DNA of 64,000 nucleotides, taken from assembly GCA_026397045.1 (NCBI GenBank), contig JAPLVO010000006.1:1706-65705 (forward strand), in the 5' to 3' direction. This DNA comes from Patescibacteria group bacterium. GTDB lineage: Bacteria; Patescibacteriota; Saccharimonadia; CAILAD01; BJGX01. Numbering within the stretch: the stretch's first letter is position 1; each line of letters starts with the position of its first letter. Below are positions 1-64,000 of this stretch, in pieces. The position numbers and the translations under genes were made by a program. The notes under the pieces were generated by a model. The model had not been told where the DNA came from. It saw only the letters and a program-made list of their open reading frames with translations, and searched no databases.

Positions 1-1
1 T

Positions 2-466
2 TCGGGCTACTCAGCCGCCGCTGGCAGGACTCCTCTAGTAACAGACTGCGCTGCCAATAGCACAAAAAACGGTAATTACAGATGTGGAATAGGTGGGAAC
101 CTGGGTATAAATCTCAAAGATACACTCGGCCTACCTTTAGCGGGTGAAAATTATAACTTCGCTATAAGAATCAAGCCTTACTATGCCGACACCCATTTCG
201 AGGCAACTGCCCTTATCGATAGCAGCACTAATACAGTGCCTATTCAGAGTAGCAAAGCCCAGATAGATGTCACCGCTAAAACAAATAATTTGTATCGTCG
301 AGTAAAGGCTGAAAAAGTAATAATTCCTTCAGCAGTCGAAAACATATTCGAATCCACCATTTATTCGGCTTCAACCGGAACTTTGGGCTCTAACGCTGGC
401 ATATGCAAGACCATAGTAGTACTTAAAGACAACACTCTTGCGCCCAATCAACCAGCCTGTAATTAG
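2..466 (+). CDS. 3' end of a hypothetical protein whose start lies upstream of the window
   Basis: Frame 2 is open from the first base to TAA at 464-466; the ORF track shows only the last 76 aa; no recognisable family. Confidence 0.4.
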   Translation, partial: SGYSAAAGRTPLVTDCAANSTKNGNYRCGIGGNLGINLKDTLGLPLAGENYNFAIRIKPYYADTHFEATALIDSSTNTVPIQSSKAQIDVTAKTNNLYRRVKAEKVIIPSAVENIFESTIYSASTGTLGSNAGICKTIVVLKDNTLAPNQPACN

Positions 467-503
467 TACCTAGCCTAGCTCGAATCTAATCTTAAAAAAA
501 GCT

Positions 504-1418
504 CTAGTTTTTATGCTCGCGCGAGTGGAATCGCTGGTGTATTTCTTTTAATTGTGGGTCCGTGACATGCGTGTATATCTGGGTAGTGGCAATATTGGCG
601 TGGCCAAGTAGGCTCTGCACACTGCGCAAATCGGCACCATTGCCGAGTAAATCCGTAGCAAAGCTATGGCGTAATGTGTGGGGAGTGACATGCTTGGTGA
701 TGCCTGCCCTGCGAGCGTAGCGCTCGACGATTCGCTGGATTGTTCGGGCCGTAAGACGATTTATATTTGTGGCCTCGGGATCGCGCCGGTTAGGGGCTTG
801 TACGAACAGTGCTTCTTGGCCGTCTTTGCGTTCCTGAAGGTAGCTTATAAGCGCTGATTTCGCCGAGCTACTTATGTATACAGGCCGGTCCTTTTGTCCC
901 TTACCTCTGATGCTAAATTCGCCTTTATCTAGATTAATACTATCGATATTTAGGCTAACAAGCTCCGACACCCGCAACCCAGTCGAAAACAGAAGTTCCA
1001 GTATTGCTCGGTCTCTAAGGCCAATGATATTATCACTCTTTGTGGCCTCAAAGAGGGCTATGATCTCGTCTTCGGTAAGGAAGCTGACTTGAGGCCGAGC
1101 GCTAGAGGCCAGCTCGATTTTTTCGGGGGCGAGGGTCTTGATGTCGCGGCGAGCCAAGTACTTTAGCATTGATCTTAGTGCGATCAAATGGTAGTTTTGG
1201 GTAGTTTTGGATAGCTCTCGTCCATCGACTCCTTTATAGCGATTAAGCCATTTTCGCCACTTAGTTATGGTATCGATATCTATCTCTCGGGCCTTAATAT
1301 CCCCCTTGAATTCGTAGAATCGGTTCAGGTACAGAGAGTAGTTTTCGATAGTCTTAAGGCTACGGCCTTTTTCGATCTCCATATATTCTAAAAATTCTGC
1401 TAAGTAATCTGAAAACAT
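504..1418 (-). CDS. tyrosine site-specific recombinase (XerC/XerD-like integrase family)
   Basis: 304 aa; C-terminal catalytic signature R...HxLRHSFAT...LGH...TTQIYTHV (R-H-R-Y tyrosine recombinase motifs); N-terminal SAM-like core-binding domain. Confidence 0.85.
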   Translation of the reverse strand: MFSDYLAEFLEYMEIEKGRSLKTIENYSLYLNRFYEFKGDIKAREIDIDTITKWRKWLNRYKGVDGRELSKTTQNYHLIALRSMLKYLARRDIKTLAPEKIELASSARPQVSFLTEDEIIALFEATKSDNIIGLRDRAILELLFSTGLRVSELVSLNIDSINLDKGEFSIRGKGQKDRPVYISSSAKSALISYLQERKDGQEALFVQAPNRRDPEATNINRLTARTIQRIVERYARRAGITKHVTPHTLRHSFATDLLGNGADLRSVQSLLGHANIATTQIYTHVTDPQLKEIHQRFHSREHKN

Positions 1419-1505
1419 AGCCTTAGCGTAAGCCTTATTCGGCCACCAGTCAACCTACTTAAATAGCTTGAGAATATTGCCCTACAGGTGTAAAATAGGC
1501 AACTA

Positions 1506-3355
1506 ATGCTAAGATCCATAACCGACATAAAATATTATGATGTAGTGGTGGTGGGGGCTGGCCATGCTGGCTGCGAAGCCGCGATAGCTTCATCAAGGCT
1601 AGGAGCCAAGACACTGCTTATATCCACGAGCCTCTCCAAGGTGGCTGCTTTGCCTTGCAACCCCTCGATGGCAAAGGACACCTGGTACGGGAAATAGACG
1701 CTCTGGGGGGAGCTATGGGTAAAATAACCGATGCCAGCAGTATTCAAATTAAAGAGCTCAATACCAGTAAGGGCCCTGCCGTACGAGCCTATCGCGCCCA
1801 AGTAGATATGGATCTTTATAACCAAAACATGATCAAACAGCTAGCCGAGTGTGATAATCTTGATTTTTTAGAAGACGAGGCTATTGGCATAGAACTAGAT
1901 GCCAAGCAGGTGGCAGGTGTGTCCACAAAGCACAATGGCGTAGTGCCTACTAGCTCGGCGATAGTTTGTAGTGGGACTTTTCTAAATGGCGAGATATTGG
2001 TCGGAGACGATGTGATTCGCAAGGGCGGCAGGATCGATGAAGATTCCTCAATTTGTCTGAGTGATTCTTTGATCTCACTAGGGCTCAAGCGTGCCCGGCT
2101 CAAGACCGGCACACCCCCAAGAATAGCCAGGAGTAGCATCGATTATACGAAGCTTACGGTATCTAATGGTACCGATGGCGATGTCAGCTTCTCGCACCCC
2201 AACACAAGGCTAATGCCAATGGATCAGCAAGTGCCATGCTGGCTAACCTACACTACCCCCGAGACCCACAAGCTGGTTCTTGATAACCTTAGCGAGTCGC
2301 CAGTGTTTTCAGGAAAAATAACTGAGCGTTCGCCACGAAGCTGTCCTAGCCTAGATCGTAAGATATCTAATTTCCCAGATAGACAGCGTCATCCAATATT
2401 CATCGAGCCAGTTGGAAGGCTGGATGGTCCATTTGGCGAGTGGATGTACATCCAGGGTGCCTCGTTGGCATTCCCAGAGGCGCTCCAGGAGTCTATAATC
2501 CGAACTATTCCGGGCCTCGAGAACGCAGTATTTATAAGATACGGTTATGCCGTAGTATATGATTATTTTTTGCCTCACCAGCTAAAGCTAACTTTAGAAA
2601 CCAAACTTGTCTCGGGGCTGTATTTAGCAGGCCAGCTAAATGGCACTACAGGCTACGAGGAGGCTGCCGCACAGGGCTTGATGGCAGGCATTAATGCCGC
2701 CCAAAAAGTTCAATCCAAGGAGCCTTTCATAATAGATCGCAGCCAGGCCTATATTGGTGTACTTATTGAGGATCTAGTGACCAAGGTTCATGTCGAGCCA
2801 TACCGCATGTTCACTAGCAGGGCTGAGTACCGTTTGCTGCTTCGCAATGACAATGCCGATCTTAGGCTCAGTGCCAAGGGCCATAGCATTGGCTTGCTTT
2901 CAGATAAGCAGATGGCCCGAGTAAATAATAAGCAGCGTGCCATAGATAGCTCTATCGCACTACTAAAAAAGCATAGGGTAGTATTAAATGACAAAACTAT
3001 TTCGGCCTACAATTATCTTGCCAGGCCCGAAAACACAATTAGCACTCTGGCATCCGAGCTGGGGGTTGAGGTAAGTGGTGGCATAGCCGAGCAGGTGGTT
3101 TCGGAGGTGAAGTATAGCGGGTATTTTGAAAAGCAAAAGCGCCAGGCCGAAAAGCTTCGGGATCGCCAAGCCCAAGAGCTCCCGGCGGAGCTCGACTATA
3201 GCGTATTACCAGGCCTCCGAAACGAAGCACGAGCCAGGCTTTTGGAGGTGGCACCTGTAAACTTAGCCCAGGCAAGCCAGATACAAGGCGTGACCCCAGC
3301 GGACCTGACAATAATACTCATTGCTGCACACAAGCTTAGCAAGACTGCCAGATAG
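1506..3355 (+). pseudogene. mnmG: tRNA uridine-5-carboxymethylaminomethyl modification enzyme MnmG (GidA), reading frame interrupted near 1665-1676
   Basis: N-terminal FAD motif [14 protein letters not shown] and LPCNPS in frame 0 (1506-1700), then [14 protein letters not shown]...[13 protein letters not shown] in frame +2 (1655-3355). Compared with canonical CNPAIGGIGKGHLV about 10 nt (IGG plus a frameshift) are missing. Confidence 0.8.
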
Positions 3356-3367
3356 TCTGCTATAATA

Positions 3368-4036
3368 TTGAACATGTTTGACCTAGATAGCTTACTTAGA
3401 ACAGTCGGATACGCAGGGATATTCGCGATAGTATTTGCCGAATCAGGACTACTGGTAGGGTTCTTTTTGCCAGGTGATAGTCTGCTTTTTACGGCTGGCT
3501 TTTTAGCATCTCAAGGATTTTTTGATATCTTCATACTTTGCATCATAACCTTTGTCGCAGCTGTGGTGGGGGACAATGTAGGTTACCTTTTCGGACGCAG
3601 AGCAGGACCTAAAGTATTTAAAAAGGAAGATTCCCTAGTGTTTAGCAAATCTAATATTGATAAGTCCACGGCATTTTATGAAAAACACGGCGGTAAGACT
3701 ATTGTTTTGGCCAGATTTATTCCTGTAGTAAGGACTTTTGCCCCAGTCATCGCAGGCGTAGGTAAAATGGACTATAAAAAGTTCCTGCTTTTTAATGTTT
3801 TGGGTGGGTTGATATGGGCTGTTGGTGTAACTGCGCTAGGATATTTCCTAGGCAATATCATTCCTGATGTCGATAAATACCTACTGCCCATAGCCGCACT
3901 TATTATATTGGTTTCCATAGCCCCAGCCTTATGGCATCTCTTAAAAGACCAAGAAAAGCGTGCAGAATATCTGAAACGGATCAAGCAGTCTGCTAGCAAA
4001 ATTAAATCTTCCACTGGCAGGAGATCCAGCAAATGA
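3368..4036 (+). CDS. DedA/VTT-domain family membrane protein
   Basis: 222 aa, multiple TM helices, motif FLPGDSLLFTAGFLA typical of DedA (SNARE-associated) proteins; ATGA overlap with the next gene. Confidence 0.8.
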   Translation: MNMFDLDSLLRTVGYAGIFAIVFAESGLLVGFFLPGDSLLFTAGFLASQGFFDIFILCIITFVAAVVGDNVGYLFGRRAGPKVFKKEDSLVFSKSNIDKSTAFYEKHGGKTIVLARFIPVVRTFAPVIAGVGKMDYKKFLLFNVLGGLIWAVGVTALGYFLGNIIPDVDKYLLPIAALIILVSIAPALWHLLKDQEKRAEYLKRIKQSASKIKSSTGRRSSK

Positions 4037-5322
4037 GTGCTAGTTTGCATAAAATAAGTACTCTACAAAATGGCGCAAAGATCGTAACTCGCACTATGGA
4101 GGATACTGAGAGCGTAACGGTGTCGTTTTTTTTGGGCGCAGGGGGCCGCTACGAGAATATGAAGACCGAATATGGCGCGGCGCATTTCCTAGAGCACTTG
4201 CTATTTAAAGGTACCACCAAGCGGCCAGAGGCAAGAATTATATCCGAAGAAGTGGATTCGGTGGGCGGCTATATGAACGCCTACACGGCCGAAGATCACA
4301 CCTGCTATTATATTAAACTCCCCAAAAATTATGTGGGCTTGGCATTTAATATCCTGGCCGATATCATCACGGACCCACTATTTAAGCCCGAAGAGGTGGA
4401 GCGTGAGCGAGGAGTTATCCTAGAGGAAATGAATGTTTATAAGGATGATCCAGGCAGGTATGTCTATGATTTGGTAGGAGACTTGCTGTGGCCCAGAGAT
4501 AACCTTAGAACCAATATTATCGGCACTGCAGATATAATTTCCAAGATGCCCCGGCAGTTGATTATTGATTATTTTAAAAGCTTGTATTGCATGGATAACC
4601 TAGTTATTTCCGTTGCGGGCAATGTTAGCCATGCCAAGATATTAGAACTCGCAGAGGACCAGCTAGCCGGCTTTAGTAGCAAAACCAGAAGAGGCTATGA
4701 AAAGATAAAGCATGGCCAATCAGAACAGATATCTAGTATTATTCACCAAGATACCAATCAGACTCATATGATCGTAGCTGGCCGAGCACCCCAGATAGAC
4801 GCCGAGGATGAAGCATCTATGAAGATACTAAGCACATTGCTCGGATCCGGAATGAGCTCGAGGCTATTTTTAAATGTTCGCGAACGGAAGGCTCTGGCAT
4901 ATAGCATTTATATGGGCTACGGTAATTATGTAGATAGTGGCAAATTCGAGATCTACGCGGGGGTTAATAATGACAAGGTAGAGGAGGCTGTCGGTGCAAT
5001 TGCCGAGGAGCTTATTAAGGTTCGTGCCGATGGTGTTGGAAAGCGAGAGCTAGATAAAGCCAAAGAGCAAGTTAGGGGTAGGATGGTGATGGGCCTAGAA
5101 AGCAACTCCTCTGTGGCCGATGCAATGGGTAGCGACCTAATCATTAGCGGTAAGGTCTGGACATTAGCTGAGATGATATCTAAAATAGACGCCGTGAGCA
5201 CAGATTCCGTACTCAAAGTAGCTAATAAATACTTGCAGCCGGGGGATTTGCACTTTGCAGCTATCGGGCCAATAGAACCCGAAATACTTCAAAACATCGA
5301 GCAACTTTTACGGACCAAATAA
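4033..5322 (+). CDS. M16-family zinc peptidase (insulinase/PqqL-like processing protease)
   Basis: 429 aa; inverted zinc motif HFLEHLLFKGT (HxxEH) and downstream E; M16 N- and C-domains. Confidence 0.85.
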   Translation: MSASLHKISTLQNGAKIVTRTMEDTESVTVSFFLGAGGRYENMKTEYGAAHFLEHLLFKGTTKRPEARIISEEVDSVGGYMNAYTAEDHTCYYIKLPKNYVGLAFNILADIITDPLFKPEEVERERGVILEEMNVYKDDPGRYVYDLVGDLLWPRDNLRTNIIGTADIISKMPRQLIIDYFKSLYCMDNLVISVAGNVSHAKILELAEDQLAGFSSKTRRGYEKIKHGQSEQISSIIHQDTNQTHMIVAGRAPQIDAEDEASMKILSTLLGSGMSSRLFLNVRERKALAYSIYMGYGNYVDSGKFEIYAGVNNDKVEEAVGAIAEELIKVRADGVGKRELDKAKEQVRGRMVMGLESNSSVADAMGSDLIISGKVWTLAEMISKIDAVSTDSVLKVANKYLQPGDLHFAAIGPIEPEILQNIEQLLRTK

Positions 5323-5348
5323 ATATTTTAAGTAAAGGAGGATAAATA

Positions 5349-5804
5349 ATGGAAAAATCTTTAATTTTAGTTAAGCCAGACGGCCTGCAAAGGGGTTTGG
5401 TAGGCGAGATAATTTCGCGCTTTGAGCGTAAGGGGCTAAAGATTATTGGCCTAAAGATGCTTAGTATCGAGGATGCCACATTAGAGCAGCACTACGAGCA
5501 TATTGCCGATAAGCCATTTTTTGCCGATATTAAGGTTTTTATGAAAAGTTCACCACTTGTAGCCATCGCCCTAGAGGGCGGGGAAGGTGCAGTAGCCGCC
5601 ATTAGAACTCTAGTCGGACCTACTAAAGGGCAAGAGGCTCCAGCAGGCACAATCCGTGGTGACTTCGGGTTGTCTGGCTCGAGCAACCTTGTTCATGCCT
5701 CAGACAGCGTAGAGACCGGCCGGACAGAGGTAGATAGGTTTTTTGGTAGCGATGAGCTGTTTGAATACACCAAGACTGATTTACAGCATGTCTATGGCAA
5801 GTAA
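5349..5804 (+). CDS. ndk: nucleoside diphosphate kinase
   Basis: 151 aa; ERSLILVKPDG-like N-terminus and NxxHASD active-site region (NLVHASDS); AGGAGG RBS at 5335-5340. Confidence 0.95.
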   Translation: MEKSLILVKPDGLQRGLVGEIISRFERKGLKIIGLKMLSIEDATLEQHYEHIADKPFFADIKVFMKSSPLVAIALEGGEGAVAAIRTLVGPTKGQEAPAGTIRGDFGLSGSSNLVHASDSVETGRTEVDRFFGSDELFEYTKTDLQHVYGK

Positions 5805-5828
5805 TTAGCTTAAAAAAATTTGCAAGTT

Positions 5829-5876
5829 TTAACCCCGTCCAATATTGCAGACGGGGTTAAATTCTGAGATTTTTTC
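5829..5876. terminator. rho-independent terminator after ndk (hairpin plus T-run)
   Basis: TAACCCCGTC-n10-GACGGGGTTA stem followed by ATTCTGAGATTTTTT. Confidence 0.8.
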
Positions 5877-5880
5877 TCAG

Positions 5881-6180
5881 TTATGGGGTGTTGATAGTGC
5901 GCTGATCGTGAAGATTGATCACAAAATTGTCTTCTGTGAACACAAAATCTTTCCACGGCGAGTGCTCATTGGGGCGCTTAGCGCCTTTCTTTCGGTTGGG
6001 TATGCTGTACCTACTCTTCCTCTTCGCGACATGCCCCTGCTTCTTGCGGCGTGATTTCCTCTTTCGAGGAGGCCTCACCTTTTTTGGCATTCCTACTACT
6101 GACAAATCCGTTACTCTCCCCCTGTAGACAAGCTGTCGATACGACAGCAACCTTGAATTAAGGTTGCTATACATTATCAC
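5881..6180 (-). CDS. hypothetical small, extremely basic protein (Lys/Arg-rich); may not be a real gene
   Basis: 99-aa ORF with PKKVRPPRKRKSRRKKQGHVAKRKSRYSIPNRKKGAKRP; purine-rich coding strand; no SD; overlapping ORFs on the other strand; no family recognised. Confidence 0.25.
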   Translation of the reverse strand: MIMYSNLNSRLLSYRQLVYRGRVTDLSVVGMPKKVRPPRKRKSRRKKQGHVAKRKSRYSIPNRKKGAKRPNEHSPWKDFVFTEDNFVINLHDQRTINTP

Positions 6181-6308
6181 AGCCTAATGGGGTAGTGCAA
6201 GCCTAGGCGCCAGGCTAGATTCCCTCCGCTAGCCAGCGGACTAGCCGAACCCTGTGTTCGATCCCAGGCAAACTAACAAAGCCTACAAGCCATGAAGGCT
6301 AATAGACT

Positions 6309-6327
6309 TTGGTACCCTGGGAGGGAA
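6309..6327. repeat. 19-bp direct repeat of the tRNA-Arg 3' end (TTGGTACCCTGGGAGGGAA), att-like scar
   Basis: Identical 19-mer at 6309-6327 and inside tRNA-Arg at 6467-6485 (plus-strand coordinates). Confidence 0.8.
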
Positions 6328-6467
6328 GGCGGCTAAAGCCTTTTTCGTTAAGTGCTCGCTAAATAATCAAACAAGTTTGTTATTTGTCTGCGCGCTTTAC
6401 TGCACCGAACCCTGGGTTCTTTCTCATTGTACCAATATCATTTGCTATCTGCGACAGCCAATAATAT

Positions 6468-6543
6468 TGGTACCCTGGGAGGGAATCGAACCCCCGACGC
6501 TCTCCTTAGGACGGAGACGCTCTATCCACTGAGCTACCAGGGC
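6468..6543 (-). tRNA. tRNA-Arg (anticodon CCT)
   Basis: Reverse complement folds as GCCCTGG acceptor stem, GCTC/GAGC D-stem, anticodon loop GT-CCT-AA, GGTTCGATTCC T-arm, encoded CCA. Confidence 0.9.
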
Positions 6544-6658
6544 ATGTTTATATTATAACCCATCTTCTATAAGATTGACAAAATACAGCATAAGTTGTGT
6601 AGTTCTAGTTCTTAGCCCGCACCCTGCGAGCTCCGGACCCTGGAAGGGTAAATATGGA

Positions 6659-7063
6659 ATGCCAAGCCTGTGCACTTACGAATGGACGGGGGCAGCGCTT
6701 ATTAATTGCCCCAACTGCGATGCAACCATTGGGGAGACCCCAGAGTTGCCTGCATCCGCTCAAACTCAAACTCAAACTCAAACTGCCGCTGAACCCGCAG
6801 AGGAAACCCCAATAATGTACTTTTTCGAGCTAAAAGATAAATTAACGGTAAATGCCATTGTTTATCATGCTAAAGCAGTATCATCTGCCGACGCAAAGGG
6901 AGCTTTACGGAATTTCTACATACAAACAGGGGTTACAAAATATTCTATTCATTGCAACGAAAAGACTATGACAGAAGAAGAAGTCCGAAAAAGACCAGGA
7001 TATTCAGGATATTTAGTCTGGCAGGGGAGTGGTGACGATAAAATAGTCGTTATGCGGAAGTGA
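6659..7063 (+). CDS. hypothetical protein with CPNC motif and (QT)4 repeat; start uncertain
   Basis: ORF 6575-7063; internal ATG at 6659 (MPSLCTYEW...); no recognised domain. Confidence 0.4.
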   Translation: MPSLCTYEWTGAALINCPNCDATIGETPELPASAQTQTQTQTAAEPAEETPIMYFFELKDKLTVNAIVYHAKAVSSADAKGALRNFYIQTGVTKYSIHCNEKTMTEEEVRKRPGYSGYLVWQGSGDDKIVVMRK

Positions 7064-7076
7064 TTCGTTTGACCAT

Positions 7077-7126
7077 AGACCCTTCCCGATCACAAAGGAG
7101 TGATTGGGGAGGGTCTTTCTATTATT
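7077..7126. terminator. rho-independent terminator
   Basis: AGACCCTTCCCGATCAC / GTGATTGGGGAGGGTCT inverted repeat followed by a T-rich tract. Confidence 0.7.
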
Positions 7127-7152
7127 GCTAAAATTAAGTTACAATAAAACTT

Positions 7153-7713
7153 ATGCAAGAACACAAACGAGACAGAGTTAAAAAAAGGATCGCCATAACG
7201 GGCGACGAAGAAGATGTCGTAGCTGTCACAAGGCAGTTTCCGATAGTGTTGCGCCTGCCACTAATTTTAGGGATGTTGGTGGTGCTTATAGGCTTCGTAC
7301 CTTGGGTATTTGCATTCGGGCTCAGCACTAGCTGGCTTGGCCTCAGTTACGCATGGATGGGTGTCTGCGCGGCAATTCTCTTTGCTTATTGGCTACGAGC
7401 CTGGGTGGGTTGGCACTATAGTATATATGTTCTGACCAACCAACGATTATTGGTAGTAAAGCAAAACGGTTTCTTCACCAGAGAAGTAGCCGACTTAGCA
7501 CTTCATAATATTCAAAATGTTAATTATTCTATCAAGGGGTTCCAGGGATCGCTGTTTGGTTTTGGCAGCCTGAGTATTGATACGCTATCGGGGGCCGGTG
7601 GCCTAGAGCTAAGGTATGTCCACAAGCCAGCCAAGCTACAAAAGCAAATTATGAACGAAGTACATAAGTACGGACCTGCCAATACCAAGGAGCAGGTGAC
7701 AAAAAGCCCATAG
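7153..7713 (+). CDS. membrane protein with bacterial PH domain (bPH_2/YdbS-YdbT-like)
   Basis: 186 aa; two N-terminal TM helices then YSIYVLTNQRLLVVKQNGFFTREV...SLSIDT, typical of bPH_2. Confidence 0.7.
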   Translation: MQEHKRDRVKKRIAITGDEEDVVAVTRQFPIVLRLPLILGMLVVLIGFVPWVFAFGLSTSWLGLSYAWMGVCAAILFAYWLRAWVGWHYSIYVLTNQRLLVVKQNGFFTREVADLALHNIQNVNYSIKGFQGSLFGFGSLSIDTLSGAGGLELRYVHKPAKLQKQIMNEVHKYGPANTKEQVTKSP

Positions 7714-7753
7714 CCGTGTAACATATTAACTATTAACAGAAAGGTTTTAAATC

Positions 7754-8842
7754 GTGCCTAAAGACCCAGACATCAAATCCAACTCCAAGACACCCGCCAA
7801 AGCCGCAACCGTAGCTAACAACAAACAAAAAGCTGGCGCCAAATCGGCACCCGAAAGTAAGCTCAAGGCTTCTGCCAAGCCATCTGCGAAGCAGCTTAGC
7901 TTTAAGGATAAGCTCAGTAAGATAGGCGTTAAAAAGGGGCCCAGTAAGAAGACTATTACGGCTGTTGGCGTAGGTTCACTGGTAGCACTAGTGCTGACAA
8001 TAGCAGTATTTGGTGTAATGATATACAAATACAAGTCCGCCAATAGAGCGGTTAAGATAGCCAGTAAAGTGATACCATACCCTGTGGCAAGTGTTAATGG
8101 GAATTATATTTTCAACACCGCTAGCTACAACGAGTACCTATTTGAGCTGGCTTCAATCCAAAAGTTCTATCAATCTCAGGGTCAAGATTTAACAACTGAG
8201 GAAGGCAAGGTAAAGTTAGCCCAACTAAAGAACGATATAATAACCCAGCTAGAGGACAATGAGATCATAAACCAGCAAGCTGCTAAGTATGGAATTAAGG
8301 TAAGTAGCAAGGAGGTTCAGGAGCAATTTGATACTTTGGTAAAGGAGGCCGGCGGAATAGAGAAGGTAAAGACAACACTGGACAAGCTTTATGGCTGGAC
8401 AGTGGAGGACTTTAAGGCAAAAATTAATCAAAGTATTATCCAAAAGAAGCTAGCCGAAAAAATACTTGCTGATGATAAGCTCAACGATACTGCAAAATCT
8501 CAAGCAGAGGATCTTAAGAAGCAGATCGATGCAGGCGCTGATTTTGCCGAACTTGCCAAGAAATTCTCGGGTGATGAAGGCAGCGCCAGCAATAATGGGG
8601 ATCTCGGCCTAATCATTAAGGGCCAAACCGTACCAGAGTTCGAAGCTGCGGCCTATGCTTTAGAGCCAGGGCAGGTAAGCGCGGTAATTAAAACTCAATT
8701 CGGATACCATATTATAAAAGTTACTGGCAAAGAGGGAGATCAAGTCAGGGCTAGCCACATTCTCATAAAAGGCGTAGATATCCAGACCTGGCTGAGAGAC
8801 CAACGCGCCAAAAGTCAGATCCGACAGTACTTCTACCCGTAG
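7754..8842 (+). CDS. PrsA/SurA-like parvulin-type peptidyl-prolyl isomerase (membrane-anchored foldase)
   Basis: 362 aa, GTG start; Lys/Ala-rich N-terminus, one TM helix, C-terminal PpiC domain (FAELAKKFSGDEGSASNNGDLG...FGYHIIKV). Confidence 0.8.
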   Translation: MPKDPDIKSNSKTPAKAATVANNKQKAGAKSAPESKLKASAKPSAKQLSFKDKLSKIGVKKGPSKKTITAVGVGSLVALVLTIAVFGVMIYKYKSANRAVKIASKVIPYPVASVNGNYIFNTASYNEYLFELASIQKFYQSQGQDLTTEEGKVKLAQLKNDIITQLEDNEIINQQAAKYGIKVSSKEVQEQFDTLVKEAGGIEKVKTTLDKLYGWTVEDFKAKINQSIIQKKLAEKILADDKLNDTAKSQAEDLKKQIDAGADFAELAKKFSGDEGSASNNGDLGLIIKGQTVPEFEAAAYALEPGQVSAVIKTQFGYHIIKVTGKEGDQVRASHILIKGVDIQTWLRDQRAKSQIRQYFYP

Positions 8843-8853
8843 ATATATAAGCT

Positions 8854-9465
8854 ATGACTAAAGCCAAAAAGCCCTTCCTCGATAGCTACAGAAAGTTTGC
8901 CCTAATACTAGTAATACTAAGCGTGATTGGGCTGATGGCTTCATTCATATTAACAGTCGAGAAAATAAACCTACTAAAATATCCTTCCAGCCCGCTTAGC
9001 TGCAATCTTAACCCCATAGTAAGCTGCGGCTCTGTTATTGAGTCGGGCCAAGCAGAAGCCTTTGGATTTACGAACTCTCTAATCGGGCTTGCTGGATTCA
9101 GCGTTATAATAACCATCTGCGTAGGCATGCTGGCTGGCGCCAAGTACAAGAAGTGGTTCTGGCTGGGGCTGCAAGCCGGCACGATACTAGGTGTTATTTT
9201 TGCACATTGGCTGTTCTACCAGAGTGTATATGTCATACAAGCACTTTGTCCTTTCTGCATAGTTGTCTGGGCGGTTGTTATTGGGCTTTTTGTATATACC
9301 ACCTGCTTTAATTTTGCTGAGGGTAATATTAAAACCCCTAAGCAACTATCTTCTGCTATCAAGTGGCTCACTCACAATGCATGGTTTATCGTGGCTTTAT
9401 GGTATTTAGCAATAATCGTAGCTATCCTGACAAATTTCTGGTACTACTGGAAGACACTGTTTTAG
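8854..9465 (+). CDS. vitamin K epoxide reductase (VKOR) family membrane thiol oxidoreductase
   Basis: 203 aa, about 5 TM helices; loop cysteine pair CNLNPIVSC and TM CxxC active site (CPFC). Confidence 0.75.
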   Translation: MTKAKKPFLDSYRKFALILVILSVIGLMASFILTVEKINLLKYPSSPLSCNLNPIVSCGSVIESGQAEAFGFTNSLIGLAGFSVIITICVGMLAGAKYKKWFWLGLQAGTILGVIFAHWLFYQSVYVIQALCPFCIVVWAVVIGLFVYTTCFNFAEGNIKTPKQLSSAIKWLTHNAWFIVALWYLAIIVAILTNFWYYWKTLF

Positions 9466-9489
9466 GGGTTTAAGGAAATTAGATCATAG

Positions 9490-9523
9490 AAAAAGCCTCA
9501 ATCAGTAGGGTTGAGGCTTTTTC
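9490..9523. terminator. bidirectional rho-independent terminator
   Basis: AAAAAGCCTCAA-n9-TTGAGGCTTTTT; A-run upstream and T-run downstream. Confidence 0.8.
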
Positions 9524-9525
9524 TA

Positions 9526-9601
9526 TGGCGGGCCCGACCGGATTTGAACCGGCGATCTCCTCCGTGACAGGGAGGCGTGATAACCACTTCACTACGGGCC
9601 C
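9526..9601 (-). tRNA. tRNA-Asp (anticodon GTC)
   Basis: Reverse complement GGGCCCG acceptor stem, AGTGGTTA D-loop, anticodon loop CT-GTC-AC, GGTTCAAATCC T-arm, encoded CCA. Confidence 0.9.
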
Positions 9602-9691
9602 GTATTCGGTTAAAACTAATTTGAACCTGATTATTCTACCAAATAAACGCAAATATTTCAATCTGTAGCCGGCTAGGTATCCCACTTATCC

Positions 9692-9720
9692 TTGACATAA
9701 AAGCTTATGTTTGCTATTAT
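9692..9720 (+). promoter_or_regulatory. consensus sigma-70-type promoter (TTGACA-17-TATTAT)
   Basis: TTGACA at 9692-9697, 17-nt spacer, TATTAT at 9715-9720; about 105-nt leader before the ATG at 9833. Confidence 0.55.
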
Positions 9721-9832
9721 ATACGCTTATCTGGTAGGTGGAGGCCAATCAGAGATTGCCATCATTCCTTTTAGGATCGGTGGTGAGTTTAACTGTTTAA
9801 CTAAAACAAATAAAAAAACAAAAGGAGCTAAA

Positions 9833-10078
9833 ATGTATTCGAGTACTCAAATGTTAACATATTATCAAGTATCAAGACCACGAAAAATAAAAGTGAGGGT
9901 GGTCAAGGCGCATGCCCATGTGCCTTATTTGGGTTCTGGAAATGTCATAGACACCCGTAAATTACAGAAAAAGATTAGCTTTGGCGCTACATTCTTCGCT
10001 AGCTCGCATGATACCCAGCTAACTGAGTACGATAAATGGCAAAAGCTGAATCGTAAGCTTAGAAAACTGCTTATCTAG
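9833..10078 (+). CDS. hypothetical small basic protein (81 aa)
   Basis: ATG at 9833 preceded by AAAAGGAG RBS; ORF track 9707-10078 includes an unlikely upstream extension; hairpin terminator at about 10100-10135. Confidence 0.45.
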   Translation: MYSSTQMLTYYQVSRPRKIKVRVVKAHAHVPYLGSGNVIDTRKLQKKISFGATFFASSHDTQLTEYDKWQKLNRKLRKLLI

Positions 10079-10247
10079 GGCTTACTTCGGCTGCCAGTAT
10101 CAGCCGATCATATCTTATAATCCCCAAAAAGTGTGCTACAATTATGGCGCACTTTTTGTTTTAGAAAAAATAAAACTCACCACCCTAAAATATAGTGAAG
10201 GTGGGGCAGCGAACATAGATTCGGGCCCAAAAGAGGCTGTTTGATAA

Positions 10248-10321
10248 GCGGGTATAGTACAGCGGTAGTATGCGACCTTCCCAAGGTTGAGACACGGGTT
10301 CGACTCCCGTTACCCGCTCCA
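10248..10321 (+). tRNA. tRNA-Gly (anticodon CCC)
   Basis: GCGGGTA acceptor stem, anticodon loop TT-CCC-AA, GGTTCGACTCC T-arm, encoded CCA. Confidence 0.9.
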
Positions 10322-10322
10322 A

Positions 10323-10398
10323 GCCGATGTAGCTCAGCTGGCAGAGCAGTGCTTTCGTAAAGCAAAGGTCAGCGGTTCGACCCCGCTCATCGGCTCCA
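10323..10398 (+). tRNA. tRNA-Thr (anticodon CGT)
   Basis: GCCGATG acceptor stem, GCTCAGCTGG D-arm, anticodon loop TT-CGT-AA, GGTTCGACCCC T-arm, discriminator U, encoded CCA. Confidence 0.9.
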
Positions 10399-10447
10399 GT
10401 ACTTTATCCCAATGTTCTTATTTCTGGTATAATTAACCTTAGATATT

Positions 10448-10834
10448 ATGGAAAAATCCCCAAAACAATCTACAGCTATCGCTAACCAATCTATCTATAA
10501 GGATGGCTGGTTTTTGAGCCTATGTGCGCTCACTTTCGGAGTGGTTTTTTTTAGTGTCATTTTCGCCTTGATAAATATCAAGCAGACCCAAATCCAGATT
10601 CCGGTGAGGTTCTCTAGCCTAACTAATTTTGATCAGTTGGGGAATTGGTATCAACTATACGAAATCCCTATCATCGCAGCCATGATAGCAGCGGCGAATT
10701 TCGCCCTTGCCAATTTGCTACATAGGCGCAATAGATTAATAAGTGTATTTTTAATGATGCAGGCTCTGATGTGCTCAGTTCTAGCACTGGCCATACTCAT
10801 GGGCTTTACGGTGGTCAATTATGGCACAACTTAG
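10448..10834 (+). CDS. hypothetical small membrane protein (3-4 TM), probably co-transcribed with the GT2 gene
   Basis: 128 aa, hydrophobic; 3' end overlaps the next gene start (10821). Confidence 0.5.
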   Translation: MEKSPKQSTAIANQSIYKDGWFLSLCALTFGVVFFSVIFALINIKQTQIQIPVRFSSLTNFDQLGNWYQLYEIPIIAAMIAAANFALANLLHRRNRLISVFLMMQALMCSVLALAILMGFTVVNYGTT

Positions 10835-12518
10835 GCTATCTAAAAATCCGAATCAGATACCACTTGGAATCTCTGATAAGAGATGGTTTTTTAGGCTCTG
10901 GGAGATAATACCAGGCCTTACAAGCTGGTCGGTTCTGATAATACCAGTAGTGCTTAGCTTGGTCTACCCAATAGCCGTGGCTTACTTTATCATTGCTTTT
11001 GATCTTTTGTGGCTGCTTAAATCCATGCGCATGAGTGTTGGTCTGATCCAAGGCTACCAGGCTCTTAAGCGAGCCGAAAAAATAGATTGGCCCGCCAGGC
11101 TTAATCAGCTTATGGATATAGACTCTTCCTTGCGCAAAGCCGAATCGAGCCTGGCTAAGCTTTCTCGTCCGGGATTATTCGGCTTGATTCGTATTAGTAG
11201 CAGTAGATCTAAGTACCAAAAAGCAGTGTCGGAAGTATCTAGGCTGAGCAGGGTTTCTGAGCAAAAGTCTACGCTGATAATGCCGAGCGAAATATATCAT
11301 GTAATAATAACCGCTGTTTATAATGAATCGCTGGATGTATTAAGACCTTCGCTAGAAGCTATCCTGAAGTCCGAATATGATCCTAAAAAGGTAATATTTG
11401 TGCTCGCTTATGAAGAGCGTGGAGGCGATCAGACAGCCCAGAATGCCAAACTATTAGAATCTGAATACTCTGCCAAATTCGACGGCTATCTGAGTATTTG
11501 CCATCCAGATGGGCTCAGCGGCGAGATGAAGGGCAAAGGCGCTAATATCAGCTTCGCGGGTAAGATATTGAAGACCTACCTGGAGGAGAGAAAAATCGAT
11601 CCTCTTAATGTAATTGTCACCACCCTAGATAGTGACCATCGGCCTGATCCTAAATATTTACCCTACCTGGCATACGAATATTGTATAAATCCTAATCGTA
11701 CTCACTTTAGTTTTCAGCCCATGGCCATGTTTTTCAACAATATCTGGGACGCTCCAGCACCGATGCGCGTTATCGCCACGGGAAATTCTTTTTGGCTAAT
11801 GATGGAGAGTGTTAGGCATTATAGGTTGCGCAACTTTGCTGCGCACGCCCAGAGTATGAAAACTTTGATAGACACAGATTTTTGGTCGGTTACTTCTATA
11901 GTGGAAGACGGTCATCAGTACTGGCGGACTTTCTTTGCCTACGATGGAGACCACCTAGTGGAGCCACTCTATATACCCATTTACCAGGATGCCGTGCTAG
12001 CTCATAACTACCGAAAAACATTCCTAAACCAGTATAAGCAGCTTCGCAGATGGGCTTATGGAGCCAGCGATATTCCCTTTGTTGTCACAAACAACATTAG
12101 GAACAAGCATATACCCTTTGTGAATAAATGGCTGCAGTTCTACAGATTATTTGAAGGACATATCAGCTGGGCCACAGCAGCCTTAATACTAACCTTCGCA
12201 GCCTGGATACCTCTTGTACTCAATTCAGAATTTAATCGCCAAGTATTAGCACATCAACTACCGGTGGTAGCCTCCAGGATACTGACAATCGCTCTACTGG
12301 GACAGTTTATTACCATCCTACTTAGCCTGTTAATGCTCCCGCCTCGTCCTAGCCACTATAAGAAATCTAAGTTTATATTTATGATCGCGCAATGGTTCTT
12401 GGTCCCGATAACATCGATATTTTTTGGATCCGCCGCTGCCCTGGATGCCCAAACCAGACTGATGCTTGGGCGCTATCCTAAGGCCTTTGATGTAACAGAC
12501 AAGGCTGTTAAGAAATGA
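10821..12518 (+). CDS. processive family-2 glycosyltransferase (cellulose-synthase-like, membrane-embedded)
   Basis: 565 aa; N- and C-terminal TM helices; GT2 motifs VIITAVYNES, TLDSDH (DxD), QLRRW (QxxRW). Confidence 0.75.
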   Translation: MAQLRLSKNPNQIPLGISDKRWFFRLWEIIPGLTSWSVLIIPVVLSLVYPIAVAYFIIAFDLLWLLKSMRMSVGLIQGYQALKRAEKIDWPARLNQLMDIDSSLRKAESSLAKLSRPGLFGLIRISSSRSKYQKAVSEVSRLSRVSEQKSTLIMPSEIYHVIITAVYNESLDVLRPSLEAILKSEYDPKKVIFVLAYEERGGDQTAQNAKLLESEYSAKFDGYLSICHPDGLSGEMKGKGANISFAGKILKTYLEERKIDPLNVIVTTLDSDHRPDPKYLPYLAYEYCINPNRTHFSFQPMAMFFNNIWDAPAPMRVIATGNSFWLMMESVRHYRLRNFAAHAQSMKTLIDTDFWSVTSIVEDGHQYWRTFFAYDGDHLVEPLYIPIYQDAVLAHNYRKTFLNQYKQLRRWAYGASDIPFVVTNNIRNKHIPFVNKWLQFYRLFEGHISWATAALILTFAAWIPLVLNSEFNRQVLAHQLPVVASRILTIALLGQFITILLSLLMLPPRPSHYKKSKFIFMIAQWFLVPITSIFFGSAAALDAQTRLMLGRYPKAFDVTDKAVKK

Positions 12519-13573
12519 TATTCGCAATCGGCCTAGTACTGTCCTTTCTGATTTCCGCCTTATTGGTTCCAGAGGTAAGGAAACTGGCCATCATGATTGG
12601 GGCCGTCGATAACCCCAAGGAGGCTAGTCGCAAGATACATAAAAAAGTAATGGCCAGAGGAGGAGGGGTAGCTATCTATATATCCTTCGTGGTTGTGTGT
12701 CTAATGCTACTAGGTACTTTCCCCAAGCAGTTCATTGGGCTCTTAGTAGCTGGGAGTATGGTTTTAGCCATAGGTCTGGTAGATGATGTTCGTAGGCTCA
12801 GCCCTTGGGTCAAGCTTTTAGTTCAGTTGCTGGCAGCGCTAATTGCCAGTATCGGCTTTGGGATTACAATCGATAACATCACAAACCCGTTTGGCAACAC
12901 CTTGGTTTTTGTAGAACCTACCGTCTCCATGGCTTTATGGGGGGTATCCATTAGCTTTAATTGGATCGCCGTAGCATTATCGGTGCTATGGTTGGTGGGT
13001 ATGACAAACACAATTAATTTTTTAGATGGTATCGACGGGCTTTCTGGTGGTGTATCGGCTATAGCAGCCGGTATTATATTCTTGTTAGCCATGACCGATA
13101 AGGTCAACCAGCCAGCCACAGCTCTAGTTTCGATTATACTGGCAGGGGGGTGTCTGGGATTCTTAGTATACAATTTTTATCCAGCTAAGATATTTAATGG
13201 CGACTCGGGGGCTTACTTCCTAGGTATGACACTGGGTATCCTGGCCATATTTTCTGGCGCCAAATTAGCCACAGCCGCACTGGTTTTGGGTTTGCCGATT
13301 CTGGACGCCACCTGGTCGGTGCTAAGGCGCCTTGCTCATCGTAAATCCCCATTTACTGCCGACAGAGGCCATCTGCACTACTTGTTTCTTGACGCTGGGT
13401 TTAGCCAGCGCCAAGCAGTCATGACTATATATGTTCTTTGTCTAGCCTTCGGACTTATCGGAATAGTCGGGTCTTCGCAACAGAAGATATTAGGCATTAT
13501 ATTATTATTTATTGTGATGGCAGCCTTGCTTGTGGGGCTGGCATACCTGAAACGAATCAGGAGCCAGAAATAA
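12515..13573 (+). CDS. polyprenyl-phosphate N-acetylhexosamine-1-phosphate transferase (MraY/WecA/TagO family, GT4 membrane enzyme)
   Basis: 352 aa, about 10 TM helices; hallmark NTINFLDGIDGLSGG motif; 4-nt overlap with the upstream GT2 gene. Confidence 0.8.
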   Translation: MIFAIGLVLSFLISALLVPEVRKLAIMIGAVDNPKEASRKIHKKVMARGGGVAIYISFVVVCLMLLGTFPKQFIGLLVAGSMVLAIGLVDDVRRLSPWVKLLVQLLAALIASIGFGITIDNITNPFGNTLVFVEPTVSMALWGVSISFNWIAVALSVLWLVGMTNTINFLDGIDGLSGGVSAIAAGIIFLLAMTDKVNQPATALVSIILAGGCLGFLVYNFYPAKIFNGDSGAYFLGMTLGILAIFSGAKLATAALVLGLPILDATWSVLRRLAHRKSPFTADRGHLHYLFLDAGFSQRQAVMTIYVLCLAFGLIGIVGSSQQKILGIILLFIVMAALLVGLAYLKRIRSQK

Positions 13574-13655
13574 TCACCTATATATTGTGCCAGCATCGAT
13601 TGACCACTTATTCCAGATATGGTATTATCGTTCTCAAGAGGGAATACATTAAAAC

Positions 13656-14009
13656 GTGAAAAGTAAAAATCTACAGGATTTAATCAAGAACTTGCAAGTT
13701 TTTTACAAGTGTCCTTCCTGTGGCTCTAGCTACATACATGACGATATTGCCTTTTTAGGTAGGGTTGAAGGCCACTGTTTTATGCAGCTGACCTGCCATG
13801 ATTGCTCTTTACCCGTACTTGCTACAGTGTTCCTGCAGTCAGAGCTAGAGCAAGCAACCAAAAAGTATTCGTCTCGACTAGGTCGTAAAGCAGATCTTGG
13901 CTATAAGGAACGATCAAAGTTTATAGACAGAGGAGCTATTAGCTCCCTAGAGATCGCAGATTTTCATCTACGCTTAACACAGCCCTTAAAAAACTATAAA
14001 ATTAAATAA
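13656..14009 (+). CDS. hypothetical zinc-ribbon protein
   Basis: 117 aa, GTG start; CPSCGS...CHDC four-cysteine motif. Confidence 0.4.
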   Translation: MKSKNLQDLIKNLQVFYKCPSCGSSYIHDDIAFLGRVEGHCFMQLTCHDCSLPVLATVFLQSELEQATKKYSSRLGRKADLGYKERSKFIDRGAISSLEIADFHLRLTQPLKNYKIK

Positions 14010-14019
14010 CAAGGATAAT

Positions 14020-14736
14020 ATGGAAACAATTGTTATATCAGCAACTATACGCGATGTATTCGGCAAAAAGCTAGCTAATACCCGCAAAAACGGCCAAATA
14101 CCCGGTGTAGTTTACGGCAATAAAAAAGATAATAAATCTGTGCTATTAGACGCTAAGTCGTTTTCAAAGGCTTTTACTGAGGCCGGCCATAGTACTATTG
14201 TAGAACTTAAGCTCGGCGATGATGCTAGCGAAAATGTTCTTATTCACGATATTTCCCTAGACCCTATCACAAGCAACATCACGCATGTTGATTTTTATAG
14301 AGTAAACATGAATAAGCTTATACGGACAGAAATCCCATTACACTTCATGGGCGAATCGGCAGCCGTATTCCAGCTGGAGGGGACACTATTTAAGAACATC
14401 GAAGAAGTTGAGGTAGAAACTCTCCCAGCTACTTTGCCCCCGCATATCAATGTAGATATATCTGTATTAGACGATTTCGATAAATCTATCCATGTTTCTG
14501 ATCTGAAATTCGATGAGGGCGTACAGGTCCTAACTGAATCCAGCCAGCTTATTTGTAAGGTCGAGCCACCTCGTAGTGAAGAAGAAATGGCTGCCCTGGA
14601 TGAAGAAATAGGAGATGCTATCCCAGAAGGCGCAGAGGACGCTGAGTCAGCTGACGCAGACTCCAAAGATGCCGAAAAGGGAGAAGAAAGTGATGCTAAG
14701 CCCGAGGGCGAAGCCAAAGATAAGACTAAAGAGTAA
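14020..14736 (+). CDS. rplY: 50S ribosomal protein L25 (general stress protein Ctc form)
   Basis: 238 aa; L25 N-domain (RKNGQIPGVVYG) plus acidic C-terminal extension; GGATAA RBS. Confidence 0.85.
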   Translation: METIVISATIRDVFGKKLANTRKNGQIPGVVYGNKKDNKSVLLDAKSFSKAFTEAGHSTIVELKLGDDASENVLIHDISLDPITSNITHVDFYRVNMNKLIRTEIPLHFMGESAAVFQLEGTLFKNIEEVEVETLPATLPPHINVDISVLDDFDKSIHVSDLKFDEGVQVLTESSQLICKVEPPRSEEEMAALDEEIGDAIPEGAEDAESADADSKDAEKGEESDAKPEGEAKDKTKE

Positions 14737-14766
14737 AGACTCACGCTTTTTACCACCAAAAGAGGC

Positions 14767-14793
14767 CTTCGGGCCTCTTTTTAGTTTAGTTTA
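14767..14793. terminator. bidirectional rho-independent terminator (rplY / nrdR)
   Basis: AAAAGAGGCCTTCGGGCCTCTTTTT perfect hairpin with flanking A and T runs. Confidence 0.85.
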
Positions 14794-15237
14794 TATGGAT
14801 TTTATGAGGCTATTCAGCTGACGCTGGTTTTGAGGCGAACTGTGTTCTGCTAGGTACCTCATGTACGCCGACAGGCTGATTGGTTTTATAGTATTGAGTA
14901 CAATTTTAAGCAGAGCCGAATCGTCGATTATAGTTGTGCGATTCGAAACAATTTTTAGTTCAATAGTATCGAGCATGGAATCGATATCTATTTCGGCGAG
15001 TTCTTCATCGCTAAATGCGTTGATCAGGCTTCTGAGCAGTATTGATTTCCGGTAGAGCGTTGTTTTATTTTTTGCGGCTTGTCTTACACTTAGCCAGCCC
15101 ATATCTGGCTTCTCATAAGTAGTAATCGCACAATGGCAGGTCATACACTCCTTGCGTCTCCAGGTTTGAGCACCGCTCTTAGTAGGGCGAGTGTTGGTTG
15201 TCTTAAGGCTTTTCGAGCCACAAATAGGGCAATTCAT
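14791..15237 (-). CDS. nrdR: transcriptional repressor NrdR
   Basis: 148 aa; N-terminal zinc ribbon MNCPICGS...C..C followed by an ATP-cone. Confidence 0.85.
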   Translation of the reverse strand: MNCPICGSKSLKTTNTRPTKSGAQTWRRKECMTCHCAITTYEKPDMGWLSVRQAAKNKTTLYRKSILLRSLINAFSDEELAEIDIDSMLDTIELKIVSNRTTIIDDSALLKIVLNTIKPISLSAYMRYLAEHSSPQNQRQLNSLIKSI

Positions 15238-15342
15238 GTATATATATTGACATACCTCAGTATAAAATAATAGTGGAAAACTATTTTAGGCTGTGGATTT
15301 ATCCATTTTCCCCTAGTTCACCTAGCCAGTTTTGTTCGTATT

Positions 15343-16659
15343 ATGTTTGCTTTTACTCTGATAAAACTGTACTATACAAATATGAAAGCTGAGCAATTTA
15401 TTACTATAAAACCCGGGCAGTATAGTGTTTTATATGTAGATATGAATTCATTCTTTGCATCTGTTGAGCAGTTCTATAACCCAGCACTTCGGCGTAGACC
15501 AGTAGCAGTTTCTACTTCTCCTGTGGGGGGTAGTATTATCGCCGCTTCTATAGAGGCCAAGCTTTATGGCATAAAAACTGGTACTAGAGTGGGGCAGGCT
15601 ATCGCTATGTGCCCACAATTAGTAGTGGTAGGCGATAGACCCGAGCTCTACAGGACGGCGCATCGGCAGATAATGAAAATACTTCATAGCACCGTTTGCC
15701 ATGTTCAGGCCAAGAGTATAGATGAAGCCTACCTGAAGGTACCAAGCTATATGCAGAGTCGAGATCAGGTAATCGAGCTAGTGGAGTCTATAAAAGCCAG
15801 CCTACATAGCATCTATGGTAGCTCTGTGTTGTGCTCTGTCGGTGTATCCCATAATGTATGGCTTGCAAAGATGGCGGGGAACAGCCAGAAGCCTAATGGC
15901 TTGGTGTTTGTGTCTAGCGACGACTTGGCCAGCTTTTATGGAGGCCTAGTCCTGACTGACTTTACCGGAATAAGCACAGCTATGGCAAAAAGGTTATACC
16001 AAATAGGGATAGAGACGCCGCTCCAGCTCTATAGCGCTAGCTGGAGGCTACTTAATTCTAAATTAGGCGTCAATGGAGGTAAATGGTACCTAAGAATGCG
16101 AGGCTTCGAGGTGGACATCAGAGCTGATAGGCCAAATAAATCTATCGGACACCAGGTTACGACTGCACCAAGCCTAGCGGGTACTGTTGGAGAAATAACA
16201 ACATATATCAATAAAATGTCTACTACTCTTGGTTCGAGGCTTAGGAGCAAGTCCCTGGCAGCTAGTGGCCTAGTACTATATATCAGATTTGATAACGGCG
16301 AATGGTGGGCGAGTAGCTTCAAAAAGACTTCAATGTTCAGATCTAACTCTGAAATATTAGCATTACTAAAAATGTTGTTAGAAAAACTAACTTTTATGCC
16401 ATCCCCAGCAAGTAGGATAGGGGTCACGCTGCTTAATTTAGCCGCAGATAGGCAGATTACAATGGCTATAGCAGGATATGATGGCAAGAATTTATCATTG
16501 TCGATAGCTATGGATGAAATCAACCGCAGGTATGGCCCTAATACTATAATGCCCCTAAGGAGCCATTCGGCCAGCCATATAAGGCTAGATAGAGTTGGCT
16601 TCGCAGGCGACATAATCAGAGAGCAGCCTAGCCTCAAAGCTGCTGATAACTACATATAG
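15343..16659 (+). CDS. dinB: DNA polymerase IV (Y-family translesion polymerase)
   Basis: VLYVDMNSFFASVEQ catalytic motif, palm, fingers and little-finger domains; start may be the internal ATG near 15382. Confidence 0.85.
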   Translation: MFAFTLIKLYYTNMKAEQFITIKPGQYSVLYVDMNSFFASVEQFYNPALRRRPVAVSTSPVGGSIIAASIEAKLYGIKTGTRVGQAIAMCPQLVVVGDRPELYRTAHRQIMKILHSTVCHVQAKSIDEAYLKVPSYMQSRDQVIELVESIKASLHSIYGSSVLCSVGVSHNVWLAKMAGNSQKPNGLVFVSSDDLASFYGGLVLTDFTGISTAMAKRLYQIGIETPLQLYSASWRLLNSKLGVNGGKWYLRMRGFEVDIRADRPNKSIGHQVTTAPSLAGTVGEITTYINKMSTTLGSRLRSKSLAASGLVLYIRFDNGEWWASSFKKTSMFRSNSEILALLKMLLEKLTFMPSPASRIGVTLLNLAADRQITMAIAGYDGKNLSLSIAMDEINRRYGPNTIMPLRSHSASHIRLDRVGFAGDIIREQPSLKAADNYI

Positions 16660-16739
16660 TGTATATTATACAACAATAGCTGCTTGAGTATATTTAAAAT
16701 TGAAAAAGACGGTTATATGCGTTAAAATCAAGTTATTGT

Positions 16740-16816
16740 GGGTCCTTAGCTCAGTTGGCTAGAGCGCTTCCTTGACGTGGAAGAGGTCAGAGGTTCGAGT
16801 CCCCTAGGACCCACCA
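16740..16816 (+). tRNA. tRNA-Val (anticodon GAC)
   Basis: GGGTCCT acceptor stem, anticodon loop TT-GAC-GT, GGTTCGAGTCC T-arm, encoded CCA. Confidence 0.9.
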
Positions 16817-16834
16817 GTATTTATAAGGAGGGTT

Positions 16835-17716
16835 ATGAAGAAAATTACAAAAGCGATTATACCGGCCGCTGGCTTAGGTACCAGATTCCTGCCTCAGACC
16901 AAGGCTATGCCTAAGGAGATGCTACCAATAGTCGATAAGCCTATTATTCAGTATGTGGTCGAGGAGGCCGTATCGGCTGGGATAACGGATATAATCATTG
17001 TTACTGGCATGCATAAGCGTTCGCTAGAAGATCATTTTGACCATAATTCGGAATTAGAAGATAGATTGCGCGAAACAGGGAAGCAGGATATGGCGGAAAA
17101 AATCCATCAGATAGGCGATATGGCTAACTTTGTGTATGTTCGCCAAAAAGGCATATATGGTAATGGCACTCCAATACTCAATGCCTCCCGCCTCATAGGG
17201 GATGAGCCATTTTTAGTGCTTTGGGCAGATGATTTCGTAGTGGGAGAGGTATCGAGGGCTAAGCAGCTTGTGGACGCCTATGAAAGACTCCAAAAGCCAG
17301 TGATTAGTCTGGTAGAGGTGCCTGAGCAAGATGTTAGTAAATACGGAATAGTCGAAGTGGAGTCGGCAATAGACAGCAAAATACTTAAATTAAAAAACAT
17401 TGTAGAAAAACCAACAGTTGAGCAGGCTCCCAGTAACCTAGCATCTGTTGGGGGGTATATATTGACGCCAGATATCTTGACCTATCTAGATCGTCAAAAG
17501 CCAGATAGTAGTGGCGAGATATATCTATCATCGGCGCTTCAGGAATACGCTCAGAATAATGAGCTATATGGCCTAAAGATAGACGGGAACTGGCACGATA
17601 CGGGTAATAAAGAGAAATACCTAGAGGCAATTATGGATGTTGCGTTAGCCGATCCTAAGCTTGCTGGTGTTATATATAGTTATATTGAAAAGTACAGAGG
17701 GAAATCAAATGGATAA
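16835..17716 (+). CDS. galU: UTP--glucose-1-phosphate uridylyltransferase
   Basis: 293 aa; KAIIPAAGLGTRFLP nucleotidyltransferase loop; AAGGAGG RBS. Confidence 0.9.
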   Translation: MKKITKAIIPAAGLGTRFLPQTKAMPKEMLPIVDKPIIQYVVEEAVSAGITDIIIVTGMHKRSLEDHFDHNSELEDRLRETGKQDMAEKIHQIGDMANFVYVRQKGIYGNGTPILNASRLIGDEPFLVLWADDFVVGEVSRAKQLVDAYERLQKPVISLVEVPEQDVSKYGIVEVESAIDSKILKLKNIVEKPTVEQAPSNLASVGGYILTPDILTYLDRQKPDSSGEIYLSSALQEYAQNNELYGLKIDGNWHDTGNKEKYLEAIMDVALADPKLAGVIYSYIEKYRGKSNG

Positions 17717-18440
17717 TAGGCACAGTGAGCTAGTGTTCGCCATTTCCAAAGTGTCGGAAGGCAATATGAGCTATCGATGGGGTGATAAGGCTGAGGTTAG
17801 GCAATCAAGAGAACGGTTTTGTAATAAAATGGGAATAACTATTGATGATGTTTCGTCTGTATCTCTTGAGCATGGCAGCAAAATAGTTAGGATTGATGAA
17901 GGCAATGCTGGCTTGGGCATGGACCAAGAAAACGCCAGCCACTTTGAAGCTGATGGTTTGATAACTTTGTCATCTGGTATTGGCTTAATGCTAGTTGTGG
18001 CAGATTGTATTCCTGCAGTCTTTTATGAGCCTAAAAATCACCTTTTGGTCCTGGTTCACGCCGGCAGAATGGGGGTTGAATTAAACATTGCAAAACAAGC
18101 CATAATTGAAATGAAGAAGCTAGGGAATATTGATATTGAAGATATTATGGTCTTAGCCGGGCCTGCAATATCTGCTAAATCTTATGTTTTTGATTCACCT
18201 CAAGGGGTTGATATGGATTTCTGGGCAGATGACTTCGTGATTGGTGATGACGGCAAGTATCATATGGATATAAAGTCTAAATTCGAGTCTCAATTATTAG
18301 CAGCTGGGGTTGCCACACAAAATATTGATATTAGCCCCATAGATACCTACACAAATACCAATTATTTTTCTCATAGAAGGAGCACCGCAATAAACGAAAA
18401 GGAGGGTAGGTTCGCGGCGCTAGCCTATATCAAGCCCTAA
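17709..18440 (+). CDS. YfiH/PgeF family (DUF152, laccase-domain) purine nucleoside/peptidoglycan editing enzyme
   Basis: H...C...H triad context (VADCIPAVFYEP, LVLVHAGRMG); ATG at 17709 overlaps the galU stop; the ORF track start at 17661 is probably too long. Confidence 0.7.
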   Translation: MDNRHSELVFAISKVSEGNMSYRWGDKAEVRQSRERFCNKMGITIDDVSSVSLEHGSKIVRIDEGNAGLGMDQENASHFEADGLITLSSGIGLMLVVADCIPAVFYEPKNHLLVLVHAGRMGVELNIAKQAIIEMKKLGNIDIEDIMVLAGPAISAKSYVFDSPQGVDMDFWADDFVIGDDGKYHMDIKSKFESQLLAAGVATQNIDISPIDTYTNTNYFSHRRSTAINEKEGRFAALAYIKP

Positions 18441-18499
18441 AAACTTGAAAAAAGGGTATTATTAAGCTAATATATTCAGTATAAATAGAGCGTTTGAGC

Positions 18500-18642
18500 T
18501 TAAGCCTAACCATCTTTTGCAAGTTCCGAAGCCTGGGCGTACAGGGCAAAAAAGAGATCCACCAGGATAAGCCAAGTGGAACCTTCCGACAGAGTCGGAA
18601 CTTGGCATAGACGGGTGGTTTTTGTTTAAAAGAAAGGTAAAA
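18500..18642 (+). promoter_or_regulatory. thrS leader with T-box-like antiterminator element (two helices flanking a 7-nt UGGAACC bulge)
   Basis: GCCAAG(18571-76)-UGGAACC(18577-83)-UUCCGAC(18584-90)-AGA-GUCGGAA(18594-600)-CUUGGC(18601-06); UGGA is complementary to the UCCA 3' end of the tRNA-Thr encoded at 10323-10398. Confidence 0.4.
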
Positions 18643-20407
18643 ATGGAAATTTCAGAACAATCTCATAAGATAAGACACAGCTTGGCGCATATAATGGCCT
18701 CGGCCGTCCAAAAGATTAAGCCAGAAGCTAGCTTTGGTGTGGGTCCGGCAATCGATAACGGCTTTTACTATGATTTCTTGGTGGATGAAAACTTTACAGA
18801 AGCCGAGCTTAAGTCAATCGAAAAGGAAATGCGTTCGATTATTAATAAAAATATCCCTTTTGAACAAGAAAATTGGCCTATTGATAAGGCTATCGAGTAT
18901 TTTGATTCCAAGAATCAGAAGTTTAAGGTTGAATTGCTTAATGATCTTAAGACCAAAGGAACAACAGCAGTTGCTGATGCCGGCGATGATGATTTAGCCA
19001 AAGGCTCTGAAGGAGAAATTAAAGAGGTCAGTATCTATAGAACTGGTGATTTTATGGATTTATGTCGCGGTCCTCATGTAGATAACACTTCCGAAATTCA
19101 AGCTGATAGCTTTAAGTTGAATCGAACCAGCGGTGTTTACTGGAGAGGCAAAGAAGAAAACCCTCAGATGCAGCGTGTGTATGGCTTGGCTTTTGAGACC
19201 AAAGAAAAACTTAGTGACTACCTGCAGATGCTAGTCGAAGCTGAAAAGCGTGATCATCGCAAGCTTGGCCAGGAGCTAGATTTGTTTGTGTTCTCAGATA
19301 TGGTTGGCCCTGGACTTCCAATGTACACGCCTCGCGGCACAGTAATAATGAATCAGCTCAAAGAAGCCTTGAATGAAATTGGCAGAGACAACGATATGGA
19401 GTCGGTTAGTACGCCCCATTTGGCAAAACTCGACCTCTATAAGACCTCTGGCCATGCAGACAAATTTGAAGATGAATTATTTAGGGTTCAAAGTCACTAC
19501 AAGCAAGAATTTATTCTAAAACCCGTAAACTGTCCTCATCACACCCAAATATATTCTTCTAGGCCTAGGAGCTATAAGGATTTGCCAATTCGCTACATCG
19601 AGCAGACCATGCAATATCGTGATGAGAAGCCCGGACAAATAGGCGGCCTGCAAAGAACCAGAGGCTTTACAGTAGACGATGGCCACACTTTCTGTACTGT
19701 AGATCAAATTCAAAAAGAAGCAGACTTGATTGCAGAGGTTATCGAGAAGTTTTATCAAAATCTCGGCTTGTGGGGGGATCACTGGGTGTCGCTCTCGGTA
19801 AGAGACCCTAAAACTCCAGAAGCTTATATAGGCGACCCAGATGATTGGCAGCTGGCCGAAGAAATGCTGCAGAAGGTTTCTGATGATAGGGGCCTTGGCG
19901 CCAAGCGAATGGAAGGCGAGGCGGCACTTTATGGTCCAAAGCTAGATTTTATGTTCAAAGACGCCTTGGGTAGAGAAACCCAGCTGGCTACCATACAACT
20001 AGATTTTGCCATGCCAAAGAGATTTGAGCTGACCTATACAGATAAGGATGGCTCAGATAAAAGTCCTGTTATGATACACCGAGCTATACTTGGATCATTT
20101 GATAGCACCTGAGCAAGTTCGTGTCATTCCAGTGTCTGATAAGTTTGGTGAATATGCCAAGAGTGTCCATGAGAAGCTTCATAAGGTAGGCGTCAGGGTA
20201 AAACTGGATGATGATTCAGAATCATTGGCAAAACGCATTAGAAACGCCGAAAAGCTTAAGGTACCTGTGATTATGGTAGTCGGCGAGAAGGAGCAAGAAT
20301 CTGATTCGGTCTCAATTCGCAGGCATGGCAAAGGGGATTTGGGCTCAAGCAGCCTTGAACAGGCAATCTCTATGATTGAAGACGAGATTTCAAATCGGAA
20401 ATTGTAG
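18643..20407 (+). pseudogene. thrS: threonyl-tRNA synthetase (short form lacking TGS domain), reading frame broken near 20098-20112
   Basis: Catalytic core (HSLAHIMASAV, class II motifs) ends ...HRAILGSFDST-stop at 20112; the anticodon-binding domain continues in another frame from 20090 (LIAPEQVRVIPVS...). About 17 conserved residues (RF.AIL.EH..G.FP.W) plus one nt are missing at the junction. Confidence 0.8.
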
Positions 20408-21268
20408 ATGCAACAGGCTAAGATTTTAGTAATTGTCGGCCCAACAGCTTCAGGCAAAACATCGCTTGCCATAGATTTGGCAAAGAGGTTCAACGGAGAG
20501 ATAATTTGCGCAGACTCCAGGACAATCTATAGCGGTATGGACATTGGAACTGCCAAACCTTCAAAGTTGGATCAAAAACTTATAAAGCATTACATGCTGG
20601 GCATAGTTGAGCCGAACCAATCCTTCAGTGTTGTAAAATATAAACAGCAAGCTCTCGAAGCAATCAGCCAAATTAAGCGCAATAGTAAGCTTCCTATAAT
20701 CGTGGGTGGCAGTGGAATGTATATAGATTCGTTGCTCTTTGATTACCAGTTTAGGGGGCATAAATTGGGCAAAAACATAGATGGACTATCGATTGAAGCT
20801 AAAAAAGCCCAGGCCAAGATTTTATATCCCAATGACTATAATAATATCCAAGGAAACAATGTCCGCAGGCTCGATCAGCTACTAATGTATGGCCCAGCGG
20901 GAGAGGAAGACAGAGAAAGCCTTAAGCTTGACTGTTTGATAGTTGGGCTATCCCCTAAAGAGCTTATGCTAAAGCATAATATTGAACTTAGAGCGAGCCA
21001 GATGTTGAACAATAACTTTGTTCACGAGGTGGAGTTTCTGAGAGCCAAGTATGGCCCTGATGCCCCCGGGCTTAGCTCTACGGGCTATCGGCAAGTGAGC
21101 ATGATGCTTGATGGAGAGTTGCAGGAAAGCGAGCTACTAGCCTCTATCATTAAAGCCTCTAACAAACTGGCCAAAAAGCAGTTCACCTGGTTCAGGCGTA
21201 ATAAGCATATAAACTGGTTTGATTCGGGTGATAAGTCAGAGCTGTTAATAGCAGAATATCTTAATTAG
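20408..21268 (+). CDS. miaA: tRNA dimethylallyltransferase
   Basis: 286 aa; P-loop GPTASGKTSLAIDLA and ICADSRTIY..MDIGTAKP motifs. Confidence 0.9.
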   Translation: MQQAKILVIVGPTASGKTSLAIDLAKRFNGEIICADSRTIYSGMDIGTAKPSKLDQKLIKHYMLGIVEPNQSFSVVKYKQQALEAISQIKRNSKLPIIVGGSGMYIDSLLFDYQFRGHKLGKNIDGLSIEAKKAQAKILYPNDYNNIQGNNVRRLDQLLMYGPAGEEDRESLKLDCLIVGLSPKELMLKHNIELRASQMLNNNFVHEVEFLRAKYGPDAPGLSSTGYRQVSMMLDGELQESELLASIIKASNKLAKKQFTWFRRNKHINWFDSGDKSELLIAEYLN

Positions 21269-21278
21269 ATTTGATACA

Positions 21279-22664
21279 ATGTATATTATGCGTAGTTTAA
21301 TTGCTATATTAGCTGCTAAAGCAGCTCTAAAGGTGAATCGGCTGACTGGAACCGGAGGGTCTTCATTACCTGGCATGATAGCCAAGAGGCTGGATAAAGA
21401 TATTCTCCGCAAGCTGGTCATCAATAACTTCCCCAAGGGAATAATAGTGATAACTGGCACCAACGGCAAGACAACCACAGCTAGTATGGTAGCAAATGTA
21501 CTCGAAGAAAGCGGCATTAGTTTTATTCATAATAGGTCGGGTTCTAATATGGAGAGGGGTCTGATTTCGACGATAGTGGAGTCCTCTGGGCTTGATGGCA
21601 AAATTCTGGCCGATGTGGGCTTATTCGAGGTCGATGAGGCTTATATGCCGAAAGTGTGCAGGGCAATTCGGCCAGACTGGGTTGTAGTTACAAACCTTTT
21701 CAGGGATCAGCTAGATAGATACGGGGAGCTAGACAAAATAGCCAGGAACTTTCGCAACCTTTTTGAAGAACTCCCAGATACAAAGCTGGTTTTAAACGCC
21801 GATGATCCGCTGGTAGCTAGCCTTGGCTATAAGCATGATGGTAGGTCAAAAGCTGAATATTTTGGCATCGGCGACTATATTGGCCCAAAACTATCACACG
21901 ATAGAACCGCAGATAGTATATTTGACCCTTTCACTCAAGAGAAGCTGCATTACACTCAAAAATACTTTGGCCATATTGGGCGCTACAGAGGAAAGCCAGG
22001 CGAATTCACCCGACCTAAGCCTGAGTATTCGGCAAACAGTGTAAAGCAAATTGGCATTGATTCAGTTGAATTTGTTGTAAATAAGTCTACAGATTATGTA
22101 AAACTAAGTATACCGGGGCTTTTTAATGTCTATAACGCGATTGCTGCATTTGCTCTAAGTAAGGTTGCTTTTAACCTAGAGGATAGAGAGCTAGTTAGGG
22201 CTATAAGTGGCTCACTTGCGGCTTTTGGGCGTTCCGAGAAGCTTTCTTATGAGGGTCGCGATATTTTAATGCTGTTAATTAAGAACCCAACTGGCCTCAA
22301 CCAAGTAATCCAAACTTACTTACTAAACGAATCGGATCGCTTGCTGGTATTTGTTATTAATGATAACTACGCCGATGGCCGAGATGTTAGTTGGCTCTGG
22401 GACGCAGCAATCGAGGACCTGGCGACCTACAAAGGAAAGATTATGGTCTCTGGTTCAAGAGCCAGGGATATGGCCTTGAGGCTTAAGTACGCTGGCCTGG
22501 AGGATATTATGGTAGTAGATGATAGCTCAAAACTCCTAGAGCAGATCAAGCTTAATTCCTCCAAGCGAAGTAAGGTGTTTATCCTACCTACATATACCGC
22601 CATGTTGGCAATAAGAAGCTCTATAGTATCGGAAGATGAAAAAGCAAAGGAGTTTTGGCAATGA
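21279..22664 (+). CDS. murT: lipid II isoglutaminyl synthase, Mur-ligase-like subunit MurT
   Basis: 461 aa; Mur ligase central domain P-loop ITGTNGKTTTASMV, C-terminal DUF1727-like region; immediately followed by gatD. Confidence 0.8.
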   Translation: MYIMRSLIAILAAKAALKVNRLTGTGGSSLPGMIAKRLDKDILRKLVINNFPKGIIVITGTNGKTTTASMVANVLEESGISFIHNRSGSNMERGLISTIVESSGLDGKILADVGLFEVDEAYMPKVCRAIRPDWVVVTNLFRDQLDRYGELDKIARNFRNLFEELPDTKLVLNADDPLVASLGYKHDGRSKAEYFGIGDYIGPKLSHDRTADSIFDPFTQEKLHYTQKYFGHIGRYRGKPGEFTRPKPEYSANSVKQIGIDSVEFVVNKSTDYVKLSIPGLFNVYNAIAAFALSKVAFNLEDRELVRAISGSLAAFGRSEKLSYEGRDILMLLIKNPTGLNQVIQTYLLNESDRLLVFVINDNYADGRDVSWLWDAAIEDLATYKGKIMVSGSRARDMALRLKYAGLEDIMVVDDSSKLLEQIKLNSSKRSKVFILPTYTAMLAIRSSIVSEDEKAKEFWQ

Positions 22665-23377
22665 AGGCGATCAAAATAGTCCATCTTTATTCTGAGAGAA
22701 TGAGTATTTATGGCGATTATGGAAATATAATCGCACTCAGCCAAAGGATGAATTGGCGCGGCATTAACAATACTACAATTCAGGTGGAGGTAGGTCAGCC
22801 TCTGCCCAAAGACTTTGATATATTATTTATAGGTGGTGGCCAGGATAAGGGACAGGTGATAGTGGCAGAGGATTTAGCTAGTAAATCTGAAGAAATTCAT
22901 AATTTTGTAGAGTCTGGCGGCCCCTTACTGGCCGTTTGTGGGGGGTATCAGCTCCTTGGTGAGTACTTTATAAGCAATGATTATGGGGAGATAAAAGGGA
23001 TTGGAATTTTCAACATTATATCAAGAGCTACAACTGAGAGAATGATCGGGAATATTGTTGTAAAGTCCGATAAGTTCGGTCAACTAATCGGCTTCGAAAA
23101 TCACAGCGGGGCTACAGAGTTCGTAGGCAGAGCTCACCCCCTTGGGGAGGTAAGAAAGGGCTTTGGCAACAATCACAGCGACAAGCTCGAGGGGGCAATT
23201 TATAAAAACGCCATAGGTACTTATATGCACGGGTCCTTTTTGCCTAAAAACCCCATGGTCTGCGACTGGCTGATACAAAAAGCCCTCTTGCGGGCTAATC
23301 GACCTACTGGACTAGAGGAAATAAATGATGACATTGAATTATTGGCACGCAAAAAAGCTTCAAAGCGGCCTCAATAA
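22655..23377 (+). CDS. gatD: lipid II isoglutaminyl synthase, glutaminase subunit GatD (CobQ/CobB-type class I amidotransferase)
   Basis: 240 aa; GATase1 catalytic Cys context LLAVCGGYQLLG and H motif; overlaps murT by 10 nt. Confidence 0.8.
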   Translation: MAMKAIKIVHLYSERMSIYGDYGNIIALSQRMNWRGINNTTIQVEVGQPLPKDFDILFIGGGQDKGQVIVAEDLASKSEEIHNFVESGGPLLAVCGGYQLLGEYFISNDYGEIKGIGIFNIISRATTERMIGNIVVKSDKFGQLIGFENHSGATEFVGRAHPLGEVRKGFGNNHSDKLEGAIYKNAIGTYMHGSFLPKNPMVCDWLIQKALLRANRPTGLEEINDDIELLARKKASKRPQ

Positions 23378-23435
23378 ATATGCTTGAATGTTATAGATTT
23401 ATTATGCTTTTACTCGTATAATAGTTTTAGTTAAC

Positions 23436-23469
23436 CTGAAAAATACAGGTAGAATACAGTATTTTTCAG
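23436..23469. promoter_or_regulatory. perfect 11-bp inverted repeat (CTGAAAAATAC-n12-GTATTTTTCAG), candidate operator upstream of the wHTH regulator gene
   Basis: Seen directly in sequence 15 nt upstream of the AGGAG RBS / ATG at 23485. Confidence 0.5.
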
Positions 23470-23484
23470 ACTAGGAGTGTTGAT

Positions 23485-24141
23485 ATGTTTGAACAATTGT
23501 TTGGATCGAAGACGCGAGTAAAGCTTTTGAGTTTGTTTTATAACAACCCCGATCGCCCTTTCTATGTCAGAGAAATAACCCGCAAGATAGATGAACAGAT
23601 AAACTCTGTTCGTCGGGAGCTCCAAAATCTTCTTAATATCGGTATTGTAAGATCCGTAAGCCAGAGCAATAGGCTCTATTATGAAATAAATGCCAAATAT
23701 AAGTTCCATAAGGAGCTAGAATCAATATTCCAAAGGATTCCAGCTAAAACAAAAGACATAAAGCAGACTAAGGAGGAGGATCAAGTACTAAAAGCCCTCC
23801 AAAAATCTGGAAATGTCCGTATGGCCTTTTTGACCGGCGCATTCGTAAGGGGTAGTAATCAGCAAATTGATATCTTTATCGTAGGCGACATGAATAAGTC
23901 ACAGCTAGCCAGAGTGGTAGGGGATATGGAAAAAGAAATGAACAGAGAACTCAATTATGCTGCTATGACCGTAGAGGACTTCGATTATCGTAGGAACCTT
24001 AACGATCGATTCCTAAATGACATCCTGGACGAAAATAAGATAGTATTAGCCGATAGAATCAGCGTATTCACTAAAGATCCAGAGGTCCAAGAGACAGATT
24101 CTGACGAAACTACCAAGCTTGAAGTTAAGCCTAAGGTGTAA
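23485..24141 (+). CDS. winged-helix DNA-binding protein with degenerate nucleotidyltransferase-like C-terminal domain
   Basis: 218 aa; N-terminal wHTH (RVKLLSLFYNNPDRPFYVREITRKI); central GAFVRGSNQQIDIFIVGD resembles a minimal nucleotidyltransferase GS...D motif; acidic tail. Confidence 0.45.
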   Translation: MFEQLFGSKTRVKLLSLFYNNPDRPFYVREITRKIDEQINSVRRELQNLLNIGIVRSVSQSNRLYYEINAKYKFHKELESIFQRIPAKTKDIKQTKEEDQVLKALQKSGNVRMAFLTGAFVRGSNQQIDIFIVGDMNKSQLARVVGDMEKEMNRELNYAAMTVEDFDYRRNLNDRFLNDILDENKIVLADRISVFTKDPEVQETDSDETTKLEVKPKV

Positions 24142-24203
24142 GCCCCTAAATATCGAGACTCGGTACTATCCAATTAGCCTATAGGTATGAGATAATAGTA
24201 AGC

Positions 24204-25247
24204 ATGAGCAGTAAAGACAAGCTAACAGTAACAATATCTCCCGCTTCATTTGTCTATTTAGCAGTTGTCGCTGCAGCAGTGGCGGCAGTTTGGTATTTAT
24301 CTGGGGTAGTAATTATCGTCGTGGCTAGTGTAATATTTGCAGCTGGGCTTAACCCCTCTGTTAAGAGACTAGAAAAGATAAAGTTTCCACGCTGGCTGGC
24401 AGTTTCGGTGATATATGTAATGGTATTTTCTATCTTGGGGTACTTAATATTCCTGATTGCCCCAACAATCAGCGAGCAAGCTAACGATATATTTAAGAAT
24501 TTCCCTGCCCATCGAGCTAGGGTAGGGGCCAGCCTAGATAGCCAGCCTTTACTACAGGAAGCATTTGACAGAGTCACGGACTCAGTCAGATCTCGGCCAG
24601 AAATAGTGGCAAATCAAGTGGGTGCGGCAGCCACCGGAATTATTGGCAGTTTGTTTGGCTTTATTACATTCTTAGTTTTGACATTTTACTTTTTAATGAG
24701 TGGTAGAGAGATATCCTCGGCAATGGTAAAATATGTACCTTCAAGAAAGAGCCAGAAGGAGATTATAGCCATCGGCAAGGAGAGTTCTGTAAAGCTAGGG
24801 CACTGGATTAGGTCGCAGGTGATCATGTCGATTATTGTTTTTTTGACAACATATTTAGTATTAAGTATAATAGGAGTTGAATTTAGCCTTTCTCTGGCTC
24901 TTTTTGCGGGACTTTTACAGTTCGTGCCCTTCGTGGGGCCTCTACTGGGGGCAGCTCCAGCTTTGCTAGCAGCTCTTGTTATATCCCCGCTAAATGCGCT
25001 CATATATTCCGCCTCGGTGCTAATTGTGCAAATGCTACTTGCCAATGTAATAGCCCCCCAGCTATTCAACAAAGCCATAGGGGTCTCACCAGTTGTAATA
25101 TTAATTGCGGCCTTAATCGGCTTCAGCTTGCTTGGACCTGTAGGTGTGATACTTGCTGTGCCAATAGCGGCAGTGGTTGATGTAGTTTTCGATAGTCTAG
25201 GACCTGACTATGTTAAGGATAAGATATTTGATGCTACAAAATCCTAG
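24204..25247 (+). CDS. AI-2E (PerM/UPF0118) family transporter
   Basis: 347 aa; about 8 TM helices with conserved AI-2E topology and GxxG-rich C-terminal helices. Confidence 0.75.
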   Translation: MSSKDKLTVTISPASFVYLAVVAAAVAAVWYLSGVVIIVVASVIFAAGLNPSVKRLEKIKFPRWLAVSVIYVMVFSILGYLIFLIAPTISEQANDIFKNFPAHRARVGASLDSQPLLQEAFDRVTDSVRSRPEIVANQVGAAATGIIGSLFGFITFLVLTFYFLMSGREISSAMVKYVPSRKSQKEIIAIGKESSVKLGHWIRSQVIMSIIVFLTTYLVLSIIGVEFSLSLALFAGLLQFVPFVGPLLGAAPALLAALVISPLNALIYSASVLIVQMLLANVIAPQLFNKAIGVSPVVILIAALIGFSLLGPVGVILAVPIAAVVDVVFDSLGPDYVKDKIFDATKS

Positions 25248-25281
25248 CCTCGGTATGCCTTAATCTGTTACAATAGTTTTT

Positions 25282-25809
25282 ATGGACATTACATTCTCTA
25301 ACAATAATACGATAAAAATATCTGGCAAAAGCTCTAGTATTATAATAAATCCAACATCGGCAGTAAAAGCTGATCTTCTTCTTTTCACCGACCCTTCTGC
25401 AAGCAGGCTAGAGCAGAAGTCCTTTTATGGACCGGGTGAGTATGAGGTTCTGGGGGCTATGGTCGATGGGATCGAGATCGACAAGGGCAACACTGCTTAT
25501 AGTGTGGTGTCAGACGACATTCACATCACCTATATAGTAGATCTATTGGCTCCACTTAGTAACACCCAGCTGGAGAGTATGGACGGCGTAGATATCTTAA
25601 TTATCGCCGTCAAGGACGACAAAGCCGATTTATTAAATAAGGTTATTAGCCAGGTGGAGCCAAGCGTATTGATCCCAATTATGATCGATGAATCGGAGAT
25701 AGCTAAGATTAAGGCAGAATTTGGTAAGGATATTGAACCAATGGAGCGCTACAAAATCACCAAAAAGGATCTACCTTTAGAGACCCAAGAGCTAGTATTG
25801 CTCAAATAG
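25282..25809 (+). CDS. hypothetical protein (175 aa, soluble, acidic)
   Basis: No confident family; weak resemblance to a degenerate metallo-beta-lactamase fold without the HxHxDH motif. Confidence 0.35.
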   Translation: MDITFSNNNTIKISGKSSSIIINPTSAVKADLLLFTDPSASRLEQKSFYGPGEYEVLGAMVDGIEIDKGNTAYSVVSDDIHITYIVDLLAPLSNTQLESMDGVDILIIAVKDDKADLLNKVISQVEPSVLIPIMIDESEIAKIKAEFGKDIEPMERYKITKKDLPLETQELVLLK

Positions 25810-25868
25810 TAAGTTATCTGGTAGGAAAATGCTTCACTTACTGAATAATTTATAAAAATCCTACCACT

Positions 25869-25904
25869 AATAAATAAGCCCTCGTTATTGAGGGTTTATT
25901 TATT
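25869..25904. terminator. bidirectional rho-independent terminator
   Basis: AATAAATAAGCCCTC-GTTATT-GAGGGTTTATTTATT. Confidence 0.75.
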
Positions 25905-26120
25905 AGCGTTTTCTAGTTCTTTTGCATCTATCTGCTTCTGGTACTTGTTGAGAGTTCGAATAGTACTGGCAGCTAGGCGAAGTTTTACCTTCTTGCCATC
26001 GATTATAAGGGTTTTAGGCTGTAAGTTTGGTTTCCAGGTACGCTTAACATGCCGCTGTGAGTGGCTCACATGGTTGCCGAATTGCTTACCTTTTCCTGTT
26101 AGATCGCATCTGTATGACAT
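25896..26120 (-). CDS. rpmB: 50S ribosomal protein L28
   Basis: 74 aa; MSYRCDLTGKGKQFGNHVSHSQRHVKRTWKPNL matches L28 N-terminus. Confidence 0.9.
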   Translation of the reverse strand: MSYRCDLTGKGKQFGNHVSHSQRHVKRTWKPNLQPKTLIIDGKKVKLRLAASTIRTLNKYQKQIDAKELENANK

Positions 26121-26212
26121 AATCTCAGTATTCTAGCACATTTGAACATCACAATCAATATCCTTGTAGGGGTCATTAATAAAAATCGCTCGATCGTGCT
26201 AAAATAGTATGT

Positions 26213-26842
26213 ATGGAAATGTTAATTACTATAGTATTTTATGTAATAATTTTGGTGATAGTGCTGACTGTGCACGAATTCAGCCATGCTTGGGCCAGCC
26301 ACATGCTCGGTGATGTTACAGCCAAAAGAGAAGGTCGTTTGACCCTAAACCCAGCCTCCCACATAGATCCGTTCATGACACTACTATTGCCCCTAGGTCT
26401 GATACTACTTGGCAGCCCTGTGGTGTTTGGAGCAGCTAAGCCAGTACCTTTTAACCCATATGCGGTACGGTACGGTAAGTGGGGTGCAGCCTTAGTCGCT
26501 TTTGCTGGCCCGGCTAGCAATCTATTAATGGCCTTAGTTGTGGGGCTTTATCTGAGGTTTGTAGCTATTGGTGGCCTCGGTGGGGAATTCTTAATTCAGT
26601 TTGTACTCGTAAATGTGGCGTTTTTTGTCTTTAATATGATTCCTTTTCCACCTCTAGACGGCAGCAGATTGCTTTATGCAGTGGCACCCCCTGGCCTACA
26701 GGATATCATGGACCGAATAGAGCAGTTTGGCTTAGTAGCTGTATTTGCGATGGTCTTTATACTATTCCAGATCACCGGCCCGGCTTTTAGTAATATTATA
26801 TTCCTTATAGCTTCGTTTATTCTGGGTAAACCAGTCTACTAG
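26213..26842 (+). CDS. M50-family (site-2 protease-like) intramembrane zinc metalloprotease
   Basis: 209 aa; HEFSHAW (HExxH) in TM1, about 5 TM helices, LDG motif. Confidence 0.75.
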   Translation: MEMLITIVFYVIILVIVLTVHEFSHAWASHMLGDVTAKREGRLTLNPASHIDPFMTLLLPLGLILLGSPVVFGAAKPVPFNPYAVRYGKWGAALVAFAGPASNLLMALVVGLYLRFVAIGGLGGEFLIQFVLVNVAFFVFNMIPFPPLDGSRLLYAVAPPGLQDIMDRIEQFGLVAVFAMVFILFQITGPAFSNIIFLIASFILGKPVY

Positions 26843-27030
26843 ATGATATAATTATATCGCTTTCTACGGCACTCGCGTATTTAAGGCGTAGTAACTTTTT
26901 CCGGTTACTTTTAACTTTAGGGAGTCTTAGATTGCTCTCCGATTAATCGGTAGATGCTGCGGACACCCACCTGCAAATTGGCGGGAAAGGTTATCCACGC
27001 TAGCGGTGTCTGTGGATTGCTCAATTATAA

Positions 27031-27066
27031 TAAATATAGAGCCCAGTTGGGCTCTATATTTATTAT
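27031..27066. terminator. bidirectional rho-independent terminator
   Basis: AATATAGAGCCCAGTTGGGCTCTATATTTATT. Confidence 0.8.
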
Positions 27067-27659
27067 AATTTCCAATACTTTCGATATTTATTTTCACCAT
27101 CAATTGTCTGGGCTATGATGAGTTTTATTTCTGATTTTAAACCTAACTGTTTGCGCAAGCTGGCGACCAGCTTCGCAGGATTGTATGGGCATAGCCAGAG
27201 ACCCTTAGCATAGTTAACAAACCCATGGCGCTTGAGGGTTAGGATTAGCTGATTACGCATCACTTTTTTAGCCTCTGGGACATCGAATGTAATCAAGTAC
27301 CATCGCCCGTCCCATCTTTCAGGAATAGTGAAGGCATCTTCTGCCACCTGATGAGCTTTTAATCTGTCTTTGCCCTTTAAGGTTATTTTATAGACCTTTT
27401 CGCTATCAAGGACTCCTACACTAATATATCCCTGCCTAGCCAAAAGGGCCACGGTGTCAATTATCCTGCGCCGGGGGGTTGTTTTATTGGAGTTTATGAA
27501 AAGTTCTAATAATGCCTTATTAGAACTCAAGTCGCCCAGGGTGGCGACTTTTTTGGTCTGAATTAGCCTTAAGACTATGGCTGTTTTGTTAGAGTTGTTA
27601 CTCATCTGGAGTTTTGGCACACATAAATTACTTACTACATAAACATTATGCCTTAGCAT
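27063..27659 (-). CDS. PaaX-like transcriptional regulator (N-terminal winged helix plus C-terminal Cas2/PaaX_C-like fold domain); start uncertain (27605 or 27659)
   Basis: wHTH segment (LRLIQTKKVATLGDLS...DTVALLARQGYI); C-terminal WYLITFDVPEAKKVMRNQLILTLKRHGFVNYAKGLWLCP resembles the beta-alpha pattern of the PaaX C-domain and Cas2. Confidence 0.5.
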   Translation of the reverse strand: MLRHNVYVVSNLCVPKLQMSNNSNKTAIVLRLIQTKKVATLGDLSSNKALLELFINSNKTTPRRRIIDTVALLARQGYISVGVLDSEKVYKITLKGKDRLKAHQVAEDAFTIPERWDGRWYLITFDVPEAKKVMRNQLILTLKRHGFVNYAKGLWLCPYNPAKLVASLRKQLGLKSEIKLIIAQTIDGENKYRKYWKL

Positions 27660-27920
27660 AACTATTATGTAAATACCTTTTCAATACTTTTTTAAATTTT
27701 GTGTATTTTATATCTGTTGACGATTCACTATTAGGCTTTACGATTTTTTAATTAACTTTAAATTATAATAGCTGATTCTTGAAAGCAATGCTGCCCAGCA
27801 ACGCCCCAGTTACCCAGGAATAGGTGAACGAAATTTTCAATAAAAAGTAGGTACCTTAAGCGGTATTATTTCTTACAATTAAAAAAGTTTAGTAATTAAT
27901 ACTAAACTTGATCTTAAACT

Positions 27921-27997
27921 TGGTCGGGGTGACAGGACTTGAACCTGCGACCTCACGGCCCCCAGCCGTACGCGCTACCAACTGCGCCACACCCCGT
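27921..27997 (-). tRNA. tRNA-Pro (anticodon GGG)
   Basis: Reverse complement CGGGGTG acceptor stem, GCGCAGTTGGTAGCGC D-arm, anticodon loop CT-GGG-GG, GGTTCAAGTCC T-arm, encoded CCA. Confidence 0.85.
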
Positions 27998-28021
27998 CAG
28001 ACTAGATTAATACTATCTGAT

Positions 28022-28417
28022 ATGGCACAGGAGCTCAAGGCTTGCTACAATATGGTTATGCTATTAATCGAGTTTATCTCTTGGTGGTACGGCCGAGGCT
28101 ACATGCTACTCTTTAAGAAGTTGCAGGCTTTGATTATTTCGATATGGCAAAAGTTTTCGGTGGCTACGCTAGTCAAGACCTTGGTTGATCCCTGGCGAAG
28201 AATAGTGACTGATCCTGGGAAATCCCTGCAAGATAAGTCTAGGGCTATTTTGGATAATGCTGTCTCTAGGGTAGTCGGATTCACAATTAGAGTTATAGTT
28301 ATCATATCGGCATTTATATCTATAGCTTTGCTATTCGTGGTAGGCCTGCTACTGGCTGTAGCTTGGCCGCTAGCACCAGTGCTCATCATATTGCCATTTG
28401 TATTGGCGGTAACATGA
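28022..28417 (+). CDS. hypothetical membrane protein (2-3 TM)
   Basis: ATG at 28022 (MAQELKACYNM...); the ORF track start at 27908 would overlap tRNA-Pro; stop overlaps the ATG of the next gene (ATGA). Confidence 0.5.
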   Translation: MAQELKACYNMVMLLIEFISWWYGRGYMLLFKKLQALIISIWQKFSVATLVKTLVDPWRRIVTDPGKSLQDKSRAILDNAVSRVVGFTIRVIVIISAFISIALLFVVGLLLAVAWPLAPVLIILPFVLAVT

Positions 28418-30816
28418 GGCCAGTATCCTACTCGAATTCTATAAGAGTTTCAAAGGCCAGATTGGCGAGCCATCTTAAGGATGGGTTCACTAAGTCCATT
28501 TTGCTGTTTTCGTGGCTACTTATCGCCCTGGGGGTAACCCTATACATCACCTCTCCGGTGAAACCAGCCATACTGCTAGCTAGCTTGGGTATTGTAGGTC
28601 TAATATTCTCGGTATGGGCAAGATGGGATTTGGGATCGGTAAGGGCAGTCTATAACCCTGATTCGTCAGAAATACTAATTGATGATGTTGCGACCGAGGA
28701 CATCGTATTCCTCGTAAACGATAAACAAAGCCCAAGGCAGGTATTATCGGCAATATCTAGTAATTGGCAGGTAGCATTTATACTCACTAGGTATCAGGTA
28801 GATATAGCTTTATTGGCAAGTTCGGTGTCTAATGACCCAGGCCAGTCCCAGGCTCTATGGAATCGGGCCTTTATGATTGCTGGCCAGGTTCCTATAAAAG
28901 AGATATCCTCCGGGGTTTTATTAGTAGCGATGTTTATTGAAAATCCAATAATGAAAGATTGGCTGCTAAAAAATGGTATGGATGTTCAGGATGTAATTGG
29001 CGGTTTAATGTGGGAGGAATCATTATGGAAGAGGATAATCAGCCCAAAGGCTCAAAATAACTACGGCGGTATTGGGCGCGACTGGTCATCTGGGTATACG
29101 CCAATATTGGACCATTATGGCCAGAATATTAGTATTGCAATAATGGATGGCAAGCAGGACTTCTCGAGTGTTCACAGAGGCAATGTGATAGAGCAAATAC
29201 TCACCAACTTGGCCAAGGCCGATAGGAACAACATTGCCATGGTGGGTGAGGTCGGAGTCGGCAAGACCGCTCTGGTGTATGCCTTAGCAGAAAAGCTGAT
29301 AGACGGCGAAGATGTACCTGACCAACTCAAGTATAAGCAAATTTTCCAAATGGATTCAGGTACCGTGACAGCTTCCGTAAGTAAGAATTTGAGCCTAGAG
29401 CTGATATTTAAGGAAATAATAAGCAATGTATCTAGGGCTGGGAATATAATGATTTATCTAGATGAAGCCCAGTTATTTTTCGGTACGGGGTCTGGCTCAG
29501 TAGATATATCAAGCATACTACTACCCGCCATAAAGGCTACGGGAATCAGTTTAATAGCTAGCTTTTCGCTGGACGACTGGAGTCGACTTAGCTCATCCAA
29601 CCCCAACCTAGCTAGTTTGTTTGCCAGGGTAGATGTCGAGCCTTCTGATAGAGAGCAAACTATCGGCATACTTCAGGATATTTCAATCCAGCTCGAAGCC
29701 AAGAATAAGGCCACTGTGACCTTTAAGGCTTTGCAGTCGGCCTATGATCTTTCAGAGCGTTACTTGCGCAATAAGGCTATGCCGGCAAGGGCGATAGATT
29801 TGCTTAGTGATAGCATGAGCTATGCTTCTGGGGGGCTGGTTACCGCAGAGTCAGTTGCCCGAGCTACCGAAATAATCACTAATACCAAGGTCAGCCAGGC
29901 ATCGGAAGCCGAAAAAACACAACTATTGAATCTGGAAGATTTAATCCATGAAAGAATGATTAATCAGAGTCAGGCTGTCAAGGTGGTATCTGACGCCTTA
30001 AGAAGGTCTAGGGCCGGTGTCCGAAACACTAATCGGCCAGTCGGTAGCTTTTTGTTCCTGGGCCCCACCGGAGTGGGTAAGACAGAACTTACTAAGGCCC
30101 TAGCAGCTGTGTACTACGGTAGTGAAGCCAGCATGAACAGACTAGATATGAGTGAGTACCAAAACAAAAGTGATATTAAGCGCTTGCTTGAATCAGCCGG
30201 CAAGACATCTAGCGGTAGTAGCTTTTTACAAAAGATCAATCAGAACCCATTTAGCGTCGTTTTGCTAGATGAAATTGAAAAGGCTCATCCAGATATCCTT
30301 AATCTTCTCCTTCAAATGCTTGACGAGGGTATGCTCACAGACACTGCTGGCCACAAGATAAGCTTTAAGGAAGCGATAATTATATGTACATCAAATGCTG
30401 GAGCTAACGATATCAGGGCTCAGATATCAGCTGGTAAAAAGCTCGAGGAATTTGAGGAAGAGCTGACAGATAAATTAATTGATCAAAATGTATTTAGGCC
30501 AGAATTAATCAATCGTTTCGATGAGATAGTGCTATTTAGGCCGCTTAATAAGGAGGAACTTTTGCAGGTGGCGAAATTGATTATTAAAGGAGTAAATAAG
30601 CAGCTGGAAGCCAAAAAAGTGACAGTAGTGTTAACCGACCCAGCCATGCTTACGCTAGTAGATCTCGGATATGACCCTCGTTTAGGAGCAAGGCCAATGC
30701 GTAGAGTGATATCTAGGTTGGTTGAAAACAAGGTGGCTCAAAAGCTTTTGAGTGGTGAACTCTCGCCTGGTTCGACCCTTACACTTGATGTAGGTGACCT
30801 AGAAGTTGTAGTATAG
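28414..30816 (+). CDS. membrane-anchored Clp/Hsp100-family AAA+ ATPase (ClpC/ClpA-like, two nucleotide-binding domains, no long M-domain)
   Basis: N-terminal TM helices; Clp_N-like repeats; NBD1 Walker A GEVGVGKTALV, Walker B IMIYLDEAQ; NBD2 Walker A GPTGVGKTEL, Walker B VVLLDEIEKAH, sensor-2 GARPMRR; an alternative TTG start at 28363 is possible. Confidence 0.8.
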   Translation: MRPVSYSNSIRVSKARLASHLKDGFTKSILLFSWLLIALGVTLYITSPVKPAILLASLGIVGLIFSVWARWDLGSVRAVYNPDSSEILIDDVATEDIVFLVNDKQSPRQVLSAISSNWQVAFILTRYQVDIALLASSVSNDPGQSQALWNRAFMIAGQVPIKEISSGVLLVAMFIENPIMKDWLLKNGMDVQDVIGGLMWEESLWKRIISPKAQNNYGGIGRDWSSGYTPILDHYGQNISIAIMDGKQDFSSVHRGNVIEQILTNLAKADRNNIAMVGEVGVGKTALVYALAEKLIDGEDVPDQLKYKQIFQMDSGTVTASVSKNLSLELIFKEIISNVSRAGNIMIYLDEAQLFFGTGSGSVDISSILLPAIKATGISLIASFSLDDWSRLSSSNPNLASLFARVDVEPSDREQTIGILQDISIQLEAKNKATVTFKALQSAYDLSERYLRNKAMPARAIDLLSDSMSYASGGLVTAESVARATEIITNTKVSQASEAEKTQLLNLEDLIHERMINQSQAVKVVSDALRRSRAGVRNTNRPVGSFLFLGPTGVGKTELTKALAAVYYGSEASMNRLDMSEYQNKSDIKRLLESAGKTSSGSSFLQKINQNPFSVVLLDEIEKAHPDILNLLLQMLDEGMLTDTAGHKISFKEAIIICTSNAGANDIRAQISAGKKLEEFEEELTDKLIDQNVFRPELINRFDEIVLFRPLNKEELLQVAKLIIKGVNKQLEAKKVTVVLTDPAMLTLVDLGYDPRLGARPMRRVISRLVENKVAQKLLSGELSPGSTLTLDVGDLEVVV

Positions 30817-30821
30817 AGACT

Positions 30822-31238
30822 ATGCCCCAATCAGTATTCACTAAAATTAAGAACAAAGAGGTGCCTGGCGTGATCCTTTATGACGACGGTAAATGCTTTG
30901 TGATTCTTTCGAATATGCCCCATGCCCCAGGTCACTTATTGGTAATACCGGTCGAGGAGATGGATAGTTGGCAGGACCTTGATACCAAAAGTTTCTTGCA
31001 CTTAATGGAAGTCGCTCAATACTTCGGCAGGGCCACCAAAGAGATCTATAGCCCACCGAAAGTTAGTTTGGTGGCCATTGGTTTTGAGGTCCCCCATGTG
31101 CATATTCACATATTTTCCTTATTTGGGGTGTCTGGTGCTGATCATACTAAGGCCAGCGCCGCTAATATGGAAGAACTTAGCAAAGAAGCCCTAAAGTTCG
31201 AAAAATATCTAAAGAAGACCAAAGGTAAGGTCTTATGA
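30822..31238 (+). CDS. HIT-family (histidine triad) nucleotide hydrolase
   Basis: 138 aa; HVHIHIFS histidine triad; HAPGHLLVIP. Confidence 0.85.
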   Translation: MPQSVFTKIKNKEVPGVILYDDGKCFVILSNMPHAPGHLLVIPVEEMDSWQDLDTKSFLHLMEVAQYFGRATKEIYSPPKVSLVAIGFEVPHVHIHIFSLFGVSGADHTKASAANMEELSKEALKFEKYLKKTKGKVL

Positions 31239-32023
31239 TGGCCGTATTGGTGGTTGTAACACTAGCTATACTCCAGGGCCTTACAGAGTTCTTGCCGATA
31301 TCGAGCTCTGGTCACTTGTTCCTGCTCCCCTGGGCCTTTAACCTGCCTAATCCAGGGCTATCCTTTGACGCCGCGATACATATCGGCACAGCCCTAGCAC
31401 TACTGATATTTTTCTGGAAAGATTTCTATAATCTTGTCAAAAAGCGAGATAAGCTAATAATTTATATATTAGTTGCCTCTATCCCAGCAGCGATAGTTGG
31501 GTTTCTGGGAGATAAATACATCGAGAAGTACTTATATCAGTCTAGTACGGCGCCGCTTGTTATCGGAATTGGACTAATTTTTTATGGAATAGTTATGTAT
31601 GTTATCGATCGAAATGCAAAACTGAAGGACGACATAAGCAGTGTCGGCGGTAAAAAGGCCTTAATTATTGGCTTTGCCCAAGTTCTGGCACTTATCCCCG
31701 GAACATCGCGTTCTGGTATTACAATATCTGCAGGTGAGTTCCTTGGTCTGAACCGCGAGTCAGCTGCTCGATTTAGCTTTCTATTGGCGACTCCGATATC
31801 TATGGGAGCGGGGCTATACAAATTCGGCCAGATTGTGTCTCAGCCCAGTGGCGGAGTTTCGATATGGCTGACGGTTTTAGGTATCGTAGTGGCTTTCTTT
31901 ACTGGCCTGGTAGTAATTAAGTGGCTACTGGAATACCTCAAAAGCCATTCTCTCTTGGTCTTCGTTTTATACCGTTTCGCTTTAGGATCCGCAGTGATAG
32001 CTCTATGGCTGGTAAAGGGTTAA
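31235..32023 (+). CDS. uppP: undecaprenyl-diphosphatase
   Basis: 262 aa; LQGLTEFLPISSSGHL and PGxSRSG motifs; 8 TM helices. Confidence 0.9.
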   Translation: MMAVLVVVTLAILQGLTEFLPISSSGHLFLLPWAFNLPNPGLSFDAAIHIGTALALLIFFWKDFYNLVKKRDKLIIYILVASIPAAIVGFLGDKYIEKYLYQSSTAPLVIGIGLIFYGIVMYVIDRNAKLKDDISSVGGKKALIIGFAQVLALIPGTSRSGITISAGEFLGLNRESAARFSFLLATPISMGAGLYKFGQIVSQPSGGVSIWLTVLGIVVAFFTGLVVIKWLLEYLKSHSLLVFVLYRFALGSAVIALWLVKG

Positions 32024-32024
32024 T

Positions 32025-32423
32025 ATGCGCTTAATAGTATACTGCGATGGCGGTTCAAGAGGTAATCCTGGCCCATCGGCTCTAGGTGTTGTCATAAAAA
32101 CATCAAAGGGTGAAATAATCGAAGAGATAGGTGAGTATCTGGGTGTACAGACCAATAATTTTGCCGAATATAGTGCAGTAGTAAGAGCCCTTGAGAGGCT
32201 AAATGAGATGAAGGTCTTGGAGGCTGATTTTTTCTTGGATAGCGAGCTAATAGTTAGGCAATTAAATGGTATCTATAAGGTCAAGAATGCCAATATAAAA
32301 CCCCTCAACAGTAGGGTTGTTGAGTTATGTAGTGGCATGGATACCACTTTTACTCATGTTTACCGCCAAGATAACAAGCAAGCTGATGCCGTCGTTAATG
32401 ATGTTTTAGATAGTATTAAATAG
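32025..32423 (+). CDS. rnhA: ribonuclease HI
   Basis: 132 aa; CDGGSRGNPGPSA, catalytic D/E/D residues. Confidence 0.85.
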   Translation: MRLIVYCDGGSRGNPGPSALGVVIKTSKGEIIEEIGEYLGVQTNNFAEYSAVVRALERLNEMKVLEADFFLDSELIVRQLNGIYKVKNANIKPLNSRVVELCSGMDTTFTHVYRQDNKQADAVVNDVLDSIK

Positions 32424-32467
32424 ACATTTACTTATAAATATCGTATAATATTATACACTGCAAGTTA

Positions 32468-32800
32468 GTGGATGGCTGCTCGTTTATAGCGAGAGGAAAG
32501 TCCGAACAGCATACAGCAACGGTAGTCGTTAACTGCGACCGGGAGTGATCCTCGGGAAAGTGCCACAGAGACTATTCCGCCTCAATTTTTTATTGGGGTA
32601 AGGGTGAAAAGAGTGGGGTAAGAGCCCACAGTACAGATAAGTGATTATCTGTAGAGGTAAACCCTACCGGCTGCAAGATTATGGGCCCTTCCGCTTGTCG
32701 GAAAGACTGCTTGTCTTCTTATGGGTATATCGCGCCATGTGGCAACACAGGTTTGCTGGCTTTTAGCCAGCCCAAGATAGATGGTCATCACCCCTCATCT
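32468..32800 (+). ncRNA. rnpB: RNase P RNA (bacterial type A), boundaries approximate
   Basis: GAGGAAAGUCCG (CR-I), GGGUGAAAAGAGUGGGGUAAGAGCCCAC (P10-P11 region), AACACAGG near the 3' end; followed by a strong hairpin. Confidence 0.8.
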
Positions 32801-32843
32801 TGATTCTGGAGTCCCAGCATCAAGATGAGGGGTACAAAATTCG
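32798..32843. terminator. hairpin terminator after rnpB (CACCCCTCATCTTGAT-n14-ATCAAGATGAGGGGT)
   Basis: 16-bp perfect inverted repeat; no clear U-run. Confidence 0.5.
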
Positions 32844-32896
32844 GCTTATAGCTAGCTTGCAGTAACAAATATCATTCGCATGGTTAATCTAGGCGA

Positions 32897-34351
32897 ATGA
32901 TATTTGTTAAAAATGGTACAATAACAACTATGAGAAAACGCAGTGAATTATTGATATCATTAATTCAGATACCAGTTGACTACATTATGCTGGTAGTTAG
33001 CTTTACTTTGGCTTACTTCTTGAGGCAGGGTAGCGGCAAGCCATTCTCGGGGATTATTAGTGGTTATGCATATTTAGACCTAGTGATGTTGTTTTTACCC
33101 ATATGGCTAATTATATTCGCCGGCGCAGGGCTTTACAGGATACGCTCAGATCGAGGCAATTGGGTGGATATAGGTAAGATATTCGTGGCTTGTGCTGCAG
33201 GCGTTATGGTACTTATTGTAATCGACTTTCTAAGCCCCTCTCCCATATTCCCAGCTAAAATCGTACCAATCTATGGCTTCGTGCTCTCTGTAGTTCTAGT
33301 GAGCTTAGGAAGGCTCATAATGACTTTGATTCAACGGACCCTGGCGCTGCGAGGGATCGGAGTATACAGAGTTCTTTTTATAGGTAGTGGAAGAAATGCA
33401 GTAGAGTTAAAATCCACACTGAAGCAGTTTAAGAGGCGATATCAGGTAGTATCTAGTATTTCATCATTATCAGAGGTCAGTACCTCGAAACTTTCAAATA
33501 TTATCAGCCTTAAGCATGTAGATATTATCATGGTGGCTGATCCCTCGACCAACGAAGAAAACCTATTAGAAATTCTGGCTTTTTGTCAGCAAAATCACAT
33601 CGGCTATCAGTTTTCACCAACGATATCAGGGCTTTACACCTCCAATATCCTCTCCACCCAGATTGGTTCGATCCCAATCCTTGAGCTTAGGCCCACACCC
33701 TTGGAGGGATGGGGCAGGATTCTAAAAAGATTATTCGATTTAATTGTCACTTTGATAATTATAATTCCAGTTCTACCGGTATTGGCCTTGCTTTATCTGA
33801 TTATAAAGGCCACTGACCCTGGTCCAGCAATTTATTCCCACGAATGTTTTGGCAGAACTGGCAACAAGATTAATGTATACAAATTGAGGACAATGAAGGC
33901 AGAATTCAGTATTGGGCCAAAATTTGCTGGGCGTACCATTCAGGAGGTATTGAAGCTTTTACCCAAGGACAAGGCCGATGAATATAGGGCCACAGCCAAA
34001 ATTAAAGACGATCCAAGGGTTGGCCGATTCGGCCGGTTCTTGCGCCGAACTAGCCTTGATGAACTCCCGCAACTTTTTAATGTTCTCAAGGGGGATCTAA
34101 GCCTAGTAGGCCCTAGGCCTTTACCCGAATCTGAGCTGGGTTTGCTGGGGGGCAAGCAAAATCTGGCTAGAATTGTAGCCATAAGGCCAGGTATTACCGG
34201 CCTCTGGCAAGTCTCTGGTAGAAATGATCTTGAATATTATGAACGAGTAAAACTGAATTTATATTACATTGATAACTGGTCTTTGTGGCTAGATATCAAG
34301 ATAATATTCAAGACGATTTGGCAGGCGGTAATAGGCAGTAATGGAGTATAA
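32897..34351 (+). CDS. polyprenyl glycosylphosphotransferase (bacterial sugar transferase, WbaP/CpsE family) priming polysaccharide synthesis
   Basis: 484 aa; N-terminal TM helices; C-terminal KRLFDL...PGPAIY...KLRTM...DELPQLFNVLKGDLSLVGPRP catalytic domain; start may be the internal ATG near 32930. Confidence 0.85.
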   Translation: MIFVKNGTITTMRKRSELLISLIQIPVDYIMLVVSFTLAYFLRQGSGKPFSGIISGYAYLDLVMLFLPIWLIIFAGAGLYRIRSDRGNWVDIGKIFVACAAGVMVLIVIDFLSPSPIFPAKIVPIYGFVLSVVLVSLGRLIMTLIQRTLALRGIGVYRVLFIGSGRNAVELKSTLKQFKRRYQVVSSISSLSEVSTSKLSNIISLKHVDIIMVADPSTNEENLLEILAFCQQNHIGYQFSPTISGLYTSNILSTQIGSIPILELRPTPLEGWGRILKRLFDLIVTLIIIIPVLPVLALLYLIIKATDPGPAIYSHECFGRTGNKINVYKLRTMKAEFSIGPKFAGRTIQEVLKLLPKDKADEYRATAKIKDDPRVGRFGRFLRRTSLDELPQLFNVLKGDLSLVGPRPLPESELGLLGGKQNLARIVAIRPGITGLWQVSGRNDLEYYERVKLNLYYIDNWSLWLDIKIIFKTIWQAVIGSNGV

Positions 34352-35474
34352 AAAAAGTCTTTCAGGCCTGAAGGTAGCTATAGTACACGACTGGATGGTG
34401 GGCTTAGGTGGCGCCGAAAGAGTTGTAGGAAGTATGCTGAAGCTATTGCCACAGGCCGACATCTATACTAGCGTGTACTCACCAGATAAGCTGCAGTTAT
34501 TTGCTGGCCACAAGATCAATACGACATTTCTGCAGAATTGGCCTTTGTCACGGAGCAAACATCAGCTATTCTCAGCCCTTAGGCCTCTCGCATTCGAGAG
34601 TTTAGATTTAAGCAATTACGACCTAGTCTTATCTAGCTCAAGCGCAGAATCTAAAGGAGTGATCACCCCCACCTCGACACTCCATATAAGCTATATTCAT
34701 ACCCCTACAAGGTACTATTGGAGCGGGTATAGTGATTATTTGGCAGAGCCGGGCTTTGGAGTGTTAAATCCGATAGTAAGGTTACTCATGCCTAGTTTAG
34801 TTCGCCGACTCCGTAAATGGGACTTTGCCGCCGCGCAGAGGCCTGATTATTTGGTGGCAAATTCTAATGTTGTCTCGGCCAGGATTAGTGAGTATTATAA
34901 TCGCCCAAGCCAAACGATCAGGCCTCCTGTAGACACAGATCGCTTCAGGAACGACAGGGAGAATCAGCAAGGGGATTATCTATTGGTTGTATCCAGGCTA
35001 GTGCCCTATAAGAGGGTTGATTTGGCCGTCAAGGCCTGTAATAAATTAGGCTTAAAGCTAATTGTAGCTGGCCGAGGGCCAGAGCTCTCTAGGCTTAAAA
35101 AGCTTGCTGGTAGTACGGTTAGCTTTGTGGAGAGCCCGTCTGATAGCCAGATAACCAAGCTGTATTTAGGTGCCCGTGGCTTCATATTCTCTGCTGAAGA
35201 AGACTTCGGGATTACTCCTGTCGAGGCGATGTCAGCTGGACTACCGGTGATTTGCTTTGGCGAGGCTGGCGCCACAGAGACGGTCATTGATGGGGCTACT
35301 GGGGTTTATCATGCCAATCAGACCGTCGCTAGCCTTGTCGAGGCGATAGGTAAATTCGAAGCTACCAAGTTTGATCGCGGCACGATAGTTAAAAGAGCAA
35401 AGATGTTCTCAGAGAGCAGGTTTTTAGACGAGTTAGGAGGATACATTGCCGATAAGATCTCAAAAAAACCATAG
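34341..35474 (+). CDS. family-4 glycosyltransferase (GT-B fold)
   Basis: 377 aa; C-terminal EDFGITPVEAMSAGLPVI (E-x7-E region). Confidence 0.8.
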   Translation: MEYKKSLSGLKVAIVHDWMVGLGGAERVVGSMLKLLPQADIYTSVYSPDKLQLFAGHKINTTFLQNWPLSRSKHQLFSALRPLAFESLDLSNYDLVLSSSSAESKGVITPTSTLHISYIHTPTRYYWSGYSDYLAEPGFGVLNPIVRLLMPSLVRRLRKWDFAAAQRPDYLVANSNVVSARISEYYNRPSQTIRPPVDTDRFRNDRENQQGDYLLVVSRLVPYKRVDLAVKACNKLGLKLIVAGRGPELSRLKKLAGSTVSFVESPSDSQITKLYLGARGFIFSAEEDFGITPVEAMSAGLPVICFGEAGATETVIDGATGVYHANQTVASLVEAIGKFEATKFDRGTIVKRAKMFSESRFLDELGGYIADKISKKP

Positions 35475-35685
35475 AGCCGTCAAGTTAGTATTGTCTGGGC
35501 TAATGGTAGTTACTCTGTTGGTGCTGGCTTCTTTAGTGCCATCTGTGATAGATAAAGTTGTGATTAATACAACTAAAATAAACGACTACAGAGTTATATC
35601 CAACAATTTGTTAGGCCTTGATAAGCCCGTAAACATACTTTTGCTTTTTGAGAATAACGCTGAAGATAAAACCAGAGCCCGTTAG
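35446..35685 (+). CDS. hypothetical single-TM protein; possibly the N-terminal fragment of the downstream gene (frameshift)
   Basis: 79 aa with a TM helix and a PVNILLLFENN motif resembling the LytR-CpsA-Psr N-terminal signature; 3' end overlaps the 35648 ORF in another frame. Confidence 0.35.
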   Translation: MPIRSQKNHRAVKLVLSGLMVVTLLVLASLVPSVIDKVVINTTKINDYRVISNNLLGLDKPVNILLLFENNAEDKTRAR

Positions 35686-36814
35686 ATCGGTTTATTATTA
35701 CGACTACAAGTTTAAAGAGGTAAACTATGTAGAGCCTGCTCCGGACGCCAAGGGCGAACCAATGCTTTATACCCTACGAGACAGTGGCCAGAGCCTAGAT
35801 TGGCCAGCCAATGCAAAGCGAGCAAAGACTATATTTAGCCGTGAATCCGGACTGGAAGTTGATATAGTTGTCGCAATTACACCAGAAATACTTAAGCAGC
35901 TAATTTCAGATACGGGCCCTATTGTTCTTGAAGGTTATGGCCTAACCGTAACCGCTGATAATATTACTCAGACCCTTCAGCTAGAAGTTGAGTCCGGCCA
36001 GGATAAGGTGGAAAGGAAGGACCCCAAAACGGTCCTATCTAGCGTAGCAAATGAGCTAATAAAGAGACTAAGTGAAAAGTCAGTCAATGATCTAACAAAA
36101 ATTGGTTCCAGCCTAAGAGACCAGGCAAAGCAGAGGCAGATATTGGTCTATGGTAGTAATTATGATCTAGCTGAAAGCTTATCCAGGCTTGGGTATGATG
36201 GGTCCTTGGTGGCATTTGAATCAGATTACTTCTTGCTAACAGAGAATAATTATAGCGTCGACAAAAGTAACGCTTTTATAACTAGACAGCTTGACCGTAA
36301 GCTAGCTATCGACCCAGATGGCAGCGTGACTGTAGATGTCAAACTGACACGGACCCAGAACTTGGAGCAATCATTCCCTTATGTCGACCCAGTTGATCAA
36401 GGCACCACATTCTTGGTTAAGAGTAATAAGAGTTACATGAAGTTTGCCGTCCCAGCTGGCTCCAAGCTGGATTCAACAAAGTCAAATATAGATATAGAGT
36501 ACAAGGGTAAAGAACGAGGGTATGATGTTTATGGCTTTAATAGCGAGCTAGTACCGCTGGAACCTTCAGAGTATACTTTCAGCTACAAATTACCATATAT
36601 CTTAGCCGATGACGACACTATGACCTTGAATTCATTTATCCAGCTTCAGAATGGTGGCTGGCCATACCAAATAAGAAACAGTGTCGTGGTGCCAAAGGAG
36701 TGGCAATTAAGCGCATCAAACAAGAAAGACCTATTTTATGACCAAGGATCGGTTGTGTATGATAGTATTATTGATAGAGACTTATACATGAGTTACATAT
36801 ATGTTAAAAAATAA
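35648..36814 (+). CDS. hypothetical secreted/extracytoplasmic protein (possibly LCP- or DUF4012-like); may be fused with 35446-35685
   Basis: 388 aa; no strong motifs recognised; lies between glycan-synthesis genes and an ABC exporter. Confidence 0.4.
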   Translation: MRITLKIKPEPVRSVYYYDYKFKEVNYVEPAPDAKGEPMLYTLRDSGQSLDWPANAKRAKTIFSRESGLEVDIVVAITPEILKQLISDTGPIVLEGYGLTVTADNITQTLQLEVESGQDKVERKDPKTVLSSVANELIKRLSEKSVNDLTKIGSSLRDQAKQRQILVYGSNYDLAESLSRLGYDGSLVAFESDYFLLTENNYSVDKSNAFITRQLDRKLAIDPDGSVTVDVKLTRTQNLEQSFPYVDPVDQGTTFLVKSNKSYMKFAVPAGSKLDSTKSNIDIEYKGKERGYDVYGFNSELVPLEPSEYTFSYKLPYILADDDTMTLNSFIQLQNGGWPYQIRNSVVVPKEWQLSASNKKDLFYDQGSVVYDSIIDRDLYMSYIYVKK

Positions 36815-37502
36815 ACCAACAGATGCCATAACGCTAGGGGATCTTAGCAAGCGCTTCGATGACGAGGCCGGTATATATGATGCCTTGAAGGGTATCGACT
36901 TAACTGTACATAAAGGTGAGTTTGTGGCAATCATGGGCCCATCAGGATCGGGTAAATCGACCCTAATGAATATAATAGGCTTATTGGATCGGCCGACTCA
37001 GGGGACCTATTTGCTTGATGGCGTAGACACTAACTCCCTCAGCAATCAGGATCTTGCCAAGCTGCGCAGAGATAAGATCGGTTTCGTATTTCAAAACTTT
37101 AATTTATTGCCCAGACTAAATATCAGGCAAAATGTAGAAATGCCGTTGATTTATAAGCGGGTAGCGGCTAAAGAGCGTGAGGATAAGGTTATTAAAGCCC
37201 TTTCGAGTGTCGGCCTATTAGATAAGATCAACAATAGGCCCAATAGGATGAGTGGAGGTCAGATTCAAAGAGCTGCAATCGCCAGGGCCCTTATTAATGA
37301 CCCAAGTATTATTTTGGCAGATGAGCCAACTGGTAATCTGGATACCAAAACTGGCAAAGAAATTATGAATATAATAAAGTCGCTTAACAACAAAGGGGCA
37401 ACAATCATACTCGTGACTCATAACCCCGAGGTAAGCCATTTTGCGGATCGAACCATAGTGGTGCGGGATGGCCTTATAAAAGCAGGGGGAGCTGTAGAAT
37501 GA
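36801..37502 (+). CDS. ABC transporter ATP-binding protein (MacB/LolD-type)
   Basis: 233 aa; Walker A GPSGSGKST, signature MSGGQIQR, Walker B ILADEPTGNLD. Confidence 0.9.
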   Translation: MLKNKPTDAITLGDLSKRFDDEAGIYDALKGIDLTVHKGEFVAIMGPSGSGKSTLMNIIGLLDRPTQGTYLLDGVDTNSLSNQDLAKLRRDKIGFVFQNFNLLPRLNIRQNVEMPLIYKRVAAKEREDKVIKALSSVGLLDKINNRPNRMSGGQIQRAAIARALINDPSIILADEPTGNLDTKTGKEIMNIIKSLNNKGATIILVTHNPEVSHFADRTIVVRDGLIKAGGAVE

Positions 37503-38740
37503 TCTGGCAGAATATCAAAAATGCCCTAATATCTATTAGGTCTGCCAAGCTTAGATCGTTTTTGACCGTGATGGGCGTGGTCATTGGCGTTTTTGCAGTT
37601 TTAGTTATGGTCGCAGCCGGAGATGGGGTAAAGGCTCAGATAGGCGGCCAGGTATCTAGCCTGGGAACTAATGTGCTAACTATCACATCGGGTAAAGTCG
37701 GCCAGTCCAGCACTGCAAAGAATGGCCAGCAGCAGAAATCCTCGGGTCTTAATTTATCGAGTGCTTTAGGCGCGAGTACGCTTACGAGCATTGATTTACG
37801 AACTGTCGAGGAAACTAAAGATGTTGTAAAAGTATCTAGCTTTAGTATTATTTCAACTTCTGTCTCGAGAGCCAATCTTAGCAGTAGTACAGCAGTGGTG
37901 GTAGCCACCGATCCAAACTATTTTGATATCAGGAGTATCAAGCTGTCCCAGGGTAGAGCTATAAGTGACGAAGATATGGAGCGGTCAAATCAGGTTGTAG
38001 TTATTGGGCCTGATACCAAATCTAACCTCTTTGGAGACCAGGATCCGATCGGCCAGAGCATTAGCTTGAGAGGAAAGGATTATGAGGTAGTGGGTGTCAC
38101 TGCCAAATCTGATGGTGGCGTAAGTATTGGCTCTAGCTCTGACGATATTATTTTACTTCCTTCGACTTCTGCAGAGTTGCTGCTCGGTAAGCTAGATATT
38201 TACAGAATTATCGCTCAGGTAAATGACGCTGACAATGTCGACTCTGTTAAGGCATCACTGGAGCAGTCGATAACACAGAATCATTCAGGAAGTAACGATT
38301 TTAGTGTCCTTACCCAAGAAGACCTACTAAGCACATTTAATAGTATCCTAGATGTCTTGACTACATTCGTAGTAGCTATAGCAGCGATCAGCCTACTAGT
38401 AGGGGGTATAGGCATAATGAATATTATGTTGGTGACTGTGACGGAGAGGACCAGGGAAATCGGTATTCGCAAGGCTCTGGGTGCAACTTTTGGAAATATT
38501 ATGGGTCAGTTTTTAATGGAGTCAATTATTATATCTCTGATCGGAGGTCTGCTCGGGCTCCTGCTATCCTATTTAGCCGGGTTTGTCATCAAAGAGCTAG
38601 CTGACATCACACCAGTGTATAGCCTTAAAGCGCTAGTGGTGGCCTTAGGGGTAAGTTTAACCATCGGGATAGTGTTTGGAACAGCCCCTGCCGTTAAGGC
38701 GGCCAGAAAGAGCCCCATACAGGCTCTTAAGTCCCTCTAG
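37499..38740 (+). CDS. ABC transporter permease, FtsX/MacB-type, with large periplasmic domain
   Basis: 413 aa; N-terminal TM, MacB_PCD-like region, three C-terminal TM helices; 4-nt overlap with the ATPase gene. Confidence 0.85.
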   Translation: MIWQNIKNALISIRSAKLRSFLTVMGVVIGVFAVLVMVAAGDGVKAQIGGQVSSLGTNVLTITSGKVGQSSTAKNGQQQKSSGLNLSSALGASTLTSIDLRTVEETKDVVKVSSFSIISTSVSRANLSSSTAVVVATDPNYFDIRSIKLSQGRAISDEDMERSNQVVVIGPDTKSNLFGDQDPIGQSISLRGKDYEVVGVTAKSDGGVSIGSSSDDIILLPSTSAELLLGKLDIYRIIAQVNDADNVDSVKASLEQSITQNHSGSNDFSVLTQEDLLSTFNSILDVLTTFVVAIAAISLLVGGIGIMNIMLVTVTERTREIGIRKALGATFGNIMGQFLMESIIISLIGGLLGLLLSYLAGFVIKELADITPVYSLKALVVALGVSLTIGIVFGTAPAVKAARKSPIQALKSL

Positions 38741-38770
38741 CTATTAAAATAAATAGAAATGCTTCGCGAA

Positions 38771-39112
38771 CTACTTACTAGCTTTTACAATTTCTGCAAA
38801 GGCCTTAGGTTGGCTCACTGCTAGCTCGGAGAGTATTTTGCGGTTTATAGAAATATTTGACTTTTTAAGGTCAGCTATAAAGATCGAGTAAGTAGTCTCG
38901 TTGATCTTAGCGGCAGCTGATATCCTTGTTATCCATAGGCTTCTGAAATCACGCTTTTTATTGCGTCGATCTCGGTACTGGTAACTTAGTGCCTTAATTA
39001 CAGCTTCATTGGCTTTCCTATAGGAGCTTCGTCTTATTTTGGAATAGCCCTTCGTGAGCTTTAGTATCTTCTTGTGTCGTTTGTGGGCTGTAACGCCTCT
39101 TTTTACTCTCAT
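38771..39112 (-). CDS. rplT: 50S ribosomal protein L20
   Basis: 113 aa; [23 protein letters not shown]... canonical L20. Confidence 0.95.
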
Positions 39113-39113
39113 G

Positions 39114-39308
39114 CTAAACTCCTAGGGCCCTTTTAATATTTCTTACATCAGATTCGGACGCAGGCATATCCATCGAGTAGGCTCGCTTGCGGCTGGCAGA
39201 CTTTTTAGTCTTAAGGTGCCCACGGGTAGCCTTAAGTCGCATCACTTTGCCGCTGGCTGTAATTTTGAATCTTTTGGCTGTGGTTTTACTTGTTTTAATC
39301 TTTGGCAT
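39114..39308 (-). CDS. rpmI: 50S ribosomal protein L35
   Basis: 64 aa; [24 protein letters not shown] canonical L35. Confidence 0.95.
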
Positions 39309-39864
39309 TGTCTTTATCCTTTGTAGCCACTGGCTGGCTTGATTTGGTTCCTGCTTGCTTCGACATATTAACTACTATCGACATATCACGGCCTGTCATT
39401 ATTGGCCTTTGCTCTATTATGGCAATTTCATTGAGGCCTTCGAAGAACTTCATGATTACCGCTTCCCCTAGAGCTGGGCGAGCCATTTCGCGGCCTTTGA
39501 AGCGAGCGGTAATCTTGACCTTATTGCCGGCTTCAAGAAATTTTCGGGCTGCTCTTTGCTTCACCTCTATATCGTGCTGGCCTATCTTTAGTCCCATACG
39601 AACTTGCTTGACCTCTATATTGCGCTGCTTTTTACGGTTTTTGGCGGCCTGCTTATCTTGCTCATAAAGGTACTTACCCCAATCGAGGAGCTTACAAACA
39701 GGTGGGTCCGCATGGGGTGATATCTCGGCTAGATCATAGCCCTGATCCCTAGCTATATTTAGGGCTTCAGAAATTGGCACTACTCCAATTAGTTCAGATT
39801 CTGCGTCTAGCAACCTAACGGTTGACGCTGATATCTGATGATTAAGTCGAAGTCGTTTTTTTAT
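39295..39864 (-). CDS. infC: translation initiation factor IF-3, probably initiated at a non-canonical AUA codon
   Basis: IF3 N- and C-domains (EISPHADPPVCKLLDWGKY...). The frame is open upstream of the TTG at 39813 back to a TAA. Conserved N-terminal region RLNHQISASTVRLLD aligns to IF3 residues preceding that TTG. An ATA immediately follows the stop, with GGAG 8 nt upstream. Confidence 0.8.
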   Translation of the reverse strand: MKKRLRLNHQISASTVRLLDAESELIGVVPISEALNIARDQGYDLAEISPHADPPVCKLLDWGKYLYEQDKQAAKNRKKQRNIEVKQVRMGLKIGQHDIEVKQRAARKFLEAGNKVKITARFKGREMARPALGEAVIMKFFEGLNEIAIIEQRPIMTGRDMSIVVNMSKQAGTKSSQPVATKDKDNAKD

Positions 39865-39945
39865 TTAGATATCTCCATAAAAGCTCCGAATAATAGTAGC
39901 ATGAAAGTTCTCGGTTGGCAAGCAATAGCATCGGGCACTTATTTA

Positions 39946-40740
39946 TCAGTCAGTTTGATTGATTTTTCTGGAAATTAGTCGGATCTTTTTAGTAGATTTG
40001 CCGATAGTTACAGAATTCTTGTAGATTCTGCCGTAGTTATCAGTGATTTGGCCAATGGCTTGCACCTTAAAAACCTTGCCGTGTAAGCTAGCTATTACCC
40101 TAGAGCTAGTTGGCGCTTTAATAGAGATTCTCTTGATTAACCCAGCCAGGAGGTCCTTTTTAGATTTAGGATCTTGGGCGACAGAAGAACTCGCCCTGAG
40201 TTGGATCGGCTTTTTAATTAGGTATTGATTATCCGATATATTTTCAAACTCCAGTGTGCAGTCGGGCAATCTTAGATCCAGAGATGCGTCTACAGATAGG
40301 CCTATTGGCTTGGCGATGGCTGTATTAGGTTCAAATGATAGGGTAATATTATCGAAGAAATACCTGTTGCCAAGCGAATAGATAGTAACTTCATTTATTT
40401 TCCTTTGGGCTAAGGCCTCGATCCCAGATTTCCAGCTTTTAATTAGTAGCTTATGGCCTATATTCGAGGCGCCTGTGGGGATATATCCTATCGCAACATC
40501 ATGCGGAACTTGGCCAATTTGTCCGATTAAAGTTTCGAAATCTGAATCGCTACCAATAATCGCGATAGTATTAGTGGCTAATTTATCTATCCCAGATAAG
40601 ATCTGGCTAAGTTCGGCCTCGCTCGTAAAAGTCTTTATCGGGGCGGCAATATGAAGCCTTTTAAGCTCATCTGCGATATCCTTATCTACTTCCTCGGAGA
40701 TGGGGGAGCCGGAACTGGTGTTTTTAAGATATAAATACAC
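39946..40740 (-). CDS. diacylglycerol/lipid kinase catalytic-domain protein (DAGK_cat, YegS/BmrU-like)
   Basis: 264 aa; IAIIGSDSDFETLIGQI and GYIPTGASN motifs. Confidence 0.7.
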   Translation of the reverse strand: MYLYLKNTSSGSPISEEVDKDIADELKRLHIAAPIKTFTSEAELSQILSGIDKLATNTIAIIGSDSDFETLIGQIGQVPHDVAIGYIPTGASNIGHKLLIKSWKSGIEALAQRKINEVTIYSLGNRYFFDNITLSFEPNTAIAKPIGLSVDASLDLRLPDCTLEFENISDNQYLIKKPIQLRASSSVAQDPKSKKDLLAGLIKRISIKAPTSSRVIASLHGKVFKVQAIGQITDNYGRIYKNSVTIGKSTKKIRLISRKINQTD

Positions 40741-40743
40741 TGG

Positions 40744-41103
40744 CTAATTTCCAGCCGTTAATTTGGCATCTAAAAGTGCACCACTGTCAACGCTGATATT
40801 TTTAGATTTAGCGCTACCAGATAGCTGACCGCAACCTGATATATAGATGTTATCACTCGCCAAGATATCTGCCTTAGCTCGGCCTTCAATATTGGTAGCT
40901 CGACTACTTATAGTACCTGTAAAAGTCGAGTTTTTATCGAGCTCTACAACCCCAATTGTTACAATTGAGCCTTTGAAGTTGCCATCTATATAAACATCTT
41001 CATCAGTCTTGATATCTCCAACAGCATCTATCCCAGCCCCAATCATAAAGCCAGCGTAGCCTACTAAATCGGAAATATGACCCTTTTTTAATCTACCGAA
41101 CAT
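40744..41103 (-). CDS. bactofilin (polymer-forming cytoskeletal protein, DUF583)
   Basis: 119 aa; beta-helical repeat pattern with G/N/V-rich 8-residue windings. Confidence 0.75.
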   Translation of the reverse strand: MFGRLKKGHISDLVGYAGFMIGAGIDAVGDIKTDEDVYIDGNFKGSIVTIGVVELDKNSTFTGTISSRATNIEGRAKADILASDNIYISGCGQLSGSAKSKNISVDSGALLDAKLTAGN

Positions 41104-41106
41104 ATG

Positions 41107-41568
41107 CTATTTAATCTTCTTAATTGATGCCTGCCTTAACGCCTCATTCTCTTCTTTGGAGAGATGGTGCTGAGACTCACCACTTACAACATCTTTGGCG
41201 TATACCCTTGTTCCTGATCTGGCATGGACTGCTGAAATAACTAGCCCGCTATTGGAGTGATCCAAAAGAGCAATACAGAAGCTTTGGTCTCCGCCGGTAT
41301 CTCCAAATGGGTTGAAGCGTACTAATGCAACCCTAGAGAGTGCAAGCTGCTGAGTTTTATGTAGCTTAGCGGCAAAGCCCGCCAACTCATCTATTTGGGA
41401 TAAAGATTTATCTACATCAGAGGAGTAGTTTTTGATAAGCTCTTCAATTTGCTTGGCTTCAGCCCCCTTAAGAAACTGCCCATATTTGTTTCTTAGCTCA
41501 ATCTGCTGCCATAGAGTGTAGCCAGACAGCCCAGCGGATATAAAAAACAGTATAAAAATATATTGCAT
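41107..41568 (-). CDS. DUF4446-family membrane-anchored protein
   Basis: 153 aa; N-terminal TM; RVALVRFNPFGDTGGDQSFCIALLD...VISAVHARSGTRVYAKDV matches the DUF4446 core. Confidence 0.65.
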   Translation of the reverse strand: MQYIFILFFISAGLSGYTLWQQIELRNKYGQFLKGAEAKQIEELIKNYSSDVDKSLSQIDELAGFAAKLHKTQQLALSRVALVRFNPFGDTGGDQSFCIALLDHSNSGLVISAVHARSGTRVYAKDVVSGESQHHLSKEENEALRQASIKKIK

Positions 41569-41673
41569 ATTTAGCTCTTTCCTTCTTAGTACCGATTATA
41601 GATCGACAGCCAGCACTTGGCAACTTATCATTCTGGGATTACAATATATCCTAAGACAAGGAGGCAAAATATA

Positions 41674-41985
41674 ATGTCTAAACGCAAGAAACACACTAAG
41701 AAAGCCCGTAAGCATAGTAAGCTCGTAGTAAATAATACAACACAAGCCAAGGCTAGCTCTGGCGATACATCGATATCATCTAAATCCGATACAGTACCAG
41801 CTGTCCAAAAAGCCGAAGTGCCTAAAAAATTAGAAGCCTATAGCGACAATCCTATAATGGCGGATGTGAAGTACAGTCTGTTTCTCACGGGGCTAATATT
41901 CGCAATTTTTATTGTGCTATTTTTGGCGATGCGCAATGAATCGGTGGCAAAATCATTTTATGGCATAATCAAGATCAACATCTAG
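41674..41985 (+). CDS. hypothetical small protein, Lys-rich N-terminus, C-terminal TM anchor
   Basis: ATG at 41674 preceded by AAGGAGG (41658-41664); 103 aa. Confidence 0.5.
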   Translation: MSKRKKHTKKARKHSKLVVNNTTQAKASSGDTSISSKSDTVPAVQKAEVPKKLEAYSDNPIMADVKYSLFLTGLIFAIFIVLFLAMRNESVAKSFYGIIKINI

Positions 41986-41990
41986 AGGCT

Positions 41991-43487
41991 CTAGACCCGA
42001 TACTGTAGGGCTTCTGCAATGTGCCTCGCACCGATATCGTTAGACGCATCTAGATCTGCAATAGTGCGCCCGACCTTAAGCACTCTCATGTAGGCACGCG
42101 CCGATAATTTGAGGTTGTTTATTGCTTGGTCAAGCAGGCCTATAGCTTTAGTGTCGAGCTGGCAGAACTTCAGGATTTGCTTATTATTCATCTCGTTATT
42201 AGTGGTTATTTTTTCTGATTCAAATCGCTTCGATTGCAGATCTCTGGCTCTGGACACCCTTTTTGCGACATCCGAGGAAGATTCAGCTACAGGGGCCTCT
42301 AGGAGTTGTGACTTTTTTACTCTTACTAAATTTACCACGAGGTCTAGCCTGTCTAGGAGCGGCCCAGATATTTTGCTGCCATATCTCTGAACCTGAGATG
42401 GGCTGCAAGTACAACTCATGTCTTGATCGCCCGCATAACCACAGGGGCAGGGATTTTGGGCGGCCACTAGCAAGAACCTGGCGGGGTAGCTTTGGGAGGT
42501 GGCGGCTCTAGAGATAGTTACCTTGCCTTCCTCTAGCGGCTGCCTAAGAACTTCTAGTACATTACGGGCAAATTCTGGCAGCTCATCTAGAAACAGAACG
42601 CCACGGTGGGCTAGGCTAATTTCGCCGGGTCTTGGCCATTGGCCACCACCTATAAGTGCAATATTGCTGGCAGTATGGTGTGGGTTTCGATAGGGCCTAG
42701 AAGACACGATATCGTCACAAGATTGACCAGCAACGCTGTGAATCTTGGTGATCTCAATAGATTCTTCATAGCTAGGCGCGGGTAGCAAACCAACTAGTGC
42801 CTTGGCTAGCATCGACTTGCCGGACCCTGGAGGCCCACTCATTAGGATATTATGATTACCGCTTGCTGCGATTTCGACAGCTCGCTTTGCCTGGTATTGG
42901 CCATAGATTTCTGATAAATCAACCTCTGCGGTTGTCGTAGAGGAGCAGATTTTGGTAGTTGGCAATGGAGTGATGGTTGATTCGCCGATTAGGTGCCTGT
43001 AGAGCTCATGGAGTGAACTTACTGGATAGATGGTAATCCCTTCTACTAGCGCCGCCTGGGTAGCGACATCTGCCGACACATACAGCTCAGTTATTCCATT
43101 GGCCTGACAGGCCTGAGAAGCCGCCAAGGCTCCCGGTATGGCTCTAGTTGAGCCATCTAACCCGAGCTCTCCAAGAAAGGCCGAGGACTGCGCTATGGTC
43201 GCTACCTGCTTGCTAGCCCACAAAAGACTTACCGCCATGGCTAAATCAAAGCCCGAGCCATTTTTAGGCATATCGGCAGGTGCCAAGTTTAAAGTAATTT
43301 TCCTTGGCGGCAAATTAAGATTGGAATTCTTTATTGCTGAGCGAACTCGCTCTTTTGCTTCGTCGACAGCCTTGTTTGCCAGACCAACGACTATAAAGCC
43401 GGGTAGACCGTTGCTCATATCCGCCTCCACTTGAATTAATTGGCTATCTAATCCGATATTTGAAACAGTATTTACCTTAGCTAACAT
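41991..43487 (-). CDS. YifB/ComM-family Mg-chelatase-like AAA+ ATPase
   Basis: 498 aa; N-terminal Lon-protease-like ChlI domain, Walker A GPPGSGKSMLAKA, Walker B VLFLDELPEF, C-terminal Mg_chelatase_C. Confidence 0.9.
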   Translation of the reverse strand: MLAKVNTVSNIGLDSQLIQVEADMSNGLPGFIVVGLANKAVDEAKERVRSAIKNSNLNLPPRKITLNLAPADMPKNGSGFDLAMAVSLLWASKQVATIAQSSAFLGELGLDGSTRAIPGALAASQACQANGITELYVSADVATQAALVEGITIYPVSSLHELYRHLIGESTITPLPTTKICSSTTTAEVDLSEIYGQYQAKRAVEIAASGNHNILMSGPPGSGKSMLAKALVGLLPAPSYEESIEITKIHSVAGQSCDDIVSSRPYRNPHHTASNIALIGGGQWPRPGEISLAHRGVLFLDELPEFARNVLEVLRQPLEEGKVTISRAATSQSYPARFLLVAAQNPCPCGYAGDQDMSCTCSPSQVQRYGSKISGPLLDRLDLVVNLVRVKKSQLLEAPVAESSSDVAKRVSRARDLQSKRFESEKITTNNEMNNKQILKFCQLDTKAIGLLDQAINNLKLSARAYMRVLKVGRTIADLDASNDIGARHIAEALQYRV

Positions 43488-43631
43488 AATTTAAACCCCC
43501 TTGTTTATAACCATATTATACAAACAAAAAGCGAAAATCAAGCCTAATATACATTTTTGGTAATTATTAGTCAGAGATTAGGAGTTGTTAGGCTGGGTAT
43601 AGAGCCAAAGCGTTCAGTAAATAGGCTGCGC

Positions 43632-44726
43632 TTAGCTAGCGTACCACTTGGCAGCAGACTCTGGCGGTACGGTGTTAATAACTATGCCCGTGGAGACCTC
43701 CAGACCACCCCATATGCTACTTCGTCCATATATTTTGATTGCACACCGGTAGTGAGGGCTAGTTCCATTTTCTATGAATAAGTTATAACTTATTTGCGAA
43801 TCGGTCAGCTTGGATGTTAAAGTTTTTAAGTATTTAGCGCAAGACTCGATTTGAGAAGTATTCAGCTGATCAAAAGTAGTGGCATGTTGCTTAGGAATTA
43901 GCCATACCTCGAAGGGGTACTGCGATGCATAGGGGCAAATTACAATAAAGTGCTCATCCTCCGCAACAATGCGTTTGTTCTGGGCTTTTTCATAGCTAAT
44001 TATATCTTCAATAGGTTGCTTTTTTTTATCAGTATAGTACTGCTCGATTTCTCTGGAGCGCTCAATGTATCTTTTAGGCACAATCGGTAGGGCAAATATT
44101 TGAGAGTGGGCATGAGCAAGACTTGCCCCTGCTTCAAAGCCATCGTTTTTAAATACTAGAACATAGGCAATATCTTTGTCTTGCATTAACTCTGTTATCC
44201 GAAGCTGATAGACCTGGAGGACTCTTTTAATTTGGGCTAAAGACAGGTGAGCAAAAGCTACATTGGCCAGAGGGGTGTCGACTACTATCTCTTGGGAGCC
44301 ATATGCGCCAGAGTTATCCTTAGTAAGCGCTGGGAAGCGATTGGCAACCACCTTCACCAGCCAGTCTTGCCCACCCTTGAGAGTATAGACCTCCTTTTCA
44401 AGATCTAGTCTAGGGCTTTCGGCAGTCTCGATCAGCGGATGGCGATTTTTCTTAGTATCGTATGGTCGCTTGCCTCTTCCGGGCGATATTATGACATATT
44501 CATCAAACAGGTAGTCGCGCCTGATTTCAGTCTGGATTCCCCCTATATCCAAAAACATAGGTTTGCACTGCCATGCGTCACCGGGGTTGATTTTATCGGT
44601 GTTAATCTCGCAAGTAACATAGTCTACGAATGAATCATCGTAGCCGGACTTCAGGGGTTGAGCAGGGGCCTTGACGGGCCTATGTAGGTGTTGGGCCGAT
44701 TTAGGGCTACTTTTAGCTTTATTCAT
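43632..44726 (-). CDS. galactose-1-phosphate uridylyltransferase-like protein (HIT superfamily nucleotidyl transferase)
   Basis: 364 aa; tandem half-HIT domains with ASLAHAHSQIF (HxHxQ) motif. Confidence 0.65.
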   Translation of the reverse strand: MNKAKSSPKSAQHLHRPVKAPAQPLKSGYDDSFVDYVTCEINTDKINPGDAWQCKPMFLDIGGIQTEIRRDYLFDEYVIISPGRGKRPYDTKKNRHPLIETAESPRLDLEKEVYTLKGGQDWLVKVVANRFPALTKDNSGAYGSQEIVVDTPLANVAFAHLSLAQIKRVLQVYQLRITELMQDKDIAYVLVFKNDGFEAGASLAHAHSQIFALPIVPKRYIERSREIEQYYTDKKKQPIEDIISYEKAQNKRIVAEDEHFIVICPYASQYPFEVWLIPKQHATTFDQLNTSQIESCAKYLKTLTSKLTDSQISYNLFIENGTSPHYRCAIKIYGRSSIWGGLEVSTGIVINTVPPESAAKWYAS

Positions 44727-44759
44727 ACCTCTTATGTTATCAATCTTTGAGTGTAAAGG

Positions 44760-46004
44760 CTATATTAATCGATAAAGTTGGCTGTATAAAGCTACTAGCT
44801 TTTTTGTCTGTTTTTCTATAGTCATAGACATCGCTAGCTTATGAGCCGTCTGGCCGTATTTTCTTGCCAGGACAGGGCTATTAATTAGCTTAGTGCATGA
44901 TTCTGAAAAGCTTCTAATGGTGTTTTTGGCCTGGATTCCTGTAATTTTGTCCTTGGCCAGAGGAGATATATCCGCATCAATGAATATTATCGGCTTACGC
45001 TCTATCGCGGCTTCATTTAGGACTAAGCCCTGAGTGTCGGTCATGGATGCAAAACAGAATATGTCAGCTGCCTTAAAGCAGGCAAATGTCTTGTCGCGAT
45101 CAAGCATCCCGGTGAATATTATATTTTCAGTTAGATTAAGTTCTGAAGCCAGGTCCTTCAGATCGCCACTGTAGGGGCCATCACCAACCACCATCAGCTT
45201 TGCATTGGGATTTTTGTCAATAATCTTGGGCATACTCTTGATTATTAGCTGAATATTCTTCTCTTTACCCAGGCGACCAACAAAAAGTAGTAGAGGGTCG
45301 TCATCCTCAACATTAAAGACTTTCCTAGGTTTAAAATTTGTTTCAATTTTAGTCTCTTCCAGATCTATGCCCGTTGGTAGCACATGTACACTGTCGAATT
45401 TACCGTAATCGTTAAGAGATTTTTCCATCTTTTCTGAGGGGACTATCACCATGCTGCAGTTTTTATAAAACAATCCAACACTCTCCACGATTAACTTTCG
45501 GTTCCATTTCTTGAGGGACTTGCTAGGCTTAAGGCTCGGGATTAATTCTTTATATTTATCGGCTGACTTCATGAGCGCAGGCGCTAATAGTATTCCAACG
45601 AGAATACCTAGCATTATTTTCTTGTAAATCTTAGCGTACTGGTCTATGTCTGTATGGTGGGTTACGACGGTAGGGATATCATCGTCTTTTGCAATTCTCA
45701 TACCAAGCATCCCGACTTGAGCAGGGGTGTGTATATGGATTATATCGAGATTATGAGATTTGACCTCTTTGATTATTGTCGAGGTGAAGGGCATGGTGTC
45801 GCGGTGGTCTTCATACCAGATACTAGGGAATGATCTGAAACGCACTATATAATCTGGGTCTGGCTTATCGCGATTCGGGGATTCAGGGCAAAATATTACC
45901 ACTTCATGGCCCAGCTTAATTAGTTCTCTGGCGAAGAGATCCACCGATACAGCTACTCCATCTACTTGTGGGTAGTACCTGTCAGTAAAAAACCCTATCT
46001 TCAT
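44760..46004 (-). CDS. family-4 glycosyltransferase
   Basis: 414 aa; GT-B fold, C-terminal FASMTDTQGLVLNEAA (E-x7-E region). Confidence 0.75.
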   Translation of the reverse strand: MKIGFFTDRYYPQVDGVAVSVDLFARELIKLGHEVVIFCPESPNRDKPDPDYIVRFRSFPSIWYEDHRDTMPFTSTIIKEVKSHNLDIIHIHTPAQVGMLGMRIAKDDDIPTVVTHHTDIDQYAKIYKKIMLGILVGILLAPALMKSADKYKELIPSLKPSKSLKKWNRKLIVESVGLFYKNCSMVIVPSEKMEKSLNDYGKFDSVHVLPTGIDLEETKIETNFKPRKVFNVEDDDPLLLFVGRLGKEKNIQLIIKSMPKIIDKNPNAKLMVVGDGPYSGDLKDLASELNLTENIIFTGMLDRDKTFACFKAADIFCFASMTDTQGLVLNEAAIERKPIIFIDADISPLAKDKITGIQAKNTIRSFSESCTKLINSPVLARKYGQTAHKLAMSMTIEKQTKKLVALYSQLYRLI

Positions 46005-47068
46005 ATATTTTTATCCAGGAAGCTGAGGTATATTTTTTCTATATTTTTCATAACTGTTTTGGTGTCATAGGCCTGAGCAATGTGTTTGGCCTTGTCTTGA
46101 GATCTACTATAGAATACCTTGTCGCTGGCGAGTTTTTTGATGGTTCGCACAAATCCGCTATCATTAGAGGCCTCTTCATACCAGTCTTTGAAGGTGAGGC
46201 GGTATTGATCGTTATTTCTTAAAAGTACAGGCAGGCCTGCGGCTGCACCTTCAATAATTACGATTCCAAAAGTTTCTTGTTCTGAGGGAAGGAAAAATAA
46301 ATCAGAAGCCTGATAGTATGCTGTAACATCCTCGTGCTTAATAACTCCTGTAAAGTGAACATTAGCGGGAGCATTACTCATCATTTTTTGCATTTCAGAG
46401 TAGTTAGCGGCAGCGTGCTTAAAAGGTATGCCACCGACCCAAATAAATTCCATATTCGGCAAGCTCTTTGCGCAAGCCATGAAGCTGTCGACTCTTTTTC
46501 GGGGCTGGACTTGGCCATTACAGACTATTACAAATTTATCCTTGCTAATCTTTAGAAGTTTGCGAGCAGCAGCTTTTTTGGCCGGAGTATTGGCATAATC
46601 AGAAGTTTCAATCATGTTGGGCACAACATAGGTGGGTTTTTTAACGCCCAATTTTTTGAGCTGGTCTTCTACTTCTTGGCTAACGGCGAATATTCCATCG
46701 GCACGGTTATAGAACCACCGGAGGTATAGTTTAGCTAAGGGGTACCATAACCTGGCACCGACTAGGCTACCAATAAAAGAATCAGGCACAACATGTGCAG
46801 AAACAAACTTGATGCTGCCCCTTGATAGCAAGAATCTTATTCCATAAAAACCGACAGTGTGTACATGTATTATATCGGCCTTAAAGTTTTTTTGGTTGGT
46901 ATGTACCTCGAACTCTGGCGTGTACTTTTTCAGGCCTGCGAGGTGTTCGGTATAAGCTGTGTGGACGCCATGCCCCTGCACTGTGAATGCACTGTCGGAA
47001 ATTACATTAATGGTGTATTTTTTATTCATAATACAGTCTATTATTACATTTTTATCCTCATCGGGCAC
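46001..47068 (-). CDS. family-4 glycosyltransferase
   Basis: 355 aa; LPSEQETFGIVIIEGAAAGLPVL motif. Confidence 0.75.
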   Translation of the reverse strand: MPDEDKNVIIDCIMNKKYTINVISDSAFTVQGHGVHTAYTEHLAGLKKYTPEFEVHTNQKNFKADIIHVHTVGFYGIRFLLSRGSIKFVSAHVVPDSFIGSLVGARLWYPLAKLYLRWFYNRADGIFAVSQEVEDQLKKLGVKKPTYVVPNMIETSDYANTPAKKAAARKLLKISKDKFVIVCNGQVQPRKRVDSFMACAKSLPNMEFIWVGGIPFKHAAANYSEMQKMMSNAPANVHFTGVIKHEDVTAYYQASDLFFLPSEQETFGIVIIEGAAAGLPVLLRNNDQYRLTFKDWYEEASNDSGFVRTIKKLASDKVFYSRSQDKAKHIAQAYDTKTVMKNIEKIYLSFLDKNI

Positions 47069-47092
47069 TACCTAAACGAATTTATTTATAAA

Positions 47093-48259
47093 TTACTTTA
47101 TAACTAATCTGTAAATTTCCTCGAATTGGTCTAATGTTGCTCGGTTAGAGTGCCTGGAGGTTACCTTGAGCAAGCTAGCTCGGCCAAATTTATCCATTCG
47201 CGCCTGGCTGGATGTTAGCTTGGATATTTTTACAGCCAAGTCATGGCTATTTCCAGGCTTAAACAAGTAGCCATTTACACCAGAGTCAACCAGCTCCGGT
47301 AGGGCGGTGCTATTAGCCGCTATAATTGGCTTAGAGCAGCTCATAGCTTCTAGGGATACAATGCTTTGTAACTCCGATGGGGAGCTTATAACAAATACGC
47401 TGCCAGCCTTAATAAGGCTAGCTTTTATTAAATCTGGGACATATCCAGTAAAAGTAGATTTTTCGTAAATGTTGAGCTTTTTGGCTAGCTTCTTAAGTCT
47501 TGATTCATCATTGCCTCGTCCCGCAATCACTAAATGTAGATCTGAATTGAGCATTGCCTCCGCTGCAGCCCTTACTATCACATCTATATTCTTTTCCTTA
47601 TCGACTCTTCCAAAATAGAGAACTACTGGCCGGTTCGACGGTATATTGTATCTAATCCTGGCTTTACTTGCAGTGGCCTTGGAGTAGCTAGCCACATCTA
47701 CGCCGTTACTTATAGCCCGCATAGGGCCTTTTACATTATGTTTGCGCAGAAGATTGATAGCTGTAGGGGTCGGTGAAGTTAGGAAGTCTACTTTTTTGTA
47801 GTACCATCGGATGTATTGCCAGCAAATTGCATCGAGCGATTTATAGGCAAAGTGCCTAGGCTTTAAGCCTAGATTATATAACAAGTTCTCAGGCATAAAG
47901 TGGTTTGTAGCGATGATCGGGATACCTCTTCTCCGGGCTGCCCCAATACTCAGCAGGCCCATTAGGGTGGGGAAATGAATATGGATCACATCTGGTTTGC
48001 TTTCCTCAAATATTCTCCTAGATCTAAAAAATGGGAAAAAGCTCATTCTAGATTCTAGGTGCAGCAGAAACGGTATAGATTTCTCTCGGTATATTATAGA
48101 TATTTTGTCTTTTTGTTTGAAGCTATGGAGTTTGCGGCCTGGTGCCCAGACCGAAACAGAATTACCATCACTACATAGCCCCTGCACAAGTCTACGGGTA
48201 AATTGCGCACCCCCATCAGGGTTAGGCCAATAAGACTCTGTAACTAGCAGAACCCTCAT
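47093..48259 (-). CDS. family-4 glycosyltransferase (paralog of 48263-49438)
   Basis: 388 aa; SSPSELQSIVSLEAMSCSKPIIA motif; similar along its whole length to the next gene. Confidence 0.8.
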   Translation of the reverse strand: MRVLLVTESYWPNPDGGAQFTRRLVQGLCSDGNSVSVWAPGRKLHSFKQKDKISIIYREKSIPFLLHLESRMSFFPFFRSRRIFEESKPDVIHIHFPTLMGLLSIGAARRRGIPIIATNHFMPENLLYNLGLKPRHFAYKSLDAICWQYIRWYYKKVDFLTSPTPTAINLLRKHNVKGPMRAISNGVDVASYSKATASKARIRYNIPSNRPVVLYFGRVDKEKNIDVIVRAAAEAMLNSDLHLVIAGRGNDESRLKKLAKKLNIYEKSTFTGYVPDLIKASLIKAGSVFVISSPSELQSIVSLEAMSCSKPIIAANSTALPELVDSGVNGYLFKPGNSHDLAVKISKLTSSQARMDKFGRASLLKVTSRHSNRATLDQFEEIYRLVIK

Positions 48260-48262
48260 AAA

Positions 48263-49438
48263 TTATTCTTTACCAATCTGAATTTTTTTATATATTTCTA
48301 GGTAGCTATTTAAACTAGTGTTGATATCATGATTCTGTTCTACTATTTCGCGGCTCTTAGCACCGTATTTAACACGCTTAGGCCTATTTTTGATTAGCTT
48401 TAAGAGCTGCCTGGATAGATCAATATGGTCATTCTCCTTGAACATATACCCATTAACCCCATCATCGCAAAGCTCTCTTAAGGCTATTTTATCTACCGCC
48501 ACAACAGGAAGCCCACTGCTCATAGCCTCGAGAGTGGCGATGCTCTGGAGCTCTGCCGGAGAGGCAATTACAAATATATCGCAGCTAGCAAGCAGGTGGG
48601 GCTTATCGGACTCTTTTACAAAACCCGTAAAGGTTAGGTTATCTTCTATACCGAGTTGAACACTTAGGGCCTGTAATTCATTTAGGTACTTACCAGTTCC
48701 GGCTATTATCAAATGGACATTATGCTGCTGCCTAAGAGATTCTGCAAAGCCCCTGACGATAACATCGATGCGTTTTTCACCATCTATCCTGCCGATGAAT
48801 ATTAGTTTTACCCTATCTTTTGGTATTCTAAATTTATTTAGTATCGATGGCCTTTTTTTGCTTGGGTTAAATATTTTGGTGTTTACGCCATTGGTTATCG
48901 GGCTGCCAAGTTTTTTAAGATTTCGGTCTTCAAGCAGGTTAAGAGCCGTCAGCGTGGGGGCGGTAACTATATCTGCTTTATTGTGGAACCAAATCAAGTA
49001 TTGCCAGAAAAACTTTTCCATTTTGCTACTAACTTTCTTAGGTAGCCTGATGTTCATTAGGATGTTTTCGGGCATAATATGGCTGGTGGTTACCACAGGC
49101 ACCTTGTATTTATTAGCGATAAATAGGGCTGTTACTCCTAGAAGAAAGGGATCCTGGATATGTATCAAGTCTGGGTTTATGGTGCGAATCAGTTTTTCGG
49201 CATTCTGGAAGGGCCAGTAGCTGACCCTTAGGCCAGGATAGAATAGTAGTTCTAAGGATTTTTCTCTGTAAATTGTCAGATTGCCATTACTCTCGAGATA
49301 TGATGTAATTTTTTTGCCAGGCACCCAAATATAGACCTTATGGCCTTTCTGGGCCAGGCCTTCCGCCAGGTGCTTTATGAAAGTGGCAATACCATCTTTA
49401 CGAGGATGGTATGTCTCCGATACAATTAGAATCTTCAT
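48263..49438 (-). CDS. family-4 glycosyltransferase (paralog of 47093-48259)
   Basis: 391 aa; ASPAELQSIATLEAMSSGLPVVA motif. Confidence 0.8.
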   Translation of the reverse strand: MKILIVSETYHPRKDGIATFIKHLAEGLAQKGHKVYIWVPGKKITSYLESNGNLTIYREKSLELLFYPGLRVSYWPFQNAEKLIRTINPDLIHIQDPFLLGVTALFIANKYKVPVVTTSHIMPENILMNIRLPKKVSSKMEKFFWQYLIWFHNKADIVTAPTLTALNLLEDRNLKKLGSPITNGVNTKIFNPSKKRPSILNKFRIPKDRVKLIFIGRIDGEKRIDVIVRGFAESLRQQHNVHLIIAGTGKYLNELQALSVQLGIEDNLTFTGFVKESDKPHLLASCDIFVIASPAELQSIATLEAMSSGLPVVAVDKIALRELCDDGVNGYMFKENDHIDLSRQLLKLIKNRPKRVKYGAKSREIVEQNHDINTSLNSYLEIYKKIQIGKE

Positions 49439-49491
49439 TTGTGATATTATATCAAATGTCAGATAAATAATTAAAACATAATCTCAAAAGT

Positions 49492-50283
49492 ATGATTTAT
49501 TACAAAGAAAATAAAATCAAAAACCAACGAAAGCTGCCGATATTATTCATACACGGCCTAAAGGGAACCCATAGAGGGATGATAGATATCGCTCGTAGTA
49601 TGAGTGACTATCACTGGTTTCTGCCAGACATGCCTGGTCATGGACAAAGTGATTTAATGAATCTTCATGGGATCGAAACATATGCCAAGGCTCTTTTAGA
49701 TTTTATGCACAAGCGAGATATCAATAAGTTCTTGGTGGTAGGCCATTCTTACGGCGGCAATGTAGCCGTCGAGCTAGCTAGGCTGGCGGGCCCTAAGGTT
49801 GTCCCCAAGATGGTCACTATAGCCCCATACCCCGGCTACAAAAACACCCCGACAAACCTAGCTTTTGGATCGATGTACGCTTTTATTAAATACTTCCCGA
49901 GGCCAATCGTAAATTTCTTTCTGCTTGGAAAGATTGCAGTATTTGTTACGGGCTTAGTGCTTTATAAGACCTCAGATCGTGAGCGCGTAAAGGCATTGCA
50001 GAAGCAAGGCTACCATGAAGAGACCAGTTTTGAGAAGCGAGTGATGGTAGAAGCCGTGGAGAGTTTGCGAGAATTCGATCTGCGCAGCCGCCTTAATGAG
50101 CTCAAGCAGCCAACCCTTTTAGTTTATGGGGATATCGACTCCTTTGCCAAGCTCAATGGTATTGAATCGGAGATTAAAAATAGCAAAATATCCGTGGTGC
50201 CCTATAAAGGAGGAGGGCACTTGATCCCCCTCGAGTATCCAGAAAGAGTTAGCGCATTGGTAAGGGGGTGGATAGAGCCTTAA
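49492..50283 (+). CDS. alpha/beta-fold hydrolase
   Basis: 263 aa; nucleophile elbow VVGHSYGG, HG oxyanion motif, C-terminal GGGH. Confidence 0.8.
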   Translation: MIYYKENKIKNQRKLPILFIHGLKGTHRGMIDIARSMSDYHWFLPDMPGHGQSDLMNLHGIETYAKALLDFMHKRDINKFLVVGHSYGGNVAVELARLAGPKVVPKMVTIAPYPGYKNTPTNLAFGSMYAFIKYFPRPIVNFFLLGKIAVFVTGLVLYKTSDRERVKALQKQGYHEETSFEKRVMVEAVESLREFDLRSRLNELKQPTLLVYGDIDSFAKLNGIESEIKNSKISVVPYKGGGHLIPLEYPERVSALVRGWIEP

Positions 50284-50336
50284 GCTTTATGCCAATTCAC
50301 TAAGATAGTGATAAGATTGTAGTCAACCATACCATT

Positions 50337-51581
50337 ATGTATTCATCATTATTTAAAAACATTAACTTTGTTAAAATCTGGCTGGCTCAGCTGACATCTC
50401 AGCTAGCTGCCAATTTGCTTAACTTTGCACTGATTATTAGGGTTTACGAGCTGTCGGCTAATACTAATTTTGCAAATATTTCAGTTAGCCTGCTGATTTT
50501 GGCTTTTGGGGTGCCATCTATAATTTTTGCTGTTTTGGCTGGGGCCTATGTAGATCACCTAGACCGAAAGAAAGTAATGGTGGTTACCAACATAGCTAGG
50601 GCTATCTTGGTTCTATTCTTCCTGATGTTTGAGTCAAATTTGATATTCGTATATCTAACGGTCTTTGCCATTTCTACCTTCTCACAGTTCTTCACCCCTG
50701 CTGAAGCAGCCGCACTACCCAGGCTAGTAAAGAAGTCGGATTTGGTATCCGCAAATTCTCTATTTTTGTTTACGCTTTATAGTTCTTTTATACTCGGCTA
50801 TAGCTTAGCAGGCCCAATTATTTCAGCCTGGGGAGCAAACTCGGTGTATTGGGTCACATCAATAGCCTTTGTGTTTTCGGGTCTTCTAAGTCTAGGCCTT
50901 CCGAAGCTAAAAGCTAAGCAAAAAGGCCTCAACTTTAGCTCAATAAACCACGAGGTCTTTATTACCATCAGGCAGACAGCTGACAAGATTTTGCGAACAC
51001 CTGGTTTGTTGTTCCCAATTGGCAACCTTACGATAGGCCAAATGATGATTGGGATTATAGCTGTGGTTGCCCCCGGCTTGGCCATAATACTTTTCGATCA
51101 AAGCCTAGCCAGTGTTAGCTATAAATTAATTGTCCCAGCGGCCGTTGGTATGGTGGTAGGGGCAGTATTGGTGGGGCAGGTGCTGGGTAAGGTCCATAAA
51201 GCCAAGCTAATAAATTTTGGTATAGTTCTGGCAGTCATATCACTTGCTGGGATAGGTTTGATCGGTCGATTCAAGGGGATACCTTTTTATACTGGGATTG
51301 TGGTGACTCTATCACTCGGCTTGGGGTTTGCGAATGCCCTGGTAGGAGTTTCGGCTCAGACTCTATTGCAAGTCCATTCTACAGATGAGGAGCGAGGTAA
51401 GATATTTGGCACACTCAATATGATGATGAATCTGGCGGCCTCATTACCAGTGCTGTTAGCAGGGATCACCGCAGATCTAGTTAGCCCTGCTTCAGTTATG
51501 ATATTCGCAGCAGGGTTTATAGCTTTATTTGGAGTATATCAGTTCTCAGCCCTTAAGAAGCACGAGCTGGTAGACAGGTAG
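50337..51581 (+). CDS. MFS transporter
   Basis: 414 aa; 12 predicted TM helices, DRxGRKK-like loop (DHLDRKKVM). Confidence 0.8.
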   Translation: MYSSLFKNINFVKIWLAQLTSQLAANLLNFALIIRVYELSANTNFANISVSLLILAFGVPSIIFAVLAGAYVDHLDRKKVMVVTNIARAILVLFFLMFESNLIFVYLTVFAISTFSQFFTPAEAAALPRLVKKSDLVSANSLFLFTLYSSFILGYSLAGPIISAWGANSVYWVTSIAFVFSGLLSLGLPKLKAKQKGLNFSSINHEVFITIRQTADKILRTPGLLFPIGNLTIGQMMIGIIAVVAPGLAIILFDQSLASVSYKLIVPAAVGMVVGAVLVGQVLGKVHKAKLINFGIVLAVISLAGIGLIGRFKGIPFYTGIVVTLSLGLGFANALVGVSAQTLLQVHSTDEERGKIFGTLNMMMNLAASLPVLLAGITADLVSPASVMIFAAGFIALFGVYQFSALKKHELVDR

Positions 51582-51636
51582 TAGCACTAGTACTTTACTA
51601 GTAAATATGTTATAATTATTTTACTTGGGGCTGACA

Positions 51637-52020
51637 AGCTTCGACGTTGAATCTTGAAATATGATTGCGAGTCGGGTTGAGAATACACGTTAGCTGTTCT
51701 CGAAACTACAAATGCAAAATCGTTTGTATCGCGTTTGGTGAATGCAGTTTCTGCACCATCTCTCGCTCCAGCTTATGCTTAATTGTCATTAGCCATCGAA
51801 CCCTCAATGCCTGGTAGGGGGATTTCGATGCCATTTACCGGGCTGCAGTAGTATTCCTTACTGGTACTACCTAAGACTAAACAGTAGGATAAGCGCCAGG
51901 TTTATTGTGCTAATCTTGATGCCCTGGAACTTTAAAAACAATATTCAGATTAGCTACACTCGTAGATATCATATTATAAAAGTTTGGCGGACGAGGGTGC
52001 GATTCCCTCCAGCTCCACCA
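51637..52020 (+). ncRNA. ssrA: tmRNA (SsrA), one-piece
   Basis: 5' GGGGCUGACAAGCUUCGACG..., internal tag reading frame ending ...LAPAYA-UAA (stop 51780-51782), 3' tRNA-like GGACGAGGGUGCGAUUCCCUCCAGCUCCACCA. Confidence 0.9.
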
Positions 52021-52256
52021 AAAGGGACTTTCGAATAATTCGGAGGTCTTTTTTGATATGCATTAATCAACAAGGATTATGATGTATCAACAGCCTTATT
52101 GGCACATCTTCGGTGCTAGGGGCTTTATAGTTACCTTTTGTAATTAAAAACACTTTAGGGGGCCAACACACTACTCTGAGTAAAGATTGCTTCTTAGGTT
52201 AAGGTGGACTTTCTTCATGCAAGCCAATTGGAGTCTATTTGGCTACAGGGTTAGCA

Positions 52257-55200
52257 CTATTGGGGCTGCTTATTGGCTAAAGTGCTGACTGGGTAATTTG
52301 CATCATCTTTCAGATCTCCGCGGGGGATATACATTACAACCTTAGTCCCTTTGTTCAAGTTTGACGAAATATTAATAGAACCATTTATCTGATCAAGAAT
52401 TATTCTGTCTAAATATAGCCCTAGCCCCAAACCTTCATAGTCGTAATGAAGAGCATCTGTTGCGCGTGCAAAAGGCATCATTAGCTGATCTATTTTGTCC
52501 TTGGCAATTCCAGCACCATTATCCGATACCGTAATCTTGATACCACCAGCTTTAGCTGTTGCTTGGATGGATACCTTACCATCAGTCTTGCTAAATTTAA
52601 TCGCATTATTTAAGGCCGATCCGATAAGCAGGATTAGCGCCGATTTATCTATATTTGCCATTAATCCATCAGAGACCTGCTTGCTAATTGTGATGTTGCT
52701 AGATCTAATTGCATCGGCTTGCCTTGATAGGACATTAGCAATGATCTCCTCAACACCAGCGCTTTTTATGACATCATTGCTTTTAACATTAGTATATTGA
52801 CTAAGAAGTATAAGCGACTTTTCGACATCTGATAGCATCACTAAGCCTCTTAAGAAAGGCTCGGCTTGCTTAGAATGGGTAAAATCGGAAGAAAGTGATT
52901 TCAGCTGCGCTATCTCTCCATCAAGAATATCTATCGTTTTGGTGATAAAATCAGACTTTATTTTCGCTAAATGCTGCTCGGCTTCTAACAGTTTAGCTCG
53001 ATTAATGCGTGCGTATTTGTTGCGTACGAGGCTGCGCCAGGCCAGCAATATCAGTAGTATGCAAATGGCAAAAAGACCAATTTGTACCGCTAAACTACCT
53101 ATCTCTACTTGGTAGATATTGGCCCTGCTAAATAGCAGGTACTGAGCAACAATAAGCAGCCCGGAAATTATTATCGGAACCCAAACAAGTGGGTTAAAGC
53201 TAGCAGACCTAACCTCGGCGCCGAGCCGAGCCGAGCTAATAGTGCTCATTAGCCTCTCATTTTCTTGGTTATTACTGGAGAGGAGCTGGTGTATGCTCCC
53301 AGAGACTTTATTAAGTAGGCTATCTATTGCCTCAGACTTAGCTAAACTTATAGCCTTTACCGATACGAGTAGTTCGGCACTAAGCTGCATTATTCCGAGT
53401 GGGGTATTTAGGTAGTGGCTTGTTAGGGCTACAAAGTTCTTGCTAGCAAATTGGATATTTTGAATCTTAAGTATTAGTTTATTATAGCGCTCTGTTGATC
53501 TATATTCTCTGTAGGCCTGGATGGCGTAAAGTATTGCTAAAAGAAGTAGTAGTAATATCAGCAAATAGGGGATAGCAATAACTAGGCCGCGGGGCACACC
53601 GCGCAATATCTTGAGAAGTCTATCTGTAGATTCTGGCTCTACCGGCAGAGCCGCGTCTGTCTCTGTCGTGATACCTGGTATTATCGCCAAGCCCCCGGTA
53701 GTGGTGGCTGGCCCCGGCCCTGGCCCTGGCCCCGGCCCTGGCCCTGGTCCTGGTCCCGGTCCTGGTCCTGGTCCCGGCCCTGGCCCCGGATCAGGCGGAC
53801 AGTTACCTGTGGTAAGGGCCTGATCAGAGCCGAAGAAGGTACCGGTGGGGTTAATGCCATAGGCGCGGTAGTGGTAGATAGTGCATCCCGATAACCCAGA
53901 AATAGGCAGGGAATATGGGGAGGTCTGGAATGAGCTTAGTAGATTTAATTTTTGTACCCTGTTTATAAATGACTGAGACAGGTAAAGATCATTATTATCT
54001 GATATATGTAGAGTAATTGGCGATAATATTAGCTGCTCACTAAATATGAGTGGGTTATTACTTGTAGTGAATTTACTAATATAGTTACCACTACCATCAA
54101 ATACTTGGATATCGTTGCGAAGCAAATCTAATACATACAGCCGCCCAGTATTATCAACGCTAATGCCTAATGGGACTATAAATTGCCCATTAGCAGTTCC
54201 AAAGCTGCCAAATTGGCTCAAAAGTACGCCGCTACTACTATATTTGTAAATGGCGGAGTCCACTATGGAAGAGGTATAGATGTTATTTGATGAATCAGAA
54301 GTGATACCGATGCCGAACTGGGCAGACCACTCGGTGATATAAACTCCCGTATTACTAAATTTTTGTATCCTTGGGGTGGCTGATCCGAGATCTAAGATAT
54401 ATATGTTGTCGAGGCTATCTATGGTGATATTTATTGGTTCCTCGAACTCACTAGGGTTGACCCCTTGTATGCCCCAGGTGGATATGAATACTCCGCTACT
54501 ATTGAATTTTTGTATTCTGTAATTTCCGCTATCGACTACATAGACATTATCACTGGAATCAACCGCCACCCCAATTGGTATATCGAATTCTCCTGGCAAG
54601 GATCCATTTACACCCCATTGTGTCAGGTAGCCTCCGTTACTATTGAATTTTTGTATTCTATTATTACCGGCATCAGCCACATAGGTGTTACCTATAGAAT
54701 CGGTGCCAATCTTGACGGGCCCATTGAACTGGCCGTCATTAGTACCTTGTTCGCCCCACTGGGTTAAGTTGCTAGGAGTAATATTTGAAGGCGCCGGGCT
54801 GGATAACACATTGCCATAGCTCGAGCTAGTGCCCCACTGGAAGCCTCTGGCCGTGATAGCATCCCCCGAATAGGATATAGTCCCATTTAAATCCGAGGAG
54901 CTGACTGTGGTGTTGCTGGCTGGGTCTGTCATTATGTTCATGTCACAACTACTTGTGGTGAAGGTTCTGTCTTGGCCGAAGCTGGTACCTGTGCCGGTAG
55001 AGGCTGAAGCGGCATAATGGTAAGTGGTGTTGCAGGGGAGATTCACAAGCTGCTGAGAATAAGGGCCCGCTGGGTAGTCCCCAAATGAGCTAAAGCTTTC
55101 TACACGGTCGTTGTTTCTATCAATTACAAAAATATCACCACCATTGGTGTTCTCGTCGTATCCTAATATTCCAGAAGGTGCATCTAGTTGCCCCAATCCA

Positions 55201-58200
55201 GACCCTATTGATCCGAACTGGCTGGTGTATCTGCCAAAATAATCGAATCTCTGGACCCGATTATTGCCCGTGTCTGCCACTGCTATACCGCCAGCGAATA
55301 GATTAAATGACGCCCCCGAAACAAATGCCAGCGAGCTAGGGGAGTTAAGTTGGCCGTCTCCAGAGCCTGGCGAGCCAAAATCAGACACATAAATTAGGCC
55401 TGATGAATTAAAGCCAATAATCTGGACTCGACTGTTGCCGCTATCCAAAACATAAATAAATGGCAGACCTAAATCTCCTTCCGAGATTAATACATCTCTG
55501 GGGGAATTAAATTGTCCATCACCAGAACCAAATACCCCATAACTTACAAGGTGTACGAAGGTGGAGCCATCAAAAAACTGTAAACGATTATTATTGGTAT
55601 CAGCGACTATAATTTGAGTATCCAGGGCCTGTAGTCCGGATGGTGCATTGAACTGCCCATCGGCACTACCAAGGCTTCCAAATTGCGAAAGGTAGGTACC
55701 CGAAGAATTAAATATTTGGATCCTATTATTGCCAGTATCCGATACCATAATATTCCCACTTGTGGGCTGCACCGAGACATCTAACGGCGCATTGAACTGG
55801 CCATTGGCACTACCTAGGCTCCCAAATTGCGAAAGATAGTTACCGGAAGAATTAAATATTTGAATCCTATTGTTGGCTGTATCAGCTATATAGATATTCC
55901 CATTGGAATCTATGTTGGCACCTCCTGGGGAGGATAGCTGCCCGTCGCCGCTTCCAGATGAGCCGAACTGTGACTGGTAATTGCCAGTTTCAAAAGAATC
56001 TATAGCATAGTCACCATAGCTGGTCGTGAGGCCATATACAAAACCTCTAAACTTGGCTGGACTGGCCGAGGGGCTGATGGTGCCATTAAGTTGGGCCGAA
56101 TTACCTCCTATGCTACTCGCTGGGTCAGTGCTAATAATTAAGCACTCATCAGTCGTAAAGCTTTGATCCCCACCGTAAAATGTCCCATCAAAATTGGTAC
56201 CATAAACTCTAAAATGGTACTCCGTAGAACAGTTCAGTGGCCCAGGCAGGCTAAAGCTACTAGCCGTGATGGCGGATGATGTACTAAAAATTTGAACCCT
56301 GTCATTGCCCGAGTCTGCAATATATAGCATTCCGCTGTTGCCAACTACAATGCCGCCAGGGTCATTAAATTCACCATCGTTAGTCCCATTCGCGCCAAAG
56401 GTAGTATTGTAAATGCCATCGATTGAGAACTTTTGGACTCGATCGTTAGAGTCTGAGACATAAACAGAGTTTGGGAGTTCGAAGGCTATTTCTTTGGGAG
56501 AGTTAAGCTGGCTAGGGTTGTTGCCAAATACCCCCCATGTAGATACAAATAGCAGGGTTACGGGATCAAATACCTGAACTCTATTGTTGCCACTGTCAGC
56601 TATAAATAGGCTGCTCCCGCTCGAAGTAATGCCAAGGGGAGTATTGAATTGACCATTATTAAAACCGAGTGAGCCAAATTTACCCTGGAACGCCAGACTG
56701 CCAGAAGTATCAAAGGCCTGAACTCGATTATTGCCAGTGTCGGTTACAAAGACATTGCCAGATGAATTGTCATAGGCTATTGATCTTGGGCTGTCGAACT
56801 GGCCATCTGCTGATCCAAATATACCAACCTTTGCTACATAAGACCCTAAGGAATCGAACTCTTGGATTCGGTTATTACCACTATCTACCACATAGATATT
56901 TCCTGCAGAATCCAGGGCAACCCCAGTAGGTGAGTTAAGTAGTCCGTCGGCTGAGCCGAAGCTTCCGAAGCTGCTGAGATAGGCCCCAGCACTATTAAAT
57001 ACCTGGATCCTATTATTCCCGTTATCTGCCACATAGATGTTTCCAGCAGCATCTGTCGCCGAACCAGAAGGGTTGTCAAATTGTCCGGGGGCTGAGCCAT
57101 TTATGCCAAACTTTGCTGAGAATATAATATCTGCAACTACATTAATAGTGGTGCCATAGCTGGTATCTGTACCAATCTCAAATCCTCGGTTGGTGATTGG
57201 GTTGGAGCTGGAGTTTATGGCACCGTTTAGTACGCCATAGCTGCTAGTTACGCCAGTCGGGGGCGTCGTTGTAAGCGACATACTCGGGCAGCTGCTGTCT
57301 AGCCCGCTATCTGCAATAGACCAGCTGTAGCTAGATACGATGCTGGCTCTAGCGGTAGCTGCGCAGTATTTGCTAAAGCCAGCATCTAGCGGTACGCTGA
57401 GCTGCAAGATTTGGGCACTCCAGGATGTAAGAATCGAGTCGTAATTAACGACACTTAGTAGATCACCCCCAAACATTCCACTCATATCTGTAACATTGGC
57501 CACATTCCAGCCGCCTAGAGGCTGATTAAAATTAACGGCTCCATTAAACATTCCATTCATATTTGTAACATTGGCTACATTCCAGCTGCCTAGGGGCTGA
57601 TTAAAAATACTGGCATTAGTAAACATATCGCTCATATCCGTAATATTTGCCACATTCCAGCTTGCAAGTGGTTGGTTTAAGCTAGTAGCATCTCGGAACA
57701 TGTTTGAGGTGGAGCTGACTGCAGATAGGTCGGGGGAGTCTGCAGCATTGATCTGGAGGTTACTGGCACCCTGAAACGCATTTGACATAGAGCCCCAAGC
57801 TATTGTTCCCCATTGGTCGACGGATAGTAGTTTTTGCGCATCGCCACCACCATTAAAAAATATTGCTGGGAAATTGCCTTTTATGCGAATAGTGTAGCTG
57901 CCCGGGGCCCCAAAAGTGTGAGATACATTGCCCACCTGGCCAAACTGGTCAAAAACCCCATCATTATCCCAATCAATATCATAGTTGTAGCCACCACCAA
58001 CAGTCGGTATCTCAATTGTGTCTGGCCCTGAAGTTCCAGGGTTATCTGTTTTCCAGGATATGACAAAATGATCGCTAGGTGCAGCTTGAGCCAGCTTAGT
58101 ATAAAACAAGCCATCTGCCAAAAGGGCTATAAAGACTAAAAACAGAGCAATTATTGCTAATGGTCTGGTGAGGCTATCTGAATGTTTTTTGATTTTGGTG

Positions 58201-58205
58201 AGCAT
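52257..58205 (-). CDS. giant (1982 aa) surface-exposed multi-repeat sensor histidine kinase
   Basis: N-terminal signal/TM; tandem 26-aa DUF285 repeats (W.V.NVT.M..MF); three NHL-repeat propellers (NNRIQ.F repeated about 18 times) separated by Ig/FN3-like modules; (PG)16 linker; TM; HisKA H-box ALTSHYLNTPLG; two further TM helices; HATPase_c (LNNAIKFS, DNGAGI, GLGLGL). Confidence 0.85.
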   Translation of the reverse strand: MLTKIKKHSDSLTRPLAIIALFLVFIALLADGLFYTKLAQAAPSDHFVISWKTDNPGTSGPDTIEIPTVGGGYNYDIDWDNDGVFDQFGQVGNVSHTFGAPGSYTIRIKGNFPAIFFNGGGDAQKLLSVDQWGTIAWGSMSNAFQGASNLQINAADSPDLSAVSSTSNMFRDATSLNQPLASWNVANITDMSDMFTNASIFNQPLGSWNVANVTNMNGMFNGAVNFNQPLGGWNVANVTDMSGMFGGDLLSVVNYDSILTSWSAQILQLSVPLDAGFSKYCAATARASIVSSYSWSIADSGLDSSCPSMSLTTTPPTGVTSSYGVLNGAINSSSNPITNRGFEIGTDTSYGTTINVVADIIFSAKFGINGSAPGQFDNPSGSATDAAGNIYVADNGNNRIQVFNSAGAYLSSFGSFGSADGLLNSPTGVALDSAGNIYVVDSGNNRIQEFDSLGSYVAKVGIFGSADGQFDSPRSIAYDNSSGNVFVTDTGNNRVQAFDTSGSLAFQGKFGSLGFNNGQFNTPLGITSSGSSLFIADSGNNRVQVFDPVTLLFVSTWGVFGNNPSQLNSPKEIAFELPNSVYVSDSNDRVQKFSIDGIYNTTFGANGTNDGEFNDPGGIVVGNSGMLYIADSGNDRVQIFSTSSAITASSFSLPGPLNCSTEYHFRVYGTNFDGTFYGGDQSFTTDECLIISTDPASSIGGNSAQLNGTISPSASPAKFRGFVYGLTTSYGDYAIDSFETGNYQSQFGSSGSGDGQLSSPGGANIDSNGNIYIADTANNRIQIFNSSGNYLSQFGSLGSANGQFNAPLDVSVQPTSGNIMVSDTGNNRIQIFNSSGTYLSQFGSLGSADGQFNAPSGLQALDTQIIVADTNNNRLQFFDGSTFVHLVSYGVFGSGDGQFNSPRDVLISEGDLGLPFIYVLDSGNSRVQIIGFNSSGLIYVSDFGSPGSGDGQLNSPSSLAFVSGASFNLFAGGIAVADTGNNRVQRFDYFGRYTSQFGSIGSGLGQLDAPSGILGYDENTNGGDIFVIDRNNDRVESFSSFGDYPAGPYSQQLVNLPCNTTYHYAASASTGTGTSFGQDRTFTTSSCDMNIMTDPASNTTVSSSDLNGTISYSGDAITARGFQWGTSSSYGNVLSSPAPSNITPSNLTQWGEQGTNDGQFNGPVKIGTDSIGNTYVADAGNNRIQKFNSNGGYLTQWGVNGSLPGEFDIPIGVAVDSSDNVYVVDSGNYRIQKFNSSGVFISTWGIQGVNPSEFEEPINITIDSLDNIYILDLGSATPRIQKFSNTGVYITEWSAQFGIGITSDSSNNIYTSSIVDSAIYKYSSSGVLLSQFGSFGTANGQFIVPLGISVDNTGRLYVLDLLRNDIQVFDGSGNYISKFTTSNNPLIFSEQLILSPITLHISDNNDLYLSQSFINRVQKLNLLSSFQTSPYSLPISGLSGCTIYHYRAYGINPTGTFFGSDQALTTGNCPPDPGPGPGPGPGPGPGPGPGPGPGPGPGPATTTGGLAIIPGITTETDAALPVEPESTDRLLKILRGVPRGLVIAIPYLLILLLLLLAILYAIQAYREYRSTERYNKLILKIQNIQFASKNFVALTSHYLNTPLGIMQLSAELLVSVKAISLAKSEAIDSLLNKVSGSIHQLLSSNNQENERLMSTISSARLGAEVRSASFNPLVWVPIIISGLLIVAQYLLFSRANIYQVEIGSLAVQIGLFAICILLILLAWRSLVRNKYARINRAKLLEAEQHLAKIKSDFITKTIDILDGEIAQLKSLSSDFTHSKQAEPFLRGLVMLSDVEKSLILLSQYTNVKSNDVIKSAGVEEIIANVLSRQADAIRSSNITISKQVSDGLMANIDKSALILLIGSALNNAIKFSKTDGKVSIQATAKAGGIKITVSDNGAGIAKDKIDQLMMPFARATDALHYDYEGLGLGLYLDRIILDQINGSINISSNLNKGTKVVMYIPRGDLKDDANYPVSTLANKQPQ
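53710..53789. repeat. (CCNGGN)n microsatellite encoding the (Pro-Gly)16 linker of the giant protein
   Basis: About 80 nt of GGCCCYGGYCCY units on the plus strand. Confidence 0.9.
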
Positions 58206-58356
58206 TTTTATTTTTTACTAATTAGTTAATATATTATCATCAAGAGGCTATCAAGCACAAGTGTTTATAGGGGATATTAATAAAGAGTAGGTAAGTGGAT
58301 ACAAATAATATTAATCATTATTAAACTCAGACCAATATTAACGAAATATTTTTACA

Positions 58357-58424
58357 TAAAAAAACAGGCTAGCATGGGCCCTGGGCGCTTGCTAACCTGT
58401 TCGGAAGTCTTTGTTTTTGTTTTT
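58357..58424. terminator. bidirectional rho-independent terminator downstream of fba
   Basis: AAAAAAACAGGCTAGC-n17-GCTAACCTGT hairpin followed by TTTGTTTTTGTTTTT. Confidence 0.65.
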
Positions 58425-58525
58425 GAGTAATTTATGTGTGCAGCACTGATACTATAATAACGCTTGCGCTTGGGTGCTGTCAACAGCTTTTTTAGACTTT
58501 TTTTATTTTTATTGTAGAAAAAGTA

Positions 58526-59521
58526 CTACTGCGCGTATTCGCCATTACGAGCTGCACTATTTTGCGCTAGCAATTGAGAGAATTTAGCCTGAGCCTTTTT
58601 AGTATTTTCAGACTTGCCTCTCCAGATCCTGATGACTGGGTCTTGGACCGCCCTAGAGTAGCTATAGGAGATAGGCCAAGGTTGCTCGCCAGAAAGTCCA
58701 ATAGCGTTAAGGTTCTTGGTGGCTTGCTCGGGTTCTTGGCCTCCAGATAAGAATACTATCCCAGCAACGGCTTGCGGGACCACCGTGTTGAGAACTTTTA
58801 AGGTATAGGCAGCAACTTCTTCTGGACGGCTGACTTTACTTTCACTACCAGCCAGCACCATGCTAGTTTTGAGTATCAAACCAGATAGATCCACCCTAAA
58901 AGACTCTAGTTGCTCAAACAGTATCCTAAGGACTGTCTCGAGAGTTTTGGCAGAATCTGCTATGGAATGCTTACCTGCATACATCACTTCAGGCTCCACG
59001 ATAGGCACCATCCCGGCCGCCTGAACAATTGATGCATATCTAGCCATTATCGTCATATTGGCCCTAATCGCGGGCAGGGTAGGGAGTTTGCTATCAATCG
59101 TAAACGCGCTACGCCACTTAGTGAATCTGGCACCCATGGCGTAATATTCTGCAAGCCGAGCAGCTAACCCATCTAGACCCTCGGTGATAGTTTCGGGTTC
59201 AAAATTATTCATCAAAACGAGTCCCGTGTCCACCTTTATACCTGGAATAACGCCGTTATCAGCAAGTAGCTGGGTTATCTTGACCCCATTATCCGTAGAC
59301 TGCCTTATGGTCTCGTCGTAGAGTATTACACCAGAAATGTAGTGCCCAACATTGGGCGACATGCACAATAATTCGCGCCACTGGCGCCTAGACTCATCTG
59401 TGCAGTCAATCTTAACGCTATCGAAACGCTTACAGCAAGAACTAGTGCTTTCATCGGCTGCCAGAAGGCCCTTAGGGCTGGCCATTAGCTGTGAGGTTAT
59501 AAGTTGTAACGATTGCTTCAT
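58526..59521 (-). CDS. fba: class I (Schiff-base) fructose-1,6-bisphosphate aldolase
   Basis: 331 aa; KGLLAADESTSSCCKRF and class-I aldolase Lys region IVEPEV..GK. Confidence 0.8.
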   Translation of the reverse strand: MKQSLQLITSQLMASPKGLLAADESTSSCCKRFDSVKIDCTDESRRQWRELLCMSPNVGHYISGVILYDETIRQSTDNGVKITQLLADNGVIPGIKVDTGLVLMNNFEPETITEGLDGLAARLAEYYAMGARFTKWRSAFTIDSKLPTLPAIRANMTIMARYASIVQAAGMVPIVEPEVMYAGKHSIADSAKTLETVLRILFEQLESFRVDLSGLILKTSMVLAGSESKVSRPEEVAAYTLKVLNTVVPQAVAGIVFLSGGQEPEQATKNLNAIGLSGEQPWPISYSYSRAVQDPVIRIWRGKSENTKKAQAKFSQLLAQNSAARNGEYAQ

Positions 59522-59660
59522 AGTTAAAGCATAAGACTATTAGCCTTTTCATGCAATAGTAAAAGGCAAAAAACACTACATAAGTTCAATGCTTAAGCAC
59601 CTTTAGTATGTACTATATCATCAGCTCAACAGATCGTAAAAAAATTATTGAACAAATATA

Positions 59661-60107
59661 TTATTGCTTAGGGCCGTCTAGTTTTGCATCTCGGAGCATA
59701 GACTGACGCTTTTTAGTCTCGCGTTTGTCATAGAGCTTTTTGCCTCTAGCCATGGCAATTTCAAGCTTAATTCGGCCCCTAACTATACCAATTGCAGTGG
59801 GAACGACGCTTAGGTGCTGTGAGCGAGCATCTTCAATGATTTTTTCGATTTCCTTCTTATGGAGAAGCAGCTTACGATCAACCAAAGGATTATAGTTCTC
59901 GTCATTGCCAGCCTGCTTGTAAGGGCTTACATGGGCGTTCACCAGGTAAGCTTCACCTGATTTAAAGCTTATATAGCTGCCCTTTAGGTCGATATGGCCA
60001 GCCTTAATGCTTTTTACTTCAGCCCCCGACAACACTAAGCCAGCCTCAAATCTTTCTTTAAGTTCGTAGTCGTGGCGAGCCCGACGATTGGTTGCTAATA
60101 CCTTCAT
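59661..60107 (-). CDS. smpB: SsrA-binding protein
   Basis: MKVLATNRRARHDYELKERFEAGLVLSGAEVKS... canonical SmpB; the ORF track start at 60164 is an upstream extension. Confidence 0.9.
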   Translation of the reverse strand: MKVLATNRRARHDYELKERFEAGLVLSGAEVKSIKAGHIDLKGSYISFKSGEAYLVNAHVSPYKQAGNDENYNPLVDRKLLLHKKEIEKIIEDARSQHLSVVPTAIGIVRGRIKLEIAMARGKKLYDKRETKKRQSMLRDAKLDGPKQ

Positions 60108-60156
60108 AGCTAGATTATAGCTCAAAGAGCGGCCATAGGATATAATAGCTAGCATT

Positions 60157-61770
60157 ATGAACAATCCACAAGATAAGTTTACTGAAGCGCTGATTGTAGC
60201 TATGGGGGCTAGCTATAAGTCCTATGGTAAGTCGGATGTAGAACTCAGCGTTAGCCGTTGTAGTCCAAAGTTTGGCGATTTTAGTACCAATGTAGCCTTC
60301 AGACTGGCAAAAGACGAAGGGATTAGCCCAGAAGTGGCTGCAGCACCTATCGTAGCCGCCCTCTCAAACTGTAAAGATATTGTTAGCGCCGAGTATCTGC
60401 CGCCGGGCTTTATAAATGCCACATTAAAGCAGGAAATATGGGTAGATTACCTTGCAAGTATAGGTAAAGACTTTGGCTTTTCCAAGAAGGGCCATGGTTC
60501 AAAAATTCAGCTGGAATTTATCTCCGCTAACCCTACAGGGCCTCTAGTACTTACAAATGCCTGGCAAGGTTACTACGGCGATATACTTTCTAATATATTC
60601 TCATCTCAGGGCTACTTGGTCTCAAGAGAATATTATCTAAATGACGGTGGTAACCAGATAGTTTCACTAGGCAGAGCAGTGCAACAGTCATTAGGCAAGA
60701 AGTTCTCCGAAGAGATCGCTAGTGAGCTATACCGAGGTGAGTATATCAGTATTATTGCTGATATTATTACAACAGAAATAGGTAGCCCTGATCTAGTAAC
60801 GACTGCGGAGCCCAGCCAAATAGGCCTAAAAGCAGCCAAACTAATCCTAGAACAGTATATTAAGCCTGATTTGGCTCGATTAGGGGTTAAATTCGATTCT
60901 ATCTATTCTGAGGGCAGGCCAGACATACAAAAAACACTTAACCGACTTGAAGACGCAGGCCTAAGCAAACACAAGGATGGAGCATTATGGCTTGATGGCT
61001 CCAAGGTTGGCCTTAAGCAGGATGAAGTACTGGTTAGGTCATACGACGACGGCCATAGCTATTTCCTAAAAGACATCGCCTACCAACTTGAAAGGCTAGA
61101 GGAAAGAGGGTTCAATGAGACCATAACAATAGTCGGCCCCGATCACCACGGCCAATCAATTAGGCTACTTAATACCCTTAAAGCTCTTGGCCATAGCGGT
61201 TTTAGTGAGCTATCGACCCAGACAATCAGACTTATTAGGGCCGGTAAAGAATTTAAGATGAGTAAAAGAAAAGGCAATTATGTTTTATTGGATGACTTTC
61301 TCGATACAGTTCCGACAGAGGCCGCTAGATTCTATTTTGCTATGCGAGACACTAATACTCACATGGATTTTGATATTGATCTCATAAGCCAACATAGCTC
61401 CAAAAACCCTGTGTATTATTCGCTTTACGCATACGCTAGAGCCTGCTCTATTGAAGAAAAAGCCCAAAAAGAGGGTGTTGAGGTTGCTACATCACTAAAA
61501 GGTTACTCGCTAACTGACTGCGAGAAGCATATAGCAGTTGAGCTTTCTAAGTTGCCAGAAATACTACTGGAAATAACTAGCTCCCACAAAGTCCATCAGC
61601 TTCTGCATCACACCGTAGAAATAGCCAAATCATTCCATGAGTACTATGAGCAGGATAGAGTACTGAGCTCTACTAAGGCTGCTCAAAAACTATTCATAAT
61701 AGCTAGATTCAAACGAGCTTATGAATCTATATTCTCTATCCTTGGGGTAGACCTACTGGAAAAGATGTAG
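60157..61770 (+). CDS. argS: arginyl-tRNA synthetase-like protein with degenerate HIGH motif
   Basis: 537 aa; ArgRS catalytic core (SANPTGPL...GD.L.NI...GY.VSREYYLNDGGNQI), KMSKRKG (KMSKS-like), C-terminal DALR anticodon-binding domain. The HxGH signature reads VLTN. Confidence 0.8.
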   Translation: MNNPQDKFTEALIVAMGASYKSYGKSDVELSVSRCSPKFGDFSTNVAFRLAKDEGISPEVAAAPIVAALSNCKDIVSAEYLPPGFINATLKQEIWVDYLASIGKDFGFSKKGHGSKIQLEFISANPTGPLVLTNAWQGYYGDILSNIFSSQGYLVSREYYLNDGGNQIVSLGRAVQQSLGKKFSEEIASELYRGEYISIIADIITTEIGSPDLVTTAEPSQIGLKAAKLILEQYIKPDLARLGVKFDSIYSEGRPDIQKTLNRLEDAGLSKHKDGALWLDGSKVGLKQDEVLVRSYDDGHSYFLKDIAYQLERLEERGFNETITIVGPDHHGQSIRLLNTLKALGHSGFSELSTQTIRLIRAGKEFKMSKRKGNYVLLDDFLDTVPTEAARFYFAMRDTNTHMDFDIDLISQHSSKNPVYYSLYAYARACSIEEKAQKEGVEVATSLKGYSLTDCEKHIAVELSKLPEILLEITSSHKVHQLLHHTVEIAKSFHEYYEQDRVLSSTKAAQKLFIIARFKRAYESIFSILGVDLLEKM

Positions 61771-61782
61771 TAAAAAAAACTA

Positions 61783-63783
61783 CTATTTTTCTATCTTATA
61801 AGTCAATATTTTGTTATCAGTATTTATAAATAATTGGGAGCTATTGGGGCCCATAGTAAACGAATTGATTGGTAGATTACCTGAAAGTGCGTAGGATCTG
61901 ACAAAACTTGCCGAATCTGAGTCGGCTGATAGCAGTGCTATCTTGTCTCTTGATGAACCTAGTACTAAGAAATAGCCGGCCTCTTGATTGTAATAGATAC
62001 TGTTAAGTTCCCCGAAGCCTTCCGGTAGATTGTTAATCTTAAAATCACGCTCCGAGCCTTGTTCAAAGAGCCTTATGCGGTCTCCTTGCGTGATAAAAAT
62101 GTTGCCATTAACGATAAAAGAGCTGGCATTATTCAGGCTGCCAGATGGTAGATTCTTTAGCAAGCTTGTTTTGGCGGCCAGCTTAGTCCCAGATTTGGTG
62201 TATCTGATAACTTGGTTCTCTTCGGGGCTAAGTAGGTATAAGTTGCCAAGGTAGCTGGCGACATCAACTGAATTTGGCAGAGAGTCAGACTTAAGCTGCT
62301 GCAGGCCGTCAGCAAAAGCGTATTGCCATAGGCTAGATTTACCGAGCATTATAATGCCGACTCCACCCATGCTGTCCGCGGCAGAAGACCCAATAAGATC
62401 CCGTTCGCTGGCCCGTACAGCAGGGTCGCCTAAAAGCGGGTTTATTTCTACCACAGAGCCCACTGATGGGTCTATCCCAGTTAGAGCCGATGAAGCCCAA
62501 GTTATGGAGGATAGCTGCCGCTGGGGGATTGGGAAGCCGTTATCTGTGGGAATCCTGGTAATGCTATCTATTTTGTCGATCAAACTCTCTAACCTTAGAG
62601 CTACCAAGCTAAAGCTCGGCTGGTTTTTATCGACCGAGGCTCGAGAATCTATTTTCGACCTGTCGGTGTCGCTAATGGAATCAAGCAACTCCTTAGCCTT
62701 ATTGGAAGTACTTTTTGCAGAACCTCGATTGTTCTTAGCTAATTCAGCCTCAGCTGACGAGATAACTACTATAGCGTCCTCAAGTACCTTGCCAGATGAG
62801 TCGGCTGTTTTGAGCATGGACGAAGCCCCCAGACCAAGAAGGCAGAGAGTTATTATAGTAATAGATACAACGATAAATGCTTGTTTCGGGTTTGGATTTA
62901 TGTATTTAGTCCATATAGCTGTCCAGCCTTTTTTGACCTTACCCGAAATAGCAGGTACTACTTGATGTCTTGTCGAAGCTGCCGTTTTATTGATAGACTT
63001 CTTGGCATAGTTTCTGCCAGACTTGAGGCCATTAGCTAATCCAAAAAAGGCCGAACTAAGCTTGTCTTTTGAGATCGTTGCTACATTTGGCGGCGTAAGC
63101 TCTTCTTTTGGGTCTGTTCCGTTAACCCTGATTAGTATGAAGCTGTAGCAAATATCTTCAGCTAAATCTAACGCCTGCAGGATCGATTCCTTAGAGTTGT
63201 TGATTTTTTGCTGCGACGAAAAAGAAGCAAGCTGTTTTTTATCCAGGCTTTTAGATATTGCACTACTGGCCATCAGCAGGGTGTCGCCAGACCTTATTGA
63301 GCCCTCTCCAACCTGGCCGAACAGCCTCTCTGGTATTTTAAGCCCTAAGCTGGTCGCAACTGACTTTCTAAAGAGTAGCATGAGCATTTTACCGGCATTA
63401 GCGAATAGCACGCGGCCGTTATGAGTAGCGATAATGCCAATATTGTATTCCCCCTTAGACTCGGTAATTAGCTCGTTAAGAGCTCGTAGGCACATTCTAA
63501 AGCGCCTTTCGAAGCTGGTTTGAATACCGCTCTCGTAAAATGCCTTACCTAATCCCTGAACGATGCTTTCGAGGTTAACTCGCTTGTCATTGGGGTTGTA
63601 TTCGAATGAAAGATAAAGACTCCCAAAGCTAGATGCCATTTCCTCGCTTGGCTCAAATCCAATCACAAAAGACTCTCCAATAGATCTGTTCATCTTCTTT
63701 GGTAGGTAATTGTACTGTATGTGCTGACTGGAGATTTCGGTGGGCTTAATGATGGCTCTCTTTTTATGATAATATTGTACCAT
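61783..63783 (-). CDS. hypothetical membrane protein (N-terminal cytoplasmic domain, central TM, large C-terminal extracytoplasmic domain)
   Basis: About 667-683 aa; no confident family; start at 63783 (MVQYY...) or 63834. Confidence 0.45.
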   Translation of the reverse strand: MVQYYHKKRAIIKPTEISSQHIQYNYLPKKMNRSIGESFVIGFEPSEEMASSFGSLYLSFEYNPNDKRVNLESIVQGLGKAFYESGIQTSFERRFRMCLRALNELITESKGEYNIGIIATHNGRVLFANAGKMLMLLFRKSVATSLGLKIPERLFGQVGEGSIRSGDTLLMASSAISKSLDKKQLASFSSQQKINNSKESILQALDLAEDICYSFILIRVNGTDPKEELTPPNVATISKDKLSSAFFGLANGLKSGRNYAKKSINKTAASTRHQVVPAISGKVKKGWTAIWTKYINPNPKQAFIVVSITIITLCLLGLGASSMLKTADSSGKVLEDAIVVISSAEAELAKNNRGSAKSTSNKAKELLDSISDTDRSKIDSRASVDKNQPSFSLVALRLESLIDKIDSITRIPTDNGFPIPQRQLSSITWASSALTGIDPSVGSVVEINPLLGDPAVRASERDLIGSSAADSMGGVGIIMLGKSSLWQYAFADGLQQLKSDSLPNSVDVASYLGNLYLLSPEENQVIRYTKSGTKLAAKTSLLKNLPSGSLNNASSFIVNGNIFITQGDRIRLFEQGSERDFKINNLPEGFGELNSIYYNQEAGYFLVLGSSRDKIALLSADSDSASFVRSYALSGNLPINSFTMGPNSSQLFINTDNKILTYKIEK

Positions 63784-63816
63784 TTTGCAGGGCTTAAGGT
63801 ATGATAAAGGCACATA

Positions 63817-64000
63817 ATGAAAAGCAACGAGCAACTACCAATTAAATTTACGCCCGAACAGCTTCAGGCAATTAACCATGAAAAGGGGCCAATACTTGTT
63901 GTGGCAGGTGCAGGGACAGGCAAGACGGCCGTCATCACGCAAAGGATTGCCAGGCTAATATTGTCAGGAAATGCCAAAGCGGAGGAGGTGCTGGCACTGA
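63817..64000 (+). CDS. UvrD/PcrA/Rep-family DNA helicase, N-terminal fragment (continues beyond the window)
   Basis: FTPEQLQAINHEKGPILVVAGAGTGKTAVITQRIARLI - UvrD Q-motif and Walker A. Confidence 0.85.
   Translation, partial: MKSNEQLPIKFTPEQLQAINHEKGPILVVAGAGTGKTAVITQRIARLILSGNAKAEEVLAL

Follow-up and report, generated by a model that had tools for sequence, protein, structure and literature searches.

Gene context of the thrS leader

The window analysed here is a 64-kb stretch of DNA from a Patescibacteria group bacterium (Saccharimonadia), contig JAPLVO010000006.1; positions are counted from its first letter, and related loci are designated by L numbers. It contains a gene for threonyl-tRNA synthetase (ThrRS), thrS, at 18643..20407, which starts with an ATG at 18643-45 and lies on the + strand, as do the leader elements and the tRNA-Thr gene described below. 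The gene is interrupted: the first frame, in which the SAD and class II core domains are matched, stops at 20112, and the anticodon-binding domain (HGTP_anticodon) is found in another frame at 20090-20407 (Pfam). The closest homologues are ThrRS proteins of 605 aa, several of them named Candidatus Saccharibacteria or Saccharimonadales. Compared with L001-L003, 53 nt are deleted between 20102 and 20103, which drops the segment ...ERFMM..LIEHFAGAFPLW... and shifts the frame. Another assembly encodes an intact ThrRS of 605 aa that is identical over the 489 aa of the first frame in the window. Either an error of assembly or a recent lesion could account for the deletion.

The ThrRS of Saccharibacteria is short, about 605 aa in the window and in the homologues P0001-P0120. 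Its Pfam matches are limited to SAD, class II core and anticodon domains, with none to a TGS domain. The Rfam families matched in the window include RNase P, tmRNA and tRNAs. A gene for tRNA-Val(GAC) lies at 16740-16816 of the window; almost all of the Saccharibacteria loci examined have such a gene at a distance of about 0.2-2.7 kb from thrS, in varying orientation.

Upstream of thrS, a consensus scan located a sigma-70-like promoter at 18445..18473, consisting of TTGAAA, a spacer of 17 nt and TAATAT. TTGAAA and TAnAAT blocks are also found in L001-L003. The transcript is predicted to start near 18480, which would give a leader of ~160 nt (about 18480-18642). A Shine-Dalgarno (SD)-like GAAAGG is found at 18632-37, within GAAAGGU at 18632-38. 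Between promoter and SD lies the element that is the subject of this work; it lies 37 nt upstream of the ATG, and the elements of the relatives are likewise located upstream of thrS.

Architecture of the leader RNA

The 5' part of the element is an ultrashort stem, referred to as Stem I (18488..18526), of which all 10 pairs show two-sided changes among relatives. It consists of a basal helix (GAGC 18488-91 with GUUC 18523-26) and an upper helix (18498-504 with 18514-20), separated by an internal loop (GUUUGA 18492-97 opposite AA 18521-22). This arrangement, GAGC-GUUU-GA facing AA-GUUC, is K-turn-like by sequence pattern only, with a bulge of 4 nt and A.A in place of A.G. In L055, L058 and L060, a simple bulge occupies the position of the K-turn.

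Stem I is capped by a terminal loop of 9 nt, CCUAACCAU, at 18505-13. The loop contains the threonine codon ACC followed by a conserved purine, A, at 18509..18512. An ACC-A specifier had been proposed in the first-pass annotation at 18506-18509; the motif is present but lies 3 nt further downstream. The A and C of the codon do not vary, nor does the A that follows it. At the third codon position most relatives have C, L027 and L041 have G, and L012 and L015 have U, so that about 38 relatives all display ACC, ACG or ACU, always followed by A. The complementary stems that surround the specifier loop, identified by alignment-free helix extension, differ widely among relatives.

The next element is a hairpin of 17 nt, P2 (18531..18547), formed by GCCUG and CAGG-G-C around the loop GGCGUA, with two-sided changes in all 5 pairs. 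It occupies the place expected for a Stem II or IIA/B domain. Among 23 sequences, C18538 and G18539 of the loop never vary, and the CG(U) resembles an F-box. No partner with which the loop could form a pseudoknot was seen in the leader by inspection.

P2 is followed by a segment that fits the pattern RRRxG-Stem III-AA (18552..18570). It comprises the purine string AAGAG at 18552-56, a hairpin corresponding to Stem III (AUCC 18557-60 with GGAU 18565-68, loop ACCA) and AA at 18569-70. Stem III is lengthened by covarying pairs in L004, L024 and L021.

The 3' part of the element, at 18571..18606, is the helix-bulge-helix that had been noted upstream of thrS, and its sequence was read exactly as described. 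Helix A1 pairs GCCAAG (18571-76) with CUUGGC (18601-06). The bulge UGGAACC (18577-83) has the 7 nt of a T-box bulge, UGGN followed by ACC. Helix A2 pairs UUCCGAC (18584-90) with GUCGGAA (18594-18600) across the loop AGA (18591-93). The basal pair of A2 is U18584-A18600; 25 sequences of the family have UA at this place, 3 have GC, 3 have GU, 2 have CG and 1 has AU. When both strands of the 64 kb were scanned for UGGNACC with flanking helices of ≥5 bp (A1) and ≥4 bp (A2), this helix-bulge-helix was the sole site. Mononucleotide shuffles yielded 0.185 sites per sequence at the same loose criteria; the real element has 6 and 7 perfect pairs.

Conservation among relatives

Relatives were gathered in two sets. 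A search with the ThrRS protein, retaining one genome per species, provided 42 thrS loci, most of them labelled Saccharibacteria or Saccharimonadales and a few labelled as other Patescibacteria. A homologous leader was found upstream of thrS in about 25 of these 42 loci. A search with a DNA pattern drawn from Stem III and the T-box region provided 19 metagenome contigs. The match is directly upstream of thrS in 18 of them, the remaining one being a chance match within a coding region. As the pattern fixed GATCC..CC, GGATAA and GTGGAACC, the invariance of these letters in L043-L061, including Stem III, is circular, and the arguments from conservation are based on the positions that were not fixed and on the protein-found loci.

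MAFFT was used to align 23 distinct sequences. In this alignment every cell (100%) of A1, A2 and Stem III is paired, and 7 pairs change on both sides. Pairing falls to 42-53% when the partner columns are slid by one as a control. From the MAFFT alignment, which was not fitted to any structure, RNAalifold predicts A1, the bulge and A2, together with the terminator helix presented below. The view that the bulged helix is an antiterminator or discriminator core is supported, and the examination of relatives that had been suggested as a check proved strongly positive.

A covariance model (R1) was built from 11 close relatives. It has a single match in the window, at 18485-18608, with a score of 137.8 bits; no second T-box was detected in the window at E<=1, including upstream of argS (60157-61770). 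The model recovers all members of the clade of the window and the distant protein-found L021 (E=2.6e-10), and it recovers a second clade, described at the end, weakly. In the model-fitted alignment, 97.3% of the cells pair and 29 of 31 pairs in six helices show two-sided changes, a figure that leans towards the structure of the model. Measured from the basal helix of Stem I through the 3' strand of A1, the conserved RNA is ~125 nt long; it is found upstream of thrS in many Saccharibacteria.

Given the 53-nt frameshifting deletion within the thrS of the window, the leader might be a decaying relic in front of a pseudogene and no longer functional. This is very improbable, since no conserved pair has been lost from the leader, which scores 137.8 bits with the family model, and since the intact 605-aa ThrRS found elsewhere makes an error of assembly, or a lesion of very recent date, the more likely explanation.

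Match to tRNA-Thr

The window contains a gene for tRNA-Thr(CGU) at 10323..10398, identified by ARAGORN and from the sequence, which ends in ...GGC-U-CCA, with U73 as the discriminator base and an encoded CCA. The UGGA of the bulge is complementary to the UCCA acceptor end of this tRNA, as the first-pass annotation had pointed out. U73-CCA was found in all five tRNA-Thr(CGU) genes that were read (window, L047, L050, L059 and L060). The N of the bulge is invariant and so offers no covariation with the discriminator base.

The same annotation had matched the leader to the tRNA-Thr(CGT) gene of the window as a whole. The match holds at the acceptor end only, as the specifier ACC calls for the anticodon GGU, which CGU does not provide. 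A gene for tRNA-Thr(GGU) was not found in the window or in any related locus that was read. The tRNA-Thr(CGU) gene is separated by 1 base from a tRNA-Gly(CCC) gene, the two occupying 10248-10398 and both having an encoded CCA. This Gly-Thr pair recurs in L047.

Relationship to known T-box features

The Rfam T-box model, RF00230, which had been suggested as a check, has no match at its gathering score in the window or in 18 + 11 related loci. There was no match even at E<=10 when the search was restricted to 18380-18720 or to the leader of L020 alone. Membership in the T-box class is therefore argued feature by feature.

The leader precedes an aminoacyl-tRNA synthetase gene, displays a specifier followed by a purine, and has A1 and A2 separated by the bulge, a bulge N that matches the discriminator base of the tRNA, and RRRxG-Stem III-AA. 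The RRRxG-Stem III-AA and UGGN+ACC bulge motifs are defined in a review of T-boxes (PMC7583486). Other features of known T-boxes are missing. The distal elbow platform of Stem I, which is essential in transcriptional T-boxes (PMC7583486), is absent, Stem I being capped directly by the 9-nt specifier loop. A Stem II with an S-turn and a Stem IIA/B pseudoknot (F-box), missing solely in glycine T-boxes, were not identified between Stem I and the purine string, where only the 17-nt hairpin at 18531-47 is found. Truncated Stem I's scarcely bind tRNA without Stem II (PMC7583486). The terminal pair of A2 in the window is U-A and not the conserved G-U wobble, which serves as a steric sensor of the aminoacyl group.

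It is considered very probable that the thrS leader is a relative of the T-boxes that senses tRNA-Thr, as proposed in the first-pass annotation. This assignment is based on the specifiers, which are exclusively threonine codons followed by A, on the UGGN+ACC bulge, on RRRxG-Stem III-AA and on the match of the bulge to U73-CCA. These same features would be hard to explain without a tRNA if the leader and its terminator were instead bound by ThrRS or another protein, or were a plain constitutive attenuator. Such an RNA that does not sense tRNA is quite improbable, although it would account for the lack of a match to the Rfam T-box model and for the missing tRNA-contact modules of known T-boxes. 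The loop of P2, GGCGUA, might also be seen in its favour, as it holds CGU-A, like the anticodon loop of tRNA-Thr(CGU). The CGU is not conserved, however: it is replaced by CGA in L001 and by CGC in L002 and L047. With its third base varying, mimicry of the anticodon by the P2 loop for recognition by ThrRS was ruled out.

Putative terminator and switching

Downstream of A1, GGUGG at 18614-18 is followed by the U-run UUUUUGUUU at 18619-27 (together 18614..18627). GGUGG is complementary to CCACC at 18559..18563, which overlaps the 5' strand and the loop of Stem III. The two strands would form the base helix of an intrinsic terminator that encloses the intact A1, bulge and A2. This helix is short, at 5 bp, and the internal loop that it closes is 7x7. 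At its middle pair, 13 sequences have A-U, 8 have G-C and 1 has G-U (CCACC:GGUGG versus CCGCC:GGCGG); covariation of the helix rests on this single pair. Neither the middle base nor the 3' strand was fixed in the pattern used to search metagenomes. GGYGG followed by U4-6 is present in every member of the clade. In the protein-found L021, the 5' strand of Stem III is made up of the whole CCGCC, and GGCGG with a U-run follows the antiterminator.

As C18559 and C18560 belong both to Stem III and to the base helix of the terminator, the two structures are mutually exclusive. With ViennaRNA, the free energy is -33.1 kcal/mol for the state with the terminator and -28.4 kcal/mol for the state with Stem III. 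As the terminator state is lower in energy, the default of the switch would be OFF. No downstream complement of the 3' strands of A1 and A2, GUCGGAACUUGGC, was seen by inspection.

Control of thrS looks transcriptional, through this predicted intrinsic terminator. In the mechanism that is proposed, the anticodon of uncharged tRNA-Thr would pair with the ACC specifier in the terminal loop of the ultrashort Stem I, and its 3' UCCA end would pair with the UGGA of the 7-nt bulge between A1 and A2. The bound tRNA would lock the discriminator fold, from the purine string through Stem III, A1, the bulge and A2, and allow read-through. When uncharged tRNA is lacking, CCACC would pair with GGUGG ahead of the U-run, creating a long hairpin around A1 and A2, and transcription would terminate before thrS. 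The switch would thus oppose Stem III to the terminator base helix, instead of relying on the capture of the 3' strands of A1 and A2 by a downstream segment. Transcription attenuation of this kind, with Stem III competing against an enclosing terminator, is given a probability of roughly 0.6. The conserved architecture, the covariation of every helix, that at the base of the terminator included, the threonine-only specifiers, the complementarity of bulge and discriminator and the exclusivity of Stem III and terminator are direct observations; binding of the tRNA, sensing of its charging, termination and the direction of the switch are presumed from them.

The terminator might be real and the tRNA sensed, with a coupling between them that differs from competition with Stem III. 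The bound tRNA could block completion of the hairpin sterically or kinetically, or the leader could work chiefly by way of RNA stability or processing. A1 and A2 persist in both states, so that classical strand capture is absent. Moreover, the leaders of the second clade mostly have no Stem III, and the GC-rich core of their terminators is clear of the antiterminator, which suggests a non-canonical coupling throughout the lineage. Yet the sharing of C18559 and C18560, and the identity of CCGCC with the 5' strand of Stem III in L021, indicate that exclusivity is built into the sequence. A different coupling is held to be unlikely.

A translational output was put forward in the first-pass annotation, by sequestration of the SD as in actinobacterial ileS. 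The ACCUUCC of the bulge and A2 would pair with the SD GAAAGGU, the segment at 18520-29 would capture the 3' strand of A2 and A1, and binding of tRNA-Thr would free the SD. In the window, the segment CAAGUUCCGA at 18520-29 is indeed a perfect 10-bp complement of UCGGAACUUG at 18594-18603, and 6 of 7 pairs can form between anti-SD and SD. The ACC followed by a pyrimidine-rich A2 5' strand (UYCC) recurs in the clade of the window. The ultrashort Stem I's known so far also belong to translational T-boxes (PMC7583486).

The 10-bp pairing, however, is not conserved in 25 relatives examined with RNAduplex and by counting the longest helices: the nearest relatives, L001, L003, L031, L043 and L052, have only 4-6 contiguous pairs, in shifted registers. 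It is also energetically unfavourable, as a state containing it has about -6 kcal/mol or weaker, compared with -28 to -33 for the conserved folds, a cost of >20 kcal/mol. This pairing was therefore rejected. Inspection of the two helices proposed for the OFF state indicates that they would make a pseudoknot. The proposed anti-SD, ACC with the 5' strand of A2, stays paired in both conserved states, and its use would need the opening of A2. No conserved SD-sequestering helix was found in the clade; instead, every member has a covarying helix with a U-run in the interval from T-box to SD. The A2 strands of the second clade are not anti-SD-like. Altogether, translational control of the SD is improbable, and attenuation by the enclosing terminator is preferred. 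A GYYYCG segment following Stem I can form 5-8 bp with the 3' strand of A2 in L005, L006, L058 and L060; this pairing is inconsistent in L007, L054 and L059.

Comparison with described regulatory leaders

The leader resembles the transcriptional (class I) T-boxes of Firmicutes, such as those of B. subtilis thrS, tyrS and glyQS (RF00230), in its location before an aminoacyl-tRNA synthetase gene and in its specifier followed by a purine. RRRxG-Stem III-AA, the arrangement of A1, the 7-nt UGGNACC bulge and A2, and the N facing the discriminator base are also the same, as is the order of a helix with a U-run as terminator, then the SD. Unlike theirs, its Stem I measures about 39 nt, carries the specifier in its terminal loop and is devoid of a distal elbow platform (IDTM). 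It also differs in having no identifiable Stem II S-turn and no G-U at the base of A2, and in escaping RF00230. The predicted terminator is built without the 3' strands of A1 and A2, has the antiterminator inside it and competes with Stem III.

The translational (class II) T-boxes of actinobacterial ileS (Sherwood et al. 2015, with the M. tuberculosis and N. farcinica structures, as cited in PMC7583486) share with the leader an ultrashort Stem I without an elbow platform, a K-turn-like base and the discriminator core. They have, however, a Stem II S-turn and a IIA/B pseudoknot, both needed for tRNA binding, and they sequester the SD, whereas a 17-nt hairpin and a predicted terminator are found here. 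The amino acid is also different, threonine instead of isoleucine, and so is the phylum.

The leader has the core features of a T-box, lacks several of the accessory ones and appears to follow a different switching topology. The topology of its OFF state seems unlike that of every described T-box. That Saccharibacteria carry a minimal class of transcriptional T-box, which reads the tRNA through a codon loop and an NCCA-binding bulge only and sequesters Stem III in the OFF state, is put at about even odds.

In E. coli, ThrRS regulates its own synthesis by binding to the thrS operator, an RNA that mimics the anticodon arm of the tRNA with anticodon-like loops at the ribosome-binding site. The same gene is controlled by its leader RNA in that system. 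In contrast, the leader described here displays a codon, an acceptor-binding bulge and a predicted terminator.

The T-boxes listed in a survey of 2008 come from Firmicutes, Actinobacteria, Chloroflexi, Deinococcus-Thermus and two Proteobacteria, and from no other group (PMC2494555). The database TBDB was assembled with the Rfam model and a second model that was searched in Actinobacteria reference genomes only (PMC7778990). A perspective of 2024 describes the regulatory mechanisms of Patescibacteria as virtually unknown (PMC11665869). No literature linking T-boxes to Saccharibacteria, Patescibacteria, CPR or TM7 was found in a search with incomplete coverage of subscription journals, so that a prior description is possible.

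T-boxes are a model for how an RNA can read both the identity and the charging of a tRNA. If the proposed reading is true, the leader would belong to the first T-box class described for CPR/Patescibacteria and would contradict the rule that the elbow contact is needed in transcriptional T-boxes. A widely conserved leader without platform or Stem II, yet with a terminator, would show that the functional core of a T-box can be smaller, and that tRNA binding can be coupled to termination in a new way. It would also mean that T-box catalogues based on Rfam, such as TBDB, have a blind spot. A sensor of amino-acid starvation placed on an essential synthetase gene would be an entry point to regulation in Patescibacteria, and possibly a native part for genetic tools.

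Other thrS leaders in Saccharibacteria

A second clade of Saccharibacteria thrS T-boxes was found in L010, L012, L014-L016, L019, L020, L023, L027, L028, L035, L038, L039 and L041. These leaders precede the same gene, have a threonine specifier in a 9-nt terminal loop and a UGGAACC bulge, and give weak matches to the model of the window clade. They differ in their textbook K-turn (GAUGA/AGA), clearer than that of the window, and in a middle region that is longer and contains a CGWYAA motif. Stem III is mostly missing, as RAGURAAAG directly precedes A1; the hairpin is kept only in L023, L035 and L028. A separate terminator hairpin is located downstream. It begins inside the 3' strand of A1, where GAAA or GAGA pairs with the U-run, and its GC-rich core is clear of the antiterminator.

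In L015, the threonine T-box (ACU), at about 2190-2470, is located about 670 nt upstream of thrS and has a very long insertion in A2. The intervening stretch looks coding, in which case the T-box would control an operon and not thrS alone. In L012, the leader is broken by a run of N at 2720-2860 with a duplicated piece of the T-box beside it, an assembly gap or a scaffold join inside the element.

Terminator hairpins with the loop (U)UGCGAGA occur in or upstream of the thrS leaders of L019, L033, L035, L038, L039 and L041, at several unrelated positions. The motif is not enriched in the window, with 26 matches for 21 expected.

The thrS loci without a T-box, L008, L011, L013, L017, L018, L029, L032, L036 and L042, share another conserved non-coding block, located about 270 nt upstream of the gene. 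It consists of AGTACTAGCC-N4-5-TAnTACTA, then TTGTTATGAT (promoter- or operator-like), then GUUUUGCGAG and a terminator hairpin with a UKCGAGR loop. The block has no match among Rfam families; it may be an alternative regulatory leader of thrS or a small RNA.
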